This document shows, one piece after another, positions 1 through 64,000 of a stretch of DNA of 64,000 nt. Source of the stretch: an uncultured Actinomycetes bacterium (GTDB lineage Bacteria; Actinomycetota; Thermoleophilia; Gaiellales; Gaiellaceae); assembly GCA_963717025.1 (NCBI GenBank), contig CAVQVJ010000003.1:964969-1028968 (forward strand). The letters are read 5' to 3'. The notes beneath the pieces are model-generated. The model did no database searches and was not told the DNA's origin. It saw only the letters and a list, made by a program, of their open reading frames with translations. The first letter of the stretch is position 1. Every line of letters begins with the position of its first letter. The position numbers were made by a program, and so were the translations under genes.

Positions 1-501
1 CGACTCGAGGAGCTGGAGCGCTCCGGCCGACCCGGCCAACTCGTGCATGTCGTCGACCACGAGGGCGAGGTCGCGGCTGAGCTGGTCCTGGAGCGCCTCG
101 CAGACGAGCGCGGCGAAGCCGCGTGCTCGCGCCGGCTCGTCCTGCTCCGCCCCTGGGCCTGCTGCGGAGATGACCGCTCCCGCAATGTCTGCCGGGAGTC
201 CCGGGATGCGGAGGCGCAGCGCGTCTGTGACTCCTCGGGCGAACGCGGCCAACGACGCGTCCTCGGGGGAGCAGCCGTACCACGCACAGTGCGCGTCTTC
301 AGCCCACGCCGCGAGCAGCGTCGACTTGCCGTACCCCGCCTCCGCCACGACCGTCGTCAGGCGGCGCTCGAGCGCGCCTTCGAGGAGCGCGTGCAGCCGA
401 TCCCGTCGAAGCCGCGCGGCAGGCGCGGCCGGCGGGAGGAGCTTCGTCACCGTGGTCGAGCCGGACGGGGCCGGCACGACCGTTCCGACAACCGATTCCA
501 T
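1..501 (-). CDS. LuxR/MalT-like STAND NTPase regulator, N-terminal fragment (rest of gene lies outside the window)
   Basis: Own translation of the minus strand from ATG 501..499 stays open to base 1: MESVVGTVVPAPSGSTTVTKLLPPAAPAARLRRDRLHALLEGALERRLTTVVAEAGYGKSTLLAAWAED...LALVVDDMHEL. It has a Walker A (GYGKST) and a Walker B-like (VVDD) motif. The N-terminal layout matches the complete regulator at 48661..50940. It is missing from the ORF track because it has no stop inside the window. Confidence 0.6.
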   Translation of the reverse strand, partial: MESVVGTVVPAPSGSTTVTKLLPPAAPAARLRRDRLHALLEGALERRLTTVVAEAGYGKSTLLAAWAEDAHCAWYGCSPEDASLAAFARGVTDALRLRIPGLPADIAGAVISAAGPGAEQDEPARARGFAALVCEALQDQLSRDLALVVDDMHELAGSAGALQLLES

Positions 502-605
502 GTGCGGTCTTCACAGGATAGGACGGTTTTGTGAGCAGATCCCGTCCATGAGCAGATCCCGCATGCACCCGCGGACGACCTGGCGCCCGACTACCCTGCC
601 GGCAG

Positions 606-678
606 GCGCCCGTAGCTCAGTGGACAGAGCGGCGGACTTCTAATCCGCGGGTCGGAGGTTCGAATCCTCCCGGGCGCA
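606..678 (+). tRNA. tRNA-Arg (anticodon TCT)
   Basis: Cloverleaf read by eye. Acceptor gcgcccg/cgggcgc, anticodon stem gcgga/tccgc with loop cTTCTaa, T-arm ggagg-ttcgaat-cctcc, discriminator A. No encoded CCA. Confidence 0.9.
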
Positions 679-830
679 TCCCCGGAGTGAGCGCACACCT
701 GCTGGTCAAACTCGTTCGTTGTGCCCGAGACTGATCCCAGGGCTCCAAAACGGCCCTAGTATCAGCGTTGCCTTCTCGAGTGCCAGCACGAGCGTTGCCT
801 GAGCTGCGTTCAACTGCGTAGGGGATCCGA

Positions 831-1220
831 ATGGCAGACGACAAGACGAATGCGTCCAAGCTCATAGACGAGAGGATTAGTGAGCTGGGCGACTGGCGCG
901 GCAAGACGCTGAGCAGGGTGCGAGGAATCATCAAGGACGCGGACCCCGACATCGTCGAGGAGTGGAAGTGGGTGAAAGCCACGAACCCGGGAACACCGGT
1001 CTGGTCCCGCGACGGGGGTATCTGTACTGGTGAGACCTACAAGAACGTGGTCAAGCTGACCTTCTTCAAGGGTGCTGCCTTGAACGACCCTTCAGGTCTG
1101 TTCAACTCCAGCCTCGACGGGAAGGTCAGACGCGCCATCGACATCAAGGAAAACGACGAGATCGACGAAGATGCGCTGAAGAATCTCGTTCGTGAAGCGG
1201 TGGCGCTGAATCTAGGTTGA
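831..1220 (+). CDS. DUF1801 (YdhG-like) domain protein
   Basis: 129-aa ORF. The pattern ...DWRGKTLSRVRGIIKDADPDIVEEWKW...PVWS..G.ICTGETYKNVVKLTFFKGAAL is typical of DUF1801. GC is clearly lower than in the neighbours. Confidence 0.75.
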   Translation: MADDKTNASKLIDERISELGDWRGKTLSRVRGIIKDADPDIVEEWKWVKATNPGTPVWSRDGGICTGETYKNVVKLTFFKGAALNDPSGLFNSSLDGKVRRAIDIKENDEIDEDALKNLVREAVALNLG

Positions 1221-1412
1221 AAGCGCTCGGCAGGGCGTGCGAATCCCGACAATTGGACGCACGCTCGTAGAAGGTGACCCCGGAGGTCGGCTCAGGTGAC
1301 ATGAGGGTTCTCCACGCGGAGGAACCCATGGCCCCGAAGCAGCCGAGCAGATCGTCCGCAAGCCCCGCCGGCGAGCGCATGCCCTCCCAAGGGGTGCGTC
1401 TGGAAAGATCGA

Positions 1413-3524
1413 GTGATGGACTACGTGGTCGTCGGAGCGGGTGCAATCGGAGGCACCGTTGGCGCTCGCCTCGTCCGTCGCGGGCACGACGTCGTCTTCG
1501 CCGACGTCGATTCCGAGCACGTCGCGGCGATGAACGAGCACGGCCTCTCCGTCGAGGGGCCGGTCGAGGAGTTCACGGTGCCTGCTCGGGCAGTTCACCC
1601 GGGCGATCTGCGCGATGGTCTCGGACGTGTGCTCCTCGCCGTAAAGGCACACGACACGGAGTCCGCGGTGACGAGCATCGCGCCTCACCTCGCACCGGAC
1701 GGCTTCGTCGTGTCGCTCCAGAACGGATTGAACGAGCCTGCGATCGCAGAAGCCGTCGGAGCAGCCCGAACCGTCGGCGCGTTCGTGAACTTCGGAGCCG
1801 ACTACCTCGGTCCGGGGCGCATCCTTGTCGGGGGCCGGGGCACCTTTCGTGTCGGCGAGATCGACGGGGACCGAAGTGAGCGCGTCCTTCAGCTCGCCGA
1901 GGACCTCGACGACGCCGAGGTGACGGACAACATCCTCGGGTACCTGTGGGCGAAGGAGGCGTACGGCGCGATGCTCTTCGCGACGGCAGTCTCGGATCTC
2001 TCGATAGCCGACGCGCTGGCGGAGCCGCGCTACCGATCGCTCTACCTCCGGCTTGCCGACGAGGTGCTCGCCTGCGCCACCGCGCGCCCGGAGGCGTTCG
2101 ACGGGTTCGACCCGGCCGATCTCGATGGCTCGCTCGAGCGCCTCGTCGCGTTCAACCGACGCTCGGCGAAGACGCATTCCGGCATCTACCGGGACCTCGC
2201 GGTTCGAAAGCGACGTGCCGAGACGGCGATGTTCGATGCGGTCGAGGGTCCCTTGCTCTCGCGGACTCTCGCGCTCGTGCACGAGATCGAGGAGGGGAGG
2301 AGGGTCTGCGAGGTGGCGAACCTCGAGCTCCTCGCCGCCTACGACCGTTGTCTGGTCGAGGGTTCGCGACTCAACGCCGTCACAGCGCTGCTCGAGCCGT
2401 CCGAGCGGGCATCGGAGGGACCGTTGCACGGGGTACCGGTCGCGATCAAGGACAACATCGATGTGAAGGGCGTCGTCACGACGAACGCGTCCACCGTCGG
2501 CGTACCTCCAGCGGCGGAGAGCGATGCACCTGTCGTCGCGCGTCTCCGCGATGCCGGCGCCGAGCTCCTGTGCAAGGCGAACCTGCTCGAATATGCCGCC
2601 GGCAGCGTCAACCCCGCGTACGGGATGACGTACAACCCCCACGATCCCGGCAGGACCTCAGGTGGGTCGAGCAGCGGCTCCGCCGCACTCGTTGCCGCGG
2701 GTGTCTGCGACTTCGCACTCGGCACGGACACGGGCGGCTCGATCCGGATACCGGCCGCGTACTGCGGCATCGTCGGGCTGAAGCCAACGTTCGGGCTCGT
2801 GCCGATCGAAGGCGTCTTTCCGCTGGCCCCGACGCTCGACCATGTCGGGCCGCTGACGCGCACCGCCGCGCAGGCGGCTGCGCTCCTTGCCGTGCTCTCT
2901 GGTCGCCCATGCGAGCTCGCTTCGGTGGCGGGACTTCGTATCGGTGTCCTTCGCCGTCATGTCGACGACCCGGCTGTCGAGGACGGTGTACGAACTTGCG
3001 TGGAGGATGCGTTCGAACGGCTTCGGAGCGCCGGTTTCGAGCTCCTCGACGTCGACATACCGCAGCTCGATCTCGCAGATGAGACGATCGGGACCATCGT
3101 CGTCAAGGAGGCATACGACGTGCATCGGGATCTCTTCGAACGGGAGGGCGACGGCTACGGTCCGGGTACGCGCGCGGTCATCGAGGCGGGCAAGGACGTC
3201 GATGCCGAGCGGTACGAGGGCGCTCTCGCCGACCGGCGCCGGATCGCCGACGGCTTCGCGCGCGCGTTCGAGGAGGTCGACGTGCTCGCCAACCCGACGG
3301 TTGCCTACACGGCGCCTCACGAGGATCCTCCGGTCGGGACGCCCGAGGGGGACGTCGAGGGACGCTTCACGGGCCCGTACAACCTCGCCGGCCTCCCGGC
3401 GGTGTCGGTCCCCTGTGGGCTCGCAGAGCACGAACTGCCCGCCGGCCTGCAGCTGGCGGGGCCTGCGGGCGCCGATGCGCTCGTGCTCTCGGTCGCCGTC
3501 GAGCTCGAGGGGCTGCAGGCATGA
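1413..3524 (+). CDS. Fusion protein: ketopantoate reductase-like (ApbA/PanE) N-terminal domain plus amidase-signature (AS) amidase C-terminal domain
   Basis: 703 aa. The N-terminus has the Rossmann motif VVVGAGAIGGTVGARLVRRGHDVVF and the PanE-type C-terminal helical part (LGYLWAKEAYGAM, SGIYRDL). From about residue 320 come the amidase motifs GVPVAIKDNIDVKG and GGSSSGSAALVAAG. It is a single uninterrupted frame. Confidence 0.8.
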   Translation: MMDYVVVGAGAIGGTVGARLVRRGHDVVFADVDSEHVAAMNEHGLSVEGPVEEFTVPARAVHPGDLRDGLGRVLLAVKAHDTESAVTSIAPHLAPDGFVVSLQNGLNEPAIAEAVGAARTVGAFVNFGADYLGPGRILVGGRGTFRVGEIDGDRSERVLQLAEDLDDAEVTDNILGYLWAKEAYGAMLFATAVSDLSIADALAEPRYRSLYLRLADEVLACATARPEAFDGFDPADLDGSLERLVAFNRRSAKTHSGIYRDLAVRKRRAETAMFDAVEGPLLSRTLALVHEIEEGRRVCEVANLELLAAYDRCLVEGSRLNAVTALLEPSERASEGPLHGVPVAIKDNIDVKGVVTTNASTVGVPPAAESDAPVVARLRDAGAELLCKANLLEYAAGSVNPAYGMTYNPHDPGRTSGGSSSGSAALVAAGVCDFALGTDTGGSIRIPAAYCGIVGLKPTFGLVPIEGVFPLAPTLDHVGPLTRTAAQAAALLAVLSGRPCELASVAGLRIGVLRRHVDDPAVEDGVRTCVEDAFERLRSAGFELLDVDIPQLDLADETIGTIVVKEAYDVHRDLFEREGDGYGPGTRAVIEAGKDVDAERYEGALADRRRIADGFARAFEEVDVLANPTVAYTAPHEDPPVGTPEGDVEGRFTGPYNLAGLPAVSVPCGLAEHELPAGLQLAGPAGADALVLSVAVELEGLQA

Positions 3525-4231
3525 GGATCGCCGACTGCAACTGGATGCAGATCGAGTCTTACCTCGAGCACGACGACCGGATCGCTCTCCCGCTCGGCTC
3601 GGTCGAGCAGCACGGCTATCTCTCGCTTGCCGTCGATGCCATCCTCGCCGAGCGCGTCGCCGTCGAGGCCGCCGAGCCGCTCGGTGTGCCAGTGCTGCCG
3701 GTGCTCGCGTATGGCCTGACTCCGTACTTCGCTGCTTACGCCGGCAGCCCGACCCTTACCGTCGAGACCTACCGGGCCGTCATCCGTGATCTGCTCGCGT
3801 CGCTCTACGGACAGGGCTTTCGGCGATTCCTGCTCGTGAACGGCCACGGCGGGAACGACGCAGGTCACACTGCAGGCGAAGCGCTCGAATCCGAGCACGC
3901 TGACGCGCGCGTCGTTTGGCACAACTGGTGGAACGCGCCGCGCACGTGGGACGTCGTGCGACGCATCGATCCGGACGCCAGCCACGCCTCCTGGCTCGAG
4001 AACTTCCCCTGGACACGCCTCGAAGGCGTCGAGCTGCCGCAGCAGCGAAAGCCGATGCAGGACATCTCGCACATGCGGGCGCTCGATCCCGCCGACGTCC
4101 GGGAGATGCTCGGCGACGGCTCGCTGGGCGGCCTGTACGAGCGCCCGGACGAAGACGTCCTGCGGGTCTGGCAGGCGGGCGTCGAGGAGGTGCGCGACGT
4201 GCTCGCACACGGGTGGAGCCGGCGTGCCTGA
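3521..4231 (+). CDS. Creatininase-family amidohydrolase
   Basis: 236 aa with LPLGSVEQHG, LAYG..PYF and LLVNGHGGN motifs. An ATGA overlap with the upstream gene indicates translational coupling. Confidence 0.8.
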   Translation: MRIADCNWMQIESYLEHDDRIALPLGSVEQHGYLSLAVDAILAERVAVEAAEPLGVPVLPVLAYGLTPYFAAYAGSPTLTVETYRAVIRDLLASLYGQGFRRFLLVNGHGGNDAGHTAGEALESEHADARVVWHNWWNAPRTWDVVRRIDPDASHASWLENFPWTRLEGVELPQQRKPMQDISHMRALDPADVREMLGDGSLGGLYERPDEDVLRVWQAGVEEVRDVLAHGWSRRA

Positions 4232-4922
4232 CTTCCACGGGAGGACTGCGCTCGTTACCGGTACGGCGCATGGAATCGGCAAGGGCATCGTGGAGGCACT
4301 CGCAGCGCATGGCGCAACGGCGCACGGCGTGGACAAAGACGAGGCCGATGTCACGGACCCCGAACAGGTTGCAAGCCTCGTCGAGCGGATCGGCCCGGTC
4401 GACATCCTCGTCAACAACGCTGGCGGCGTCTGCGGGCAGGTCGGAAGGCCACTCGAGGAGATACCGGACGACGATTGGCAAGAGATCGTCGACGCCAACC
4501 TGACCAGTACTTTCGTGTGCACGAGGGCTGTCGTTCCGGGCATGAAGGAAGCCAGGTACGGACGCATCGTGAACATCTCGTCCGGCGCCGGACGGAGCGT
4601 GAGCCTGACGGGCATCCAGGCCTACGCGAGCGCGAAAGCCGGGCAGATCGGCCTCACGCGGCAGACCGCGCACGAGCTCGGCCCCTTCGGGATCACCGTG
4701 AACAGCATCGCTCCCGGATTCGTGCTCTCGAATCCGACGACCGTGGAACAGTGGGAGAGCTACGGCGACGAGGGACAGCGCGCGCTCGTCGCGGGCATTG
4801 CGGCGCGCCGTCTCGGGACGCCGGAGGACATCGCCAACGGCGTGTTGTTCTTCGCGGCCGAGGAGTCGTCCTGGGTGACCGGCCAGGTCCTGTCGATCGA
4901 CGGTGGATACGCGATCTTCTGA
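4224..4922 (+). CDS. Short-chain dehydrogenase/reductase (FabG-like)
   Basis: TGTAHGIGKG cofactor motif, NNAG, and the S...YASAKAG catalytic motif. GTG start overlaps the upstream stop by 8 nt. Confidence 0.9.
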   Translation: MPDFHGRTALVTGTAHGIGKGIVEALAAHGATAHGVDKDEADVTDPEQVASLVERIGPVDILVNNAGGVCGQVGRPLEEIPDDDWQEIVDANLTSTFVCTRAVVPGMKEARYGRIVNISSGAGRSVSLTGIQAYASAKAGQIGLTRQTAHELGPFGITVNSIAPGFVLSNPTTVEQWESYGDEGQRALVAGIAARRLGTPEDIANGVLFFAAEESSWVTGQVLSIDGGYAIF

Positions 4923-5042
4923 GTCCCAAGGGAGCTCAGAGCCCCTTGCGGCGTCGCGTTTGCCCAACCCCGCTCGCGTGTGCGATAGTCGCCACAAGCT
5001 GCTCGCACCCCGAAAGCAGCACCACTAAGGCAAGGAGTAGGC

Positions 5043-6593
5043 ATGCTCAGGAGGAGAATCGCCGCGACCCTCGCCTTCGCTTTCGCGCTCTCGGTGGCCG
5101 CCATGCTCGGCCTCTCGGCGAGCGCCGGCGAGGCTCAATCTCCGAAGCGTGGAGGCGAGCTTCGGATTGCCCGCATCGAAGACTCGCAGTCGTTCGACAA
5201 GACGACCGTCTTCCAGAACGAGTCGCTCTGGCTCATTCAGCAGATCAACGAGTCGCTCTACACGTCTACACCGAACGGCAAGAGCGTCAGGCCATGGCTC
5301 GCGACGGGCTACTCCGTGTCGAACGGCGGCAAGCGGTACACGTTCCGCCTGCGCCGCGGGGTGCGTTTCTCGAACGGGCAGCCCATGACCTCTGCGGACG
5401 TCAAGTTCTCGATCGACGACGCCCGCGCGCAGGCGCAGGGCTGGGGCTTCCTCGATGTGGCGATCAAGAACGTGCAGACGCGCGGCCCGTACACCGTGGT
5501 CGTGAACCTCAAGTATCGGTGGGTGCCCTTCATCGCCGACATCGCGCTCTTCGCGAACGGGATCATCCCGAACAAGTTCGCGGGCCAGACGCGCGCTCAG
5601 TTCTACAAGCACCCGATCGGCACCGGGCCGTTCATGTGGGACAAGCGCGTCGTGGGTCAGTCGGTGACGTTCAAGCGGAATCCGTTCTACTGGCAGCGAG
5701 GAAAGCCGTATCTCGACTCGGTGACATGGACGTACGTCAGCGACCAGAACACCCGTGAGCTGCAACTCCGCGGAGGCCAGATCGAGGTGAACGAGTTCCC
5801 GCCGTTCAACGCGATCAAGAAGCTCCGCAACACGCCCGGCGTCACGATGAGGCTGTTCCCGTCGACGAGGACGGACTACCTCCTCATGAACCAGTCGTAT
5901 GCACCGCTCGCGGATCGCAACGTCCGTCGTGCGATCTCGTATGCGATCGACCGTCGAGCCATTGTGCGGTCCGTCCTGTTCGGCTTCGGCCAGCCGGCGA
6001 ACTCGTTCATGCCGCCCCAGGTGCCCTACTACGACCCGAAGTCGCCCGGGATCCAATACAGCCTCGCCAGGGCGAGGGCCGAGCTCGCGAAGTCGAAGTA
6101 CCCGAACGGCTTCAAGGTCGAGCTCCAGGTCGGCAAGGGCGAGCAGGTCGACAACGCGATCGGTCAGATCCTGCAGGAGTCGCTGCGAAGGCTCGGCATC
6201 ACGGTCACCTTCAGGCAAGCCGACACGAGCACGGCCTTCTCCAACATCCAGGAGGGGAAGTACCAGCTCGGGTTCAGCTACTGGACGATGGACATCGCCG
6301 ATCCGGACGAGCTCGTGACATTCGCGGTCGACCCGAAGGGCGGCGGCGCGAACTCGTTCTTCACCGGCTACAACAACCCGGCCGTCGTCAAGCTCTCACA
6401 GCGGGCGCAGAAGGAGACGAACTCCGCGAAGCGACGCGGCCTGTACCGGCAGATCCAGCGAATCGCGGCCCAGGACGCGTTCATGGGCTTCCTCTACTAC
6501 TCGCCGTTCCGATACGCGTACTCCAAGAAGGTGCACGGCTTCTTCGTGTACCCGCTCGGGAACTATCACCTGGAGGATGCCTGGATCGACTAG
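5043..6593 (+). CDS. ABC transporter substrate-binding protein, family 5 (peptide/nickel, DppA/OppA-like)
   Basis: 516 aa. Signal-peptide-like N-terminus, AAGGAG RBS, and typical SBP_bac_5 length and motifs (W.Y.LR.GVRFSNG.P.TSADVKFS). Confidence 0.85.
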   Translation: MLRRRIAATLAFAFALSVAAMLGLSASAGEAQSPKRGGELRIARIEDSQSFDKTTVFQNESLWLIQQINESLYTSTPNGKSVRPWLATGYSVSNGGKRYTFRLRRGVRFSNGQPMTSADVKFSIDDARAQAQGWGFLDVAIKNVQTRGPYTVVVNLKYRWVPFIADIALFANGIIPNKFAGQTRAQFYKHPIGTGPFMWDKRVVGQSVTFKRNPFYWQRGKPYLDSVTWTYVSDQNTRELQLRGGQIEVNEFPPFNAIKKLRNTPGVTMRLFPSTRTDYLLMNQSYAPLADRNVRRAISYAIDRRAIVRSVLFGFGQPANSFMPPQVPYYDPKSPGIQYSLARARAELAKSKYPNGFKVELQVGKGEQVDNAIGQILQESLRRLGITVTFRQADTSTAFSNIQEGKYQLGFSYWTMDIADPDELVTFAVDPKGGGANSFFTGYNNPAVVKLSQRAQKETNSAKRRGLYRQIQRIAAQDAFMGFLYYSPFRYAYSKKVHGFFVYPLGNYHLEDAWID

Positions 6594-6622
6594 ATCGACG
6601 CTGACCCCGAGGGCATGAAGAG

Positions 6623-7567
6623 GTGAGCCTCGCCGGCTACACCGCCAGGCGCCTGCTGCACATGATCCCGATTGCCCTCGGGGTCACGCTCCTCGTCTTC
6701 TTCCTCATCCACCTCGTCCCGGGCGACCCCGCCCGGACGATGCTCGGCAACAGGGCAACCCCCGAGCGGGTGGCCCTTCTCCACGAGGAATGGGGGCTCG
6801 ACGAGCCGCTTCCGACCCAGTACTGGCGCTTCCTCACCCGACTCGCGCACGGAGACCTCGGCTCCTCGCTGTTCTACAGCGTTCCGGCCGGCCGTCTGGT
6901 CCTCGAGCGCCTGCCCGTCACGCTCTGGCTCATCGGGCTCGGCACCCTGCTCTCGGTCGTGATCGCGATACCTCTCGCGACGATCGCCGCTGCCCGGCGG
7001 GATCGGCCCACCGACCATGTCGTCCGGGCAGTACCGCTCGTCGGGTTCGGCTTCCCGCAGTTCTGGATCGGGATCATGCTCCTGTTCGCGTTCTCGCTCA
7101 ACCTGGGACGCGCGTTCCCCGTCGGAGGCTACGGCGAGGGCTTCTTCGGGCACCTCCACTCGATGTTCCTGCCGGCCCTGACCATCGCGATCGGGATCTC
7201 GCCGATCCTCATCCGGAGTCTCCGTGCGAGCCTGCTCGAGGTACTCGAGTCCGACTACGTCGCAACGGCGCGCTCGAAGGGGCTCCCCGAACGGCGCGTG
7301 CTCGTGCGGCACGGCCTCCGCAACGCGCTGATCTCAATGGCCACAGTGCTCGGCGTGAACATCGGCTTCCTCGTGGGTGCGACGCTCGTGGTCGAGCAGG
7401 TCTTCGCTCTGCCCGGGCTCGGACAGCTGATGCTCAACTCGATCTTCCAGCGCGACTTCCCGCTCGTCCAGGCCATCACGCTCGCATTCGCCGTGATGGT
7501 CGTTCTCGTCTACCTGATCACGGACATCGTCCACGCGCTTCTCGATCCGCGGGTGCGGTTCGAGTGA
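6623..7567 (+). CDS. ABC transporter permease (DppB/OppB-like)
   Basis: 314 aa, multi-TM, N-terminal RRLL..IP....V..L.F....LVPGDP motif. Confidence 0.9.
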   Translation: MSLAGYTARRLLHMIPIALGVTLLVFFLIHLVPGDPARTMLGNRATPERVALLHEEWGLDEPLPTQYWRFLTRLAHGDLGSSLFYSVPAGRLVLERLPVTLWLIGLGTLLSVVIAIPLATIAAARRDRPTDHVVRAVPLVGFGFPQFWIGIMLLFAFSLNLGRAFPVGGYGEGFFGHLHSMFLPALTIAIGISPILIRSLRASLLEVLESDYVATARSKGLPERRVLVRHGLRNALISMATVLGVNIGFLVGATLVVEQVFALPGLGQLMLNSIFQRDFPLVQAITLAFAVMVVLVYLITDIVHALLDPRVRFE

Positions 7568-8430
7568 CGACGGTCGCTGTACCCGTCGAAGCACCCGTCG
7601 TCGCCGAGCACCGCGGCTTCCGGCAGCGCTGTTATCGGACGCCGTCGTTCGTCGCCGGAGCGTCGATCCTCGGCGGGATCGTGGTCCTGGCGATCCTGGC
7701 GCCAATCGTGACGTGGCACGACCCGTCCCAACAGGACCTGCTCAACATCCTCCAAGGCTCGTCCTGGAGTCATCCTCTCGGCACGGACGAGCTCGGCCGC
7801 GATGTCTGGACCCGGCTGGTCTACGGCGCCAGAACCGACCTCAGGGTCGCATTCCTCGCAGTCGTGTTCCCCTTCGTGTTGGGGACCATCGGCGGACTCA
7901 TCGCGGGCTACTTCGGAGGCCGTGCGGACACCGTCGCGAACTGGCTCGTGAGCATCGTGGTCGCCTTCCCCTTCTACGTGTTGATCATCGCTCTCGTGTT
8001 CGCGCTCGGGCCGGGGACGCGCAACATCTACATCGCGATCACGATCGTCGGCTGGGTCTCGTACACGAGGATCGTGCGAGGTGAGGTCCTCGTGGCCAAG
8101 CGCCAGGATTACGTCCTCGCGGCGCAGGCGGGGGGTTTATCGAGTTTCCGAATTCTCCGTCGGCATCTCCTTCCGAACGTCATCACGCAGGCCGTCGTCT
8201 TCGCGATGTCCGACATCGTGCTCGTCATCCTGGCCATCGTCACGCTCGGCTACCTCGGTCTCGGAGTGCAGCCGCCGACCCCGGACTGGGGACGGATGAT
8301 CGCCGACGGCCAGGGTTACCTGACGACGAACTGGCAGCTCTCGACGATTCCGGGGATCGCGGTCGTGATCACCGCGCTCGGGCTCTCGCTCCTCGCCGAC
8401 GGGCTCGCCGACCTGCTACGGCCCGAATGA
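7564..8430 (+). CDS. ABC transporter permease (DppC/OppC-like)
   Basis: This is the C-terminal 288 codons of track ORF 6790..8430. The GTG at 7564 overlaps the upstream TGA (GTGA). It has the HPLGTDELGRDVWTRLVYGAR motif typical of OppC-type permeases. The upstream part of the long ORF is an out-of-frame shadow of the previous gene. Confidence 0.85.
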   Translation: MTTVAVPVEAPVVAEHRGFRQRCYRTPSFVAGASILGGIVVLAILAPIVTWHDPSQQDLLNILQGSSWSHPLGTDELGRDVWTRLVYGARTDLRVAFLAVVFPFVLGTIGGLIAGYFGGRADTVANWLVSIVVAFPFYVLIIALVFALGPGTRNIYIAITIVGWVSYTRIVRGEVLVAKRQDYVLAAQAGGLSSFRILRRHLLPNVITQAVVFAMSDIVLVILAIVTLGYLGLGVQPPTPDWGRMIADGQGYLTTNWQLSTIPGIAVVITALGLSLLADGLADLLRPE

Positions 8431-9437
8431 CGGCTCCGCTGCTCGACGTTCGCGACCTTCGCGTCGAGTTCCGGCTCGCGCACGGATCGCTGCGAGCCGT
8501 GGACGGCGCCTCGTTCAGTGTCGCCGCCGGCGAGACGCTCGGCATCGTCGGCGAGTCGGGCTGCGGGAAGACGATGACGCTCCGCGCGCTCGTCCGGCTG
8601 CTTCCGCGAACCGCGAAGGTGATCGGCGGCTCGGTCCAGTTCGAGGGCGAGGACCTCGCCCAACTCGAGGAGAAGCGTCTGCGCGAGATCCGCGGCCGCT
8701 CCATCGCGATGGTCTTCCAGGAGCCGACGGCAGCACTGAACCCGGTCATGAAGGTGGGCGACCAGATCGCAGAAGGGCCGCTCGTTCGGCTCGGGCTCGG
8801 TAGACGAGCAGCACGTGAGCGCGCGCTCGAGCTGATGCGCATGGTCGGCATTCCCGATCCTGCGCGTAGGGTCGATGCCTACCCCTTCGAGCTGTCGGGC
8901 GGCCTCCGGCAGCGGGTGATGATCGCGATCGCGCTCTCCGGCGGGCCGAAGCTCCTGCTGTGCGACGAGCCGACGACCGCGCTCGACGTGACGATCCAGA
9001 ATCAGATTCTGAGCCTGCTCTCGTCGTTGCAGGCGGAGCTCGGCCTGAGCGTGATCTTCGTCTCGCACGATCTCGCAGTCATTGCCCAGACCTGCCAGAA
9101 GGTCGCTGTGATGTATGCCGGCCAGGTGGTCGAGTACGGGCCGATCGAGGCCGTCTTCAGGGAGCCACGTCACCCGTACACCCTCAGCCTGCTCCGGTCG
9201 GTGCCGCAAGTCGAGGTCGTGCGGGAGACGCTGTCGACGATCCCGGGCTCGCCCCCCGACCTTGCAGCTCCGCCGCCCGGGTGCCGCTTCCACCCCCGCT
9301 GCCCGTTCGTGCAGGCCGATTGCGTGAGCGGCGAGTTCCCGCTCCGCCCGCTCGGTGCGAGTCGATCGACGGCGTGCATCCACCACGAGGAATGTCTCGC
9401 AGACGTGCGTCGGCAGCCGGTGGTTGCGGGTGACTGA
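8427..9437 (+). CDS. ABC transporter ATP-binding protein (DppD/OppD-like)
   Basis: Walker A GESGCGKT, signature LSGGLRQR, Walker B LLLCDEPTTALD, and an oligopeptide-type C-terminal CRFHPRCP motif. Confidence 0.9.
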   Translation: MTAPLLDVRDLRVEFRLAHGSLRAVDGASFSVAAGETLGIVGESGCGKTMTLRALVRLLPRTAKVIGGSVQFEGEDLAQLEEKRLREIRGRSIAMVFQEPTAALNPVMKVGDQIAEGPLVRLGLGRRAARERALELMRMVGIPDPARRVDAYPFELSGGLRQRVMIAIALSGGPKLLLCDEPTTALDVTIQNQILSLLSSLQAELGLSVIFVSHDLAVIAQTCQKVAVMYAGQVVEYGPIEAVFREPRHPYTLSLLRSVPQVEVVRETLSTIPGSPPDLAAPPPGCRFHPRCPFVQADCVSGEFPLRPLGASRSTACIHHEECLADVRRQPVVAGD

Positions 9438-10461
9438 GCCCCTGCTCGACGTTCGTGGGCTGGCGATGCGCTTCCCTCTCCGAAGCGGTCTCGGTCGCCG
9501 GCTCCGCGGCGAGCCACGACTGGAGCTACGTGCCGTCGACGGCGTCGATCTGGAGGTCCAGCAGGGCGAGACGGTGGGGCTGGTGGGGGAGTCGGGATGC
9601 GGCAAGACGACGCTCGGGCGCTGCATCGTCGGGCTCTACGAGCCGACCGCGGGGGAGGTGCGCTTTCGCGGGGAGACCCTTCCGGCGAAGCGAGACCGGC
9701 CGACTCGCCGGCAGATGCAGATGGTCTTCCAGGATCCGTACTCGTCGCTGAACCCGCGCATGACCGTCCGTCAGATGCTGCACGAGCTCTTGACGGTGCA
9801 CCGCGTCGTTCCGAAGGCGCGCGTCGACGACCGCTGCGCCGAGCTGCTCGACCTCGTAGGCCTCAGCCCCCGCTCTCTCGACGCGTACCCGCGCCAGTTC
9901 TCGGGCGGTCAGCGTCAGCGAGTCAGCATCGCTCGAGCGCTCGCCCTCGAGCCTGCGCTCCTCGTTGCCGACGAGCCGGTGTCTGCCCTGGACGTCTCGG
10001 TGCAGGCGACCGTCCTGAACCTGCTCGAGGAGCTGAGGGACAAGCTTGCGCTGAGCATCCTCCTGATCGCCCACAACCTGGCGATCGTCCGGCACACGTG
10101 CGACCGCGTTGCCGTCATGTACCTCGGGCGTATCGTCGAGACCGCGCCGACCGCAGCGCTCTTCTCCGATCCACGGCATCCGTACACGCAAGGGCTGCTG
10201 CGCGCCGTTCCCAGGCTGGCGCCCGGCCGCGCGCGCGCAGCAGTCGCCGTCGTCGGCGATCCGCCGAGCCCGGTCGAGCTCCCGAGCGGTTGCCGCTTCC
10301 ATCCGCGCTGCCCGATAGCGCAGGAGCCGCTCTGCCACGACGTCGACCCCGAGCTCCGTGGCGGCGACGGGCGCGACCATCGCGCAGCGTGTCACTTCGC
10401 CTGGGTCGAGAAACCCGAGAGCCACGTACCCGAGGTCGAACTGGACCAGGAGTCCGCGTGA
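9430..10461 (+). CDS. ABC transporter ATP-binding protein (DppF/OppF-like)
   Basis: GTG at 9430 ([11 protein letters not shown]...) is in frame with track ORF 9355..10461 and overlaps the upstream stop. Has [29 protein letters not shown] and CRFHPRCP. Confidence 0.85.
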
Positions 10462-10505
10462 TCGAGCGCGGCGTCCTTTGCTTCGAACCGTCCGCCTGAC
10501 GATGC

Positions 10506-10534
10506 TTGACGCGTTTTCGGCCCCCGTTTAGGGT
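10506..10534 (+). promoter_or_regulatory. Candidate sigma70-type promoter for the five-cistron small-membrane-protein operon
   Basis: TTGACG (10506..10511), a 17-nt spacer, then TAGGGT (10529..10534, TANNNT class). It lies in the 157-bp gap after the ABC operon, about 85 nt before the first ORF. Pattern match only. Confidence 0.35.
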
Positions 10535-10618
10535 GGCCTCACCTCGGCGGGCAACGCGAGGGACTGCGATGACACGACTGGCTGAGCCCTCTTCGGCTCC
10601 TCGATCGCTCTGCGGCGC

Positions 10619-10882
10619 ATGCTCGCGCTGATCGCCTCGTCCGGCTGGTGGCAGTTCGGGATAACGCTGGGCGTCGTCGTGATCGCGATCGCCGCGGTGA
10701 TCGTCATCACGATCGTGCTCCTCGCGATGAAGATCGCGAAGCAGGCGAAGGCGGCCGAGGCGGCGGTTGAAGTAGTGAGGCAGCAGACCGCCGAGCTCGA
10801 GGGCATCGGGCGGATCAACGACTCGGGCGTGCGGATCCTCCACTCTGCGCGCGCGCTCAGGAAGGTGGCGGTCGGGAAGTGA
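10619..10882 (+). CDS. Small bitopic membrane protein 1 of 5 (N-terminal TM helix plus helical tail, DUF948-like layout)
   Basis: 87 aa: MLALIASSGWWQFGITLGVVVIAIAAVIVITIVLLAMKIAKQAKAAEAAVEVVRQQTAELEG... High GC3. The stop overlaps the next start (GTGA). Confidence 0.6.
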   Translation: MLALIASSGWWQFGITLGVVVIAIAAVIVITIVLLAMKIAKQAKAAEAAVEVVRQQTAELEGIGRINDSGVRILHSARALRKVAVGK

Positions 10883-11166
10883 CCACGCTCGCGCTGTCCT
10901 TCAACGAGTACTGGGTGATCTCCCTGGCCATCGCCGCCGTCGCGGCGGCGGCCGTCGCGCTCCTGCTCGTCGCGCTCGTGCTGACGGTCCGGCGCATCGA
11001 GCGCTCGGTCGACGGCTTGCTCGAGGTCGCGGGCAAGGTCGGCGCGAACACCGCGAACATCCCGCAGCTCGAGGCGACGGCGCCGGTGCTGGCGCTGATC
11101 GTGGACGAGGCCATCGTCCAGGACGGCTACATGAACGCCCTCACGGACGGGTTCGGTGCGGCGTGA
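10879..11166 (+). CDS. Small bitopic membrane protein 2 of 5
   Basis: 95 aa. TM helix WVISLAIAAVAAAAVALLLVALVL followed by TVRRIERSVDGLLEVAGKV... GTGA overlaps at both ends. Confidence 0.65.
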   Translation: MTTLALSFNEYWVISLAIAAVAAAAVALLLVALVLTVRRIERSVDGLLEVAGKVGANTANIPQLEATAPVLALIVDEAIVQDGYMNALTDGFGAA

Positions 11167-11441
11167 GCGACCTGGACCTCCTCATCCTCCTGAGCGTCGT
11201 GCTGGCGGCGGTCGTCGTGGCCGTCGTCGCCGTCGCGCTGATCGAGGTACGCCGGGGGCTCACGAGGATCTCCGAAGGGCTGGCGACGCTCGGCTCCGCG
11301 CTGCAGGACGTCGAGTCGCAGCACCTGCGGCCACTCGAGCCGGCGGTGACGGCCATCAACGCGCAGTTCGACACCATCCTCGGCGCGTTTCCGGGCATCG
11401 CTCGCAAGGCCGCGATCGTGGCCGAGAGGAGGCCGCAGTGA
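11163..11441 (+). CDS. Small bitopic membrane protein 3 of 5
   Basis: 92 aa. TM helix LLILLSVVLAAVVVAVVAVALI followed by EVRRGLTRISEGLATLGSAL... GTGA overlaps at both ends. Confidence 0.65.
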   Translation: MSDLDLLILLSVVLAAVVVAVVAVALIEVRRGLTRISEGLATLGSALQDVESQHLRPLEPAVTAINAQFDTILGAFPGIARKAAIVAERRPQ

Positions 11442-11713
11442 TCCTCTGGTGGATCGGGAACGTCGTTCTGCTCGCGGTCGTCTTGCCGGTCGTGATCTAC
11501 CTGCTCCGCGGCGTGCTCGACGCCGCCAGGAGCATCGTCCCGAGCGTGCAGCAGATCGCCACCGTGGCTGCCGCAGGGTCGAAGGACCTCGACGCCGCCG
11601 CACTGCTCTTGACGACGCAGGATCAGGTGAAGCAGACGATCGCGGTAGCCGCCGATTACGGCGGCTCTCTGGACGTGATTCTCGACGACGCTCCTCCCGA
11701 GGACGGGCGATGA
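11438..11713 (+). CDS. Small bitopic membrane protein 4 of 5
   Basis: GTG at 11438 is in frame with the track ORF ending at 11713. 91 aa: VILWWIGNVVLLAVVLPVVIYLLRGVLDAARSIVPSVQQIA... The upstream part of track ORF 11156..11713 is an Arg-rich shadow. Confidence 0.6.
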   Translation: MILWWIGNVVLLAVVLPVVIYLLRGVLDAARSIVPSVQQIATVAAAGSKDLDAAALLLTTQDQVKQTIAVAADYGGSLDVILDDAPPEDGR

Positions 11714-12339
11714 ACGCGGCCGGCTTCGTCACGATCCTCGCCGTCGCCCTCATCGTCCTCGCGCTCGTCTACTACCTCGTCTCCGTGATCGTGCAGCTCC
11801 GCAAGATCACCGCCGGCCTCGACGAGGCCATCGTCGGTGTGAGCGGGATCGTGGAGAAGAGCGCGCCGGTCAACGACGTCGTGACGACGATCAACGGGCA
11901 GCTCGACGCGGGCGTCGACCTGCTCGAGGGCCTGTTGGTGAAGAAGGCCGGCCTGGTCGACGCCGTCGGTCTCGTGGACGGCCTCTATCCCGGGGCAGCT
12001 GCCGCCGGGCTCAGGAACTTCCCGGAGAGCGTCACGATCACGACGCCGCGCATCGGCGAGGTCTATACGAAAGGGACACTCACGCTCGCACGGCTCGGTC
12101 GCGAGGCGCCGATCGCCGCCGGGAACCCGGCCGGCCCAGCCCTCCGCGACGTCGAGCGGGGAAGCCTCGCGGCGCGGATGCTGTATCCCGAGATCCGGCA
12201 GTCAAGGCCGGAGTCCCTGCCGAGGTCTCCCGTCATCGGCACCGACGCGCCGGTCCAGTACGAGGAGCGGGAGGACATCGGGAAGCCGCGGAAGCAGATG
12301 CCCGGGCACGTGGCGTCCCCCGATCCGGAAGCGGCCTAG
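11710..12339 (+). CDS. Bitopic membrane protein 5 of 5 (same N-terminal layout, longer C-terminal extension)
   Basis: ATG at 11710 (ATGA overlap) is in frame with the track ORF ending at 12339. 209 aa: MNAAGFVTILAVALIVLALVYYLVSVIVQLRKITAGLDEAIVGVSGIVEKSAPVNDVV... Confidence 0.65.
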   Translation: MNAAGFVTILAVALIVLALVYYLVSVIVQLRKITAGLDEAIVGVSGIVEKSAPVNDVVTTINGQLDAGVDLLEGLLVKKAGLVDAVGLVDGLYPGAAAAGLRNFPESVTITTPRIGEVYTKGTLTLARLGREAPIAAGNPAGPALRDVERGSLAARMLYPEIRQSRPESLPRSPVIGTDAPVQYEEREDIGKPRKQMPGHVASPDPEAA

Positions 12340-12502
12340 ATGGTCGATCGGAAATTCACGCGGGCCGGCTGGCGGCCACGACACGGCGCCGGATCGACAC
12401 TCGCGCGCGTCGCACAGGCGTCCAGCCTGCACGACGCGTACGTGCGACGCCCGGCTTGGTCGTGACCGCCCCCGGCTGCGCGCCAATTTCCGATCGACCA
12501 TC
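12339..12502. repeat. 164-bp imperfect hairpin element bounded by perfect 18-bp inverted repeats
   Basis: GATGGTCGATCGGAAATT (12339..12356) is the exact reverse complement of AATTTCCGATCGACCATC (12485..12502). Imperfect complementarity continues inward (GCGgGCCGGctGGCGGcCACGAC versus the complement GCGcaGCCGGggGGCGGtCACGAC), and there is an inner GCGTCGCAC/GTGCGACGC pair. The element starts at the last base of the preceding stop codon. Confidence 0.8.
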
Positions 12503-12590
12503 CGCTCGCAAGCCTGCGGTGCGAGGCTCCTCTGCATCGGCGCCGAACCTCCTCGAGGCCTTTTCCGTACTCTGAGACGAAAGGAGCCCT

Positions 12591-13469
12591 GTGCAGACCC
12601 CTGCGGCATTCGAATACGAGCGCGCGACCAGTGTGGAGGGCGCGATCGCCGCGCTGCAGCGGCTGGGCTCCGACGCACGCATCATCGCCGGTGGACACAG
12701 CCTCCTCCCGATGATGAAGCTCCGGCTGGCGAAGCCGAAGCACCTGATCGACATCAACGACCTCGCCGAGCTCGCGTACATCGATGAGGAGGGCGACGAG
12801 GTACGCATCGGGGCGCTGACCCGGCACGTGCAGCTGCAGACGTCGGACGTGCTCGCCCGCCACTTTCCGCTGTTTCGCGACGCCGAGGATGTCATCGCCG
12901 ACCCGGTCGTGCGCAACCGCGGAACCATCGGTGGCTCGCTCTGCCAGGCGGATGCGGCGGAGGACCTCGCGGCCGTTTGTGCGGCGGTCAAGGCCAAGGC
13001 TGTTATCCGTGGCGCCGCCGGCGAGCGCGTCGTCTCGATGGAGGACTTTCACGTCGGCCCGTACCAGACGGCGGTAGGCGACGGCGAGATGCTCACCGAG
13101 ATCCGCCTTCCGCTCCGGCCGGGCGGCGGCAGCGCGCACGAGAAGGTCGAGCGCCGGGCCGGAGACTGGGCGATCGCCGCTGCGTCGGCCGCAGTCTGGA
13201 TCGAAGACGGGAAGATCGCCGACGCGGGGCTCGCGCTCAGCGCGGTCGGGCTCACCACCATCCATCTCCCGCGCGCCGAGGAGCTCCTTCGGGGCCAGGC
13301 TCCGTCGGAGGAGCTCTTCGCGCAGGCCGGTGAGGTCGCGTCGGCAGACTGCTCGCCGACTCCGGACGGACGAGGGCCCGTCGACTACAAGCGCCATCTC
13401 GCCGGCGTCCTCACGCAGCGTGCCCTGGGCCGTGCCGCTGCTCGTGCTGTCGGACAGGAGGCCTCATGA
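12591..13469 (+). CDS. coxM: Aerobic CO dehydrogenase medium (FAD-binding) subunit
   Basis: 292 aa. FAD_binding_5 pattern (FEYERATSVEGAIAAL...ARIIAGGHSLLPMMKLRLA), AAAGGAG RBS before a GTG start, first gene of an M-S-L set. Confidence 0.85.
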   Translation: MQTPAAFEYERATSVEGAIAALQRLGSDARIIAGGHSLLPMMKLRLAKPKHLIDINDLAELAYIDEEGDEVRIGALTRHVQLQTSDVLARHFPLFRDAEDVIADPVVRNRGTIGGSLCQADAAEDLAAVCAAVKAKAVIRGAAGERVVSMEDFHVGPYQTAVGDGEMLTEIRLPLRPGGGSAHEKVERRAGDWAIAAASAAVWIEDGKIADAGLALSAVGLTTIHLPRAEELLRGQAPSEELFAQAGEVASADCSPTPDGRGPVDYKRHLAGVLTQRALGRAAARAVGQEAS

Positions 13470-13951
13470 ACGTCTCGATATCGATCAACGGCGAGCAGGT
13501 CGCCCGCGAGATCGAGCCGCGCCAGCTGCTCGTGCACTTCATCCGCGAGACGGACGGCCTCACCGGAACGCACTGGGGCTGCGACACCTCGAACTGCGGC
13601 GCCTGTGTCGTGCTGATGGACGGCGCGCCGGTCAAGTCCTGCACGATCCTCGCCGCCATGTGCGAGGGGCACGAGATCCGCACCGTCGAGTCCCTCGAGG
13701 TCGACGGCCGGCTCGACCCGGTCCAGATGGGCTTCCACGAGCAGCACGCCCTCCAGTGCGGGTTCTGCACGCCGGGGATGCTGATGACCGCGCGCGCCCT
13801 GCTGGACGAGAGCCCGGACCCGAGCGAGCAGGAGATCCGCGTAGCGATCTCGGGCGGAATCTGCCGTTGCACGGGCTACAAGAACATCGTCGGTGCCATC
13901 CGCTGGGCCGCCGAGTACGAAGCCGCCGCTAAACGGGAGGTGCCAGCGTGA
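13466..13951 (+). CDS. coxS: Aerobic CO dehydrogenase small ([2Fe-2S]) subunit
   Basis: 161 aa. Has both 2Fe-2S cysteine clusters (GCDTSNCGACVV and QCGFCTPG...CRCTGY). ATGA overlap with coxM. Confidence 0.9.
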   Translation: MNVSISINGEQVAREIEPRQLLVHFIRETDGLTGTHWGCDTSNCGACVVLMDGAPVKSCTILAAMCEGHEIRTVESLEVDGRLDPVQMGFHEQHALQCGFCTPGMLMTARALLDESPDPSEQEIRVAISGGICRCTGYKNIVGAIRWAAEYEAAAKREVPA

Positions 13952-16332
13952 CCGTCGTCGAGAACCTTCCGAGCCAGAAGACCGAGCGCCCCATCGGCTT
14001 CGGCCGCCTGAAGCGCAAGGAGGACGCGCGCTTCATCCGCGGCCAGGGGCGCTACCTCGACGACATCCGGCTGCCGGGGATGGTGCACGGCGCGATGTTG
14101 CGCAGCCCGTATGCGCACGCGCGCATCGTCTCGATCGACACGTCGCGGGCGCTCGCGCACCCGAATGTCGCCGCGGTCATCACCGCCAAGGACCTGGAGA
14201 CACTCGGGCTCGCGTGGATGCCGACGATCTCCTACGACACGCAGGCCGTGCTCGCGGGCGACAAGGTCCGCTTCCAGGGGCAGGAGGTCGCGTTCGTGAT
14301 CGCTACCGACGAGTACTCCGCGAACGACGCGCTCGAGCTGATCGACGTCGAGTACGAGCCGCTGCCCGCGATCGTCAACGCCCGCAAGGCGCTCGACCCC
14401 GACGCGCCGCTGATCCGTGACGACAAGGCCGGGCAGCGAGACAACCTCGCGAGCCCGACCTGGGAGGCGGGAGACGAGGGGGCGACGAACCGCGCGTTCG
14501 CCGAGGCCGACACCGTCGTGACGCGGGACATCATCTATCCCCGCTGCCATCCGGCACCGCTCGAGACCTGCGGGATGATCGCCGACTTCAACCCGGAGAC
14601 CGGCCAGCTCGACATCTACAACGGCAACCAGGCGCCGCACGCCCATCGCACGGTCTACGCGCACGTCGCCGGGCTCGCGGAGCACATGATCCGGGTCATC
14701 ACCTCCGACATCGGAGGCGGGTTCGGCAACAAGGTGCCCGTGTACCCGGGCTACGTGTGTGCGATCGCCGGCTCGATCGTGGCCGGCGTCCCGGTGAAGT
14801 GGGTCGAGAACCGCACCGAGAACCTCGTGTCGACCGGGTTCGCGCGCGACTACGTCATGCACGCCGAGATGTGCTCGAAGGACGGCAAGATCACCGGCCT
14901 CAAGGTCGACGTCATCGCCGACCACGGCGCCTTCGACTCGACCGCGCAGCCGACGAAATTCCCGGCCGGCTTCTTCCACATCGTCTGCGGTTCCTACGAC
15001 CTCCAGGCCTCCCACGTGAAGGTCAAGGCGGTCTACACGAACAAGGCGCCGGGAGGCGTCGCCTACCGCTGCTCGTTCCGCATCACGGAGGCCGTCTACC
15101 TCGTCGAGCGGATGGTCGATGCGCTCGCGCTCGAGATGAAGGTCGACCCGATCGAGCTGCGGATGCGGAGCTTCATCGCGCCCGAGCAGTTCCCGTACGA
15201 GACGACCACCGGCTGGACGTACGACTCCGGCAACTACGCGGAGACGATGCGCGTCGCGATGGATATCGCCGGCTACGAAGACCTGCGCCGCGAGCAGGAG
15301 GAGAAGCGTGCCCGCGGCGAGCTGATGGGCATCGGCGTGTCCTTCTTCACCGAGGGCGTCGGCGCCGGGCCACGCAAGCACATGGACATCCTCGGGCTGG
15401 CCATGAACGACGGCGCCGACCTGCGCGTGCACCCGTCGGGCAAGGCGGTGGTCTCGATCAGCGCCCAGACGCAGGGGCAGGGCCACGAGACGACGTTCGC
15501 GCAGATCGTCGCCGAGGAGCTCGGCATCCCACCCGAGGACGTCGAGGTCCGCCACGGCGACACCGACCGCTCTCCGTACGGGCTCGGCACCTACGGCAGC
15601 CGCTCGACGCCGGTCTCCGGAGCGGCCGTTGCGGTCGTCTCGCGCAAGGTGCGCGACAAGGCGCGGCTGATCGCGTCCACGATGCTCGAGGCGAGCCCGG
15701 ACGACCTCGCGTGGGAGAAGGGCCGCTGGTACGTGAAGGGCGACCCCGAGAAGGGCGCGCTGATCGAGGACATCGCGGTCCGTGCGTACAGCGGCGAGCC
15801 GATGCCGGAAGGGATGGAGGGCGGGCTCGACGCGCAGGTCATCTACGACCCGCCGAACCTCACGTACCCCTACGGCGCGTACATCGCGGTCGTCGACATC
15901 GACCCGGACACCGCCGAGGTCAAGGTCAGGCGCTTCATCGCGGTGGACGACTGCGGCGTGCGCATCAACCCGATGGTCGTCGACGGCCAGATCCACGGCG
16001 GCCTCGCCGAGGGCATCGGCATCGCGCTGATGGAGGTCCTCACGTTCGACGAGGAGGGCAACTGCCTCAACTCGTCGTTCGCGGATTACCTGATCCCGAC
16101 CGCGCTCGAATGCCCCGACTTCGAGCTCGGCGAGACCGTCACGCCGTGCCCGCACCACCCGCTCGGGGCGAAGGGCGTCGGCGAGTCGCCGAACGTCGGC
16201 TCGCCGCCCGCGATCGTGAACGCGGTCATCGACGCCCTGCACTCCTCCCATGGCGTCGACCACATCGACATGCCCTGCACCCCGGCCCGCGTCTGGGCTG
16301 CGATGCAGGGACGACCCGAGCCTCCGCAATGA
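13948..16332 (+). CDS. coxL: Aerobic CO dehydrogenase large (molybdopterin, Mo-Cu) subunit, form I
   Basis: 794 aa xanthine-dehydrogenase-family large subunit. It carries the form I active-site loop VAYRCSFR (within NKAPGGVAYRCSFRITEAV). M-S-L gene order. Confidence 0.85.
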   Translation: MTVVENLPSQKTERPIGFGRLKRKEDARFIRGQGRYLDDIRLPGMVHGAMLRSPYAHARIVSIDTSRALAHPNVAAVITAKDLETLGLAWMPTISYDTQAVLAGDKVRFQGQEVAFVIATDEYSANDALELIDVEYEPLPAIVNARKALDPDAPLIRDDKAGQRDNLASPTWEAGDEGATNRAFAEADTVVTRDIIYPRCHPAPLETCGMIADFNPETGQLDIYNGNQAPHAHRTVYAHVAGLAEHMIRVITSDIGGGFGNKVPVYPGYVCAIAGSIVAGVPVKWVENRTENLVSTGFARDYVMHAEMCSKDGKITGLKVDVIADHGAFDSTAQPTKFPAGFFHIVCGSYDLQASHVKVKAVYTNKAPGGVAYRCSFRITEAVYLVERMVDALALEMKVDPIELRMRSFIAPEQFPYETTTGWTYDSGNYAETMRVAMDIAGYEDLRREQEEKRARGELMGIGVSFFTEGVGAGPRKHMDILGLAMNDGADLRVHPSGKAVVSISAQTQGQGHETTFAQIVAEELGIPPEDVEVRHGDTDRSPYGLGTYGSRSTPVSGAAVAVVSRKVRDKARLIASTMLEASPDDLAWEKGRWYVKGDPEKGALIEDIAVRAYSGEPMPEGMEGGLDAQVIYDPPNLTYPYGAYIAVVDIDPDTAEVKVRRFIAVDDCGVRINPMVVDGQIHGGLAEGIGIALMEVLTFDEEGNCLNSSFADYLIPTALECPDFELGETVTPCPHHPLGAKGVGESPNVGSPPAIVNAVIDALHSSHGVDHIDMPCTPARVWAAMQGRPEPPQ

Positions 16333-17300
16333 CGTTCGGCGCCGTGTCTCCGCGAGCACAGGAGCTCGCCGCAGAGGGCACGGCGTTCGTGGTCGCGACG
16401 GTCGTGCGCGCGCAGCGCCCGACGAGCGTGAAGGCGGGTGATGTCGCGCTCGTTCTCGCCGACGGCACGATCGAGGGTTTCGTCGGCGGCGTGTGCACGC
16501 AGGCGAGCGTCCGTGCCTACTCGCTGAAGGCGTTCGAGACCGGGGAGGCGCTGCTCCTGCGAGTTCTCCCCGAAGGCTCGGTGGGCGAGCGGGACGGAAT
16601 CGGTGTCGAGGCCGCGAACGAGGAGGGAGCCGTGACGGTCCAGAACACGTGCCTGTCGGGCGGCGGGATCGAGGTCTTCCTCGAGCCGGTGGTCCCGGCG
16701 CCGCGCGTCCTCGTCGTCGGCGACACGCCGATCGCGACCGCGGTCCGGTCGCTCGGCCCGGGGCTCGGGCTCGACCTCGTCGTCGTCGAGGCGGGGGCTC
16801 CCGAGCCCGCTTCCGGCGACCTCGCGCTCGTCGTCGCCTCGCACGGGCGCGACGAGCTGCACGTTCTCCGCCGCGCCCTCGAGGCGGGCGTTCCGTATGT
16901 CGGCCTCGTCGCCAGCCGCAAGCGCGGCGCCGGCGTGCTCGCGGACCTGCGTGCCGACGGGGTTCCGGAGGAGCAGCTCGGGCTGATCGACGTGCCCGCC
17001 GGCATCGACGTCGGAGCCCAGACCCCCGCAGAGATCGCGCTCTCGATCCTCGCGACCGTGGTCGCCGTGCGTCGCGGGAAGCACGCCGTCGCGTCGGCCG
17101 AACGCGCAGACGTCCCCGTGCTCGCGAGCGTGCCGAGCCCCGCTCCGTCCGCTCCGCTGGCGATCGACCCGATCTGCGGGATGACGGTCGCCGCCGTCGC
17201 GAGCACGCCCTCGGTCGTGCACGAGGGCGAGACGGTCTACTTCTGCTGCGACGGATGCCGGGCCGCGTTCGAGGCGCGGCACTCCGCGCAGGCCCTATGA
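16329..17300 (+). CDS. XdhC/CoxF/CoxI-family maturation protein fused to a C-terminal YHS/TRASH-type metal-binding domain
   Basis: ATG 16329 (ATGA overlap with coxL) is in frame with the track ORF ending at 17300. XdhC N-terminal pattern (VVATVVRAQRPTSVKAGDVALVLADGTIEGFVGGVC), Rossmann part (RVLVVGDTPIA..), then DPICGMTV....GETVYFCCDGCRAAFE at the C-terminus. Confidence 0.75.
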   Translation: MTFGAVSPRAQELAAEGTAFVVATVVRAQRPTSVKAGDVALVLADGTIEGFVGGVCTQASVRAYSLKAFETGEALLLRVLPEGSVGERDGIGVEAANEEGAVTVQNTCLSGGGIEVFLEPVVPAPRVLVVGDTPIATAVRSLGPGLGLDLVVVEAGAPEPASGDLALVVASHGRDELHVLRRALEAGVPYVGLVASRKRGAGVLADLRADGVPEEQLGLIDVPAGIDVGAQTPAEIALSILATVVAVRRGKHAVASAERADVPVLASVPSPAPSAPLAIDPICGMTVAAVASTPSVVHEGETVYFCCDGCRAAFEARHSAQAL

Positions 17301-18220
17301 GCCCCGGCGGGGCCACGGGCGACGCCGCCGACGAGGTCCGCGCTCTCGTACCCGACATCGAGACGCTCGCTCTGTGCCTCGCCGACGTCGACTACCTCGT
17401 CGACGAGGGCCTGGCGACCTCGATGTTCCTCAGCCTGCGCCTCCCGCAGCCGCTGCTGCTCGAGGGCGAGGCGGGCGTCGGCAAGACCGAGGCCGCGAAG
17501 TCGCTGGCGCTCGTCCTCGACACCCCGCTCGTTCGCCTGCAGTGCTACGAGGGCATCGACGCAGCGGAAGCGCTGTACGAGTGGAACTACCCCCGACAGC
17601 TCCTCAGCATCCGGCTCGCCGACTCCCGTGACTCGCCTCTCGAGGAGGAGCAGCTCTTCGGCCCCGAGTACCTGATCCGGCGCCCGCTCCTGCGCGCGCT
17701 CGAGCACCCGGGCCCGCGGCCCGCAGTGCTCCTGATCGACGAGATCGACCGTGCCGACGACGACTTCGAGGCGTTCCTGCTCGAGCTGCTCGCGGACGCC
17801 AGCGTGACGATCCCGGAGATCGGCACCGTGCGCGCGACGCATCCGCCCGCCATCGTCCTGACCTCCAACCGGACACGCGACCTGCACGATGCCGTCAAGC
17901 GCCGCTGCCTCTATCACCGGATCGAGTATCCGACCCCCGAGCGGGAGGTGGAGATCGTGCGCCGGCGCGTGAAGGGCTCGTCGGAGACGCTGGCCGTCCA
18001 GGTCGCGAACGCGGTCGCGCGCATGCGCGAGAGCGACGTGCAGAAGCCGCCGGGGATCGCCGAGTCGATCGACTGGCTGGCCGCGCTGAACCTCCTCGGC
18101 GTCGAGCGCCTGGACGTCGCGACGGTGGACCGGACGCTCGGGTCGGTGCTGAAGTACTCGGACGACCAGGAGGTGATCCGCGCGGCCGGCCTCGAGCAGC
18201 TCGTGCACGGCGGTGACTGA
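17297..18220 (+). CDS. coxD: MoxR-type AAA+ ATPase (CoxD-like)
   Basis: ATG 17297 (ATGA overlap). LLLEGEAGVGKTEAAKSLA Walker A, LLIDEIDRA Walker B, RCLYHRIEYP sensor region. It sits directly before a VWA protein, as in cox clusters. Confidence 0.8.
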   Translation: MSPGGATGDAADEVRALVPDIETLALCLADVDYLVDEGLATSMFLSLRLPQPLLLEGEAGVGKTEAAKSLALVLDTPLVRLQCYEGIDAAEALYEWNYPRQLLSIRLADSRDSPLEEEQLFGPEYLIRRPLLRALEHPGPRPAVLLIDEIDRADDDFEAFLLELLADASVTIPEIGTVRATHPPAIVLTSNRTRDLHDAVKRRCLYHRIEYPTPEREVEIVRRRVKGSSETLAVQVANAVARMRESDVQKPPGIAESIDWLAALNLLGVERLDVATVDRTLGSVLKYSDDQEVIRAAGLEQLVHGGD

Positions 18221-19571
18221 CGCCCACGTGTCGGGCGGCGCGTTCGGCGTCGAGACGTTCGAGCTCGACCTCCCGCCGCTCGCCGGGGCGCTGAGCCGGC
18301 GGCTGCACGATGCCGGCCTCCCCGTGACCCCCGCCCGTGCTGCGGACTTCGCACATGCGCTCACCCTCGTCCGGCCGATCGCGCGCCGGCGGCTGTACTG
18401 GACCGCGCGCGCGGTGTTCGTGTCGGACCCGGGGCAGCTCAAAGCCTTCGACAGGGTGTTCTTCTCGATCTTCGGGCGGGCCGACGGGAGTCTCGAGCCC
18501 GAGGATGCTTGGTCCGCCGGCTCGGCGCCCGGCGACCGGTCGAGGCCCGAGTCGTCCCGCCGGGAGTCGGAGCTCGGAACGCTCCTGTCGTCGTCGGCAG
18601 CCGGCGAGCGCGACGACCAGGAGCCGGCCGAGCTCGACGTGCCAGTGGCGATGGCGAGCGACGAGGAGCTGCTCGGCCGCAAGAGCTTCGACGCGCTCGA
18701 GCCGCACGAGCTCGCCCAGCTCTTCCGGCTGATGTCGCGGCTCAAGCTCAAGACCCCGCTCCGCCTGACACGGCGCTACGAGAAGCGGCGCCGTGGCGAT
18801 CGGGTCGATCTGCGGAGGACCCTACGCACCAGCCTGCGCACGGCGGGCGATCCGATCCGGCTCGCGCGGCGCCGCCGACGCGTCGCCCGCCGGCGGCTCG
18901 TGCTGCTCTGCGACATCTCCGGCTCGATGGAGCCGTATGCACGCGCCTACCTCCAGTTCCTGACCTGTGCCGCAGGGAGTGGTCCCAATGTCGACGCGTT
19001 CGTGTTCGCGACCCGGCTCACGCGCGTGACCCGCGCCCTTGCCTCGCGCAACCCCGAGCGCGCGATCCAGGCCGCCGCGGCCGCCGCGCCCGACTGGTCG
19101 AGCGGGACCCGGATCGGCGAGGCGCTTCGGACGTTCAACGACCGGCATGGGCGTCGCGGGATGGCGCGCGGGGCGGTGGTCGTGATCCTCTCCGACGGCT
19201 GGGAGCGCGGCGACCCGAAGCTCGTCGGACGGGAGCTCGAACGCCTCGCGCGCCTGGCGCACCGGATCGTGTGGGTCAATCCGCGAGTCGCGGCGGACGC
19301 CTTCTCCGTGCAGTCCAGAGGCATGGTGGCTGCGCTTCCGCACTGCGACGCGCTCGTGAGCGGCCACAGCTTCGAGGCGCTCGGCGAGGTCGTCGAGGCG
19401 ATCGGGAGGGAGTGGTGCGAGCGTCGGCGATTGCAGCCCGCCGCGGTCGCCGCGGAAGAGCCCGAGCCCTGGCCGAGCGCTACCCCGGTCCCGGGCAGCT
19501 CGGTGGGGATGCCGAGCGGTTACGGCCCGAGCAGAGGGAACGTCACGCCAGGCTGGGTGACCGACGAATGA
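18213..19571 (+). CDS. coxE: VWA-domain protein (CoxE-like)
   Basis: 452 aa. The MIDAS-containing segment LVLLCDISGSMEPYARAYLQF and the RIVWVNP motif are typical of the CoxE family. GTG start overlaps the coxD stop. Confidence 0.8.
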   Translation: MTDAHVSGGAFGVETFELDLPPLAGALSRRLHDAGLPVTPARAADFAHALTLVRPIARRRLYWTARAVFVSDPGQLKAFDRVFFSIFGRADGSLEPEDAWSAGSAPGDRSRPESSRRESELGTLLSSSAAGERDDQEPAELDVPVAMASDEELLGRKSFDALEPHELAQLFRLMSRLKLKTPLRLTRRYEKRRRGDRVDLRRTLRTSLRTAGDPIRLARRRRRVARRRLVLLCDISGSMEPYARAYLQFLTCAAGSGPNVDAFVFATRLTRVTRALASRNPERAIQAAAAAAPDWSSGTRIGEALRTFNDRHGRRGMARGAVVVILSDGWERGDPKLVGRELERLARLAHRIVWVNPRVAADAFSVQSRGMVAALPHCDALVSGHSFEALGEVVEAIGREWCERRRLQPAAVAAEEPEPWPSATPVPGSSVGMPSGYGPSRGNVTPGWVTDE

Positions 19572-19756
19572 GCGAGACCGAGCCCAAGAGGTGCATCTTT
19601 CCGGGCTGCGAGCGCCCCGCCGTGCCTCCGCACCCGATGGGCGGACCGCAACCCGCATTCTGCGATCTCGAGGAGCACAACGCGCTGACCGCCCACCAGG
19701 AGCGCCAGCGCCTCGCGAGCGAGTCCTCGGGCGGCCCCGTCGGGAACGAGAGATGA
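19568..19756 (+). CDS. Small Cys/His-containing protein (62 aa), function unknown
   Basis: ATG 19568 (ATGA overlap with coxE) is in frame with the track ORF ending at 19756. Sequence: MSETEPKRCIFPGCERPAVPPHPMGGPQPAFCDLEEHNALTAHQERQR... It has a C-x4-C...C-x4-H arrangement. Confidence 0.45.
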   Translation: MSETEPKRCIFPGCERPAVPPHPMGGPQPAFCDLEEHNALTAHQERQRLASESSGGPVGNER

Positions 19757-19789
19757 TCAGCAGGTCCCCGACCAGGAGGAGATGCGGCG

Positions 19790-20248
19790 ATGGCTGACGA
19801 GGCTTACCGCGCGGTCTTTCTGCGCGTCCACCCGACCGGGAAGATGGTGCTCAGCCTGACCACCGAGTCCGACGGCAATGAAGCCGAGTACGCGCGACTC
19901 GTCGCCGACGAGCTCGGGGTCCCGGCGCTCGACGTGAAGGTCGTTGCCGCGGACACCGACCGCTTCGGTGTCGGCCACGGCTTCAACACGAGCCCGAGCG
20001 GCGGCACCCAGGCGGCGATTGTCAGCGCGGCGGGAAAGATCCGCGACAAGGCGCAGCTGCTCGCCGGGGCGGCTCTGGAGACGTCACCTGAGGCGCTCGA
20101 GTGGGTGAACGGGGCTTGGGTCGCGGACGGAAGTGACGCCACGCAGGCCAAGACGCTCGAGGAGATCGCCCTCTACGCGCACGGCACGGGCGTCCTGCCC
20201 CCGGGAGTCGAGGGCGGGCTCGACGCGCAGACCGTCTACCGGGACTGA
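19790..20248 (+). CDS. Free-standing ORF derived from an internal segment of a CoxL-type large subunit (domain-sized paralog or gene remnant)
   Basis: 152 aa with an AGGAGG RBS 10 nt upstream. It aligns by eye with CoxL residues of the 13948..16332 product: LRVHPTGKMVLSLTTESDGNEAEYARLVADELGVP..VKVVAADTDRF versus LRVHPSGKAVVSISAQTQGQGHETTFAQIVAEELGIP..VEVRHGDTDRS, and later EGGLDAQTVY versus EGGLDAQVIY. Confidence 0.55.
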   Translation: MADEAYRAVFLRVHPTGKMVLSLTTESDGNEAEYARLVADELGVPALDVKVVAADTDRFGVGHGFNTSPSGGTQAAIVSAAGKIRDKAQLLAGAALETSPEALEWVNGAWVADGSDATQAKTLEEIALYAHGTGVLPPGVEGGLDAQTVYRD

Positions 20249-21036
20249 CCCTCGTCCTCCTGTCGGCCCATGCCTCGCGTGCGGACGTAGAGGAAGAGGA
20301 AGAACGACGTCACGAGCGCGAGGGGCAGCGCGGTCCCATTGGACACGTCCACGGCGACCATCCCGAACCAGAGGAAGAGAAAGAACACGAGCGCCCAGAC
20401 GAAGCTCGAGATGCCCGGATCGACGATCGGAACGGGACGCCACTCGATCTCGAAGACGTCCGCCCAGTCCGGTGTCGCGGCTACCTGACCCACGCCCTCC
20501 TGCCACGTGGCATCGACTGCGATCGAGACCTCGTCGGCGACCTTCAGCGCCCCGAAGAGCGCCGAGTACGGCGTCATTCCCCAGTCGGACTGCCTGACGA
20601 CCGCGCTGCCGCTGAGCCTGCCGTCGTCGCCGACGACGAGCTCGAGCTCGAGCGGATGGACGGTGCCGACGAGCGTCAGGTCGCCCTGCACAATCATCCG
20701 GCCGCCGTCGGCGGCCTGCACCGCGGTCGAGCGGAACTCGATCTCCGTCCCCTTCAGGATCTCGTCGTCGATCGTCTGCTCGATGTTCGCCTTGTCGTCG
20801 TCGCCGAGCGGCTGCATCCCGCCGAACCCGTCCTGCACGCGAAGGGACGACGCGTCGGCCTCGAGCACGAGGCTCGTCTGCGTGGGATCCTCGCCGACCT
20901 CGAGCGTGGCCTGCCACGACGCGACCTGAATCAGGAGGTCGTGCCCCGCCTGGGCCGCGGCCCCGCCGCGCCAGGTCCTGACCCGGAGCGCGCCGTTCTC
21001 GGGCCCGAACGTGTGCGTCCCTGCCGGGATCCCCAT
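20236..21036 (-). CDS. YceI-like domain protein with a C-terminal two-TM membrane anchor
   Basis: 266 aa. YceI-type pattern (HTFGPENGALRVRTWRGG..AGHDL..., GDLTLVGTVHPLEL). The C-terminus ISSFVWALVFFLFLWFGMVAV...LALVTSFFLFLYV is hydrophobic. Confidence 0.7.
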   Translation of the reverse strand: MGIPAGTHTFGPENGALRVRTWRGGAAAQAGHDLLIQVASWQATLEVGEDPTQTSLVLEADASSLRVQDGFGGMQPLGDDDKANIEQTIDDEILKGTEIEFRSTAVQAADGGRMIVQGDLTLVGTVHPLELELVVGDDGRLSGSAVVRQSDWGMTPYSALFGALKVADEVSIAVDATWQEGVGQVAATPDWADVFEIEWRPVPIVDPGISSFVWALVFFLFLWFGMVAVDVSNGTALPLALVTSFFLFLYVRTRGMGRQEDEGQSR

Positions 21037-21079
21037 GGGTCGGCCGAGACTCTAAGACGCTTCGCTAAGGTCCGTCGCC

Positions 21080-21511
21080 ATGGCGGTGGAGCTCGAGCAT
21101 CCGTTCTCGACCTCGAAATCGATCGACGAGAGCTACGCAGCGATTCTCGACCTCGAGCGCGTGGTGCCGTGCGTCGAGGGAGCCAGCCTGCTCGGGACGA
21201 CCGGGCCGGACTCCGTCGACACCCAGATCGACATCAAGTTGGGCGCGATGTCGATGCAGTTCACCGGCACGGTCGAGATCGTCGAGCAGGACGCCGAAGC
21301 GCACCGGGTGGTGATGGCCGTCAGGTCGAAGGAGGCCGGTGGTCAGGGGCACGCGGACGCGGACGTCGTGTTCGCGTTGAGCGACGGCGGAGGGACGATC
21401 CAGACCAACGCGCGCATCACGGGCAAGGCCGCGTCGATGGGCGAGGGAGTCGTCCACGGCGTGCTGGACGCGCTGGTCAAGGACTTCGCGGGCAAGCTCG
21501 GAAACATCTGA
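21080..21511 (+). CDS. coxG: CoxG-family SRPBCC protein
   Basis: 143 aa. Typical CoxG pattern (F....S.DE.YAAILDLERVVPCVEGA.L........D..I..KLGAMSMQFTG.VEIVE.D...H). Confidence 0.8.
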   Translation: MAVELEHPFSTSKSIDESYAAILDLERVVPCVEGASLLGTTGPDSVDTQIDIKLGAMSMQFTGTVEIVEQDAEAHRVVMAVRSKEAGGQGHADADVVFALSDGGGTIQTNARITGKAASMGEGVVHGVLDALVKDFAGKLGNI

Positions 21512-21521
21512 TCCGCCTCCA

Positions 21522-21794
21522 ATGGCGACCATCACCATGCGACGCATCCGCGAGGGCGAGGTTCCCTTCGACGGCGGAACCGCGATCCAGGAGGACGCCG
21601 ACCGGCCCGTCTTCCACGGCAACGGCCCCGACGACTACGTGTGCGTGAACTGTGGCAACGTCCTCGCGACCGCGATGCAGCCCGTGCAGATGACGAAGAA
21701 GGTCCGCGTCCGCTGCGGGCGCTGCTCGACGGTAAACGTCTCGGTGATCGACGGCTACGAAGCGTCGTCAGGAGGGCCCGAGCGCAAGGAGTGA
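21522..21794 (+). CDS. Small zinc-ribbon protein (90 aa)
   Basis: CVNCGN ... CGRCST, that is two CxxC pairs. Good GC3. Follows coxG by 10 nt. Confidence 0.5.
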   Translation: MATITMRRIREGEVPFDGGTAIQEDADRPVFHGNGPDDYVCVNCGNVLATAMQPVQMTKKVRVRCGRCSTVNVSVIDGYEASSGGPERKE

Positions 21795-21831
21795 CGTCGG
21801 TGGCGGCGGTAGGCCGCGTCGACGCTCCGAC

Positions 21832-22221
21832 TCAGACTCGGACGTGGATGATGGGGATGCCATCCAGGTCGCGGGGGAGCTCGTCGAGCTCGCCTCGCTC
21901 GAGCCACGTAGCCTCCTCACCCTCGCGGAGCGCGAGGACGATCCTGTCCGGGTGGTGCTCGGCGATCGCGTCGAGCACGAGCTGGCTCGGCAGGTCCGGC
22001 TTCACCTGGATCATCGAGGGGTCCGCGGGTGCCGCTTCGGCGATCGCCTCGCCGGCCTCCTGCGCCTCCGCGCGCGCCTTGTCCTCGTCGCTCAGGAGCC
22101 ACCTGAAGCGCGACTGGTCGACCGCGGCCATGACGATGCGCACGTCGTCGTCGGGCGAGATCACGTCCGCGAGCGTGTCCTCGGGCAGCTCCGAGCTCGC
22201 GACGACAACGACTCTGGCCAC
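21832..22221 (-). CDS. Hypothetical protein with a USP-like alpha/beta layout (tentative)
   Basis: C-terminal 129 codons of track ORF 21832..22458, from the GTG at 22221 (VARVVVVASSELPEDTLADV...HHPDRIVLALREGEEATWLE...). The upstream part of the track ORF is Arg/Ser-rich and overlaps the next gene, so it is probably not coding. The start is uncertain. Confidence 0.45.
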   Translation of the reverse strand: MARVVVVASSELPEDTLADVISPDDDVRIVMAAVDQSRFRWLLSDEDKARAEAQEAGEAIAEAAPADPSMIQVKPDLPSQLVLDAIAEHHPDRIVLALREGEEATWLERGELDELPRDLDGIPIIHVRV

Positions 22222-22258
22222 GGTCGCCCTGATACCCGCCGTGGCGGGCACCAAACGG

Positions 22259-22933
22259 TCAGCCCGACGACCCGGTCTCGTCGTGCGGCGCGCCGACGGG
22301 CTTCGATTCGGCCGAGCCGCGCTGGCGCAGGTAGATCGTGAACGCGACCATCGTCCCGACCGCAAGGAACTCCGACTGCCAGTTCTGGAGCGTGCGCTCC
22401 CAGAAGTCGGGCTCGAGGAGATAGCGACCCCACGTCGTGGTCGCCTCGTTGTGCTCAAGCTGTCCGGCGTTGAACTGGCGCCAGTTGTTCAGCGACTGGG
22501 CCAGCCAGGTCGCGAGGAAGATCGTCCCCATCGTCAGCAGCAGGGAGTTCTCGTAAATGCCCCTGCGCAGGCCCGCACCGCGTGCCCAGAGCGGCGAACG
22601 CTCGCCGGCGTGCCGGCCGACGCGCTGCTGCTCGTCGGTCTCGCCGCCGGCGTCCTCGAGCCGCTTCGACTCGTTCGAGCCCTTCTGCACGAGCCAGATC
22701 GTCGCGCCGATGAACACGGTGAACTGGAGGAACTCGGACTGCCAGTTCTCCATGACCGCGCCCCAGAACTCCGGCGATGTCACGTACGTGAGCCACGAGA
22801 CCTCGGGGCTGCCGTGCTCCGCTAGGTCCGCGTTCTCGGCGTGCTGGCCGACGAACGACTGCCCCACGAGCGTTGACGTGAAGAGCACCGCGAAGAACAG
22901 CGACAGCCCGTTCTCTCTGAGGAACGTCCGCAT
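22259..22933 (-). CDS. Membrane protein with an internal duplication (resembles the DUF6766 type)
   Basis: ATG at 22933 (MRTFLRENGLSLFF...). There are two repeats of the motif E/QNWQSEFL-(hydrophobic helix)-RQ/QKGS.ESK. The longer track ORF (to 23299) runs into the topoisomerase gene region and is Arg/Pro-rich. Confidence 0.7.
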   Translation of the reverse strand: MRTFLRENGLSLFFAVLFTSTLVGQSFVGQHAENADLAEHGSPEVSWLTYVTSPEFWGAVMENWQSEFLQFTVFIGATIWLVQKGSNESKRLEDAGGETDEQQRVGRHAGERSPLWARGAGLRRGIYENSLLLTMGTIFLATWLAQSLNNWRQFNAGQLEHNEATTTWGRYLLEPDFWERTLQNWQSEFLAVGTMVAFTIYLRQRGSAESKPVGAPHDETGSSG

Positions 22934-23099
22934 CAGTCGGCCAGGACGACCAGGACCGCGGCCAGGAGGCCGGCCACGACCACGAGCGCGTACCACACGA
23001 ACACGAGGCGCACACTGAGGTATTCCCAGCGTGCATACGAGCCAACCGCGCTGCCTCCCGGCGGTTTGGGACGGGCGGCAGCGCGGGTAGGCGGCGGAC

Positions 23100-24080
23100 G
23101 TGGCTCGGCGAGGTGGGTGGAGACGGCTCGGCCGGAAGCGGTTCCGGTACGTCGACGCAGCCGGGCGGGAGATCGACGACGAGGAGCAACTCGAGCGGAT
23201 TCGTGAGCTCGCCATCCCGCCGGCCTGGCGAGACGTGTGGGTCTCGCCCAACCCGCTAGCGCGAATCCAGGCGACGGGCATCGACACCGCCGGCCGCAAG
23301 CAGTACCGCTACCACGCGAGCTTCCGCGCGGCCCAGGAGCGGGCGAAGTTCGAAGGGCTGCTCGACTTCGCGAAGGCGCTGCCGGGCCTGCGGTCGCGCA
23401 TGGCTCGCCACCAGCGCAACGGGCCCTACGAGCGCGAGTGGGCGTGCGCGCTCGCCGTCGACGTCATCAACAAGGCGTGGTTTCGCGTCGGCTCGGACCG
23501 GCACTCCCGCCGATCCCGAACCTATGGCGTCACGACGCTGACGAAGCGCCACGTCACGGTCGAGGACGACGAGCTGACCTTCTGCTTCCGCGCGAAGAAC
23601 CGACGGCTCGTCCGGCGCACGATCCGCAACGCGAAGCTCGCCGAGGGAGTCACCGAGCTGCTCGAACTGCCGTCGGGCTCGAGGCTCTTCCGCTTCGAGA
23701 GGGACGATGAGCTCGTCCCGCTCACCGCGCCGCTTCTCAACGAGTACCTCGCGGAGCACATGGGCGCCGGCTTCACCGCGAAGGACTTCCGAACCTGGGG
23801 CGGCACGCTGCTCGCGGCCACCGAGCTCGCGCGACGAGGCCCCGCCGAGGACGAGCACGAGGGGACGCGGATCGTCGCGGCCGTCATGCGCACGGTGGGG
23901 AACGAGCTCGGGAACACCCCTGCGGTGGCGCGCGATTCGTACGTGAGCCCGCTGGTCGTGAGCGCGTTCCGCGCCGGGACGACGATCGAGGACTTCAGGC
24001 CCGCAGACGGCGCGGGCCTGAAGCACCTCACCGCGGACGAGCAGGCGCTCGTCGCACTCCTGAAGGCCGAGGCCGACTGA
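23100..24080 (+). CDS. Bacterial type IB DNA topoisomerase (poxvirus-like TopIB)
   Basis: 326 aa. IPPAWRDVWVSP, GIDTAGRKQYRYH, FRAKNRR and the C-terminal ARDSYVSP (catalytic Tyr context) match the bacterial TopIB family as I remember it. Confidence 0.8.
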   Translation: MARRGGWRRLGRKRFRYVDAAGREIDDEEQLERIRELAIPPAWRDVWVSPNPLARIQATGIDTAGRKQYRYHASFRAAQERAKFEGLLDFAKALPGLRSRMARHQRNGPYEREWACALAVDVINKAWFRVGSDRHSRRSRTYGVTTLTKRHVTVEDDELTFCFRAKNRRLVRRTIRNAKLAEGVTELLELPSGSRLFRFERDDELVPLTAPLLNEYLAEHMGAGFTAKDFRTWGGTLLAATELARRGPAEDEHEGTRIVAAVMRTVGNELGNTPAVARDSYVSPLVVSAFRAGTTIEDFRPADGAGLKHLTADEQALVALLKAEAD

Positions 24081-24084
24081 GGAG

Positions 24085-24288
24085 CTACCGCGAGACGGAC
24101 GACTTCTCGCGCTCGTCGCGCTTCTCGCCGATCTCGTCCACGTGGTCCTCCGCTCGGTCGCCGACGTCCTCGACTTTGTCCTTCACGTCCTCCCAGGTGT
24201 CGCGGGCCTTGTCCTTGCCCTCGCCCCACTTCTGCTGGGCCTTGCCCTCGACTTCCTTCTCCTTGCCCTTGATGCGATCGCTGTCCAT
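24085..24288 (-). CDS. CsbD-family stress protein
   Basis: 67 aa from ATG 24288, with AAGGAGG 6-7 nt upstream: MDSDRIKGKEKEVEGKAQQKWGEGKDKARDTWEDVKDKVEDVGDR... The track ORF extends further upstream without support. Confidence 0.8.
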   Translation of the reverse strand: MDSDRIKGKEKEVEGKAQQKWGEGKDKARDTWEDVKDKVEDVGDRAEDHVDEIGEKRDEREKSSVSR

Positions 24289-24446
24289 GTCAGCCTCCTT
24301 CCGTATGTAGTGACAGGTACACGAGTTGCCCCGAGCGGGCGGCTGCGAAACGGGTGTATCGAGTGCCGTCGGCGGGACCCGGACAGCCTCACCGCCCGGT
24401 AGCAGCCGCGCGTTTTCCGTCACCACCGGCTGGGTACCGCACGAAC

Positions 24447-25100
24447 GTGAACCCGCACCGCCTCGATCAGGTCGCGCTTCACGTCGCAGATCCACAGGCG
24501 ATGGCGCAGAGCCTGCTCGCCAGGCTTCCGTTCCGGGTGATCGAGGAGACGGACGAGTTCGTGCTCGTGGGCCGGTCTCCGGAGCTCGGCAAGCTCACGC
24601 TCTTCCGAGCACGCGGTCCGCGGGAGCCGGGCTCGCTCATGTGCGTCGGGATCGGGATTCCCGGCGCCACGGCGTCGACGACACTCGCGGCGGGGGAGGG
24701 GCTCGAGATCGAGCTCGTTCCGTCCGCGCCGGACGGCGAGGTCGACATCTCGCACGTCGAGCTTCGTGTGCCCGATCCGCTCGCGAGCGTGCGGACGTGG
24801 CTCGCCTGCGGGTTCGAACGTGCAAGGACCCTCGGGCGGGCGGAGCGCATACGGCTCGGTGGGACGCACCTCGTTCTCCACCCCGGCCCGGCACCCGCAC
24901 CCGAGGTCACGAAGCCTCTGCTCGACCATGTCGGCCTCCTCGTCGACTCGATCGAGGAGACGCGCCGAGCCGTCGCCAACCTCGGGTTCGAGGTCGAGCG
25001 CGAGGTGGAAGGCGACGACAGCTGGGCGCTGTTCGTCCGCGGGCCGGACGGCGTCGAAGTCGAATACATCGAGCACAAGCCCTCGTTCGCACTGGCATGA
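24447..25100 (+). CDS. Glyoxalase/VOC-family protein (two-module)
   Basis: LDQVALHVADPQAM.. and LDHVGLLVDSIEETRRAV..LGFEV modules. The start is placed at GTG 24447. The track ORF begins at 24354, so the start is uncertain. Confidence 0.65.
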   Translation: MNPHRLDQVALHVADPQAMAQSLLARLPFRVIEETDEFVLVGRSPELGKLTLFRARGPREPGSLMCVGIGIPGATASTTLAAGEGLEIELVPSAPDGEVDISHVELRVPDPLASVRTWLACGFERARTLGRAERIRLGGTHLVLHPGPAPAPEVTKPLLDHVGLLVDSIEETRRAVANLGFEVEREVEGDDSWALFVRGPDGVEVEYIEHKPSFALA

Positions 25101-25291
25101 GCGACGACGATCGCACGACGAGAGACACGGCCGAGGCCGCGGTGTCGGAGGGACTCACGGCGGAGCAGGAGGTTGCGTCCGGCCGCCCCGCCTGGACCCC
25201 GGCGGTCGTTCTCGGGTCCGTCGTCAGTTTCGTCGGAGTGATCGTCGCGGTCGGGCTCGTGCTCGCCGTAGTCGCCTATCTGCTGGCGTAG
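25097..25291 (+). CDS. Small membrane protein (64 aa)
   Basis: ATG 25097 (ATGA overlap with the upstream gene). The C-terminal TM helix is AVVLGSVVSFVGVIVAVGLVLAVVAYLLA. Confidence 0.5.
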   Translation: MSDDDRTTRDTAEAAVSEGLTAEQEVASGRPAWTPAVVLGSVVSFVGVIVAVGLVLAVVAYLLA

Positions 25292-25298
25292 CTGCCGG

Positions 25299-26678
25299 CT
25301 AGCGCGGCAGGTGCAGCCCGAGCCTGCGCGGCAGCGACGCGACGAGGGAGGTGACCACGCCCGGCTTGCGGCCGGCGTCCTCGGCGGCGTCCTTCGCGAT
25401 CAGCGCACGGCGGATGAGCGAGCCGCCGACGTAGCGGAACGGCTCGGTCGGGAAGAGCTTCCGCGGCGGCTCGACGATCGCGAGCCCGGTTCGCTCGTCG
25501 CGGACGTCGAGCGCGAGGCGCGCGAGGATCTCGCCGCCGAGGTACGTCGGCCCGACACCGTTACCGGTGAAGCCGAAGCCGTAGTGGACGCCGTTGCGCG
25601 TCCCGAAGATCGGCGTGTGCGTAGGGGAGACGTCGATCGGCCCGCCCCACGCGTGCGTGACCGCCCGACCCTGGAGCTGCGGGAAGAAGCGGACGAGGCT
25701 CTCGCGGGTGCGCGCGACGACGCTCGGGTCGACCTCGAGCCGCGATGAGCCACGGGAGTCGCGGCCCATCGTCCCGCCTCCCCAGCCGAACACGATGCGG
25801 CCATCTCGCGTCGTCCGCGTGTAGTGGACGAGCGTCCGGCAGTCGACGATCGCCTCGCCACCCGTCCAGCCGAGCTCCTCGAGCACGTCCGGGACGGGCT
25901 CCGTGAGAACGATGTGGCTCGACGCGACGGCGAGCGAACGGCCGTGTCCGGGAAAGCCACCGGTCGCGGAGTTGACAGCGAGCACGATCCCCTTCCCACG
26001 GACGCGCCCCGCTCGGGTCCCGACGCTGCCGTCCGCATGGAGCTCGGTGACCTGTGTCCGCTCGTGGATCCGGACGCCCCGTTCGAGCAGCGTCCGGCGT
26101 AGCCCGAGGGCGAGTCGCGCCGGGTGCACGGTCGCGTTCAAGCGGTAGAGGGCGCCGCCCAGGAAGAGCGGCGAGTCGCAGCGAGCACGGATCTCGGCCT
26201 CGCCGCCGGACACGACCTCGTCCGGCGCGCCGAGCTCGGCCGCCGTGCGCACCTCCTCGTCCCACGCGCCGAGCTGAGACTCGGTGGTCGCGACCTCGAG
26301 CATCGGCGCGAGCCGGAACCAGGCGTCGACGCCGTTCGCGTCACACCAGGCGCCGATCCCGCGCACCGCGTCTTCCGAGGCGCGGCAGACGGCGAGGGCG
26401 GCGGCAGCGCCAGCCCGCTCCCGTAACGTCGACGCGTCGCCCCAGAGCGTCTCGCAGAAGCCGCCGTTCCGCCCGCTCGGGCCGTGTCCGCAGACCTCGG
26501 CCTCGAGCAGGAGTACGTCAGCGTCCGGCTCGAGCTCGAGGACGTGCCACGCCGTCCAGAGCCCGAGGTAGCCGCCGCCGACGACGACGACATCGGCCGA
26601 GTCGTCGCCCTCGAGCGGGCGCGCCGGCACGACGTCGCCGGCCTCCTCGAGCCACCACCCGTGTCGTGTGTGACGCAC
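25299..26678 (-). CDS. FAD-dependent oxidoreductase (DAO family, PuuB-like)
   Basis: 459 aa. ADVVVVGGGYLGLWTAW dinucleotide-binding motif, GPSGRNGG motif, DAO-type length. Confidence 0.8.
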   Translation of the reverse strand: MRHTRHGWWLEEAGDVVPARPLEGDDSADVVVVGGGYLGLWTAWHVLELEPDADVLLLEAEVCGHGPSGRNGGFCETLWGDASTLRERAGAAAALAVCRASEDAVRGIGAWCDANGVDAWFRLAPMLEVATTESQLGAWDEEVRTAAELGAPDEVVSGGEAEIRARCDSPLFLGGALYRLNATVHPARLALGLRRTLLERGVRIHERTQVTELHADGSVGTRAGRVRGKGIVLAVNSATGGFPGHGRSLAVASSHIVLTEPVPDVLEELGWTGGEAIVDCRTLVHYTRTTRDGRIVFGWGGGTMGRDSRGSSRLEVDPSVVARTRESLVRFFPQLQGRAVTHAWGGPIDVSPTHTPIFGTRNGVHYGFGFTGNGVGPTYLGGEILARLALDVRDERTGLAIVEPPRKLFPTEPFRYVGGSLIRRALIAKDAAEDAGRKPGVVTSLVASLPRRLGLHLPR

Positions 26679-26689
26679 GGGCGGCGGCG

Positions 26690-27019
26690 CTACGTCGCGG
26701 CCGGCGCCTGGCGCGCGATCGCGACGCTCAGCGCAATGACGAGCGCGGCCGCGAGCGGGACGATGATCAGCCAGAACAAGGCGAAAGCACCCGCTGCCGC
26801 GCCGATGGAGACGAGAACCCCCGCAAGCGTCCGTGAGACGTCGAAGACGCGGTTGCCGATCACGATCAGAAGCCCGCCCCCCAGAAGGAACGCGACCCAG
26901 AACACGGTGTCGCCGGCCTCCCAGTCGGCGAGCAGCCCGGCGATTCCCGCGATGGCGTAGATCGCGGCGAGCGCCAGGGCGGTGATCCTCCAGATGAGCA
27001 CGGCGCGGGCGAAGGACAT
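26690..27019 (-). CDS. Hypothetical integral membrane protein (109 aa, about 4 TM)
   Basis: Continuous hydrophobic segments and good GC3. No family recognised. Confidence 0.55.
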   Translation of the reverse strand: MSFARAVLIWRITALALAAIYAIAGIAGLLADWEAGDTVFWVAFLLGGGLLIVIGNRVFDVSRTLAGVLVSIGAAAGAFALFWLIIVPLAAALVIALSVAIARQAPAAT

Positions 27020-27069
27020 CGGCCGCGAAGACTCTCAGCGAAGCCCGCGGCGGTCAAGTTGAAGTCAGG

Positions 27070-27143
27070 GGTGGCGGACGGGACTCGAACCCGCGACCAC
27101 CGGGACCACAACCCGGGGCTCTACCAACTGAGCTACCGCCACC
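27070..27143 (-). tRNA. tRNA-His (anticodon GTG)
   Basis: Reverse complement reads G-1 + gtggcgg...ccgccac + C. Anticodon stem ccggg/cccgg with loop ttGTGgt. The extra 5' G paired to discriminator C is the His identity feature. Confidence 0.9.
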
Positions 27144-27425
27144 GCGGAGCGGACAGGATAGCGCGGCCTTCCGGTGCTTCCGGGCCGCGCCCACGTTGAC
27201 GCGGACGGCGTCGGCGCGTACTCTGGCCGGGTCGTCGAGCGAGAGGAGGCCGTGATGAAAGTCATCTGCTGCATCACCTTCCGGCTCGACGCCGCCCTCA
27301 CCTAGAGACACTCGCGTCTCTTCGCTCGGCGGCCGCGAGCCGCGGCCGTGTTGTGCATCCGAAGCGAAGGAGACCACGTTGTCCCAGGGAATTCGGGCCG
27401 CGCTCCGCTCCATGGAGGCGGCCTC

Positions 27426-28160
27426 ATGAACGCACCGATCTCCGACCTGCTGCGTCCGGACGGGCGCTTGCTGGTCCGAACCGAAGGGGAGTGGACGTCC
27501 GAGACAGCGGAAGGCGCCGCCGCGGTCGCGCGGAAGGTCGGCGCACCGGCGCTCGCCCACGTCGGCGAGGAGGACGCGGCCGAGCGTGCCGCGCTGATCG
27601 CCGCCGGGTTCGCCGACTCCCGGCGCGAAGCGGTGATCACGATCTCGATCGAGCAGGCGCTCGAAGCGCTCCGAGGCGCCGCCCTCCCCGTGGGCGTCGA
27701 GCTCCGCTCGGCCGCCGACGTCGACGAGGACGAGCTCAGGCTCGTCGACGACGAGCTCCGGCAGGACGTGCCGGGCGCAGCCGGCTGGGAGAGCACACCC
27801 GAGGAGTTCCGCGAGCACACGTTCGCGGACCCGGCATTCGACCCACGGACCTATCTCGTAGCGGTCGACGCCGCTTCCGGGCGGTATCTCGGCGTCGTTC
27901 GGGTCTGGATGAATCCCCAAGGGCCGCGACTGGGATTCGTCGGCGTGCGCCGCGAGCACCGCCGACGAGGTCTCGGCTCCGCCCTCCTCATGAGCGCGTT
28001 GCAGGCCGTCCACGCGACGGGCGCCACGGAGCTGACGACGGAGTACGACGTGACGAACGAGGCATCGAGCGCGATTGCGGAACGCCTCGGGGCTAGGCGG
28101 ACGGGGCTGACTCTCGAGCTCGTCTACGAGCCGGAGCGGGAGGTGTCCCATGTCGGCTAG
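27426..28160 (+). CDS. GNAT-family N-acetyltransferase with an N-terminal extra domain
   Basis: ATG 27426 preceded by GGAGG. The C-terminal acetyl-CoA motif is VGVRREHRRRGLGSALLMSAL. The track ORF starts at 27348. Confidence 0.7.
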   Translation: MNAPISDLLRPDGRLLVRTEGEWTSETAEGAAAVARKVGAPALAHVGEEDAAERAALIAAGFADSRREAVITISIEQALEALRGAALPVGVELRSAADVDEDELRLVDDELRQDVPGAAGWESTPEEFREHTFADPAFDPRTYLVAVDAASGRYLGVVRVWMNPQGPRLGFVGVRREHRRRGLGSALLMSALQAVHATGATELTTEYDVTNEASSAIAERLGARRTGLTLELVYEPEREVSHVG

Positions 28161-29217
28161 CACCCTCGAGGCGCTCGGCTGGACCGATGACCTCGACGCC
28201 GCGTTCCAGAGCTACGCGGAGCGCGGCTTCGAGCCCGCTCGCGTCGTCGCGGAGCATCGCGGCGGCTACTTCGTCCGCAGCGCGCGGGGAGACCACCTCG
28301 CCCACGCCCGCGGCCGCCTGCGCGACAACGAGCTCTGGGGCGGGATGCCCGCGGTCGGCGACTGGGTCGCCATCGTGGACGCGCCCGGAGACCACCGGGC
28401 GATCGAGGCCCTCCTCCCGCGGCGGACGAAGGTCTCGCGAAAGACGCCCTGGCTGAAGGCCGAGGAGCACATCCTCGTCGCGAACGTCGACACCGTCTTC
28501 CTCGTCACGGGCCTCGACGGCGACTTCAACGTGCGAAGGCTCGAGCGGTACCTGATCGCCGCCTGGGACTCGGGCGCCGATCCCGTGCTCGTGCTCACGA
28601 AGCTCGACGTGTGCGAGGACGAGGAGATGCTGGGCGAGGCGGAGGCGGTAGCGCTCGGCGTGCCGATCTTCGCCGTCTCGAACGTCACCGGCGAGGGGAT
28701 CGACGAGCTCCGCGCGCTCCTCAGGCCTGCGCGGTCGTTCGTCCTCCTCGGCTCGTCAGGCGCCGGGAAGTCGACCCTCGTCAACCGGCTGGCCGGGAGG
28801 ACGCTCATGCCAACCGGCGATCTCCGGCGCGACGGACGCGGACGCCATACGACCCGCCACCGCCAGCTGCTCGTGCTCCCCGGTGGCGCCATCGTGATCG
28901 ACACGCCGGGCTTGCGCGAGCTCCAGGTGTGGGAGGGCGACGTCGACGAGGCGTTCACGGACATCGCCGAGCTCGCCACACAGTGCCGGTTCAACGACTG
29001 CGCGCATGACACGGAGCCGGACTGCGCCGTGCAGGACGCGCTTGCGACGGGCGTGCTCGACGAGGGTCGCTGGGCGAGCTACCGCAGGCTCCAGCGCGAG
29101 CTGCTGGCAGTCGAGCGGCGGTCGAACCAGCGCCTGCATCGCGAGCTGAAGCGCCGCTGGAAGACCAGAGCGCGCGAGACGCGGGCCGCACGCCGCCACC
29201 GCGAGCGGTTCGAGTAG
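28150..29217 (+). CDS. rsgA: Ribosome small-subunit biogenesis GTPase RsgA (YjeQ)
   Basis: Circularly permuted GTPase order (NVDTVFLV, LTKLD, GSSGAGKSTLVNRL, GRHTTRH, DTPGLRE) and the zinc knuckle FNDCAHDTEPDCAV. Confidence 0.9.
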   Translation: MSASTLEALGWTDDLDAAFQSYAERGFEPARVVAEHRGGYFVRSARGDHLAHARGRLRDNELWGGMPAVGDWVAIVDAPGDHRAIEALLPRRTKVSRKTPWLKAEEHILVANVDTVFLVTGLDGDFNVRRLERYLIAAWDSGADPVLVLTKLDVCEDEEMLGEAEAVALGVPIFAVSNVTGEGIDELRALLRPARSFVLLGSSGAGKSTLVNRLAGRTLMPTGDLRRDGRGRHTTRHRQLLVLPGGAIVIDTPGLRELQVWEGDVDEAFTDIAELATQCRFNDCAHDTEPDCAVQDALATGVLDEGRWASYRRLQRELLAVERRSNQRLHRELKRRWKTRARETRAARRHRERFE

Positions 29218-29236
29218 GTGTCGAGCGCGGGTCCGC

Positions 29237-30148
29237 CTACTTCCGAAGCTGGGTGATCCAGTACTCGGCGTCGGGCGGCAGCGGCGTAGGCCGGAAGCGG
29301 GCGTTGACGGCGTACAGCCGATTGCCGTGCTCGGCGATCGTCGTCGGCACGTCGAAGCCGGGGTTTCCGGTGCGCGTCACGACACGACCCGAGCGGAGCT
29401 TCGAGGTGAGCGCGATCTTCGCGACGAGATTCAGCTGGTTCTGGACGACGTACAGCGTGTGGCCGTCGAGCAGGATCCCGTCGCCGTTCGGCACGATCTC
29501 ACCGCCCGCGAGCGCGATCGCCCTCGTCCTTCCTGCAGGCGTCACCGTGAAGAGCCTTCCGGTGCCCGACTGTACGACGACGAGTGTCTTGCCGTTCGGA
29601 GTCGCGTCGATCCCGTTCAGGTTGAACCCGGGAGCGTGCTGGTAGTCGCCCGTGAGTGTGACCGTCCGCACCGCCGACTGCGCGCCAGGTCGGCCGTTCG
29701 CGCGGAGCGGCAGACGGTAGAGGACGGGCTTGAATGAGTCGGTGAACCAGGCTGCGCGCTTCGTAACGACGACGTCGTTGATGAAGCTGCCGCCCGGCGA
29801 GAGCTGGAAGCTTGCGATGCTCGACCCGTTGCGGGCGTTATAGACGAACGCCATGCCTGTCGGCCCCCCGGCGACGAAGAGTCGCCCGCGGTCGATCTTC
29901 AGTCCGATCGCGTTCCGACCGCTCTGCGACTGCACGAGGACGTCGCCTGAGCCGGTGCGGACGCTCCCGCGGTATACGGCGCCACTCGGGATCGAGCCGG
30001 CGTAGAACTGTCCGCCGGCGATCGCGATTCCTTCGGGCTGGAAGCCGTCTGGCAGGTCGATCCGCTCCGGGAACTGCATTCCGCCCGCGGTCGCGGTCGT
30101 GGCCGCGACGGCAGCGATCGTCAAGACAGCCAGGAATAGCCGATTCAT
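29237..30148 (-). CDS. Secreted beta-propeller protein (SMP-30/gluconolactonase/LRE-like, tentative)
   Basis: 303 aa. Signal peptide MNRLFLAVLTIAAVAATTATA. Repetitive blade-like segments (GIAI.., NGID.., DGILL..). The function is not established from sequence alone. Confidence 0.55.
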   Translation of the reverse strand: MNRLFLAVLTIAAVAATTATAGGMQFPERIDLPDGFQPEGIAIAGGQFYAGSIPSGAVYRGSVRTGSGDVLVQSQSGRNAIGLKIDRGRLFVAGGPTGMAFVYNARNGSSIASFQLSPGGSFINDVVVTKRAAWFTDSFKPVLYRLPLRANGRPGAQSAVRTVTLTGDYQHAPGFNLNGIDATPNGKTLVVVQSGTGRLFTVTPAGRTRAIALAGGEIVPNGDGILLDGHTLYVVQNQLNLVAKIALTSKLRSGRVVTRTGNPGFDVPTTIAEHGNRLYAVNARFRPTPLPPDAEYWITQLRK

Positions 30149-30268
30149 GAGAACCCCCCTCTCGTCCTGGGCCGGTCCAACGTAGCTACGTAGTCGAGGG
30201 CGGTGTCGGATCGACCGTCGAGCCCCAAGCGTCGCGTCGGCCGGCCATCACCGGAATGATCCGGGTCG

Positions 30269-30703
30269 ATGGACAACCGCGCCTACCAGCTCGAGCGCGA
30301 CCGAGTCGACGTCGCGCGGTCACGCCTTCCTGCGCCGGTCTTGACCTACCTGGGAGGCCGCCAGTGGCGTCTCGAACAGGACTACACCTACCGCGACGGC
30401 GCGACGACGATCACGGTGCCGGCAGGTTTCGAGTTCGACCTCTCGTCCGTGCCGCGCGCGTTCTGGTGGCTGGTTGCGCCGTTCGAGCTGTCGATCGCCG
30501 CCCCGCTCCTCCATGACTTTCTCTACCGACACCGCGGCCGGCCTCCCGCAGGCTCGACCGAGCCGCCACGGACGTACACGCGCGCCGAGGCCGACCGGAT
30601 GTTCCGCACGATCATGGAGCAGGAAGGCGTCCCTGCCTGGCGGCGCCTCGTCGGCCAGGCGGCCGTGCGAGTCTTCGGCGGCCCCGACTGGCGAGCGGAC
30701 TGA
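30269..30703 (+). CDS. DUF1353 domain protein
   Basis: 144 aa. VPAGFEFDLSSVPR.FW......E....APLLHDFLY and R.EADRMF match the DUF1353 pattern. Confidence 0.75.
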   Translation: MDNRAYQLERDRVDVARSRLPAPVLTYLGGRQWRLEQDYTYRDGATTITVPAGFEFDLSSVPRAFWWLVAPFELSIAAPLLHDFLYRHRGRPPAGSTEPPRTYTRAEADRMFRTIMEQEGVPAWRRLVGQAAVRVFGGPDWRAD

Positions 30704-30732
30704 CGGCCACCGTCGCACCAGTCGCGGGAGAT

Positions 30733-31869
30733 CTATCCAGGCGCCGCGGAAGGTTCCAGCGGTGGTGGCTCGGGCGCCTCTGCTTCCAGCGCCGCCTTGG
30801 CCTCTGCGACCTTGGCTCGGCGTTCCTTCGTCAGTTCCTGGACGAAGATCTGGATCGTGGCGGCGAGCGGGACGGCGGTGAGCGCACCGAGGACACCCAG
30901 TAACGCACCGAAGAGCGTGACGGCGACGATGATGAAGAACCCGGAGATGTTGACGGCCACGCCCTGGATCTTCGGCGTCAGGATGTTGTTCTCGACCTGC
31001 TGGTAGACGAGCAGGACGACGAGCATGATGATCGCCGCGGTGAGCCCTTCCTCGGCCCAGATCACTGGCACGAGGATGACGCCGGCGATGGTGGCGCCGA
31101 TGTTCGGGATCATGTCGAGTAGCCCTGCGATGACTCCCAGGGCAAGGGCATAGCTGGACCCGAGCAGGAACGCCGTGAGTCCCTGTGTGACTCCGGCAAT
31201 CGTTGCGATCACGACGACACCGATCGCCCAACGCGAGATCGTGGTCGTCACGCGCTCCCACACGTCCAACCAGCGCTCGTCCTCGCCTGGCATCAGCACG
31301 CTCCCCAACGCCCGCTTCAAGTTGGCGATGTCGCTGAGCAGGAAGATGCAGATGAAGATGATCGTGAACGAAACGAGGAAGACGGAGAAGAAGTCGCCCG
31401 CGATGCCGAGCACCGCCGAGATCGCATCCGGTACCGCCGACGCGACCTCCTCGGAGCCCGCCTGCACGTTCTCGGCGGCCCCGCTGTCGCCGAGCCACGA
31501 CGACAGCTCGTCCGACTCGCGCAGTTGCTCGACCGTGTCCGGTAGGTCCTGGAGGAAGTCCCGCACGCCGCCGACCATCGGCACGAGGAGCAGCAGCATG
31601 ACCACCAGCACCGCGGCGGCCGTGCCGATGACGGTGACTGCCGCCGCGAGCCCGCGCGACATCTTCGTCTTCGACATCAGCCACCGAACGGGATACTCGA
31701 ATACGAGCGCCAGGAAGATCCCGATGAAGACGATCAGGAAGGTGTCGCCGATCGCCGCGAACGCAGCAAGCACGCCGATCGTCGCAGCGACCAGCACCAC
31801 CGTCCGCATCGGCAGGATCAACTCGATGCGCCGTGTCTCACCTGTGTTCATGGGGTCTGGAGTCGACAT
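30733..31869 (-). CDS. AI-2E family transporter (PerM/UPF0118)
   Basis: 378 aa, multi-TM, with the characteristic C-terminal region GLLDMIPNIGATIAG...LVYQQVENNILTPKI. Confidence 0.85.
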   Translation of the reverse strand: MSTPDPMNTGETRRIELILPMRTVVLVAATIGVLAAFAAIGDTFLIVFIGIFLALVFEYPVRWLMSKTKMSRGLAAAVTVIGTAAAVLVVMLLLLVPMVGGVRDFLQDLPDTVEQLRESDELSSWLGDSGAAENVQAGSEEVASAVPDAISAVLGIAGDFFSVFLVSFTIIFICIFLLSDIANLKRALGSVLMPGEDERWLDVWERVTTTISRWAIGVVVIATIAGVTQGLTAFLLGSSYALALGVIAGLLDMIPNIGATIAGVILVPVIWAEEGLTAAIIMLVVLLVYQQVENNILTPKIQGVAVNISGFFIIVAVTLFGALLGVLGALTAVPLAATIQIFVQELTKERRAKVAEAKAALEAEAPEPPPLEPSAAPG

Positions 31870-32043
31870 CGAGATCTACTGGATCGCCACGGGGACGCGG
31901 AGGCGTTCGTCCGGGCTGATGAGGTGGTCGTCGTCCACGGCGGGTCTGCGTCGAGTCGCACCCAGTGGATTCGACCGCCGCACGCGCAGTCCTTGAGCCG
32001 TCGTCTCTGACGGGCGCCGAGGAACGAGATAGGGTCTTGACCC

Positions 32044-33198
32044 GTGGTCGACGAGGAGAAACAGCTCGCGGAGGAAGGCTCCGAGCCCAGAAGGACCTCC
32101 AAGTGGCGCCTGATCGGCGCACGCGTGCTGACCGTCGTGGCGATCCTGCTTGCGCTCGTCGGGATGATCGCCTTCTACGTGGAGCACACGGCCCTCGACG
32201 AGGAAGGGTTCAAAACGGTCTCGCAGAATCTGATCGAGAAGGACACGGTCCGTACGCAGGTCGCGAACACCTCCGTCGAGGCGCTGTTCGCGAACGTCGA
32301 CGTGGAGGCGGCTATCGCGGAACGGCTGCCTCCGGCTCAGCAAGGGTTGGCCCCGGTTCTGGCCGGCATCGCACGCTCGGGCGCGAATCAGGCGGCCGAA
32401 GCAGCCCTTGAACGTCCGCGCGTGCAAGACCTCTGGGTGCAGACGACCACCGCGACGCAGCGGCAGCTCGTGCGGCTGTTGGACGACGAGACGACGTTCA
32501 TCCAGACCGAAGGTGGGCAGGTCGTGCTCGACCTTCGTCCGATCGTGATTGACCTCGGCGAGGAGATAGCCGTGATCGGACGGGTAGCCGAGGAGCTTCC
32601 CGACTCCGCGGGGAGGGTCGTGATCCTCGAGGAGAGCCAGCTGGAGACGGCCCAGTCGGCCACGCGAGTCCTGCGCGCCGTCGCCGACTGGATGTGGCTC
32701 GTCGCCCTCGCCGTCGCGGCACTCGCAGTCTGGCTCGCCCGCGGGCGCCGCCGGATCGAGATCCGCGCGCTCGCGATCGGCGTGCTCCTCGTCGGGCTCC
32801 TGATGCTGCTCGTACGCCGAGTCGCGGGCGGCTACCTCGTCGATCGGCTCGCCGAGGATGAAGGCGTCAAGCCGGCCGTGGCAGATGCGTGGAGCATCCT
32901 TACGCAGACCCTGGCCGACCGCGCCTGGGTGTGGATCATCCTCGGTGTCGTCACGCTGGCGGGCGTCTGGTTCGTCGGCGAGACTGGTCGCGCCGCCCAG
33001 GCGCGCCGCGCCGCGCAGCCCATCCTGGAGAGTCGCCTCACGACATACGCGATCGCCGCGGGAGCCCTGCTCGTGCTGGGGCTGGTCGCTCCGTTCTTCA
33101 CGCGCGGCTGGACGATGACGCTCCTTCTGATCGCGCTGGTCGTCGTGGGCATAGAGGTCGTCCGAAGCATCGTCCAGCGAGAAGCGCAGCCGAGCTGA
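32044..33198 (+). CDS. Hypothetical integral membrane protein
   Basis: 384 aa. One N-terminal TM helix, a roughly 200-aa extracytoplasmic-looking segment, then about 5 TM helices. No family recognised. Confidence 0.6.
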   Translation: MVDEEKQLAEEGSEPRRTSKWRLIGARVLTVVAILLALVGMIAFYVEHTALDEEGFKTVSQNLIEKDTVRTQVANTSVEALFANVDVEAAIAERLPPAQQGLAPVLAGIARSGANQAAEAALERPRVQDLWVQTTTATQRQLVRLLDDETTFIQTEGGQVVLDLRPIVIDLGEEIAVIGRVAEELPDSAGRVVILEESQLETAQSATRVLRAVADWMWLVALAVAALAVWLARGRRRIEIRALAIGVLLVGLLMLLVRRVAGGYLVDRLAEDEGVKPAVADAWSILTQTLADRAWVWIILGVVTLAGVWFVGETGRAAQARRAAQPILESRLTTYAIAAGALLVLGLVAPFFTRGWTMTLLLIALVVVGIEVVRSIVQREAQPS

Positions 33199-33360
33199 AT
33201 CTTGCGCGGGTCCAAGGACCGCGCACGCGACGCAGCCCGCGCGATGGCGCGTACCGAACGGGCTGTTAAGTGACCTGGATGGCCGGCGACGTATGGTTGC
33301 GCACGACCGCCCGAATGGCGGAGACGTGCGAACGGCGAGATCCCAGACGAGGAGGGCGAG

Positions 33361-34146
33361 ATGGCCACTGCAACCCGCAAGCGGGACACACGTCTTTCCG
33401 ACGACGATCTGGCGCGCGCACTCGCGCTGATCAAGGACTCCGACAGCGTCGAGCTGAAGCTCACGGTGCCGGAGACCGAGCACAGCTCGACCGTTGCGGC
33501 GTTGGAGATGGATCCCCTCGACGCCCAGATCCGGCAGGTGTTCTTCTTCGACACGCCCGACCTGACGCTGTACGAGCGCGGCGTGGTCGCTCGAGCCCGC
33601 CGTGTGCAGAAGAAGGGCGACGACTCCGTCGTGAAGCTCAGGCCGGTCGTCCCGTCGGAGCTCCCGGGCCGCGTGCGCCGGTCAGCGGAGTTCGGTGTCG
33701 AGGTCGACGCCATGCCCGGAGGGTTCGTCTGCTCGGGCTCGATGAAGGGGGTGCCGAAGGCGGACGTTCGCGGGACCATCGTCGAGAAGGGGCGGCTGCA
33801 AAAGCTGTTCACGAAGGAGCAGCGTGCGTTCTACGACGAGAACGCCCCGGTGGGCATCGCGCTCGACGACCTGTCCGTTCTCGGCCCGATCTTCGTGCTC
33901 AAGCTGAAGTTCGCTCCGAGAGAGTTCGACCGCAGCATGGTCGCCGAGATGTGGCTGTATCCCGACGGCTCGCGGATCCTCGAGCTCTCGACCAAGTGTG
34001 TCCCCACCGAAGCGTTCCAGGTCGCCGCAGAGGCCCGGGCTTTCCTGGCAGGACGGGGCGTGGACCTCGGCGGCGAGCAGGAGACGAAGACGCGCAAGGC
34101 GCTCGAGTTCTTCTCCAAGCGGCTGAAGGCGACAAGCGCCGCCTAA
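33361..34146 (+). CDS. CYTH-like (triphosphate tunnel) domain protein, paralog A (tentative family call)
   Basis: 261 aa with SVELKLTVP..., RQVFFFDTPDLTL...GVVARARRVQ..GDDSVVKLRP. About two-thirds identical by eye to the product of 51857..52633. Confidence 0.6.
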   Translation: MATATRKRDTRLSDDDLARALALIKDSDSVELKLTVPETEHSSTVAALEMDPLDAQIRQVFFFDTPDLTLYERGVVARARRVQKKGDDSVVKLRPVVPSELPGRVRRSAEFGVEVDAMPGGFVCSGSMKGVPKADVRGTIVEKGRLQKLFTKEQRAFYDENAPVGIALDDLSVLGPIFVLKLKFAPREFDRSMVAEMWLYPDGSRILELSTKCVPTEAFQVAAEARAFLAGRGVDLGGEQETKTRKALEFFSKRLKATSAA

Positions 34147-34264
34147 CGGGGCCGGGCGCCGTGGAGGCACGATGGTTCTAGGCCGTCACGCTGGTGAGTT
34201 CGCCACGGCGCGAGCCTGACGACGGCGAGGATCCCGGGCGTGGTGCTCCTATCATCAGCCGGGG

Positions 34265-35065
34265 ATGGCGAGAACCAAGCGCACGCAGGAGGAGGAGTGG
34301 CGTTGCGTCCTCGAGGGCGAGGACACCGGGCACTTCTGTTGGAAGCCGTGGGTCCGTCGCGTCAGCCGAGCGATACCGTCGGAGCCCCGCTGCAAGCTCT
34401 GCCACACGCCATTCGGCGCTCCCGGCAGTGTTCTTCGGTTCGTGGGGTTCGGGCCATCTCGGCTCAATCGCCGCATATGCAGCGGCTGTATCGGTGCGCT
34501 TCAGAAGAGACCGGGAGGCGCGGAGGTCGACCTCACGCTGCTGTTCGCGGACGTGCGGGGCTCGACGCAACTAGCAGAGAGCATGGGTGCCGAGCCTTTC
34601 TCGCAGCTCATGGCTCGGTTCTACGGTGCCGCTGCGGCGGTCGTCGACGAGCGCGACGGCATCGTCGACAAGTTCGTCGGCGATGAAGTGGTCGCGCTCT
34701 TCATCCCGGGCTTCGTCGGGTCTGATCACGCCGCGGTCGCGATCAGCGCCGCTCGCGAGCTCGTCGCAGCCACCGGGCATCGAGACGGAGAGGAGCCGTG
34801 GATCCCGGTCGGAGTGGCGGTACACACGGGCACTGCCTACGTCGGCTCAGTGGGAGAAGGGGACGCGCTGGACTTCACCGCGCTCGGCGACGCGGTCAAC
34901 ACGGCGGCTCGGCTCGCAGGGCGGGCGGGCGCGGGTGAGATCCTCGTCAGCGACGCAGCAGCGACTGTCGCCGGGCTCGACACCGGGGGCCTCGAGGGAC
35001 GGACGCTGGAGCTGAGAGGTAAGACCGAGAACACCGACGCGTGGGTTGTCTCAGCTGTGACGTAA
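34265..35065 (+). CDS. Class III adenylate/guanylate cyclase with an N-terminal Cys-rich (zinc-ribbon-like) segment
   Basis: Catalytic core LTLLFADVRGST..., DKFVGDEVVALF, GVAVHTGTAYVG, FTALGDAVNTAARL. The N-terminus has CxxxxxxxxxxC / CKLC / CSGC cysteines. Confidence 0.8.
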   Translation: MARTKRTQEEEWRCVLEGEDTGHFCWKPWVRRVSRAIPSEPRCKLCHTPFGAPGSVLRFVGFGPSRLNRRICSGCIGALQKRPGGAEVDLTLLFADVRGSTQLAESMGAEPFSQLMARFYGAAAAVVDERDGIVDKFVGDEVVALFIPGFVGSDHAAVAISAARELVAATGHRDGEEPWIPVGVAVHTGTAYVGSVGEGDALDFTALGDAVNTAARLAGRAGAGEILVSDAAATVAGLDTGGLEGRTLELRGKTENTDAWVVSAVT

Positions 35066-35204
35066 GGGCCGGGATCTCGGGCGCTTGCCAGGCCTCTGGC
35101 CGAGCTCTTTCAGCTGTGGCGCGGAACCATGCGGTCCAGAGCACATGGTCCCGCGCCACGAGTCTCGGTGCCGCTCCGGGTGGACGTCTCCACCCAGAGA
35201 ACGC

Positions 35205-35218
35205 TTCACCGGGGTGAA
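35205..35218. promoter_or_regulatory. Palindrome site 1: TTCACCGGGGTGAA
   Basis: One central mismatch to TTCACCCGGGTGAA. It lies in the gap between two convergent gene ends (35065 and 35276). GGGATC box at 35231. Confidence 0.5.
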
Positions 35219-35275
35219 CGGCTAGGCGATGGGATCACGCCGAGGATGACGAACCGCAGGTCGCGATGGTCGCGG

Positions 35276-35701
35276 CTACTCGAGGTCGCAGTCGTCCGGA
35301 GCGGCGGCTTCGAGTGTCTCCCAGGCGGTGACGGCGGCGCTCACGGACGCGCCGATCGCGGCCAGCGACTCACTGGTCAGCTCGTCTTGCGCGGAAGCCG
35401 TCTCGACGTCGGCGACGATGTCCTCCACGCTCGCCTTGAGCGTGTCGATCTCCGTACCCAGGTCCTCTTCTACGACGGCCTGCGCCTCATTGGCGTCGGT
35501 GAGGACCTGGTTCGCCGCTTCATCGAGCTCTGCGACAGTCGTGTCGTCGAGCTCGATGTCCTGGAGACTCTGAACCGAGCCCTGAAGATCCTGCAGGCTC
35601 TGACAGACCTCGGACTCCTCGCCTCCGCAGCCGACGCCGAGCACGAGCATGGCGAAGGCTGCGGCCACCAGAAGCAGGGAGCGGTTCACGCCGCACATCA
35701 T
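35276..35701 (-). CDS. Lipoprotein, acidic helical (141 aa)
   Basis: ATG 35701 (MMCGVNRSLLLVAAAFAMLVLGVGCGGEE..). Lipobox LGVGC. The remainder is acidic and coiled-coil-like. The longer track ORF upstream is unsupported. Confidence 0.65.
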   Translation of the reverse strand: MMCGVNRSLLLVAAAFAMLVLGVGCGGEESEVCQSLQDLQGSVQSLQDIELDDTTVAELDEAANQVLTDANEAQAVVEEDLGTEIDTLKASVEDIVADVETASAQDELTSESLAAIGASVSAAVTAWETLEAAAPDDCDLE

Positions 35702-35740
35702 CCTCACCGAGGACAGCGTCGGCCTCACCCGCTGACCGGT

Positions 35741-35754
35741 TTCACCCGGGTGAA
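35741..35754. promoter_or_regulatory. Palindrome site 2: TTCACCCGGGTGAA (perfect)
   Basis: Divergent gap, 40 nt from the lipoprotein start and 95 nt before the small ORF at 35849. GGGTGT box at 35765. Confidence 0.6.
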
Positions 35755-35848
35755 CATCCAGGTCGGGTGTTTCCTCGTCGAGCCGCGAGCGCCAGTGTCT
35801 CGAAGCGTGATCTAGCCCCCGATCTGCCGGGCGACGAAAGGAGAAACG

Positions 35849-36022
35849 ATGTGGTGGTTCATCGGAATTGGTGGACTCCTCGTGTACCTGATCCTGTTGT
35901 GGACGCTCGGTCTCACCACGCTGAGAAACGGACATGGCTGGATGTTCGTCTTCGGGTGCTTCTTCCCGGTGTTCTGGCTCATCGGGGCGTTCATGGCGCC
36001 GGCGAGCCAGGAGTACGCCTGA
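35849..36022 (+). CDS. Small membrane protein (57 aa), not in the ORF track
   Basis: AAAGGAGAAAC RBS then ATG: MWWFIGIGGLLVYLILLWTLGLTTLRNGHGWMFVFGCFFPVFWLIGAFMAPASQEYA. Two hydrophobic helices. Confidence 0.55.
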   Translation: MWWFIGIGGLLVYLILLWTLGLTTLRNGHGWMFVFGCFFPVFWLIGAFMAPASQEYA

Positions 36023-36173
36023 GCTTCGAGCGAGACGGAGAACACGCGTGGCCAGGTCGGCCAAGCTGTAGTTCACCGGCTGCACGTGACTCCTGAGTGA
36101 GCGAGCAGCGTTCAGGCTGGGCGCCGCGGTCTGGCACGCGGCGCCCTCTTCCCTGCTTTGGAGCCGTCGTGCT

Positions 36174-37499
36174 CTACGACGGCGCCTCGCCTCTTACGTC
36201 CTCGGCGTCCCGGTGCCTGCGCGACAGCCCAGCTGCCGACCGGTGTGGACGCTGCTCGGGGGCCGGTGCACTTTCGAACGCGGGCGTGGCGTCGCGCGGG
36301 TGGGCCGCGAACCACGCCGCGTAGCGCCCTGCGAGCGGCGTTGCCGTCACGCCGTGCAGGAGGACCGAAAGGGCGATCGTGAGGAAGATGGTGTTCAGCA
36401 GCAGCGATTCGTTCGCGAGGTGGGCCTCCTCTACGAGGATCACCGCAAAGACGATCGACGCCAGGCCACGCGGCCCGAACCAGCCGAGGAAGGCGACCGT
36501 CGGTCGCCCGGCTCCGGATCCCAGCATCGCCAGACCGACGGGAACCACGCGAACGAGCGTCAGGCTGAGCAGCGCATAGAGGACGATCTCGGCGGAGAGG
36601 TCGTCGAGTACGGGCACGAGCATGACGGCGCCGAAGAGGACGAACGTGACTGCCCCGAGCAGGCTGCCCGTCTCCTCGAGGAAGAACGTCACTTCGCCTC
36701 CGACCTCGCGGCGGAACCCGCCGAAGACGGCACCGCCGACGAACGCCGCGATGAACCCGCTGCCGCCCATCCACACGGCCAGGCCGTAGGCGAGCGCGGC
36801 ACCGGCGACCGGGGCGACCTGGAGCCAGCTCGAATCGACCAGGCCGCGAGGGACGCCCACCCTGACCACGGCGGCGGCCGCGAGCCCCGCAATCACGCCG
36901 CCGAGGGATCCGTATCCGATCTCCTCGAGCACGAGCTCCACCGCCTCGCCGTCTCCGATCGCGCCCTCTTGCGCCTCGGCTATCGCGATCGCGATCAGGA
37001 GGAGCGGCACGCAGATGCCGTCGTTGAGCCCGCTCTCGACGTTCAGCCCTTGACGGACACGTGAAGGAACGCGGGGATCGGTGACGACCGCCTGCCCCAG
37101 TGCAGCGTCGGTCGGGGCGAGCACGATCGCAAGCAGGACGGCCTCGATGAGCACGAGCTCTCCCAGCAGGGCAGCACCCGCAAGAGCGCCGGCGACAATG
37201 GTCAACGGCAGCCCGATCCCGAGCAGGCGAAGCGGGAGGGTGTACTCGCGGCGCAGCGCTGCGAGGTCGATCCGTGACGCGTCTGAGAAGAGCACGACCG
37301 TCAGGGTCGCCTCGGCGACCATGCGGACGAACTCGTTGTCGATCGTCGGATCGAGCCAGCCGAGCGCCTCGTCGCTCACCAGGATGCCACCGGCGACGAA
37401 CACAATCGCAGCCGAGATCACCGACCCCGAGAGCCGACGCGAAGCTCCCGCATACACGAGAAGCAGGAGGGAGATCGCAACGAGGCCCGAGTCGCCCAA
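36174..37499 (-). CDS. Cation:proton antiporter (CPA1, Na+/H+ exchanger family)
   Basis: 441 aa, about 11-12 TM, with the LAPTDAALG and ESGLNDG motifs of Na_H_Exchanger. TTG start at 37499 with GGAGGAG 9 nt upstream. Confidence 0.85.
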   Translation of the reverse strand: MGDSGLVAISLLLLVYAGASRRLSGSVISAAIVFVAGGILVSDEALGWLDPTIDNEFVRMVAEATLTVVLFSDASRIDLAALRREYTLPLRLLGIGLPLTIVAGALAGAALLGELVLIEAVLLAIVLAPTDAALGQAVVTDPRVPSRVRQGLNVESGLNDGICVPLLLIAIAIAEAQEGAIGDGEAVELVLEEIGYGSLGGVIAGLAAAAVVRVGVPRGLVDSSWLQVAPVAGAALAYGLAVWMGGSGFIAAFVGGAVFGGFRREVGGEVTFFLEETGSLLGAVTFVLFGAVMLVPVLDDLSAEIVLYALLSLTLVRVVPVGLAMLGSGAGRPTVAFLGWFGPRGLASIVFAVILVEEAHLANESLLLNTIFLTIALSVLLHGVTATPLAGRYAAWFAAHPRDATPAFESAPAPEQRPHRSAAGLSRRHRDAEDVRGEAPS

Positions 37500-37579
37500 C
37501 TCTCACTCTCCTCCGGTGGTCTCGTTCAAGCTCGCGACGTTAGCGCCAGGGAGATCGCGCTTCATCGCCCGAAATCGAG

Positions 37580-37593
37580 TTCACCCGGGTGAG
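37580..37593. promoter_or_regulatory. Palindrome site 3: TTCACCCGGGTGAG, nested inside an outer inverted repeat TTCATCGCCCG / CGGGCGATGAA
   Basis: Divergent gap between the antiporter (start 37499) and the DedA gene (37709). The outer arms are at 37561..37571 and 37603..37613. Confidence 0.6.
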
Positions 37594-37708
37594 TGGCCGT
37601 CCCGGGCGATGAACGGTCGGGCTACGGCTTCTAGCATCGCGACCATGCGCCAGGACGCGGGCGTCGGCGTCCCGGCCGACTCTGCAGCGAGGAGACGGAG
37701 CACGTTTG

Positions 37709-38485
37709 ATGGCGGTCGAGCTCGAGCAGCAAGATCGGCTGTGGAAACGACACCTCGGCGCCTTGATCGTCGGCGGCTTTGCAGTCCTTCTCGTCGTGAT
37801 CGTCCTGCTCCAGCTCGTGGAGGACGGGGACATCGAAGAGTGGCTCGCCGAGGCGCCGAAGGAATGGGCCTACGTCCTGTGCTTCTTGCTCGTCTGGCTC
37901 GATGCGGTCATCCCGATCTTTCCCGGCGAGACGACGCTCAGCGCTGCTTCGACCCTCGCCGCAGAGGGAAGCCTCGAGCTCGAGCTCGTGATGCTGGCCG
38001 GCGCGCTCGGCGCGATCCTCGGAGACTCGTCGCTGTTCTGGATCGCCCGCAAGAGCGCCGCGAGAGTGCAAGGCCAGCTCGACAGGGCGCTCGAGAATCC
38101 GAAGGTACGCGCCGGCTGGGACGCCCTCGACCGCTCCCCCGGGCTCATGATCGTCGCCGGCCGGTACGTCCCGGGGATGCGCTTCGCCGTCAACGCGACC
38201 ATGGGGCTCTCGGACATTCCCTACCGCCGCTTCCTCCCCTGGTCGGTCCTCGGCGGAATCCTGTGGTCGGTGTACACGTGCACATTGGCCTACAAGGTCG
38301 CGAGCACGCTCTCCGGCTTTCCACTTGCGTCGCTCGTCATCTCCTCGCTCATCACCTCGGCCGCACTGGCAGCGATCTACTTCGTCGACCGGCGGAGGAG
38401 GAGCGCAGCGAAGGGCGCCGACCCAGCCGATGTGAGCGAGGAGCCTGCGGCCCGGCCGAGCCCTGCCGGATCCGACGAGTCATGA
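37709..38485 (+). CDS. DedA-family (SNARE-associated) membrane protein
   Basis: VWLDAVIPIFPGETTLSAASTLAA and GRYVPGMRFAVNATMG motifs. ATG 37709 is 8 nt after GGAGACGGAG (the track starts at 37706). Confidence 0.85.
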   Translation: MAVELEQQDRLWKRHLGALIVGGFAVLLVVIVLLQLVEDGDIEEWLAEAPKEWAYVLCFLLVWLDAVIPIFPGETTLSAASTLAAEGSLELELVMLAGALGAILGDSSLFWIARKSAARVQGQLDRALENPKVRAGWDALDRSPGLMIVAGRYVPGMRFAVNATMGLSDIPYRRFLPWSVLGGILWSVYTCTLAYKVASTLSGFPLASLVISSLITSAALAAIYFVDRRRRSAAKGADPADVSEEPAARPSPAGSDES

Positions 38486-39375
38486 GTCGGCACGAGGCAC
38501 CCGACTCCGGCCTCGACGATCGCGCGCGTGTCAGACTCACGGCCGCGGTTGCAAGCGCACGACAGGCCAGCACACGGCACGTGTCGCTCGCGGTCCCTTT
38601 CCGCGCAGCGGAACGAAACCGCCGCGTCGCAGCAAGCGTTCTTGCCGGTGGGATCGCCTACCGCCTGTTCCTGTGGCTCTTGCCGCTCGGGTTGATACTC
38701 GGGGGCGCGCTCGGCCTCATGGATGCGGACAGCACCGAGGAGGCCCTTGCGAACGGCGGTCTTCCGGCGGCCGTCGTCGACATGATCGGCGACGTCGCGC
38801 GTGCCGCGGAATCCGACTGGTGGTGGCTCCTCGGGCTTGGCGTGCCGCTCCTCCTCTGGGCGGGATACACGGGCGCGAGAGCGGTGCAGCTCATTCACTC
38901 GCTCATCTGGGACGAGCCCCCTCCGCGGGTCAAGCCGTGGAAGAGTTCACTTGCCTTCACGGGCGTGCTGTGCGCCTTCATGGCCGCGTTCGCACTCACG
39001 TGGTGGCTTCGTGACAACGCGTCGCTCGAGCGCCTCCTCGCGGCCACGCTCGCCACGGTCCCACTCGCCGGGTTGTGGCTCTGGGCTTCCCTCCGCCTTC
39101 CGCACCGGGACGCTCCCTGGCGGGCGCTGCTGCCCGGCGCGATCCTCGTCGCGCTCGGCGCTCAGGTGCTCCACGGGCTGATCGTCGAGTTCCTCGCGCC
39201 GAAGCTCGAGAAGTCGACCACGCTGTACGGGACCCTCGGCATCGTGACCACGATCCTCTTCTTCATGTACTTCGCTGGGAGGCTCGTCGTCACCTCGCCC
39301 ATTCTCAACAGTTCCCTCCATCACGAGCTCCGCACACAGAGTGATGACGGCGGCGATGCGGGGCCCGCGACTTGA
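38482..39375 (+). CDS. YihY/BrkB-family membrane protein
   Basis: ATG 38482 (ATGA overlap with the DedA gene) is in frame with the track ORF ending at 39375. Has AGGIAYRLFLWLLPL... and the C-terminal YGTLGIVTTILFFMYFAGRLVV typical of this family. Confidence 0.75.
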   Translation: MSRHEAPDSGLDDRARVRLTAAVASARQASTRHVSLAVPFRAAERNRRVAASVLAGGIAYRLFLWLLPLGLILGGALGLMDADSTEEALANGGLPAAVVDMIGDVARAAESDWWWLLGLGVPLLLWAGYTGARAVQLIHSLIWDEPPPRVKPWKSSLAFTGVLCAFMAAFALTWWLRDNASLERLLAATLATVPLAGLWLWASLRLPHRDAPWRALLPGAILVALGAQVLHGLIVEFLAPKLEKSTTLYGTLGIVTTILFFMYFAGRLVVTSPILNSSLHHELRTQSDDGGDAGPAT

Positions 39376-41126
39376 CGCGCGACGACCGTCGCGGCGCGCT
39401 GGACTCGTACGCACGCTCGCTGATTCCAGGGTCTCTGGCCGAGGCCGCGCCGGGACTGGCGATGCTGCTTCGCTATCCGCGCTCGCACCTCCGGTCCGAT
39501 GTCGTGGCCGGAATCACAGTCGGAGCCGTGGCGGTGCCCTCGTCTCTGGCGATGGCGGAGCTCGCCGGGCTGCCTGTGGAGTACGGCTTGTACGGAACGT
39601 TTCTGCCGCTTGCTGTCTACGGGCTGCTCGGGACGTCGCGGCAACACGTGGTCGGGCCCGACTCGACGTTGGCGGCGCTGACCGCAGTGACCGTCGCCCC
39701 GATGGCCATGGTCGGAGGCGAGGTCGACCCGGCGCTCTATGTGGCGCTCGCAGCGGCACTGGCTCTGGCAATGGGTCTTCTGCTCTTCCTGGCGGGCGCG
39801 CTCCGGCTTGGGTTTCTCGCGGACTTCTTCGGCAAGCCTGTGCTGCTCGGCTACATCAACGGGGTCGCGCTGATCGTGATCTCGTCCCAGCTCGGCAAGC
39901 TCCTCGGGGTCAGCGTCGGCGCGGACGACTTCTTCGCGATCGTGTGGGAGGTCTTGTCGGAGCTCGGCGACGCGAACGGGCCGACGGTGCTCCTGAGCGC
40001 GGGGCTGCTGTCGGCGGCAATCGTGACTCGGCGCGTCCTTCCTGTCTTTCCGCCGTCTCTCGTGGTGCTTGCGCTCGCACTCGTGGTCGCGGCGCTCGTC
40101 GACCTGGACGATCACGGGATCGCCGTCGTCGGCGAGGTCGAGGGCGGGCTTCCCTCGTTCGGGCTGCCGGGAGTTGGAGCAAGCGACTTCCTCGATCTCG
40201 TGCTCCCCGCGGCGGCGTTCGCGCTCGTCGCGTTCGCGGACCTCACCGCGACTGTTCGCACCTTCGCGCAGAAGCACGGCTACGAGGTCGACGCAAACCG
40301 TGAGTTGACCGCGATCGGCGGCGCCAATCTCGTTGGCGGGTTGACCGGGGCGTTTCCCGTCTCCTCCTCCAACTCGCGGTCCGCGGTCAATGATTCAGCC
40401 GGCGCGAAGTCGCAGGCTGCCGTCCTCGTCGCCGCGGTAGTCGTCGGGCTCTTCCTGATCTTTGCGATGCCCCTGATCGAGCCGCTGCCGACGGCGGCGC
40501 TCGGAGTGATCATCGTCGTGGCCGCTTCCGGGCTGATCAACGTCAACTCGATCTGGCGGCTCCGGCACGTGCGCCCGGCCGAGGTCGCGCTCGCGCTCGT
40601 CGCCTTCGGCGGCGTGCTCGTGTTCGGCGTCCTCGGCGGCGTCGTCGTCGCAATCGCGCTATCGATCGGCGTGTTCCTCTACCGCTCGGCGCGTCCGCAC
40701 GATGCCGTTCTCGGACGCTTCGACGACGTCGACGGCTATCACGACATCGCGCGCGGGGAGGGTGCCCAGACGGTGCCCGGACTGCTCATCTATCGCTTCG
40801 ATGCGCCGCCGTACTTCGTCAACGCGGAGTACCTCAGACAGCGCGTGCTCGAGCTTGTCGACGCCTCCGAAGACGTCAGATGGTTGGTGCTCAACGCCGA
40901 GGCGTGGACGTACCTCGACGCCACGGCGATCGATGTCGTGACTCACCTTCAGGTCGAGCTGGAGCAGCGTGGGATCGTGCTCTGTTTCGCGCGCCTGAAG
41001 GGACGCCAGCGCGAGATCTTCGAGGAGACGGGCCTCACCGCCCGGATCGGCCCCGACCGTTTCTTCCCCACCGTCCGGGCCGCGGTCGCGGCATTCGAGT
41101 CGGATGTTGCGGACCGGCGGAGCTGA
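39372..41126 (+). CDS. SulP-family anion transporter with a C-terminal STAS domain
   Basis: 584 aa. DVVAGITVGAVAVPSSLAMAELAGLP and GYINGVALIVI motifs. STAS part (LLIYRFDAPPYFVNAEYL...). The start is uncertain (TTG at 39372 or an internal ATG near 39462). Confidence 0.85.
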   Translation: MTRDDRRGALDSYARSLIPGSLAEAAPGLAMLLRYPRSHLRSDVVAGITVGAVAVPSSLAMAELAGLPVEYGLYGTFLPLAVYGLLGTSRQHVVGPDSTLAALTAVTVAPMAMVGGEVDPALYVALAAALALAMGLLLFLAGALRLGFLADFFGKPVLLGYINGVALIVISSQLGKLLGVSVGADDFFAIVWEVLSELGDANGPTVLLSAGLLSAAIVTRRVLPVFPPSLVVLALALVVAALVDLDDHGIAVVGEVEGGLPSFGLPGVGASDFLDLVLPAAAFALVAFADLTATVRTFAQKHGYEVDANRELTAIGGANLVGGLTGAFPVSSSNSRSAVNDSAGAKSQAAVLVAAVVVGLFLIFAMPLIEPLPTAALGVIIVVAASGLINVNSIWRLRHVRPAEVALALVAFGGVLVFGVLGGVVVAIALSIGVFLYRSARPHDAVLGRFDDVDGYHDIARGEGAQTVPGLLIYRFDAPPYFVNAEYLRQRVLELVDASEDVRWLVLNAEAWTYLDATAIDVVTHLQVELEQRGIVLCFARLKGRQREIFEETGLTARIGPDRFFPTVRAAVAAFESDVADRRS

Positions 41127-41228
41127 GCGACTCCGCTGCTTCCGACTCACGGCAGCGCAGTGGTCACCTGGCTACGGAACCTGAGCGATCAATCGTGAAC
41201 TTGCAGTCCGTGTCGCAAGCGCCGCGTA

Positions 41229-41990
41229 CTACGAGCCCTCGCGGCGCGCCGGCCACCAGGCCGGCTCCTCGGCGGTTCCGGTCTGGACTGCGAGGGCAAG
41301 CGAGTCGAAGACCGACCATGCCTCGACGATCTTGTCGTCGTCGAGCGTCAGAAACGCGGAGCCGTGGATTTCGATCGCATTGCCGCTCGCCGGCAGATCG
41401 GACCGCTGCTCCCCCGTGTGCGTGCCCGCGAGCACCCACTCGATGGCGATCTGGTCCTTCGCGCGGATCTCCTGCGAGAGCTCCATCCTGATGTCGGGCA
41501 CGATCGAGCGCCAGTACCCGATGCTCTCCTCAGCCATAGCGGGGCCGCTCTCGTTGGGACCAAGGTCGGGCGAAAAGCCGTTCATGAAGACGGCACAGTC
41601 CGGCGCGACGTGCTTCTCAGCCTCGCTGAAGTCGCCCTCGTTCCAAGCGGCCACGAGGAACTTCACGGCCGGATGCTTCGGCTCGTGCTCCTCCTGCTTG
41701 CCGTGTCTGAAGTGCCTCACGGCCAGAGCGCCGAGTGTGGGGATGATCGCCACCCCGACGTCGGCGGGCAACAGGAGCTTGGCCAGCACCCAGCTGCAGA
41801 GAGCGGCGAGCGTCAAGTCCGCCAGGAAAAGACGCTTCTCGTCCCCCTTGACCACAAGACGAGGGAAGTGCATCGCACCGACGTCGTCCTGCGGACTCGC
41901 GAGATCGGGCATCAACGGCGGCAACTCCTCGGCTAGCGCCGTGGTGTTGGCGGGACTCTTGATCGGGAAGTCAGTGATGACTTGGCTCAC
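41229..41990 (-). CDS. Membrane-anchored SnoaL-like (NTF2-fold) protein
   Basis: 253 aa. GTG start with GGAGG 7 nt upstream. Central TM segment, C-terminal ester-cyclase/SnoaL-like pattern (FLVAAWNEGDF...IEIHGSAFLTLDDDKIVEAW). Confidence 0.6.
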   Translation of the reverse strand: MSQVITDFPIKSPANTTALAEELPPLMPDLASPQDDVGAMHFPRLVVKGDEKRLFLADLTLAALCSWVLAKLLLPADVGVAIIPTLGALAVRHFRHGKQEEHEPKHPAVKFLVAAWNEGDFSEAEKHVAPDCAVFMNGFSPDLGPNESGPAMAEESIGYWRSIVPDIRMELSQEIRAKDQIAIEWVLAGTHTGEQRSDLPASGNAIEIHGSAFLTLDDDKIVEAWSVFDSLALAVQTGTAEEPAWWPARREGS

Positions 41991-42024
41991 GGAGCCCTCC
42001 TCTCACAGGATGACGGGCCGCCGC

Positions 42025-44928
42025 CTAGGCGCTGACCCCGTGGGCCGCGGCGACGTGCGCGCCGGTCTCGTGCAGCGCCAGCTCGTCCTCGTGGCTGCCC
42101 GGCTTGAGGTCGTAGACGACCTTCTTCACCGTGCCGGTGAAGGGGTAGGGCGACTTGGCTGCGTAGGCGCGATCGACGGGTAGGCCGTTGTCGCGGCCGA
42201 CGTCCATGCCGGCGTAGGCCGTGAAGCGGACTGAGACCGTGCTCTCCATCCGCCCCTCGCCGATCTTCTCGTCGTTCGCCCACAAGGAGACCGTTCCGCC
42301 GGCCCTGCGCTCCTGCCGGTCGGAGTCGAACAGCATGCGGACCATGACGTCCCCGGTCGGAATGGGCTCGGTCGAGACCTGCTCGTACCGCTCGACGCCC
42401 ATCGTCGAATAGCTGTGGTGCAGCAGGCCGTCTTCGTCGACCCAGAGCGAGAAGCCGCCCATCTCGTCCCCCTCGGCGACGATCACGCCCTCGGCGCCCT
42501 CGTCGGGGACCCAGAGCTCCGCCTCGATCGCGTACGAGCGGCCGTAGACGCGCGGGATCATCCCGGAGGCGATGTTCTCGACGTCGCCGTAGAACGTCTG
42601 GGTCGTGATCGTCGGCATCGGCGGCAGGATCCCGAAGAAGACCGAGAATGCAGCCAGCAGCGGCAACACGTTGTGCTTCTCCGCCTCCTCCCAGAAGAGC
42701 TCCTTGAGCTCGGCGAGCTTCTCCGGGTTCTCCGCGGCGAGGTCCTTCGCCTGGCTGAAGTCGTCGGGCAGGTAGTACAGCTCCCAGGTGTCCTGCTCCG
42801 GGTCGTAGACTCCGGGGGCCAACTTGGCCATCGTCGGCGGCGAAAGGTCCCACGGGATGCGGTCGAGCTTGCAAGCGGCCCACCAGCCGTCCTTGTAGAT
42901 CGCCCGGTTGGCCACGATCTCGAAGTACTGCACGGTGTGGCGCTCCGGTGCGTTCGCGTCGTCGAAGGTGTAGAGAAAGCTCGTCCCCTCCATCGGCTTC
43001 TGCTCGATCCCGTCCACGACCTTGGGCTCCGGGATACCGGCCGCTTCGAGGACTGTCGGCCCGACGTCGATGACGTGAGTGAACTGGCTTCGCAACCCGC
43101 CGGCATCCGTGATCCGCTCCGGCCAGGCGACCACCGTGGCGTTGCGCGTGCCGCCAAGGTGGGAGGCGACCTGCTTGCCCCACTGGAACGGCGCGTTCCC
43201 GGCCCACGCCCAGGCGGACGCGTAGTGCGGCGCGTACGCGTCGGTACCCCACGCGTCGAGCCCGCCGTACTGCTCGATCAGCGAGAGCTGCTGGTCGGCG
43301 GTGAGGGCGAACCCGTTCTGCATCGTCAGCTCGTTGAAGGAGCCGGTGAGCGTTCCCTCCAAGCTCGCGCCGTTGTCCCCGAAGATGTAGATGACGAGCG
43401 TGTTGTCGAGCTCGCCCATCTCCTCGACCGCGTCGAGCAGGCGGCCCACGTTCCAGTCGGCGTTTTCCTGGAAGCCGGCATAGACCTCCATCTGCCGCGC
43501 GTATAGCGTCTTCTCGGCATCCGAGAGTGAGTCCCAAGCGGGGAGCGCGTCCGGTCTCGGCGTGAGCACCGCATCCGGCGGGATCACCCCCAGCGCCTTC
43601 TGCCGTTCGTAGGTCTCCTCGCGGAGCACATCCCAGCCCTGGTCGAACTTGCCGCGGTACTTCTCGCTCCACTCGACCGCGACCTGGTGCGGCGCGTGCG
43701 AGCACCCGGTCGAGTAGTAGATGAACCACGGCTTCTCCTGGTCCTGGGCGCGCACTTCGTGCAGCCAGCGCGCCGCCTGATCGGTGAGGTCGTCCGGCCA
43801 GTAGTACTCCTTGCCGTCCTCGCCCTCTGGCACGCCCAGGGTCGTGTTGTCTTGCGTGATCACTGGGTCGTACTGGCCCGCCTCGCCGCCGAGGATGCCC
43901 CAGAAGCGATCGAATCCCCATGCGTTTGGCCAGCGGTCGAACGGTCCGGCTGCACCCTGGACGTGATCGGGGGTCAGGTGCCACTTGCCGAACCCGGCAG
44001 TCGAGTAGCCGTTGCCCTGGAGCGCCCGCACGAACGGAGCGCAGTCCTTCGGCAGGCTCGCGCAGTACCCCGGGAACGGGCCAGGGAGCTCGCCGATCGA
44101 CCCGAAGCCGACCGTATGGTGGTTGCGGCCCGTCAGTAGGGCGGCCCGGGTGGGCGAGCACAGCGCGACAGCGTGGAAGCCGTTGTATCTGAGGCCTTGG
44201 TCGGCGACCCGCGTCATCGCCGGCGTGGAGACTGGCCCGCCGAACGTCGACGGGTTCCCGAAGCCCGCGTCGTCGATCAGGACGAGCAACACGTTCGGCG
44301 CGCCCTCCGGCGGCGACGGCGTCATGAGGATCGTCCAATCAGCGACGGACGTGTCGATGGTTCGGCCGATCGCGCCACCGAAGTTCGGATCCGGGATCGG
44401 CAGCACGGTGCGATCCGGGCTGAACTTCCCCATCGCCTCGCCGAGCGACTCCTTCAACGCGCCCATGCCCTCCTTGTCGCCCTGGACGATCGAGCGGAGC
44501 ATGGCGCCCGCGAGCGCCTGCTCGACACCCACTCGCTGCTCGTCGTCGAAGATCGCGATGATCCCGGCGGACCCCGGCGGCAGGTTTTCGCCAATCTTGT
44601 CGTGAATCTCGTTCCGCACCTTGTTGCGGGCGAACCTGCCCATCACCTTGCCCGCGACCGCGCCGACGGCGACCGACGCGAGCATCGGCGGCGCGAACAA
44701 GCCCACCGCGAGCCCGACGCCGCCTCCCCAGCGGACTCCCTTGCGGCCAAGGTTGTCGCCGGTCTGCTGTACCGAGACGCTGCCGTCCTCCGCGTGCGTC
44801 ACGAGGATGACGCCCTCGATCGAGACCTTCTTCTCCTTGACGAGCGCGACGAGCGCCTCGAAGTCCTTCGTCGCCTGGTCGATGTCCGGGTACCCGGCAA
44901 CGAGGACATCGGTGGGTGTCTCAGCCAT
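42025..44928 (-). CDS. Fusion: DUF1269-like glycine-zipper membrane domain (N-terminal about 170 aa) plus Cys-type arylsulfatase
   Basis: 967 aa with an AAGGAGAG RBS. The N-terminus is DVLVAGYPDIDQATKDFEALV...EDGSVSV.....GGGVGLAVGLFAPPMLASVAVGAVAG (DUF1269 layout). The sulfatase core has PNVLLVLIDDAGFG and the formylglycine motif LCSPTRAALLTGRNHH. Confidence 0.8.
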   Translation of the reverse strand: MAETPTDVLVAGYPDIDQATKDFEALVALVKEKKVSIEGVILVTHAEDGSVSVQQTGDNLGRKGVRWGGGVGLAVGLFAPPMLASVAVGAVAGKVMGRFARNKVRNEIHDKIGENLPPGSAGIIAIFDDEQRVGVEQALAGAMLRSIVQGDKEGMGALKESLGEAMGKFSPDRTVLPIPDPNFGGAIGRTIDTSVADWTILMTPSPPEGAPNVLLVLIDDAGFGNPSTFGGPVSTPAMTRVADQGLRYNGFHAVALCSPTRAALLTGRNHHTVGFGSIGELPGPFPGYCASLPKDCAPFVRALQGNGYSTAGFGKWHLTPDHVQGAAGPFDRWPNAWGFDRFWGILGGEAGQYDPVITQDNTTLGVPEGEDGKEYYWPDDLTDQAARWLHEVRAQDQEKPWFIYYSTGCSHAPHQVAVEWSEKYRGKFDQGWDVLREETYERQKALGVIPPDAVLTPRPDALPAWDSLSDAEKTLYARQMEVYAGFQENADWNVGRLLDAVEEMGELDNTLVIYIFGDNGASLEGTLTGSFNELTMQNGFALTADQQLSLIEQYGGLDAWGTDAYAPHYASAWAWAGNAPFQWGKQVASHLGGTRNATVVAWPERITDAGGLRSQFTHVIDVGPTVLEAAGIPEPKVVDGIEQKPMEGTSFLYTFDDANAPERHTVQYFEIVANRAIYKDGWWAACKLDRIPWDLSPPTMAKLAPGVYDPEQDTWELYYLPDDFSQAKDLAAENPEKLAELKELFWEEAEKHNVLPLLAAFSVFFGILPPMPTITTQTFYGDVENIASGMIPRVYGRSYAIEAELWVPDEGAEGVIVAEGDEMGGFSLWVDEDGLLHHSYSTMGVERYEQVSTEPIPTGDVMVRMLFDSDRQERRAGGTVSLWANDEKIGEGRMESTVSVRFTAYAGMDVGRDNGLPVDRAYAAKSPYPFTGTVKKVVYDLKPGSHEDELALHETGAHVAAAHGVSA

Positions 44929-45026
44929 CAGGGCTCTCCTTCGATCGGACCGCTATCGCGGCTCGCGTGTGGCGTACGACCCGACCATGGCAGAGAGGCG
45001 TCCACCGAACATCGCCCTGCCGCGAC

Positions 45027-45040
45027 TTCACCCGGGTGAA
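45027..45040. promoter_or_regulatory. Palindrome site 4: TTCACCCGGGTGAA (perfect)
   Basis: Divergent gap, 99 nt upstream of the sulfatase-fusion start and 82 nt before the small ORF at 45122. GCGGGTGATGTG box at 45049..45060. Confidence 0.6.
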
Positions 45041-45121
45041 GGCAAGCAGCGGGTGATGTGCGATCTACGAGATTGCAGGAGTCTCCATCACGAGCCTGCC
45101 GTGCCGACCGAAGGGAGGCCG

Positions 45122-45289
45122 ATGGAATCGCTCTGGGTGCTCATGTATTCATGGCTCGCGGCGCCGGCGGTGGTTGCACTCGTGATCTTCAGCTGGTTCA
45201 ACGCCGCGGTGACGCGTGAGGCAGCGTATTCACGAGCGTCGAGAACCGCCGCGACCGGGCGGATGCGCCACGATCGACGCGTGACCTGA
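45122..45289 (+). CDS. Small membrane protein (55 aa)
   Basis: GGGAGG RBS 5 nt upstream: MESLWVLMYSWLAAPAVVALVIFSWFNAAVTREAAY... It is the tail of track ORF 44621..45289, whose upstream part is antisense shadow. Confidence 0.45.
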   Translation: MESLWVLMYSWLAAPAVVALVIFSWFNAAVTREAAYSRASRTAATGRMRHDRRVT

Positions 45290-45299
45290 ATCGGCGGAC

Positions 45300-45560
45300 G
45301 TGCAGCGACCGATGTCCAAGCACTACGCCGGCCGCAGCGGACAAGACCGCGTCCCTTACCGGATTGTGATCCGCGGCGAGCTCGGCGAGCCGCTCGTGGG
45401 ACCACTGGAAGGAATGACCGTCGAGGTCGCCGGCGAGGAGTCGGTGCTGGTCGGGGACCTCCTCGATCAGGCCCAGCTCCAGGGAGTGTTGAGCTGGCTG
45501 ACGACGCTCGGCGTCGAGATCGTCAGCGTGAATCCCGCAGACGACCAGTCGCCGCAATGA
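45300..45560 (+). CDS. Conserved-looking small hypothetical protein (86 aa)
   Basis: YRIVIRGELGEPLVGPLEGMTVEV...GDLLDQAQLQGVLSWLTTLGVEIVSV. I do not recognise a named family. The start is uncertain (GTG 45300 or ATG 45312). Confidence 0.55.
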   Translation: MQRPMSKHYAGRSGQDRVPYRIVIRGELGEPLVGPLEGMTVEVAGEESVLVGDLLDQAQLQGVLSWLTTLGVEIVSVNPADDQSPQ

Positions 45561-45577
45561 CTTAGAAAGGAGATGTG

Positions 45578-54624: not shown

Positions 54625-55323
54625 ATGGCGATTCGAGTCGCCATTGCGGACGACAGCGCTTTGGTCCGGGAGGGGCTGCAGCAGCTCCTCGCCGCTCACC
54701 AGAGCATCGAGGTCGTGGCTGCGTGCGACGACATGCCGTCGCTCCTCCAGGCCGTGGAGACCGTCCAGCCCGACGTGGTGGTGAGCGACATTCGAATGCC
54801 GCCCTCGAGAACCGACGAGGGCATCCAGATTGCAGTCCGCCTCCGGCAGCTCCATCCTGACATCGGAGTGGTCATCCTCAGCCAGTACACGGAGCCGAGG
54901 TATGCGCTGAAGCTCTTCGAGAGCGGCTCCGAGGGGCGCGCATACCTGCTCAAGGAGCGCGTGCGTGACTCCGAGCAGCTCGTGGCAGTCATCGAGTCCG
55001 TCGCCACCGGTGGATCGGTCATCGATCCCAAGGTCGTCGACGTGCTCGTGACCGCCAGGGCTCGCCCCTCGCCCGCGCTCGCCAAGCTCACCCCACGCGA
55101 GCGGGACGTCCTTGCCGAGATCGCCCAGGGAAAGAGCAACACGGCAATCGCCAAGTCTCTCGTGCTCAGCAAACGAGCCGTCGAGAAGCACATCCACTCG
55201 ATCTTCTTCAAGCTCGGTCTTTCCGAGGCGGAGGACGTCAGCAAGCGCGTGAAAGCGGCCCTGCTCCTTCTCGCCGAGGAAGGCACGGATGTGGGCGAGA
55301 GGGGACGCTCAGCAGCAGGGTAA
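54625..55323 (+). CDS. NarL/FixJ-family response regulator (REC plus LuxR HTH)
   Basis: ATG 54625 (MAIRVAIADDSALVREGL...VVVSDIRMPP...). C-terminal LTPRERDVLAEIAQGKSNTAIAKSLVLSKRAVEKHIHSIF. Divergent from the kinase gene. Confidence 0.85.
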   Translation: MAIRVAIADDSALVREGLQQLLAAHQSIEVVAACDDMPSLLQAVETVQPDVVVSDIRMPPSRTDEGIQIAVRLRQLHPDIGVVILSQYTEPRYALKLFESGSEGRAYLLKERVRDSEQLVAVIESVATGGSVIDPKVVDVLVTARARPSPALAKLTPRERDVLAEIAQGKSNTAIAKSLVLSKRAVEKHIHSIFFKLGLSEAEDVSKRVKAALLLLAEEGTDVGERGRSAAG

Positions 55324-55356
55324 GTCCGGCGAGTGCTCGAGACGGCGACGCGCCTC

Positions 55357-55370
55357 TTCACCCAGGTGAA
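55357..55370. promoter_or_regulatory. Palindrome site 7: TTCACCCAGGTGAA
   Basis: 34 nt after the response-regulator stop and 62 nt before the ORF at 55432. GCGGGTGATGTG box at 55379..55390, an identical 12-mer to site 4. Confidence 0.6.
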
Positions 55371-55431
55371 AGGTGCTGGCGGGTGATGTGATGACGCCAG
55401 CGGGTGGGCGACACTGGGAAGCCGGAATCGA

Positions 55432-55863
55432 ATGAGGGATGGCTCTGCAATGTCCGTGACCGAGCCGAGTGAGACCGAGCCGACAGCGTCGGGCGAGGCT
55501 GAGCCCACCGAGTCGAGCACGGTCGAGACGACCGAGCTACGGCGGGATACGGGCGCAGGCGCATCCGAGGCTCCTGTGCCTACGTGGGTCTGGGTCGTCT
55601 TGGGCACGCTGGGAGTCGCGGTGGTTGCGGTGACGCTTGGCCTGCTCGTCGAGGCGCGCGACGCCTCGGCGAACGCGGAAGACGTCTCCGCCGAGGCCTC
55701 TCAGCTGTTGGACGACCTCGTCGCCGACGTCCAGACGACCAACGATGAGCTCAGCACGTTCAACGAGCAGTTCGCGTCCGCCGTCGCCTCCGCTCAGGCC
55801 GCGGCGGCGGAGGCGAAGCAGAAGCAGTCCGAGCGCTCGTCCTCTAACGAGCAGAGCCCATGA
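55432..55863 (+). CDS. Membrane-anchored coiled-coil protein (143 aa)
   Basis: Acidic N-terminus, TM helix WVWVVLGTLGVAVVAVTLGLLV, then a helical tail. The stop overlaps the next start (ATGA). The start could be the ATG at 55450. Confidence 0.55.
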   Translation: MRDGSAMSVTEPSETEPTASGEAEPTESSTVETTELRRDTGAGASEAPVPTWVWVVLGTLGVAVVAVTLGLLVEARDASANAEDVSAEASQLLDDLVADVQTTNDELSTFNEQFASAVASAQAAAAEAKQKQSERSSSNEQSP

Positions 55864-57902
55864 CGACGCCGGAGCACCGCACAGAGGCGGAGCCGGATGC
55901 GGTCTCCGAGGCGGGCGAGAGCGAGACGCTCGCGGAGTCTCCGACCACGCAGCCGGATGCCGAGGCGGAGTCGGACGTCGCACCCGAAGCAGGCGAGGAC
56001 GAGACACTCGTGGAGTCTCCGACCACGCAACCCGATGCGGAGGCGGATCCCGCCGCTGTCGCGGCGGAGGCTGGCCCTTCCGAGCCGGCGGGCGTCGTGT
56101 CTGTGGTCGAGCCAGCGACGCCGGAGGAGGTTCCGACCACGCGGCGTCGGGCACGGGCACCCGCCTGGGCGTGGGTCGCGATCACGATCATGGCGCTGCT
56201 GCTCGCGTCAGGCCTGACCACGCTGGCAGTCGCACGCAACGCCGACCCGAGCACACCGGCGGCCGTCGAGGACGTCCAGACGCTGGTCGTCGAGCTCGAG
56301 GCGTTGAACGGCTACCTGGCGACGACGAACCAGCTGATGTCGGACGCGATCACGAACGCCGAGTACATGAGCGCGAATGTGCAGGCCAAGCTCGCGGGCA
56401 TGTCGGCACAGCTCGGCGACGTCGAAGCCGGCGTCGGACAGGCGCGCTCGCTCCTCGGCAGCCAGCTCTCCGGGGCGACGCGCTCGGACCTCGGCAACGG
56501 TCAGGAGCGACTCCAGTCTCTCCAGCGGACTCTCGCGCAGGAGAGCGGCCGGCTCGCGGAGCAGCAGCTCGAAGCAATCAGCCGCGACATCGCTGCGATC
56601 GGAGACGCGGTCGGGGTCGCAACGAGCCAGGGCGCGAGTCGCGCGAGCGATGTCGAGGCTCGGATCCAGGCGCTCGAGGGCAACCGGGTCGATACCGACG
56701 AGCTCAGGATCCAGGCAGCGGAGGCCAGGGCCGAGATTGCGGCGCTCAGGGCCGAGGCCGCGGACCTCAGGGCGACCGCTCAAGCCCAGCGGGAGCGTGC
56801 GCAAGCCTTCTTCGCTCAGCTCCGCGGAGCTGAAGCGGGCCCAGGCGGCACTCCGGCGGCTCGTCGACAGGTTGAGCTCGAGGCCGTAGTCCTGGCCGAG
56901 GACCCGCGACTGATGCGAGGCGGGGCGTCACCGAAGACGGAGCATGCCGCCCCGTCCGACACGACTGGGCCGCCTCCTGCTCGAGGCATGCGCTGGATCC
57001 CGGGCGGGACGTTCGCGATGGGGTCCGAGGACTTCTACCCCGAGGAACGCCCGGTCCGTCGCGTCTCGGTCGACGGCTTCTGGATGGACGAGACACCGGT
57101 GACCGCGGCGCAGTTCCGCCGCTTCGTTCGCGAGACGAGGTACGCGACGCTCGCTGAGCGCCCGCTCGACGGGGCCCTCTATCCAGACGCGGATCCGGGC
57201 CTCGTCGTTCCCGGCTCGCTCGTGTTCCGCAAGAGCTCAGGCCCGGTCGACCTGAACGACTACCGCAACTGGTGGGAGTACGTGCCGGGCGCGTACTGGA
57301 AGCGGCCGGGCGGGAAAGGAACGACGATCAACGGCCGCGATACGCATCCCGTGGTCCACATCGCGTACGAGGATGCCGAGGCGTACGCGACGTGGGCGGG
57401 GAAGGAGCTGCCGAGCGAGGCGGAGTGGGAGCTCGCAGCCCGTGGAGGGCTCGAGGGCGCTGTGTTCGCTTGGGGAGACGAGCACTTTCCCGAGGGCAAG
57501 GCGATGGCGAACGCATGGCAAGGCGAGTTTCCCTGGCAGAACGTGAAGCTCGACGGCCATGAGGGGACCTCCCCGGTCGGCAGCTTTTCGCCGAACGGAT
57601 ACGGCCTCTTCGATGTGACCGGGAACGTCTGGGAGTGGACCTGCGACTGGTTCACGTCCCGCCGCCCGGACGAGGTGGAGAGCCCGTGCTGCGTGCCGCG
57701 AAACCCGCAGGTCGGGTCGCCCGAGCTCCGACCGGGAGAGACGATCCCGCGTCGCGTCATCAAGGGCGGCTCACATCTCTGCGCGCCGAACTACTGCCTC
57801 CGCGATCGGCCGGCCGCGCGACAAGGGCAGGCGATCGACTCCTCGACCACCCACCTCGGCTTCCGTTGCATCGTGCGCCTAGCCGAGGCGGTTTCCGGTT
57901 GA
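55860..57902 (+). CDS. Fusion: acidic repeat region plus TM helix plus long coiled coil plus C-terminal formylglycine-generating enzyme (FGE/SUMF1) domain
   Basis: 680 aa. The C-terminal roughly 300 aa have FGE motifs (MRWIPGGTFAMGS, RPVRRVSVDGFWMDETPVT, AEAYATWAGKELPSEAEWE, GNVWEWTCDW, IKGGSHLCAPNYC). TM helix WAWVAITIMALLLASGL near residue 100. Confidence 0.8.
   Translation: MTTPEHRTEAEPDAVSEAGESETLAESPTTQPDAEAESDVAPEAGEDETLVESPTTQPDAEADPAAVAAEAGPSEPAGVVSVVEPATPEEVPTTRRRARAPAWAWVAITIMALLLASGLTTLAVARNADPSTPAAVEDVQTLVVELEALNGYLATTNQLMSDAITNAEYMSANVQAKLAGMSAQLGDVEAGVGQARSLLGSQLSGATRSDLGNGQERLQSLQRTLAQESGRLAEQQLEAISRDIAAIGDAVGVATSQGASRASDVEARIQALEGNRVDTDELRIQAAEARAEIAALRAEAADLRATAQAQRERAQAFFAQLRGAEAGPGGTPAARRQVELEAVVLAEDPRLMRGGASPKTEHAAPSDTTGPPPARGMRWIPGGTFAMGSEDFYPEERPVRRVSVDGFWMDETPVTAAQFRRFVRETRYATLAERPLDGALYPDADPGLVVPGSLVFRKSSGPVDLNDYRNWWEYVPGAYWKRPGGKGTTINGRDTHPVVHIAYEDAEAYATWAGKELPSEAEWELAARGGLEGAVFAWGDEHFPEGKAMANAWQGEFPWQNVKLDGHEGTSPVGSFSPNGYGLFDVTGNVWEWTCDWFTSRRPDEVESPCCVPRNPQVGSPELRPGETIPRRVIKGGSHLCAPNYCLRDRPAARQGQAIDSSTTHLGFRCIVRLAEAVSG
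55884..56085 (+). repeat. In-frame 78-bp tandem repeat, about 2.6 copies
   Basis: Units start at 55884, 55962 and 56040 (GAGGCGGAG/T...). They encode EAEPDAVSEAGESETLAESPTTQPDA / EAESDVAPEAGEDETLVESPTTQPDA / EADPAAVAAEAGPSE. Confidence 0.8.
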
Positions 57903-58100
57903 TCAAGAGAGGGTGGCCGCGGGAGAGTCGAAGCAGCCTGCAAATCGGCATCTTTTCTCCGCGGGGGACAGCACGGGGACAGCACCGGGCGGTCACGTCC
58001 GTGTGATCCCCGAACGGCGGAATCAACGGGTTACATTCGTCCAAGACGCCCGCCTTCGGAGCGTCCTATTCTCGTCGTGACCGCTTACTAGGAGGACGAG

Positions 58101-58565
58101 ATGAACGCGATTCCCCTTCCTGAGCTGCGCCAGAATGGAACAAGTGACCCCGGGAGGGAGCCGATCATGACTCAATGGGGAGTGATCCCGTCGATCCGCG
58201 TTCGGGACATGGCAGAAGCCCTCGCCTTCTACCGCGGGAAGCTCGAGTTCACGCTCGACAGCGGCGGTGATGAGGAGAGCAACTCGTCACTCACGCGCGG
58301 AGACGCGCACCTGATGATCGAGACGGCGGCGGATCACTACGGCGACGAGTACAACGCTGCGATCAGGGAACGCCTGGGGACACCCTCGTGCATCGCCCTG
58401 TACATGGAAGCCTCAGATCTCGCCGCCTTTTGCTCCAGGCTCGAAGCCGCAGGCGTCCGGATCGTCGATCCGCTCGCCACACGGCCATGGGGTCAGGACG
58501 AGTTCACCGTCGAGGATCACGAGGGCAATTGGCTGACCTTCTGGAAGAAGACGGTGCCCGCCTAA
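58101..58565 (+). CDS. Glyoxalase/bleomycin-resistance (VOC) family protein
   Basis: 154 aa. TAGGAGGACGAG RBS. IPSIRVRDMAEALAFYRGKLEF... and ...RPWGQDEFTVEDHEGNWLTFW. Confidence 0.75.
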   Translation: MNAIPLPELRQNGTSDPGREPIMTQWGVIPSIRVRDMAEALAFYRGKLEFTLDSGGDEESNSSLTRGDAHLMIETAADHYGDEYNAAIRERLGTPSCIALYMEASDLAAFCSRLEAAGVRIVDPLATRPWGQDEFTVEDHEGNWLTFWKKTVPA

Positions 58566-58580
58566 CGACAACGGTCGATA

Positions 58581-58652
58581 TGGCCCCGGGAGGAGTCGAA
58601 CCTCCGCACGCAGATTCGAAGTCTGCCGCTCTATCCACTGAGCTACGGGGCC
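58581..58652 (-). tRNA. tRNA-Arg (anticodon TCG)
   Basis: Reverse complement: ggccccg-ta-gctcagtggatagagc-g-gcaga-cTTCGaa-tctgc-gtgc-ggagg-ttcgact-cctcc-cggggcc-a. Cloverleaf read by eye. Confidence 0.85.
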
Positions 58653-59581
58653 GGGTCCCGCACGGTAGCGCGCCGGCGGAGCCATCGCCGCCTGCGACGG
58701 CGGGCTGAGCGAGGCGCTTCGCGGAAGGCCTCGCGGATCGAGCTCGAGCGCCCCTTCGCGAACGCGCACACGGCCACCGCGCCGTAGAACCCGAGCCGCG
58801 GAGTCATCGAGCAGCAGCCGGGGCAGCGGCAGCCGGGCGCGCCGGCGGAGTTGAGCTCGTCGGCGTAGATCCTCGGGACCCAGCGCGGCCCTCCCCAGCG
58901 AAGGTCGAACGCGAACGAACGGATGACGTGCGCCCAGATCAGCCAGGCCGTCCAGCGCGCGACGCCGTAGAAGAACGATGCGCGGTAGAGCGCGACGAGC
59001 GTCGTCTCGGAGAGGTAGCGGCCCGCCCAGCGCCAGAAGGGGTCGGCGGCCATGATCGTCTCGCGGAAGTAGCCGCGCGTCAGCACGCGCCAGCTCAGGA
59101 TGGCCCACACGACGAACACGCCGTCCCAGACGAAGCCGAGCCCGCTGAAGTACGCGCCGGCGTCGACGTAGCGCCCGGTCTGACCCGCGTAGGCCCACGC
59201 GCCGATCGAGAACAGGTGGTCGGTGAACGGGAAGAAGAGCATCGTCCCGACCGTGTCTCCCGTGTCCGTCAGCGCGTGGGCCCACTGGCCGATCGTGAAG
59301 CTGTACGCGACGACTTTGTTCCCGAAGACCAGGTAGAGCAGGAGACCTACGACGACGCCGAACGTGAGCGAGTGCGTGAAGCCCACGCCCGGCCAGCCGC
59401 GATGGAACTGCGCTGGCTCGTCCGCCTTGACCTCGACGCCTGCGAGGCCGACTCCGTAGACGAACCACTTCGAGAGGACGTCGGGCGCGTACGAGCCGAT
59501 GAGCAGCGGGACGAACGCGACCTTCTTCCCGAGGTGCTTCTGGATGACGTAGGGCTCGAGGTCGTGCGCGGCCCAGCTCAT
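58643..59581 (-). CDS. Membrane-bound metal-dependent hydrolase-like protein (DUF457/YdjM-like, tentative)
   Basis: ATG 59581 (MSWAAHDLEPYVIQKHLG...). Polytopic, His/Asp-containing loops (WAHALTDTGD). The Arg-rich C-terminal tail runs 10 nt into the tRNA-Arg gene. Confidence 0.55.
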   Translation of the reverse strand: MSWAAHDLEPYVIQKHLGKKVAFVPLLIGSYAPDVLSKWFVYGVGLAGVEVKADEPAQFHRGWPGVGFTHSLTFGVVVGLLLYLVFGNKVVAYSFTIGQWAHALTDTGDTVGTMLFFPFTDHLFSIGAWAYAGQTGRYVDAGAYFSGLGFVWDGVFVVWAILSWRVLTRGYFRETIMAADPFWRWAGRYLSETTLVALYRASFFYGVARWTAWLIWAHVIRSFAFDLRWGGPRWVPRIYADELNSAGAPGCRCPGCCSMTPRLGFYGAVAVCAFAKGRSSSIREAFREAPRSARRRRRRWLRRRATVRDPAP

Positions 59582-59784
59582 CTGCGCGCTAGGCGGACGA
59601 GCGCGGGGAGGACGACGACGCAGGCGAGCAGGTATCCGGCCGCGACCACCCACGAGAAGAGGAACTCGGGAAAGGTGACGCCGACAGCGACGTAGACCAC
59701 TCCGGCGGCGACGTAGAGGGCCAGCTCACGCCAGCCGCCGGCGAGTGCGTCTCGGAGGGACGACGGCGATCCGTCAGCTCGCAC
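59578..59784 (-). CDS. Small two-TM membrane protein (68 aa)
   Basis: GTG 59784. Sequence: ...WRELALYVAAGVVYVAVGVTFPEFLFSWVVAAGYLLACVVVLPALVRLARR. The stop overlaps the downstream ATG (ATGA). Confidence 0.45.
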   Translation of the reverse strand: MRADGSPSSLRDALAGGWRELALYVAAGVVYVAVGVTFPEFLFSWVVAAGYLLACVVVLPALVRLARR

Positions 59785-59859
59785 GGGTGCGCAGTATGAA
59801 CTTTCCCCTAGACGCGGGGTGCGGTCCGGTCCGTCCGACGGCGGTCCTACCCTCGCGCC

Positions 59860-60099
59860 ATGACGCTCGGAATCGTGGTGTTCGGCGCCGCGTTCCTCGT
59901 CGGGCTCGGGCTCGGCACCTACACCCGCCGGCCCCTCTCGACCGCGTTCCTCGTCCTCGGCAGCTTCTGCGCTCTGCTCACGCTGTCGACGACCGGGGAC
60001 GTGTACGCGGCTGCCGCAACCCTCGCCATCGTGTTCCTGCTCGGCCTGGTCGTGGATAGCGTGCGCGAGACCTTCGCGCTGCTCGTCGGGCGCTACTAA
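59860..60099 (+). CDS. Small membrane protein (79 aa, 3 TM)
   Basis: High GC3, hydrophobic throughout. Followed by the hairpin GGGCGAGG-caag-CCTCGCCC at about 60121..60140. Confidence 0.55.
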   Translation: MTLGIVVFGAAFLVGLGLGTYTRRPLSTAFLVLGSFCALLTLSTTGDVYAAAATLAIVFLLGLVVDSVRETFALLVGRY

Positions 60100-60157
60100 C
60101 GCGCGCCGTCGCCGCGGCCGAGGGCGAGGCAAGCCTCGCCCCTACAATTCGACCCCC

Positions 60158-60243
60158 GCGGGCGTGGCGGAACTGGCAGACGCGACGGGTTTAGGTCCCG
60201 TTGGGCCGCGAGGCCCTTGGAGGTTCGAGTCCTCCCGCCCGCA
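60158..60243 (+). tRNA. tRNA-Leu (anticodon TAG), long variable arm
   Basis: Acceptor gcgggcg/cgcccgc plus A. Anticodon stem acggg/cccgt with loop ttTAGgt. Variable stem-loop gggccgcgaggccc. T-arm ggagg-ttcgagt-cctcc. Confidence 0.9.
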
Positions 60244-60329
60244 TCTGCGCAAGTTCGGAAACTCGCTAGCGCGAGTTTCCGATCGCGCGAACACGCAAGA
60301 CCCCTTCATGGGGTGCCCGAACAGCTCAG

Positions 60330-61504
60330 CTATTCGGGGTGTGAAGTCGGCTGGTTGTCACGGAAGCGCGACATCCGGAGGAAGCCGATGTCGTGCCTCG
60401 TTTCGCCGTCCACTACGAGGTCGGCGAGAATTTCTCCGACGACAGAGCAGAACTTGAAGCCGTGCCCGGAGAAGCCGGCGCCGAGGACGGCGAGCTCGGA
60501 CTCGGGGTGGCTGTCGACGAGGAAGTGCTCGTCCGGGGAGAGCTCGAAAAGGCACGCCTTGACGTCGAGCGTCGGCCCGGCGCCGTCCGGGAAGTAGCGC
60601 TCGACGAACCGGCGCAGCGGCGCTTCGTCCGACGGGGGACACGTCGCGCGGGATCGAGTCCGGGTCGCCCGTCACCCCGTCGTGGTCGTAGAAGCCGACC
60701 TTGAAACCGGGCACTCCGTGAACCGGGAAGCCGTACAGGTGCCCCTCCTCGAGCGCGACGTTGAAGACCGGGAAACGGTCGGGCGCAAAGAGCTCGGGCC
60801 GAAGCGGCTCCAGCCACACGAGCACCTGCCTCTGCGCGAGGACCAGCCCGGGCGGAAGCCGCGCGACCTCCTGTGAGTACGCGCCCGCGGTGAGCACGAG
60901 GCGCTCGGCCTCGACGGTTGCGCGGTCGGTTCGCACGCGCACGCCGTTCTCGCCTGCCGACCACTCGAGCACGCGCTCCCCGGTCCGCAACTCCGCCCCG
61001 CGGGCGAGCGCGCCGTTCACGTGAGCCTCGATGCAGCGCTCGGGAAGCAGGAAGCCTCCGTCCCGCTGGAACACGAGCGGGAGCTCCGGCGGCAGGCGGA
61101 AGGCGGGGAACCGGCGGGCCGCCTCGGCTCCGTCGAGCTCCTCGTACGGAAGGCCGTGCTCGACGCTCGAGCGAACGGCGCCCTCGAAGATCCGCGGCCC
61201 GCCCTCGAGCGCGCCGGTGACGAAGAGGAGCTGCTCGCCCGACTTCGGCCTCGAGCTCGCGCCAGAGCTCGTACGCCCGGAGGACGAGCGGGACGTAGCT
61301 CGGGTGCTCGAAGTAGGCCTGGCGGATGATCCGCGTGAGCCCGTGCGACGAGCCCCGCTCGTTCGGGACGTCGAAGCGCTCGAGCCCGAGCACGCGCTTG
61401 CCCCGGCGGGCGAGGTGATACAGCGCGGCGCTCCCCATGCCGCCGACTCCGACGACGACGACGTCGTAGCGCTCACTCACTCGCGCGATCCTACGCGGCT
61501 CCAT
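60330..61504 (-). pseudogene. Monomeric sarcosine oxidase / N-methyltryptophan oxidase-like FAD enzyme, disrupted by two +1 frameshifts
   Basis: Three consecutive reading frames carry collinear pieces of one protein. Frame A is ...[33 protein letters not shown]...[10 protein letters not shown]. Frame B is [12 protein letters not shown]...[18 protein letters not shown]. Frame C (own translation) is [71 protein letters not shown]. The frame switches fall at a C3 run (61238..61240) and a G5 run (60634..60638). Confidence 0.75.
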
Positions 61505-61541
61505 CCGGCGCGACCCTGCGTCAGGCTGGTTGAATGGCCGC

Positions 61542-62897
61542 GTGTCCGCGACCGCACTCGAAGAGCTCGGCGAGAACCGCGTCCGGCTGACCGTCGAGGT
61601 CACGCCGGAGCAGGTGAAGCACGCGGTCGACCACGCGATGTCCGACCTCTCGGAGAGCGTCAAGATCCCGGGCTTTCGCCAGGGCAAGATCCCGACTCCC
61701 GTCCTCGTCTCGCGCCTCGGCAAGGAGCGGATCTACGGGGAGGCCGTGGACAGCCACATCGGCGGCTGGTTCTGGAGCGCCGCGTCGCGGAGCCGCATCC
61801 GGCCCGTCGCCGATCCGCAGTTCGAGTACGAGCTGCCGGCGAGCGCGGACGACCGCTGGAGCTTCGCCGCGACCGTCGACGTGCAGCCGCTCCCGGAGCT
61901 CGTCGACTGGACCGAGCTCGAGGTCGCACGGACCGAGGCCGAGATTCCGGCCGAGGCGATCGACGCCGAGATCGAGGCGCTGCGCGAGTCGGTCGCGGAG
62001 CTGGCTCCGGCGAACGGCCGCCCCGCGCGCGACGGCGACACGCTCGTGGTCGACGTCGTCGACTCCGATGGCGAGGCCCAGCGGGACACGATCGTCGAGC
62101 TCGGCGCGGGCCGGCTGGCTCCTGAGCTCGAGCAGGCGCTCGTCGGTGCGTCCGTCGGTGAGACGAAGGAGGTCTCCTTCGCCCAGCCCGACGGCACGAG
62201 CGCGAGCGTCGAGGTCACGGTGCGGGAAGTACAGGAGAAGCATTTGCCGCCGCTCGACGACGAGCTCGCTCGCGCCGCGAGCGAGTTCGACACACTCGAC
62301 GAGCTGCGCAGCTCGATCGCCGGCACGCTCGGCGCCCAGCTCGACGCCGAGATCGACGCGGCCTATCGCATCGCTGCGGTCGACGAGCTCGTGCGCGCGT
62401 CGGTAGTCCAGCCCGCGCTCGCGCTCGTGCGCACGCGCGCCGGCGACCTGCTGACCGGGTTCGCGCGCTCGCTCGAACGCCGCGGGGTCTCGGTCGAGAC
62501 ATATCTCGCCGCGAGCGGGACGAGCGCCGAAGACCTCCAGCGTCAGTTCGTGCTCGAGGCCGCGGTGTCCGTCGCGCGCGAGCTCGCCCTCGAGGCGCTC
62601 GCGGAGCAGGCGGGCATCGACGTCTCCGACGACGAGATCCGCGCGTACCTGCGCGAGGAGGCGGAGTCCGCCGGCGAGGACCCCGACGCGCTCGTCGAGG
62701 ACGTCTTCGCGCACGGGCAGCAGGAGTCGATCCGCGCGGATCTCCTTCTGCGCGCAGCTCTCGACCGCCTCGTCGCGGACGTCAAGCCGATCGCCCCCGA
62801 CCTCGCGGCCGCGCGAGACAAGCTGTGGACCCCTGACAAGGAGAAGCCCGAGGGCGAGACGAAGTTGTGGACCCCCGGCAGCAAGGAGCCTGCATGA
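61542..62897 (+). CDS. tig: Trigger factor
   Basis: VRLTVEV...[17 protein letters not shown]-terminal ribosome-binding motif. Position upstream of clpP-clpX. GTG 61542 is chosen as the start (the track starts at 61530). Confidence 0.9.
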
Positions 62898-62923
62898 GCA
62901 TCGTTCGCTTTCAGCAAACGATC

Positions 62924-62994
62924 GCGGGGGAAACCATGTTTCCCCCGCGTTCCCCCTTCTTCCTGAAGACGTGGGGAACCTCACGGTTCCCCAC
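62924..62994 (+). terminator. Two tandem perfect GC-rich hairpins between tig and clpP
   Basis: GCGGGGGAAAC-cat-GTTTCCCCCGC (62924..62948) and GTGGGGAACC-tcac-GGTTCCCCAC (62971..62994). The arms share a GGGGAA / TTCCCC core. Confidence 0.5.
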
Positions 62995-63027
62995 ACCCCT
63001 CCACGCTCATAGGCCGGAGACCGACCT

Positions 63028-63612
63028 ATGAGCCCGTTGATTCCGATGGTCATCGAGCAGACCTCGCGAGGCGAGCGCTCGTTCGACATCTACTCGCGTC
63101 TGCTCAACGAGCGGATCATCTTCCTCGGTTCGCCGATCGACGACCAGATCGCGAACCTCGTCGTCGCCCAGCTCCTCCACCTCGAGTCGGAGGACCCCGA
63201 CAAGGACATCTCGATCTACATCAACTCGCCGGGCGGCATCGTCTACGCCGGTCTCGCGATCTACGACACGATGCACTACATCAAGCCGGACGTGCAGACG
63301 ATCTGCGTCGGCATGGCCATGTCCATGGGCGCGGTGATCCTCGCAGGCGGCGCTCCCGGCAAGCGGAGCGCGCTCCCGCACTCGAAGATCCTCATCCACC
63401 AGGGCTCGGGCGGCTACAGCGGCCAGCCGACGGAGATCGAGATCTACGCGCGGGAGGTGATCGGCATCAAGCGCCTAATGGAGGAGATCATGGCCAAGGA
63501 CACGGGCCAGCCGATGGACAAGGTTGCAAAGGACATGGATCGCGACTACTACATGACCTCCGAGGAGGCCAAGGACTACGGGATCATCGACCGGGTGATC
63601 GAGCACCACTAG
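63028..63612 (+). CDS. clpP: ATP-dependent Clp protease proteolytic subunit
   Basis: 194 aa. [37 protein letters not shown] (catalytic Ser), IHQ (catalytic His). Confidence 0.95.
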
Positions 63613-63660
63613 ACGGACCTACTAGCGTTGAACGGGAAATCGGAGTAAAAGGAGAACGGG

Positions 63661-64000
63661 ATGGCTCGGGCGAGTGAGGGCAACGAACAGCTGCTCTGCA
63701 GCTTCTGCGGGAAGAGTCAGCGGCAGGTCAAGAAGCTGATCGCCGGGCCCGGCGTCTACATCTGCGACGAGTGCATCGATCTCTGCAACGAGATCATCGA
63801 CGAGGAGCTCACCACTCCCGCGCAACTCGACCTCGACAATCTCCCACGCCCGCTCGACATCTACTCCGTCCTCAACGACTACGTCGTCTCGCAGGAGGAG
63901 TCGAAGCGCACGCTCGCGGTGGCGGTCTACAACCACTACAAGCGCGTCCGCATGGGCCTCGACGACGGCGAGGTCGAGCTCCAGAAGTCGAACATCCTCC
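63661..64000 (+). CDS. clpX: ATP-dependent Clp protease ATP-binding subunit ClpX, N-terminal part (continues beyond the window)
   Basis: AAAGGAGAACGGG RBS. Own translation: [46 protein letters not shown]... (C4 zinc-binding domain), then [34 protein letters not shown]. Confidence 0.9.

Follow-up and report, generated by a model that had tools for sequence, protein, structure and literature searches.

Five coupled genes for small bitopic membrane proteins at the head of the CO dehydrogenase operon of Thermoleophilia

The O1–O5 array and its surroundings

The window analysed here, a 64-kb stretch of DNA (64,000 nucleotides) from a member of the Gaiellaceae, carries five short genes, O1 to O5, followed by the structural and maturation genes of a form I carbon monoxide dehydrogenase (CODH) (Table 1). 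The frames and lengths proposed in a preliminary description of this DNA were all recovered between positions 10619 and 12339, as were the four 4-nt stop/start overlaps that link them, which read GTGA, GTGA, GTGA and ATGA. A strong Shine-Dalgarno sequence (GAGGAGG) lies ahead of the GTG start of O4.

Table 1. Features of the array and of the CODH gene cluster, with positions in the window.
Feature	Position	Strand	Description
Promoter-like element	10506-10534	+	TTGACG-17 nt-TAGGGT, read from the sequence
Leader uORF	10569-10631	+	MTRLAEPSSAPRSLCGACSR; 20 codons; own Shine-Dalgarno sequence GAGGGA
O1	10619-10882	+	87 aa, ATG start; TM helix at ~15-37, amphipathic helical C-terminal part
O2	10879-11166	+	95 aa, GTG start; bitopic membrane protein
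O3	11163-11441	+	92 aa, GTG start; bitopic, paralogue of the N-terminal half of O5 (likely)
O4	11438-11713	+	91 aa, GTG start; bitopic membrane protein
O5	11710-12339	+	209 aa, ATG start; TM helix, long helix, low-confidence tail with invariant motifs
Hairpin element	12339-12502		164 nt, near-perfect, between O5 and coxM; 44-nt inverted arms
coxM	12591-13469	+	FAD-binding CODH subunit; Pfam FAD_binding_5 and CO_deh_flav_C
coxS	13466-13951	+	2Fe-2S subunit; orthologous genes with Pfam Fer2_2; 4-nt overlap with coxM
coxL	13948-16332	+	Form I large subunit; AYRCSFR in translation
Maturation genes	16329-19571	+	Pfam: XdhC/CoxF-like with YHS domain, then CoxD-like, then CoxE
coxD-like	~17300-18220	+	AAA+ protein (Pfam); starts of the CoxF-like and CoxD-like genes approximate
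coxE	18213-19571	+	VWA protein (Pfam)
coxG	21080-21511	+	143 aa, SRPBCC domain only (Pfam COXG, E 9e-11); no linker, no membrane anchor

Spurious ORFs are common in high-GC DNA, and an 8-kb stretch here holds 49 ORFs of ≥50 aa. That O1–O5 are likewise chance open frames rather than genes nevertheless has next to no probability, being refuted by four lines of evidence. Third-position GC in the named frames is 0.86–0.98 (O1 0.93, O2 0.98, O3 0.94, O4 0.86), with 0.41–0.63 in the alternative and antisense ORFs. Ratios of dN/dS, calculated against 11–13 relatives, lie between 0.17 and 0.29 (singly, O1 0.23, O2 0.29 and O4 0.17), compared with 0.14 for coxM. Homologues are numerous: 7,998 of the 8,000 scored candidates in the O2 search, more than 7,000 for O5 (331 representative clusters at 50% identity), and for O1 conservation across some 160 loci. 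The −4 overlaps at O1/O2, O2/O3 and O3/O4 are retained in 70–74 of 77 genome loci and, among metagenome loci, in 36/46, 49/54 and 47/61, respectively; at O4/O5 the spacing ranges from −4 to +14 nt. O1–O5 are thus real genes under purifying selection, and their translational coupling is established.

The array had been credited with a promoter of its own. The element does recur 5′ of O1 in relatives, as CTTGAC..GTTTTCG..TA(G/A/T)GGT (L004, L006, L018, L001, L003, L012, L009, L016 and L137), and the loci that share it have unrelated upstream genes; but because the gap between O5 and coxM is just 11–44 nt in most relatives, it is better read as a candidate promoter that probably drives the whole operon. 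A generic promoter and terminator scan of positions 10300–12700 found nothing, the candidate falling under the sigma-70 threshold. The leader uORF overlaps the start of O1 by 13 nt in a different frame. A similar peptide (MTR[RL]AE...GVACSR) ends within the first O1 codons in L004, L006, L018, L027, L002, L048 and L025; the distance from uORF start to O1 start is 50 nt both in the window and in L002, and O1 itself lacks a Shine-Dalgarno sequence in the type B loci examined. The uORF is probably a sixth coupled ORF, so that in the window the chain would begin one ORF before O1. The hairpin between O5 and coxM (folding energy −112 kcal/mol, z = −11) is absent from 168 other loci, making it specific to this genome among those examined; in the closest relative, L004, O5 and coxM are 14 nt apart.

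The downstream CODH was correctly assigned to form I, since its CoxL has the AYRCSFR signature; coxL is 89–98% identical across the array-bearing genome loci. We located coxG in the window by its position, after orthologues in other loci. In array clusters the protein terminates at the SRPBCC domain, and about 65 loci have orthologues that are 143–145 aa long and lack a hydrophobic tail. The CoxG of the window thus has no membrane anchor, unlike that of Oligotropha, which is 205 aa long with a hydrophobic C-terminal tail, and that of Mycobacterium smegmatis, where a C-terminal TM helix tethers the protein for menaquinone extraction (PMC12202499).

Linkage of the array to coxMSL

The association with CODH, called pure speculation in the preliminary description, proved to be its best-supported part. 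In a survey of relatives, the order O1–O5–coxM–coxS–coxL was found in 83/83 genome loci, and it is near-invariant across Thermoleophilia over these and 80 metagenome loci (the genome scan gave the best 80 of 518 matches, all 80 from metagenome-assembled genomes); all named carriers are Thermoleophilia. As looked for in an accessory component, the array lies on the same strand as, and at operon-like spacing from, coxM, coxS and a CoxL of AYXCSFR type. Of the 119 testable loci, 112 have coxM starting no more than 500 nt from O5, and boundary artefacts account for four of the seven apparent exceptions. We conclude that the operon linkage between O1–O5 and coxMSL is near-obligate. The CODH clusters of Nonomuraea, Oligotropha and Thermomicrobium lack the array.

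Genes upstream of the array differ from genome to genome. Some lineages carry the array between two cox gene sets: another coxM′, coxS′ or coxL′ lies directly 5′ of it in L141, L140, L151, L138, L139, L053 and L071, and coxG does so in L105, L095, L110, L093 and L090. In Gaiellaceae-type loci (the window and L001–L003) the five genes and coxMSL stand alone. Departures from the common plan are found in the array type of L084 and L121, where coxM is not directly next, and in Solirubrobacteraceae-type loci, which carry duplicated arrays and have a LysR gene plus a small ORF between O5 and coxM.

These neighbourhoods bear on two alternative roles. The array might form a membrane platform for CODH maturation, holding apo-CODH together with CoxD, CoxE and CoxF during insertion of copper and sulphur at the molybdenum site: coxF, coxD and coxE belong to the same operon, the YHS domain of CoxF is of a copper-binding type, CoxD of Oligotropha is found in the membrane fraction, and moaA and moaC adjoin the arrays of L159 and L167. 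We consider this unlikely, since the array always sits at the coxM end or between structural gene sets and never adjoins coxDEF; moreover, maturation factors are usually sub-stoichiometric, while tight coupling ahead of structural genes suggests stoichiometric partners. Alternatively, the array could belong to some larger complex of the membrane or envelope whose link to CODH is indirect, for instance through cofactor or metal import or sensing. L167, L159 and L084 do encode three extra TM proteins of 238–364 aa, with repeats of the ‘INxTAGxI’ type and C-terminal cysteine pairs, as well as a PsbP-like TM protein and duplicated arrays. Close inspection of Gaiellaceae-type loci (the window and L001–L003) showed none of these extra genes, however, and we give this explanation only a slight chance.

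Protein families, membrane layout and predicted structure

Scans of O1–O5 against Pfam and NCBIfam returned nothing significant, placing them in no family of either library; there was no match to Pfam COXG (PF06240, SRPBCC), and no Pfam domain appears in the O2 homologues among the 120 matches listed. Close orthologues filled the homologue searches with O2 and O5, which therefore stopped short of distant relatives and named proteins. A divergent O5 used as query matched only Solirubrobacteraceae and unclassified Actinomycetota metagenome genomes, and a tblastn search of plasmids with O5 gave no match. As for the earlier view of the array as five diverged paralogues, four of the ten pairs stand above decoys in hhalign comparisons (O3–O5 90%, E 1.6e-6; O1–O2 84%; O2–O5 68%; O2–O4 54%; maximum among 20 reversed-sequence decoys 12%), but the other six are at decoy level. 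The four linked pairs together join all five proteins, so common ancestry is likely, if weakly shown by these profile comparisons.

The proteins do share the plan first described, each with one TM helix in a single N-terminal hydrophobic stretch (19-residue Kyte-Doolittle averages of 2.7–3.4). In alignments of about 48 orthologues for each family, the flank preceding this helix has hardly any lysine or arginine, and the 15 residues after it hold 1.9–3.0, a charge bias that amounts to a bias towards N-out/C-in topology. Cysteine is almost absent and histidine scarce in the same alignments, so no redox cofactor is expected in O1–O5; H54 of O3 is invariant. Hydrophobicity of the cytoplasmic parts has a coiled-coil-like period of 3.35–3.6 residues (3.35 in O1), matched by 0–3 of 300 shuffled sequences. 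AlphaFold predicts two helices for O2 (residues 2–59 and 61–91; mean pLDDT 81) and a single helix for residues 3–80 of O5 (block-mean pLDDT 79–96), with low confidence past residue 138. That low-confidence tail contains invariant columns in 48 orthologues of 41–86% identity, including the motifs EVYT.G..LARLGR..P, GPA.R, LY and SPV.G..P. Foldseek found no match to the O5 model in the PDB, and searching PDB sequences with an O5 profile returned only noise.

This layout had been likened to that of DUF948 proteins (PF06103). The plan of TM helix, helical rod and tail does agree, although a long tail is present only in O5, but there is no family-level match: O1, O2 and O5 score 13.1, 14.0 and 10.5 bits against a Pfam gathering cut-off of 37.2, and O3 and O4 do not match the Pfam model. 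With scores so far under the threshold, the likeness is one of layout only. Among O2 orthologues, 10/46 reach E ≤ 1 (best E-value 0.012), and hhalign of the five profiles against an Arthrobacter DUF948 protein, a single target sequence of low sensitivity, gave probabilities of ≤1.4%. The architecture is that of FacZ, a DUF948 protein of Staphylococcus aureus in which a short N-terminus outside the cell leads into one TM helix, then a helical rod in the cytoplasm next to the membrane, predicted to be an oligomer of ~15 nm, and finally a disordered, partner-binding C-terminal tail (PMC10914604). A genuine DUF948 gene also lies 3′ of the Mo-hydroxylase genes ndhABC on an Arthrobacter nicotine plasmid, and the pAO1 DUF948 protein ORF92 is induced by nicotine (PMC6214936). 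In the one ndhABC example the DUF948 gene is single, whereas the array consists of five distinct, coupled genes of likely common descent.

Annotation describes DUF948 as a family of general stress proteins, and O1–O5 might accordingly be general membrane or starvation-stress proteins of this type, co-regulated with CODH without touching the enzyme. Besides the layout and the weak matches in three of the five proteins, this would suit the role of CODH in trace-gas oxidisers as a persistence enzyme (PMC12202499). We judge it distinctly unlikely nonetheless: O1–O5 fall outside DUF948, the 64-kb window has no additional copies of them, and co-regulation alone would not be expected to fix gene order and short coxM gaps, kept here over two orders and hundreds of species, while other neighbours change.

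A possible membrane tether and its parallels in known systems

We tentatively propose that O1–O5 assemble into a hetero-oligomeric membrane stalk by which CODH, and perhaps also the anchorless CoxG, is held at the membrane, a reading that we hold to be a little short of probable. A hetero-oligomeric complex, suggested in the preliminary description, is plausible. We infer that the proteins oligomerise, make physical contact with CODH or CoxG and act as a tether because the order with coxMSL is held while upstream neighbours differ, because the array is restricted to this lineage, and because CoxG lacks an anchor in array clusters and has one in Oligotropha and M. smegmatis; the long-helix models, periodicity, N-out/C-in bias, invariant O5 tail residues and purifying selection all point the same way.

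As such a tether, O1–O5 would serve the form I Mo-Cu CODH of Thermoleophilia as accessory membrane subunits, transcribed ahead of coxMSL from the operon promoter and made in roughly fixed proportions through translational coupling. Each protein would be inserted with the N-terminus facing outwards and the C-terminus in the cytoplasm, and the amphipathic cytoplasmic helices could pack into a hetero-oligomeric helical stalk. The conserved, presumably intrinsically unstructured tail of O5 would then dock the soluble CODH at the inner membrane face, and possibly also the quinone carrier CoxG, and once docked the enzyme might pass electrons from the CoxM flavin to menaquinone.

Several observations count against a tether. 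An anchorless CoxG could bind membranes peripherally unaided; the array of the L084 and L121 type does not directly precede coxM; and Solirubrobacteraceae-type loci, besides having O5 split from coxM and arrays duplicated, encode extra bitopic and PsbP-like proteins that hint at a wider membrane or envelope role. A more elaborate arrangement, in which O1–O5 make a hetero-pentameric coiled-coil stalk, a new type of tether for a respiratory enzyme, that holds a CODH dimer above the membrane and offers a docking rail or hydrophobic conduit for CoxG's menaquinone shuttle to the CoxM flavin, strikes us as improbable, and its quinone conduit is pure conjecture.

Aerobic CODH removes a substantial fraction of the CO in the atmosphere. 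The route from CODH to quinone was solved recently in one mycobacterium only, where it runs through a membrane-anchored CoxG (PMC12202499), and Thermoleophilia rank with the most abundant classes of bacteria in soils and drylands (PMC8528921). In these bacteria the CoxG anchor is missing, and a conserved, wholly unannotated five-gene membrane module heads the operon. A tether would make O1–O5 lineage-specific CODH subunits, a concrete target for biochemistry and a marker for annotating thousands of ‘hypothetical’ proteins; were the stalk and conduit real, Thermoleophilia would couple atmospheric CO oxidation to respiration via undescribed machinery. Even without a tether, these are five uncharacterised protein families in an unusually clear functional context.

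Among known systems, the CoxG anchor of M. smegmatis and Oligotropha carboxidovorans is likewise encoded in the CODH gene cluster, and its single TM helix keeps part of the electron-transfer machinery of CODH at the cytoplasmic face of the membrane (PMC12202499), much as we propose for O1–O5. In those organisms the anchor forms the tail of the SRPBCC quinone carrier itself, whereas here five separate bitopic proteins, with no sequence relationship to it, are encoded before coxM. CoxB and CoxC of O. carboxidovorans are, like O1–O5, membrane proteins encoded directly upstream of coxM; yet they are proteins of 321 and 402 aa, annotated as a transporter and an MHYT-domain protein, and O1–O5, small and with a single TM helix, match no MHYT or transporter family in Pfam, in keeping with the earlier statement that the two sets are unrelated. 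A further functional analogy may be drawn with HucM of the mycobacterial Huc hydrogenase, reportedly a membrane-associated helical stalk on which a soluble enzyme that oxidises trace gas is held and linked to menaquinone. HucM is said to be one protein whose copies build a homo-oligomeric tube, with the enzyme assembled around it; the stalk proposed here would be its parallel, built from five proteins instead of one.

Organisation and conservation of the array

The five ORFs ahead of coxM (O1–O5; see table) are joined by stop/start overlaps of GTGA, GTGA, GTGA and ATGA at the O1/O2, O2/O3, O3/O4 and O4/O5 junctions, exactly as the preliminary description had it in coordinates, lengths and sequences. 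The window has a GC content of 68% and spurious ORFs are plentiful. In-frame third-position GC in O1–O5 is 0.86–0.98, comparable to coxMSL, with 0.41–0.63 in overlapping alternative and antisense ORFs, and pairwise dN/dS against 11–13 relatives is 0.17–0.29 versus 0.14 for coxM. These in-frame and dN/dS values refute chance ORFs: O1–O5 are real genes, with architecture, coupling and operon linkage established.

Features of the window and of fetched genome or metagenome loci (L numbers)
Feature	Locus	Position	Details
O1	window	10619-10882	87 aa; ATG start
O2	window	10879-11166	95 aa; GTG start
O3	window	11163-11441	92 aa; GTG start
O4	window	11438-11713	91 aa; GTG start
O5	window	11710-12339	209 aa; ATG start
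Candidate promoter	window	10506-10534	TTGACG-17-TAGGGT
Leader uORF	window	10569-10631	20 codons; conserved; own Shine-Dalgarno; product MTRLAEPSSAPRSLCGACSR
Hairpin	window	12339-12502	164 nt, near-perfect
cox cluster tail	window	19591-21794	68-aa ORF, anchorless coxG, zinc-ribbon ORF
coxG	window	21080-21511	143 aa; Pfam COXG, E 9e-11
Cys/His ORF between O5 and LysR gene	L159	10120-10386	70-88 aa
	L167	11043-11255
	L168	2842-3078
Three larger bitopic proteins just before O1	L167	1481-6691	238-364 aa
	L159	3918-5696
	L084	5979-8795
Array between two CODH gene sets	L141	7459-14365
	L151	3598-12375
	L139	26-4909
ndhABC and DUF948 gene	L169	25471-31438	DUF948 protein, 124 aa

In the window, an Opp/Dpp-type ABC transporter lies 5′ of the array, and 3′ of it come the aerobic CO dehydrogenase (CODH) genes coxM, coxS and coxL, the last of form I (AYRCSFR), then genes for an XdhC/CoxF-like protein that includes a YHS domain, a CoxD-like AAA+ protein and the VWA protein CoxE. 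Three relatives found through O5 carry coxMSL directly 3′ of the array and different genes 5′ of it in each, with O1–O5 lengths of 87, 96–97, 92, 89–90 and 201–216 aa. When one genome per species was scanned, 518 genomes contained an O5 relative; the order O1-O2-O3-O4-O5-coxM-coxS-coxL was kept wherever sequence was available in the best 80 of these 518 loci and the three relatives, and was identical in metagenome loci from a further scan, for which the most divergent O5 sequences served as seeds. Whether the array always neighbours coxMSL had been left as a question; coxM starts <500 nt from O5 in 112 of 119 testable loci, and four of the other seven are boundary artefacts. The −4 overlaps at O1/O2, O2/O3 and O3/O4 are conserved in 70–74 of 77 genome loci (36/46, 49/54 and 47/61, respectively, in metagenome loci), the O4/O5 junction ranges from −4 to +14 nt and the O5–coxM gap is mostly 11–44 nt. 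A platform for CODH maturation is an alternative reading that we consider unlikely. Nonomuraea (CoxM 59% identical), Oligotropha and Thermomicrobium have CODH clusters that lack the array.

Directly 5′ of the array lies a second coxM′, coxS′ or coxL′ in some loci (L141, L140, L151, L138, L139, L053, L071) and coxG in others (L105, L095, L110, L093, L090). Some genomes have a coxM′/coxS′ pair or a whole form I-like coxM′S′L′ set (AYACSFR or AYSCSFR) there, and the array can be embedded between two CODH gene sets. The cox cluster tail also encodes part of the MoCoBD_2 domain of CoxL as a separate 152-aa protein (Pfam E 1.7e-14), and a divergent 266-aa YceI-like protein; both genes recur in L001–L003, L167 and L168. 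YceI proteins are polyisoprenoid-binding.

Family, paralogy and predicted structure

Pfam and NCBIfam scans gave no significant match for any of O1–O5. The resemblance to DUF948 noted earlier is one of layout and does not extend to sequence: DUF948 was the most recurrent weak Pfam match (O1, O2, O5), at 10–14 bits against a cut-off of 37.2 and at E ≤ 1 in only 10 of 46 O2 orthologues, and a genuine actinobacterial DUF948 protein, compared as a single sequence, showed no profile similarity to the five O profiles. Searches of the PDB with O5, by sequence and by fold, returned no match, and no account of the five-gene module turned up in literature searches on CODH in Thermoleophilia and Gaiellales, on CoxG and on DUF948. 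At 90% clustering O5 has >7,000 homologues, yet at 50% identity it accounts for just 331 clusters in a set of 1.84 billion representatives, and 7,998 of 8,000 scored O2 candidates are homologues; almost all are named ‘hypothetical protein’, with a Pfam domain in none of the matches listed. Named sources—metagenome-assembled genomes in every case—are Gaiellaceae and Solirubrobacteraceae, and further records are labelled Thermoleophilaceae, Miltoncostaeaceae or Thermoleophilia. The O5 family is environmentally abundant and phylogenetically narrow.

The suggestion of five diverged paralogs received partial support from profile–profile comparison of orthologue alignments for the ten pairs: O3–O5 (probability 90%, E 1.6e-6, covering the post-TM region), O1–O2 (84%, 7e-6), O2–O5 (68%, 5e-5) and O2–O4 (54%, 1.3e-4) exceeded 20 reversed-sequence decoys (maximum 12%, no E better than 0.0025) and together join all five proteins, but the remaining six pairs were at background level. 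Common descent is likely, if weakly demonstrated by these profiles.

Each protein has one strongly hydrophobic segment near its N-terminus, and hydrophobicity and Lys/Arg counts match the plan first described, a single TM helix followed by a basic patch. Across ~48 orthologues per family, there is essentially no Lys/Arg before the TM and 1.9–3.0 in the 15 residues after it, which under the positive-inside rule points to an N-out/C-in orientation for all five. Cys is almost nil and His scarce, so a redox cofactor is unlikely. The cytoplasmic parts of all five show strong hydrophobic periodicity of 3.35–3.6 residues (power reached by only 0–3 of 300 shuffles), as expected for helices in a bundle or coiled coil. 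AlphaFold2 predicts two helices for O2 (2–59 and 61–91; mean pLDDT 81) and, for O5, a single helix over residues 3–80 (block-mean pLDDT 79–96), short helices to about residue 137 and then a low-confidence tail. Among orthologues of 41–86% identity, Y119, G122, L126, L129, G130, R131, P134, G142, R146, L158, Y159, P174, G177 and P181 are invariant in the O5 tail, as is typical where a segment becomes folded by binding to a partner.

Expression signals and variant loci

The candidate promoter, with a −10 box that we take to fit the actinobacterial TANNNT type, was first ascribed to the array itself. It recurs with a conserved spacer 5′ of O1 in relatives with differing 5′ genes, but is not picked up by a generic sigma-70 scan and most likely serves the whole operon. 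That O1–O5 are stress proteins co-regulated with CODH strikes us as quite improbable.

Translation of O1 appears to start in three different ways: leaderless, with the −10 box ending 6–9 nt before the start codon (eight loci); with a Shine-Dalgarno directly for O1 (35 loci); or, in the window and its relatives, behind a leader of ~85 nt with a Shine-Dalgarno and a uORF of 17–21 codons, which runs across the O1 start in a different frame and stops within the first O1 codons, O1 having no Shine-Dalgarno of its own. A hairpin (44-nt inverted arms, first 18 nt perfect; −112 kcal/mol, z = −11), single-copy in the window, begins at the final base of the O5 stop codon and widens the O5–coxM gap to 251 nt. 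It was not found in the closest relative or in the 168 loci compared. A MITE- or REP-like insertion would be one explanation, and a structure that stabilises the mRNA or acts as an attenuator would be another.

In three Solirubrobacteraceae-type loci (L159, L167, L168), O5 and coxM are separated by a divergent LysR gene and, nearer O5, by a small ORF; the ORF is conserved and contains Cys and His (…CLYPGC…PPRYCD.E.HNASSTFQELKRLE…). O1 is separate from the cox-proximal O2–O5 in L159 and L167, and L167 has a complete second array; arrays are sometimes duplicated within 10 kb (Solirubrobacteraceae-type and peat-soil loci). Immediately 3′ of one type of array (that of L121 and of the first L084 copy) there is no coxM. 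L159 and L167 encode a PsbP-like TM protein; membership of O1–O5 in a larger envelope complex seems to us very improbable. In the larger bitopic proteins, a TM at the N-terminus is combined with long helical repeats of the ‘INxTAGxI’ type, rich in Asn, Thr, Ile and Gly, with a C-terminal Cys pair in L167 and L159, and L167 encodes a His-rich multi-pass protein.

Proposed role and comparison with known systems

In Mycobacterium smegmatis, CODH electrons reach menaquinone via CoxG, an SRPBCC lipid carrier whose flexible linker and C-terminal TM helix serve as its tether (PMC12202499), and Oligotropha CoxG (205 aa) has a hydrophobic C-terminal segment. The window CoxG, in contrast, terminates where the SRPBCC domain ends, and orthologues of 143–145 aa without a hydrophobic tail co-occur with the array in ~65 loci; the usual CODH membrane anchor is thus missing exactly where five bitopic proteins occur. 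Our tentative reading, to which we give slightly less than even weight, is that O1–O5 assemble as a hetero-oligomeric, membrane-anchored helical stalk, the cytoplasmic end of which—above all the O5 tail—would keep CODH at the membrane, and perhaps anchorless CoxG with it, so that menaquinone can be reduced. Assembly, enzyme contact and function are what we infer here; in such a stalk, five uncharacterised protein families would tether a peripheral respiratory enzyme to the membrane or act as its adaptor there.

On an Arthrobacter sp. NicSoilB11 plasmid (L169), a genuine DUF948 gene lies on the same strand as, and 3′ of, the genes for nicotine dehydrogenase (ndhABC), a xanthine oxidase family Mo-hydroxylase, and for 6-hydroxynicotine oxidase; on pAO1, nicotine induces the corresponding protein, ORF92 (PMC6214936). 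This arrangement on the nicotine plasmid offers an analogy. The proposed stalk would work like the CoxG anchor, and in architecture would resemble the FacZ/DUF948 rods (PMC10914604) and the HucM stalk.

What the first reader, a model, noticed from the sequence alone, without database searches (positions are those of the whole stretch)
45027..45060. The palindrome is part of a larger directional element: a GGGTGA-like box sits 9-12 nt downstream at every copy, allowing two mutually exclusive pairings
After each palindrome, always on the plus-strand side, comes a box:
- GCGGGTGATGTG at 45049 and 55379 (identical 12-mers)
- GCGGGTGAGGT at 51157
- GGGTGG at 46392
- GGGTGT at 35765
- GGGCGA at 37604
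- GGGATC at 35231

The gaps are 10, 10, 9, 12, 10, 10 and 12 nt. The box repeats the right arm of the palindrome (GGGTGA), so the element reads as left arm, right arm, then a right-arm copy.

I see two readings:
- As DNA it could be a promoter with the operator overlapping the -35 region. TTCACC sits about 18 nt upstream of the box, but the box is not a TANNNT -10 hexamer.
- As RNA it could be a switch. The left arm UUCACCC could pair with either GGGUGAA or the downstream GGGUGA, which is the arrangement seen in attenuators.

A stand-alone GGGTGAT also precedes the micro-ORF and CYTH gene at 51733. The fixed orientation toward plus-strand genes is not explained by a purely symmetric operator.
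Basis: seen in the sequence. Interest (0 to 1): 0.6.

Follow-up and report, generated by a model that had tools for sequence, protein, structure and literature searches.

The report
Promoter half-site of a MalT-like regulon
The GGGTGA-like box next to each palindrome is real, but it is most likely a third DNA docking site at the -35 position of promoters switched on by the neighbouring MalT-like regulator, not part of an RNA switch; it belongs to a known kind of regulon.

Summary
GGGYGR lies 9-12 nt from the palindrome on 5 of 7 plus sides (null 0.009 per side).

The claim "always on the plus side" is wrong. Four sites carry a mirror-image box on the minus side, three of them facing minus-strand genes.

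A -10-like NANNNT hexamer lies 20 nt beyond the box, 38 nt from the palindrome. In 219 non-redundant half-sites from related Gaiellales genomes this gives one sharp peak. Box and hexamer co-occur (Fisher 9e-11). This puts the box at about -40 to -33 and the palindrome centre near -57.

The palindrome follows a MalT-like LAL regulator (48661-51102, minus strand) across genomes. That regulator's recognition helix stays unchanged down to 47% overall identity.

The RNA-switch reading finds no support. The alternative pairing shows no covariation, there is no Rfam match, and the element lies upstream of the inferred start.

The closest precedent is the Actinoplanes MalT island (PMC7567727). This scan has already reported MalT-like regulon islands on other DNA.

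The parts
35205..35218 (.). Palindrome copy 1 (TTCACCGGGGTGAA), an orphan site between the cyclase 3' end and the lipoprotein 3' end
   Evidence: Its minus side is orthologous to the promoter of an FGE-like gene in G002 (L005 682L).
35188..35195 (-). Box GGGTGGAG, 9 nt from palindrome 1, with a -10-like GAGACT at 35161-35166. No gene follows here, so this is a relic promoter.
35741..35754 (.). Palindrome copy 2, between the divergent lipoprotein gene (-) and the 57-aa membrane ORF (+)
35723..35730 (-). Box GGGTGAGG for the lipoprotein gene. The -10-like GATGAT lies at 35697-35702, and a GTG follows 7 nt after it, so the transcript may be leaderless.
35765..35772 (+). Partial box GGGTGTTT for the 57-aa ORF, with a -10-like CAGTGT at 35793-35798
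   Evidence: Conserved in L005, L060 and L062.
37580..37593 (.). Palindrome copy 3, between the Na+/H+ exchanger gene (-) and the DedA/VTT gene (+)
37563..37570 (-). Box GGGCGATG for the Na+/H+ exchanger gene, with a -10-like TAACGT at 37537-37542
37604..37611 (+). Box GGGCGATG for the DedA operon, with a -10-like TAGCAT at 37632-37637
   Evidence: Box and -10 are conserved in orthologues while the spacer varies.
45027..45040 (.). Palindrome copy 4 (the site in the finding), between the DUF1269-sulfatase gene (-) and the 55-aa ORF operon (+)
45010..45017 (-). Box GGGCGATG for the sulfatase gene, with a -10-like CATGGT at 44984-44989
45051..45058 (+). Box GGGTGATG for the 55-aa ORF / p86 / p185 operon, with a -10-like GAGTCT at 45079-45084
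46366..46379 (.). Palindrome copy 5, upstream of the SHOCT-SnoaL-GNAT-PRMT operon
46392..46399 (+). Box GGGTGGAC (gap 12 nt), with a -10-like TATCGT at 46418-46423
51136..51149 (.). Palindrome copy 6, between the LAL regulator gene (-) and the DUF7144 gene (+)
51159..51166 (+). Box GGGTGAGG for DUF7144, with a -10-like GACAAT at 51187-51192. There is no box on the LAL side.
55357..55370 (.). Palindrome copy 7, after the response-regulator gene and upstream of p143-FGE
55381..55388 (+). Box GGGTGATG, with a -10-like GACACT at 55410-55415
48661..51102 (-). MalT-like LAL/STAND regulator, the proposed binder. It has a Walker A motif (GFGKTT) and a C-terminal GerE helix-turn-helix with recognition helix NTIHSHTKSIYQKL. 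The start codon is uncertain (51060-51102).
54626..55323 (+). NarL-family response regulator (REC + GerE), the rival binder. The divergent HisKA_3 kinase gene lies at 52661-54493 (-).

Best explanation
Each element is an activator-dependent promoter, or a back-to-back pair of them. The layout is a 14-bp palindrome, then 10 (9-12) nt, then a box GGG[T/C/G]G[A/G/T][T/G/C]G, then 20 nt, then a -10 hexamer NANNNT.

If transcription starts about 7 nt after the hexamer, the palindrome spans roughly -64 to -51 and the box roughly -40 to -33. No canonical -35 is present.

The box repeats the palindrome's right arm in direct orientation. I infer that it is a third, promoter-proximal half-site. The MalT-like LAL regulator encoded in the cluster would bind the palindrome as a dimer, and a further protomer of the oligomer would occupy the box and contact RNA polymerase at the -35 position, as MalT boxes do.

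Shown here:
- the sequence architecture, its statistics and its conservation
- the link between the box and the -10 hexamer
- the link between the palindrome and the LAL gene, and the conservation of the LAL helix-turn-helix

Inferred, not shown:
- the position of the transcription start
- which protein touches the box
- that the regulator activates rather than represses
For: 1. Window statistics. GGGYGR lies at 9-12 nt on 9 of 14 palindrome sides (null 0.009 per side). NANNNT lies at +37 to +39 on 11 of 14 sides (null 0.06).

2. Unselected, non-redundant half-sites from Gaiellales genomes.
- NANNNT peaks at +38: 55 of 219 sites there, 99 at +37 to +39, against a background of 0-12 per offset, mostly under 10.
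- The box 8-mer peaks at +10: 35 of 219 sites, 45 at +9 to +11, and 0-3 at any other offset.
- NANNNT follows 20-21 nt after the box in 39 of those 45.

3. In distant loci (LAL 47-73% identical; 54 clusters), box and -10 co-occur: 26 with both, 3 with box only, 1 with -10 only, 24 with neither (Fisher 9e-11).

4. In orthologous promoters the box and -10 are conserved while the spacers diverge.

5. Boxes face transcribed genes on either strand. Eight of 10 gene-facing sides in the window have a strict box and one more has a partial box (with gene calls from 10, 11, 16, 29).

6. All downstream start codons lie 7-70 nt after the hexamer.

7. No canonical sigma-70 promoter is found in the 20 kb, which fits dependence on an activator.

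8. Regulator.
- An LAL homologue is present in 28 of 37 motif-bearing genomes of the genus, against 10 of 71 others (my tally of the lists). In most of the genomes checked it lies on the same contig within about 15 kb of a palindrome; G112 and G018 have it on another contig and in G023 it is 32 kb away.
- Nearly all loci around LALs of 47% identity or more carry 1-7 palindromes within 10 kb; the few without any are mostly short or cut records. None of the seven loci around LALs of 44% identity or less do.
- The LAL recognition helix is unchanged across all of these, while the full-length protein falls to 47% identity.
- The LAL aligns to E. coli MalT (8BOB, E 1e-50; NCBIfam MalT model, 339 bits).

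9. Precedent. Actinoplanes MalT activates a 51-gene island through TCATCC-N5-GGATGA overlapping the -35, with its 3' end 34.4 +/- 1 nt from the mapped starts (PMC7567727). Here the 3' end of the box core GGGTGA lies about 35 nt from the inferred start.
Against: - No transcription start has been measured. The -10 is inferred from sequence alone, and its first base is usually G or C rather than the T typical of actinobacterial TANNNT hexamers.
- A NarL-type response regulator, often with a kinase, is encoded beside or near the LAL in the window and in many related loci.
- A GerE-type response regulator of Streptomyces, BldM, is known to recognise the same half-site, TCACCC/GGGTGA (PMC4125116). 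The response regulator could therefore bind the palindrome or the box.
- The box could be read by sigma region 4 rather than by the activator.
- The LAL's own side of site 51136 has no box.
- About half of the promoter-bearing sides in the genus lack a box, so the box is not obligatory.
- Related genomes are not independent, even after the redundancy filter.
Confidence: 0.62

Rival explanations
1. The NarL-family response regulator encoded in the cluster (54626-55323), alone or together with the LAL, binds the palindrome and/or the box. The box would then be the site where the two-component signal enters each promoter.
For: - REC + GerE domains, with DevR and NarL as the closest solved structures.
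- BldM, a NarL/FixJ-type regulator, binds TCACcCgnncGgGTGA, and a BldM-WhiI heterodimer binds a site containing a single CGGGTGA half-site (PMC4125116).
- A kinase-regulator pair sits directly upstream of the LAL in distant loci (L064 and L068).
Against: - The response regulator's recognition helix is not conserved across loci that keep the same palindrome and box: KRAVEKHIHSIFFKL in one group, ERTARTHVSNVLRKI in another. The LAL helix is unchanged across all of them.
- In divergent genomes of the genus, no match to the cluster regulator at E <= 1e-35 was listed on the motif contig near a site, while an LAL lies within 0-15 kb. Weaker or diverged GerE regulators next to those LALs were not looked for.
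- A 60%-identical paralogue of the response regulator is widespread in genomes that have no motif.
- The spacing between half-sites (0 nt) differs from the BldM box (4 nt).
Confidence: 0.15
2. The box is a -35-type element read directly by RNA polymerase sigma region 4, either the housekeeping sigma or an alternative one. The palindrome alone is the regulator's site.
For: - The box occupies the -35 region at a fixed distance from the -10.
- The last bases of the box plus the next three (xTGnnn) stand 17 nt from the -10, the canonical spacer (read from the sequences).
Against: - The conserved part, GGGYG, lies upstream of where a -35 hexamer would sit, and it copies the regulator's half-site rather than TTGACA.
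- The three bases after the box are not conserved.
- No sigma factor gene was found among the cluster ORFs scanned.
- The box occurs essentially only next to the palindrome: 45 of 219 half-sites at +9 to +11, and 0-3 at any other offset.
Confidence: 0.13
3. This is the reader's second reading: an RNA switch or attenuator. The left arm would pair with either the right arm or the downstream box in a leader transcript.
For: The box is complementary to the left arm in the copies with GGGTGA, and the palindrome alone can form a hairpin.
Against: - The left-arm/box pairing has 0 pairs with compensatory change. 69.9% of cells are paired, equal to the shuffled mean of 70.2%. The central A-U pair is absent in 35 of 61 independent promoters, and the left arm is invariant.
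- Mirror boxes serve divergent genes.
- A position-locked -10 lies downstream of the box, so the element is upstream of the inferred start.
- There is no Rfam match.
- No terminator-like stem with a T-run was found at any of the sites.
Confidence: 0.02

Closest known systems
MalT (ACSP50_3915) regulon, the 'maltose-regulated large genomic region' of Actinoplanes sp. SE50/110 (Droste et al. 2020, PMC7567727)
   Same: An actinobacterial MalT-like LAL regulator is encoded inside a clustered regulon of poorly annotated membrane and enzyme genes. An inverted repeat of a GGxTGA-type hexamer is repeated in front of many transcription units. A half-site ends about 34-35 nt upstream of the transcription start and replaces the -35.
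   Different: The Actinoplanes motif is TCATCC-N5-GGATGA, and the palindrome itself overlaps the -35. Here the arms are TTCACCC/GGGTGAA with no spacer, the palindrome sits about 21 bp further upstream, and a separate third half-site occupies the -35 position. Starts were mapped and mutants tested in Actinoplanes; nothing is experimental here.
E. coli / Klebsiella MalT and MalT boxes (5'-GGGGA(T/G)GAGG, core GGA(T/G)GA)
   Same: It is a STAND ATPase with a LuxR-type helix-turn-helix (8BOB alignment, E 1e-50). It multimerises and binds cooperatively to several asymmetric boxes per promoter, one of which overlaps the -35 (PMC4381067; PMC7567727). From my own knowledge, Vidal-Ingigliardi et al. 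1991 described two boxes in direct repeat as the common motif; here the right arm and the box form a direct repeat.
   Different: The core differs at position 3 (GGG[T/C]GA against GGA[T/G]GA). The score against the NCBIfam MalT equivalog model is below its cut-off (339 against 537 bits). No maltose genes are present in the cluster.
BldM Group I box of Streptomyces venezuelae (5'-TCACcCgnncGgGTGA-3', PMC4125116)
   Same: The half-site is identical (TCACCC/GGGTGA) and is recognised by a GerE-type helix-turn-helix. In Group II sites a single CGGGTGA half-site is used.
   Different: BldM is an orphan NarL/FixJ response regulator, not an LAL. Its half-sites are separated by 4 nt, against 0 here. 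No proximal third box or fixed -10 distance was described in the passages I read.

Membership tests
LAL / MalT-type STAND transcription activators (the regulator) | N-terminal P-loop NOD (STAND ATPase) | tested here: met
   Pfam AAA_16. Walker A PPGFGKTTL aligned to E. coli MalT 8BOB over residues 88-464, E 1e-50.
LAL / MalT-type STAND transcription activators (the regulator) | C-terminal LuxR/GerE helix-turn-helix | tested here: met
   Pfam GerE, E 9e-18. Aligned with GerE and NarL-family DNA-binding domains in the PDB.
LAL / MalT-type STAND transcription activators (the regulator) | Equivalence to MalT proper (NCBIfam equivalog cut-off; maltotriose sensor) | tested here: not met
   NF003420 scores 339.5 bits against a cut-off of 537 and covers model positions 6-527 of 903 only. 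It is MalT-like, not MalT.
LAL / MalT-type STAND transcription activators (the regulator) | ATP- and inducer-dependent multimerisation and cooperative DNA binding | not testable with these tools
   Needs biochemistry.
MalT-box type activator site (the DNA element) | Core hexamer GGA(T/G)GA | tested here: not met
   The core here is GGG(T/C/G)G(A/G/T). Position 3 is G in 49 of 61 promoters. It is related to the MalT core but not identical.
MalT-box type activator site (the DNA element) | A box overlapping the -35, about 34-35 nt from the transcription start | tested here: inconclusive
MalT-box type activator site (the DNA element) | Several boxes per promoter, co-inherited with the regulator gene | tested here: met
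   There are three half-sites per promoter. The motif tracks the LAL across genomes.
NarL/FixJ response-regulator palindrome (BldM-type box) | Inverted TCACCC/GGGTGA half-sites separated by 4 nt | tested here: not met
   The half-site sequence matches, but the spacing is 0 nt in all copies.
Transcription attenuator / riboswitch-like RNA switch | Alternative pairings maintained by covariation | tested here: not met
   0 compensatory pairs; paired cells equal the shuffled mean.
Transcription attenuator / riboswitch-like RNA switch | Element lies within the transcribed leader and matches a known RNA family | tested here: not met
   A position-locked -10 lies downstream of the box. There is no Rfam match at the gathering threshold. 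A measured start is still lacking.

The most novel reading that the evidence does not exclude
The two spacings seen in the genus may show how a STAND oligomer extends along DNA. In one class the palindrome ends 38 nt from the -10 and a bridging third half-site is present. In a minor class it ends 27 nt from the -10 and there is no box. The difference is one helical turn. When the dimer site sits one turn further from RNA polymerase, an extra protomer on the box would bridge the gap. Alternatively, the box may be where the co-encoded NarL-type regulator joins the LAL, which would make each promoter an AND gate of two signalling systems.
Probability: 0.15. Interest if true: 0.55.

Novelty: new member of a known kind. 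Interest (0 to 1): 0.3.

Why it matters
The analysis gives a precise, testable promoter grammar (palindrome-N10-box-N20--10) for a MalT-like regulon of uncultured soil Gaiellales. The targets are ion transporters, a DUF1269-sulfatase with an FGE, a PRMT-like methyltransferase and small membrane proteins, and none of them has a known common function. The grammar allows regulon members to be predicted from sequence across many metagenome-assembled genomes. It also corrects a tempting misreading, namely that the element is an RNA switch or a plus-strand-specific element. It does not reveal a new kind of mechanism.

Tried and rejected
1. First search with a 2-nt central gap (TTCACCCNNGGGTGAA) found only a chance-level hit. 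The arms abut with no gap.

2. Rfam at the gathering threshold found only four tRNAs.

3. A canonical sigma-70 scan of 35100-55090 found 0 promoters, and terminator-like hits were at chance level.

5. I considered TTCACC as the -35 and the box as the -10. I rejected this because a much better positioned and conserved NANNNT lies 20 nt beyond the box.

6. I considered a SigB/SigF-type GGGTAT -10. I rejected it for the same reason, and because no sigma gene was found in the cluster.

7. A crude GC3-phase call of gene direction in relatives was too noisy for short genes. I used it only as a rough tally.

8. I first argued that distant loci lack any response regulator near the LAL. One search showed a diverged kinase-regulator pair directly upstream of the LAL in L069, so I replaced that argument with the comparison of recognition helices.

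9. The stand-alone GGGTGAT at 51733 has no -10 at the right spacing and is treated as chance.

Full report
**What is there**

The window comes from an uncultured Gaiellaceae genome assembled from a metagenome (record titles of near relatives). It has 3.06 Mb in 12 contigs and about 70% G+C.

The palindrome TTCACCCGGGTGAA, allowing one mismatch, occurs at 35205, 35741, 37580, 45027, 46366, 51136 and 55357. It occurs nowhere else in the genome.

Against the genome-wide frequency of GGGYGR (0.0023 per position), finding it 9-12 nt downstream on 5 of 7 plus sides has P of about 1e-9. GGGTGTTT at 35765 is a partial box conserved in orthologues. GGGATC at 35231 is not a box.

The arrangement is not plus-strand specific. 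Read on the minus strand, the same box lies 9-10 nt from the palindrome at four sites:
- 35188-35195
- 35723-35730
- 37563-37570
- 45010-45017

Three of these face minus-strand genes: the lipoprotein, the Na+/H+ exchanger and the DUF1269-sulfatase (gene calls). The fourth, on the minus side of 35205, is orthologous to the promoter of an FGE-like gene in a relative (L005 682L). That gene is absent here, which explains the 'orphan' copy.

Of 10 palindrome sides that face a gene, 8 have a strict box and one a partial box. The exception is the LAL regulator's own side of 51136. Of 4 sides with no gene, only the relic has a box.

**A third element fixes the geometry**

Twenty nt beyond the 8-mer box, which is 37-39 nt from the palindrome end, lies a hexamer with A at position 2 and T at position 6. 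Examples are TAGCAT, TAACGT, TATCGT, GACAAT, GACACT, GAGTCT, GATGAT, CATGGT and CAGTGT. It is present on 11 of 14 sides, against a null of 0.06.

I collected every palindrome copy from 96 fetched loci of related genomes and reduced them to 219 non-redundant half-sites, without any selection.
- NANNNT shows a single sharp peak at +38: 55 sites there and 99 at +37 to +39, against a background of 0-12 per offset, mostly under 10.
- The box 8-mer peaks at +10: 35 sites there, 45 at +9 to +11, and 0-3 at any other offset.
- NANNNT follows the box by 20-21 nt in 39 of those 45.

In the most distant loci (regulator only 47-73% identical; 54 clusters), information content peaks at +11 to +18 and at +40 and +44. 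Box and hexamer co-occur: 26 with both, 3 with box only, 1 with hexamer only, 24 with neither (Fisher 9e-11).

In orthologous promoters the box and hexamer are conserved while the spacers diverge. Start codons of the downstream genes lie 7-70 nt after the hexamer.

I therefore read the hexamer as a -10. This is inference; no start has been mapped. It places the box at about -40 to -33 and the palindrome at about -64 to -51. No canonical sigma-70 promoter exists anywhere in the 20 kb, as expected for activator-dependent promoters.

**Who binds**

Two GerE-type DNA-binding proteins are encoded in the cluster.
- A MalT-like LAL/STAND regulator at 48661 to about 51102 on the minus strand. It has AAA_16 and GerE domains, scores 339 bits against the NCBIfam MalT model, and aligns to E. 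coli MalT 8BOB at E 1e-50.
- A NarL-type response regulator with a divergent HisKA_3 kinase.

The evidence favours the LAL.
- In the genus, the palindrome occurs in 37 of 108 genomes. By my tally of the lists, an LAL homologue is present in 28 of those 37 and in 10 of the other 71.
- In most of the genomes checked the LAL lies on the same contig within 0-15 kb of a palindrome, including genomes that lack the rest of the cluster.
- Of 51 loci fetched through the LAL protein, nearly all of those with 47% identity or more carry 1-7 palindromes within 10 kb; the few without any are mostly short or cut records. None of the seven loci with 44% identity or less do.
- The LAL DNA-binding domain stays 69-97% identical, and its recognition helix NT(I/V)HSHTKSIYQKL is virtually unchanged, while the whole protein drops to 47%. 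This matches the invariance of the palindrome.

The response regulator cannot be dismissed by absence, because a kinase-regulator pair sits directly upstream of the LAL in distant loci. However, its recognition helix differs between groups that keep the same palindrome and box. A 60%-identical paralogue is also common in genomes without the motif.

**The RNA reading**

I took 61 non-redundant promoters, chosen only for having the hexamer at +38. In these, the proposed left-arm/box helix has no pair with changes on both sides. It has 69.9% paired cells, equal to the shuffled mean of 70.2%. Its central A-U pair is missing in 35 of 61, because box position 4 is T, C or G while the left arm never changes.

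The mirror boxes, the downstream -10, the absence of any Rfam match and the absence of terminator features point the same way. I consider the switch model refuted as far as sequence analysis can go.

**Comparison with known systems**

The nearest precedent is Actinoplanes sp. SE50/110. There the LAL regulator MalT activates a 51-gene island through TCATCC-N5-GGATGA, which overlaps the -35 and ends 34.4 +/- 1 nt from the mapped starts (PMC7567727). Here the core GGGTGA of the box ends about 35 nt from the inferred start. The dimer site, however, lies two helical turns upstream, and the -35 position is filled by a separate third half-site in direct repeat with the right arm.

E. coli MalT binds several asymmetric GGA(T/G)GA boxes cooperatively as a multimer. 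The core here differs at one position.

The half-site is identical to that of the BldM box of Streptomyces (TCACcCgnncGgGTGA, PMC4125116). This shows that a GerE fold can read it, and it keeps the response-regulator rival alive.

Earlier reports of this scan have described MalT-like regulon islands with palindromic operators on other DNA. The kind is therefore known. What is added here is the composite promoter grammar and the correction of the orientation claim.

**Limits**

All positions relative to the start are inferred from a sequence motif. Related genomes share ancestry, so the P values overstate independence even after filtering. The box pattern was defined from the data. Which protein contacts the box, and whether regulation is positive, remain untested.

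Noticed in passing
L069 8697-12469; also L064 3754-6850 and L068 9551-12743: In distant Gaiellales loci a histidine kinase and a NarL-type response regulator sit directly upstream of the LAL gene on the same strand, in an operon-like arrangement. This suggests a two-component system to LAL cascade. In the window the pair lies 1.4-3.4 kb from the LAL instead.
   Followed up: partly
window 35161-35218 (minus side of palindrome 1): This side has a complete box plus -10 unit pointing at the 3' end of the cyclase gene, with no gene to drive. The orthologous promoter in G002 (L005 682L) drives an FGE-like gene, so this is a relic promoter or a possible antisense promoter.
   Followed up: partly
window 35690-35702, minus strand: The lipoprotein gene may be leaderless. 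The -10-like GATGAT is followed after 7 nt by a GTG that opens MNRSLLLVAAAFAMLVLGVGC..., a clean lipoprotein signal peptide.
   Followed up: partly
window 54565-54618: Upstream of the response-regulator gene there is a single half-site CCGGGTGAC, followed 39 nt later by TATTGT. This could be a weak, degenerate copy of the same promoter design in front of the regulator.
   Followed up: no
window 51097-51116, minus strand: A short inverted repeat GCACC-N10-GGTGC lies in the leader or promoter region of the LAL gene and is conserved in orthologous regions (L008, L016, L022, L004). A GAYCGT -10-like hexamer lies before it at a variable distance from the palindrome.
   Followed up: no
L006 2983, L012 3191, L018 1942, L031 3784, L007 3334, L017 11746, L029 2072: A minor second promoter class occurs in other species of the genus. 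The palindrome ends 27 nt before the -10 (TGnGATACT or TATACGCT) and no box is present. This is 11 bp, one helical turn, closer than the box-bearing class.
   Followed up: partly
window 37645-37706: An ATG 7 nt after the DedA promoter's TAGCAT is conserved in relatives but is out of frame with the DedA (VTT) ORF in the window. In one relative (L005) it is in frame. The true start of this gene, or a small upstream ORF, remains unresolved.
   Followed up: partly
window 45300-45560 (p86) and homologues in L038-L045: An 86-aa protein with no Pfam or NCBIfam match is the most constant neighbour of the LAL gene in divergent genomes. It often lies across a palindrome-bearing gap from the LAL, so it is a candidate core target or partner of the regulator.
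   Followed up: partly
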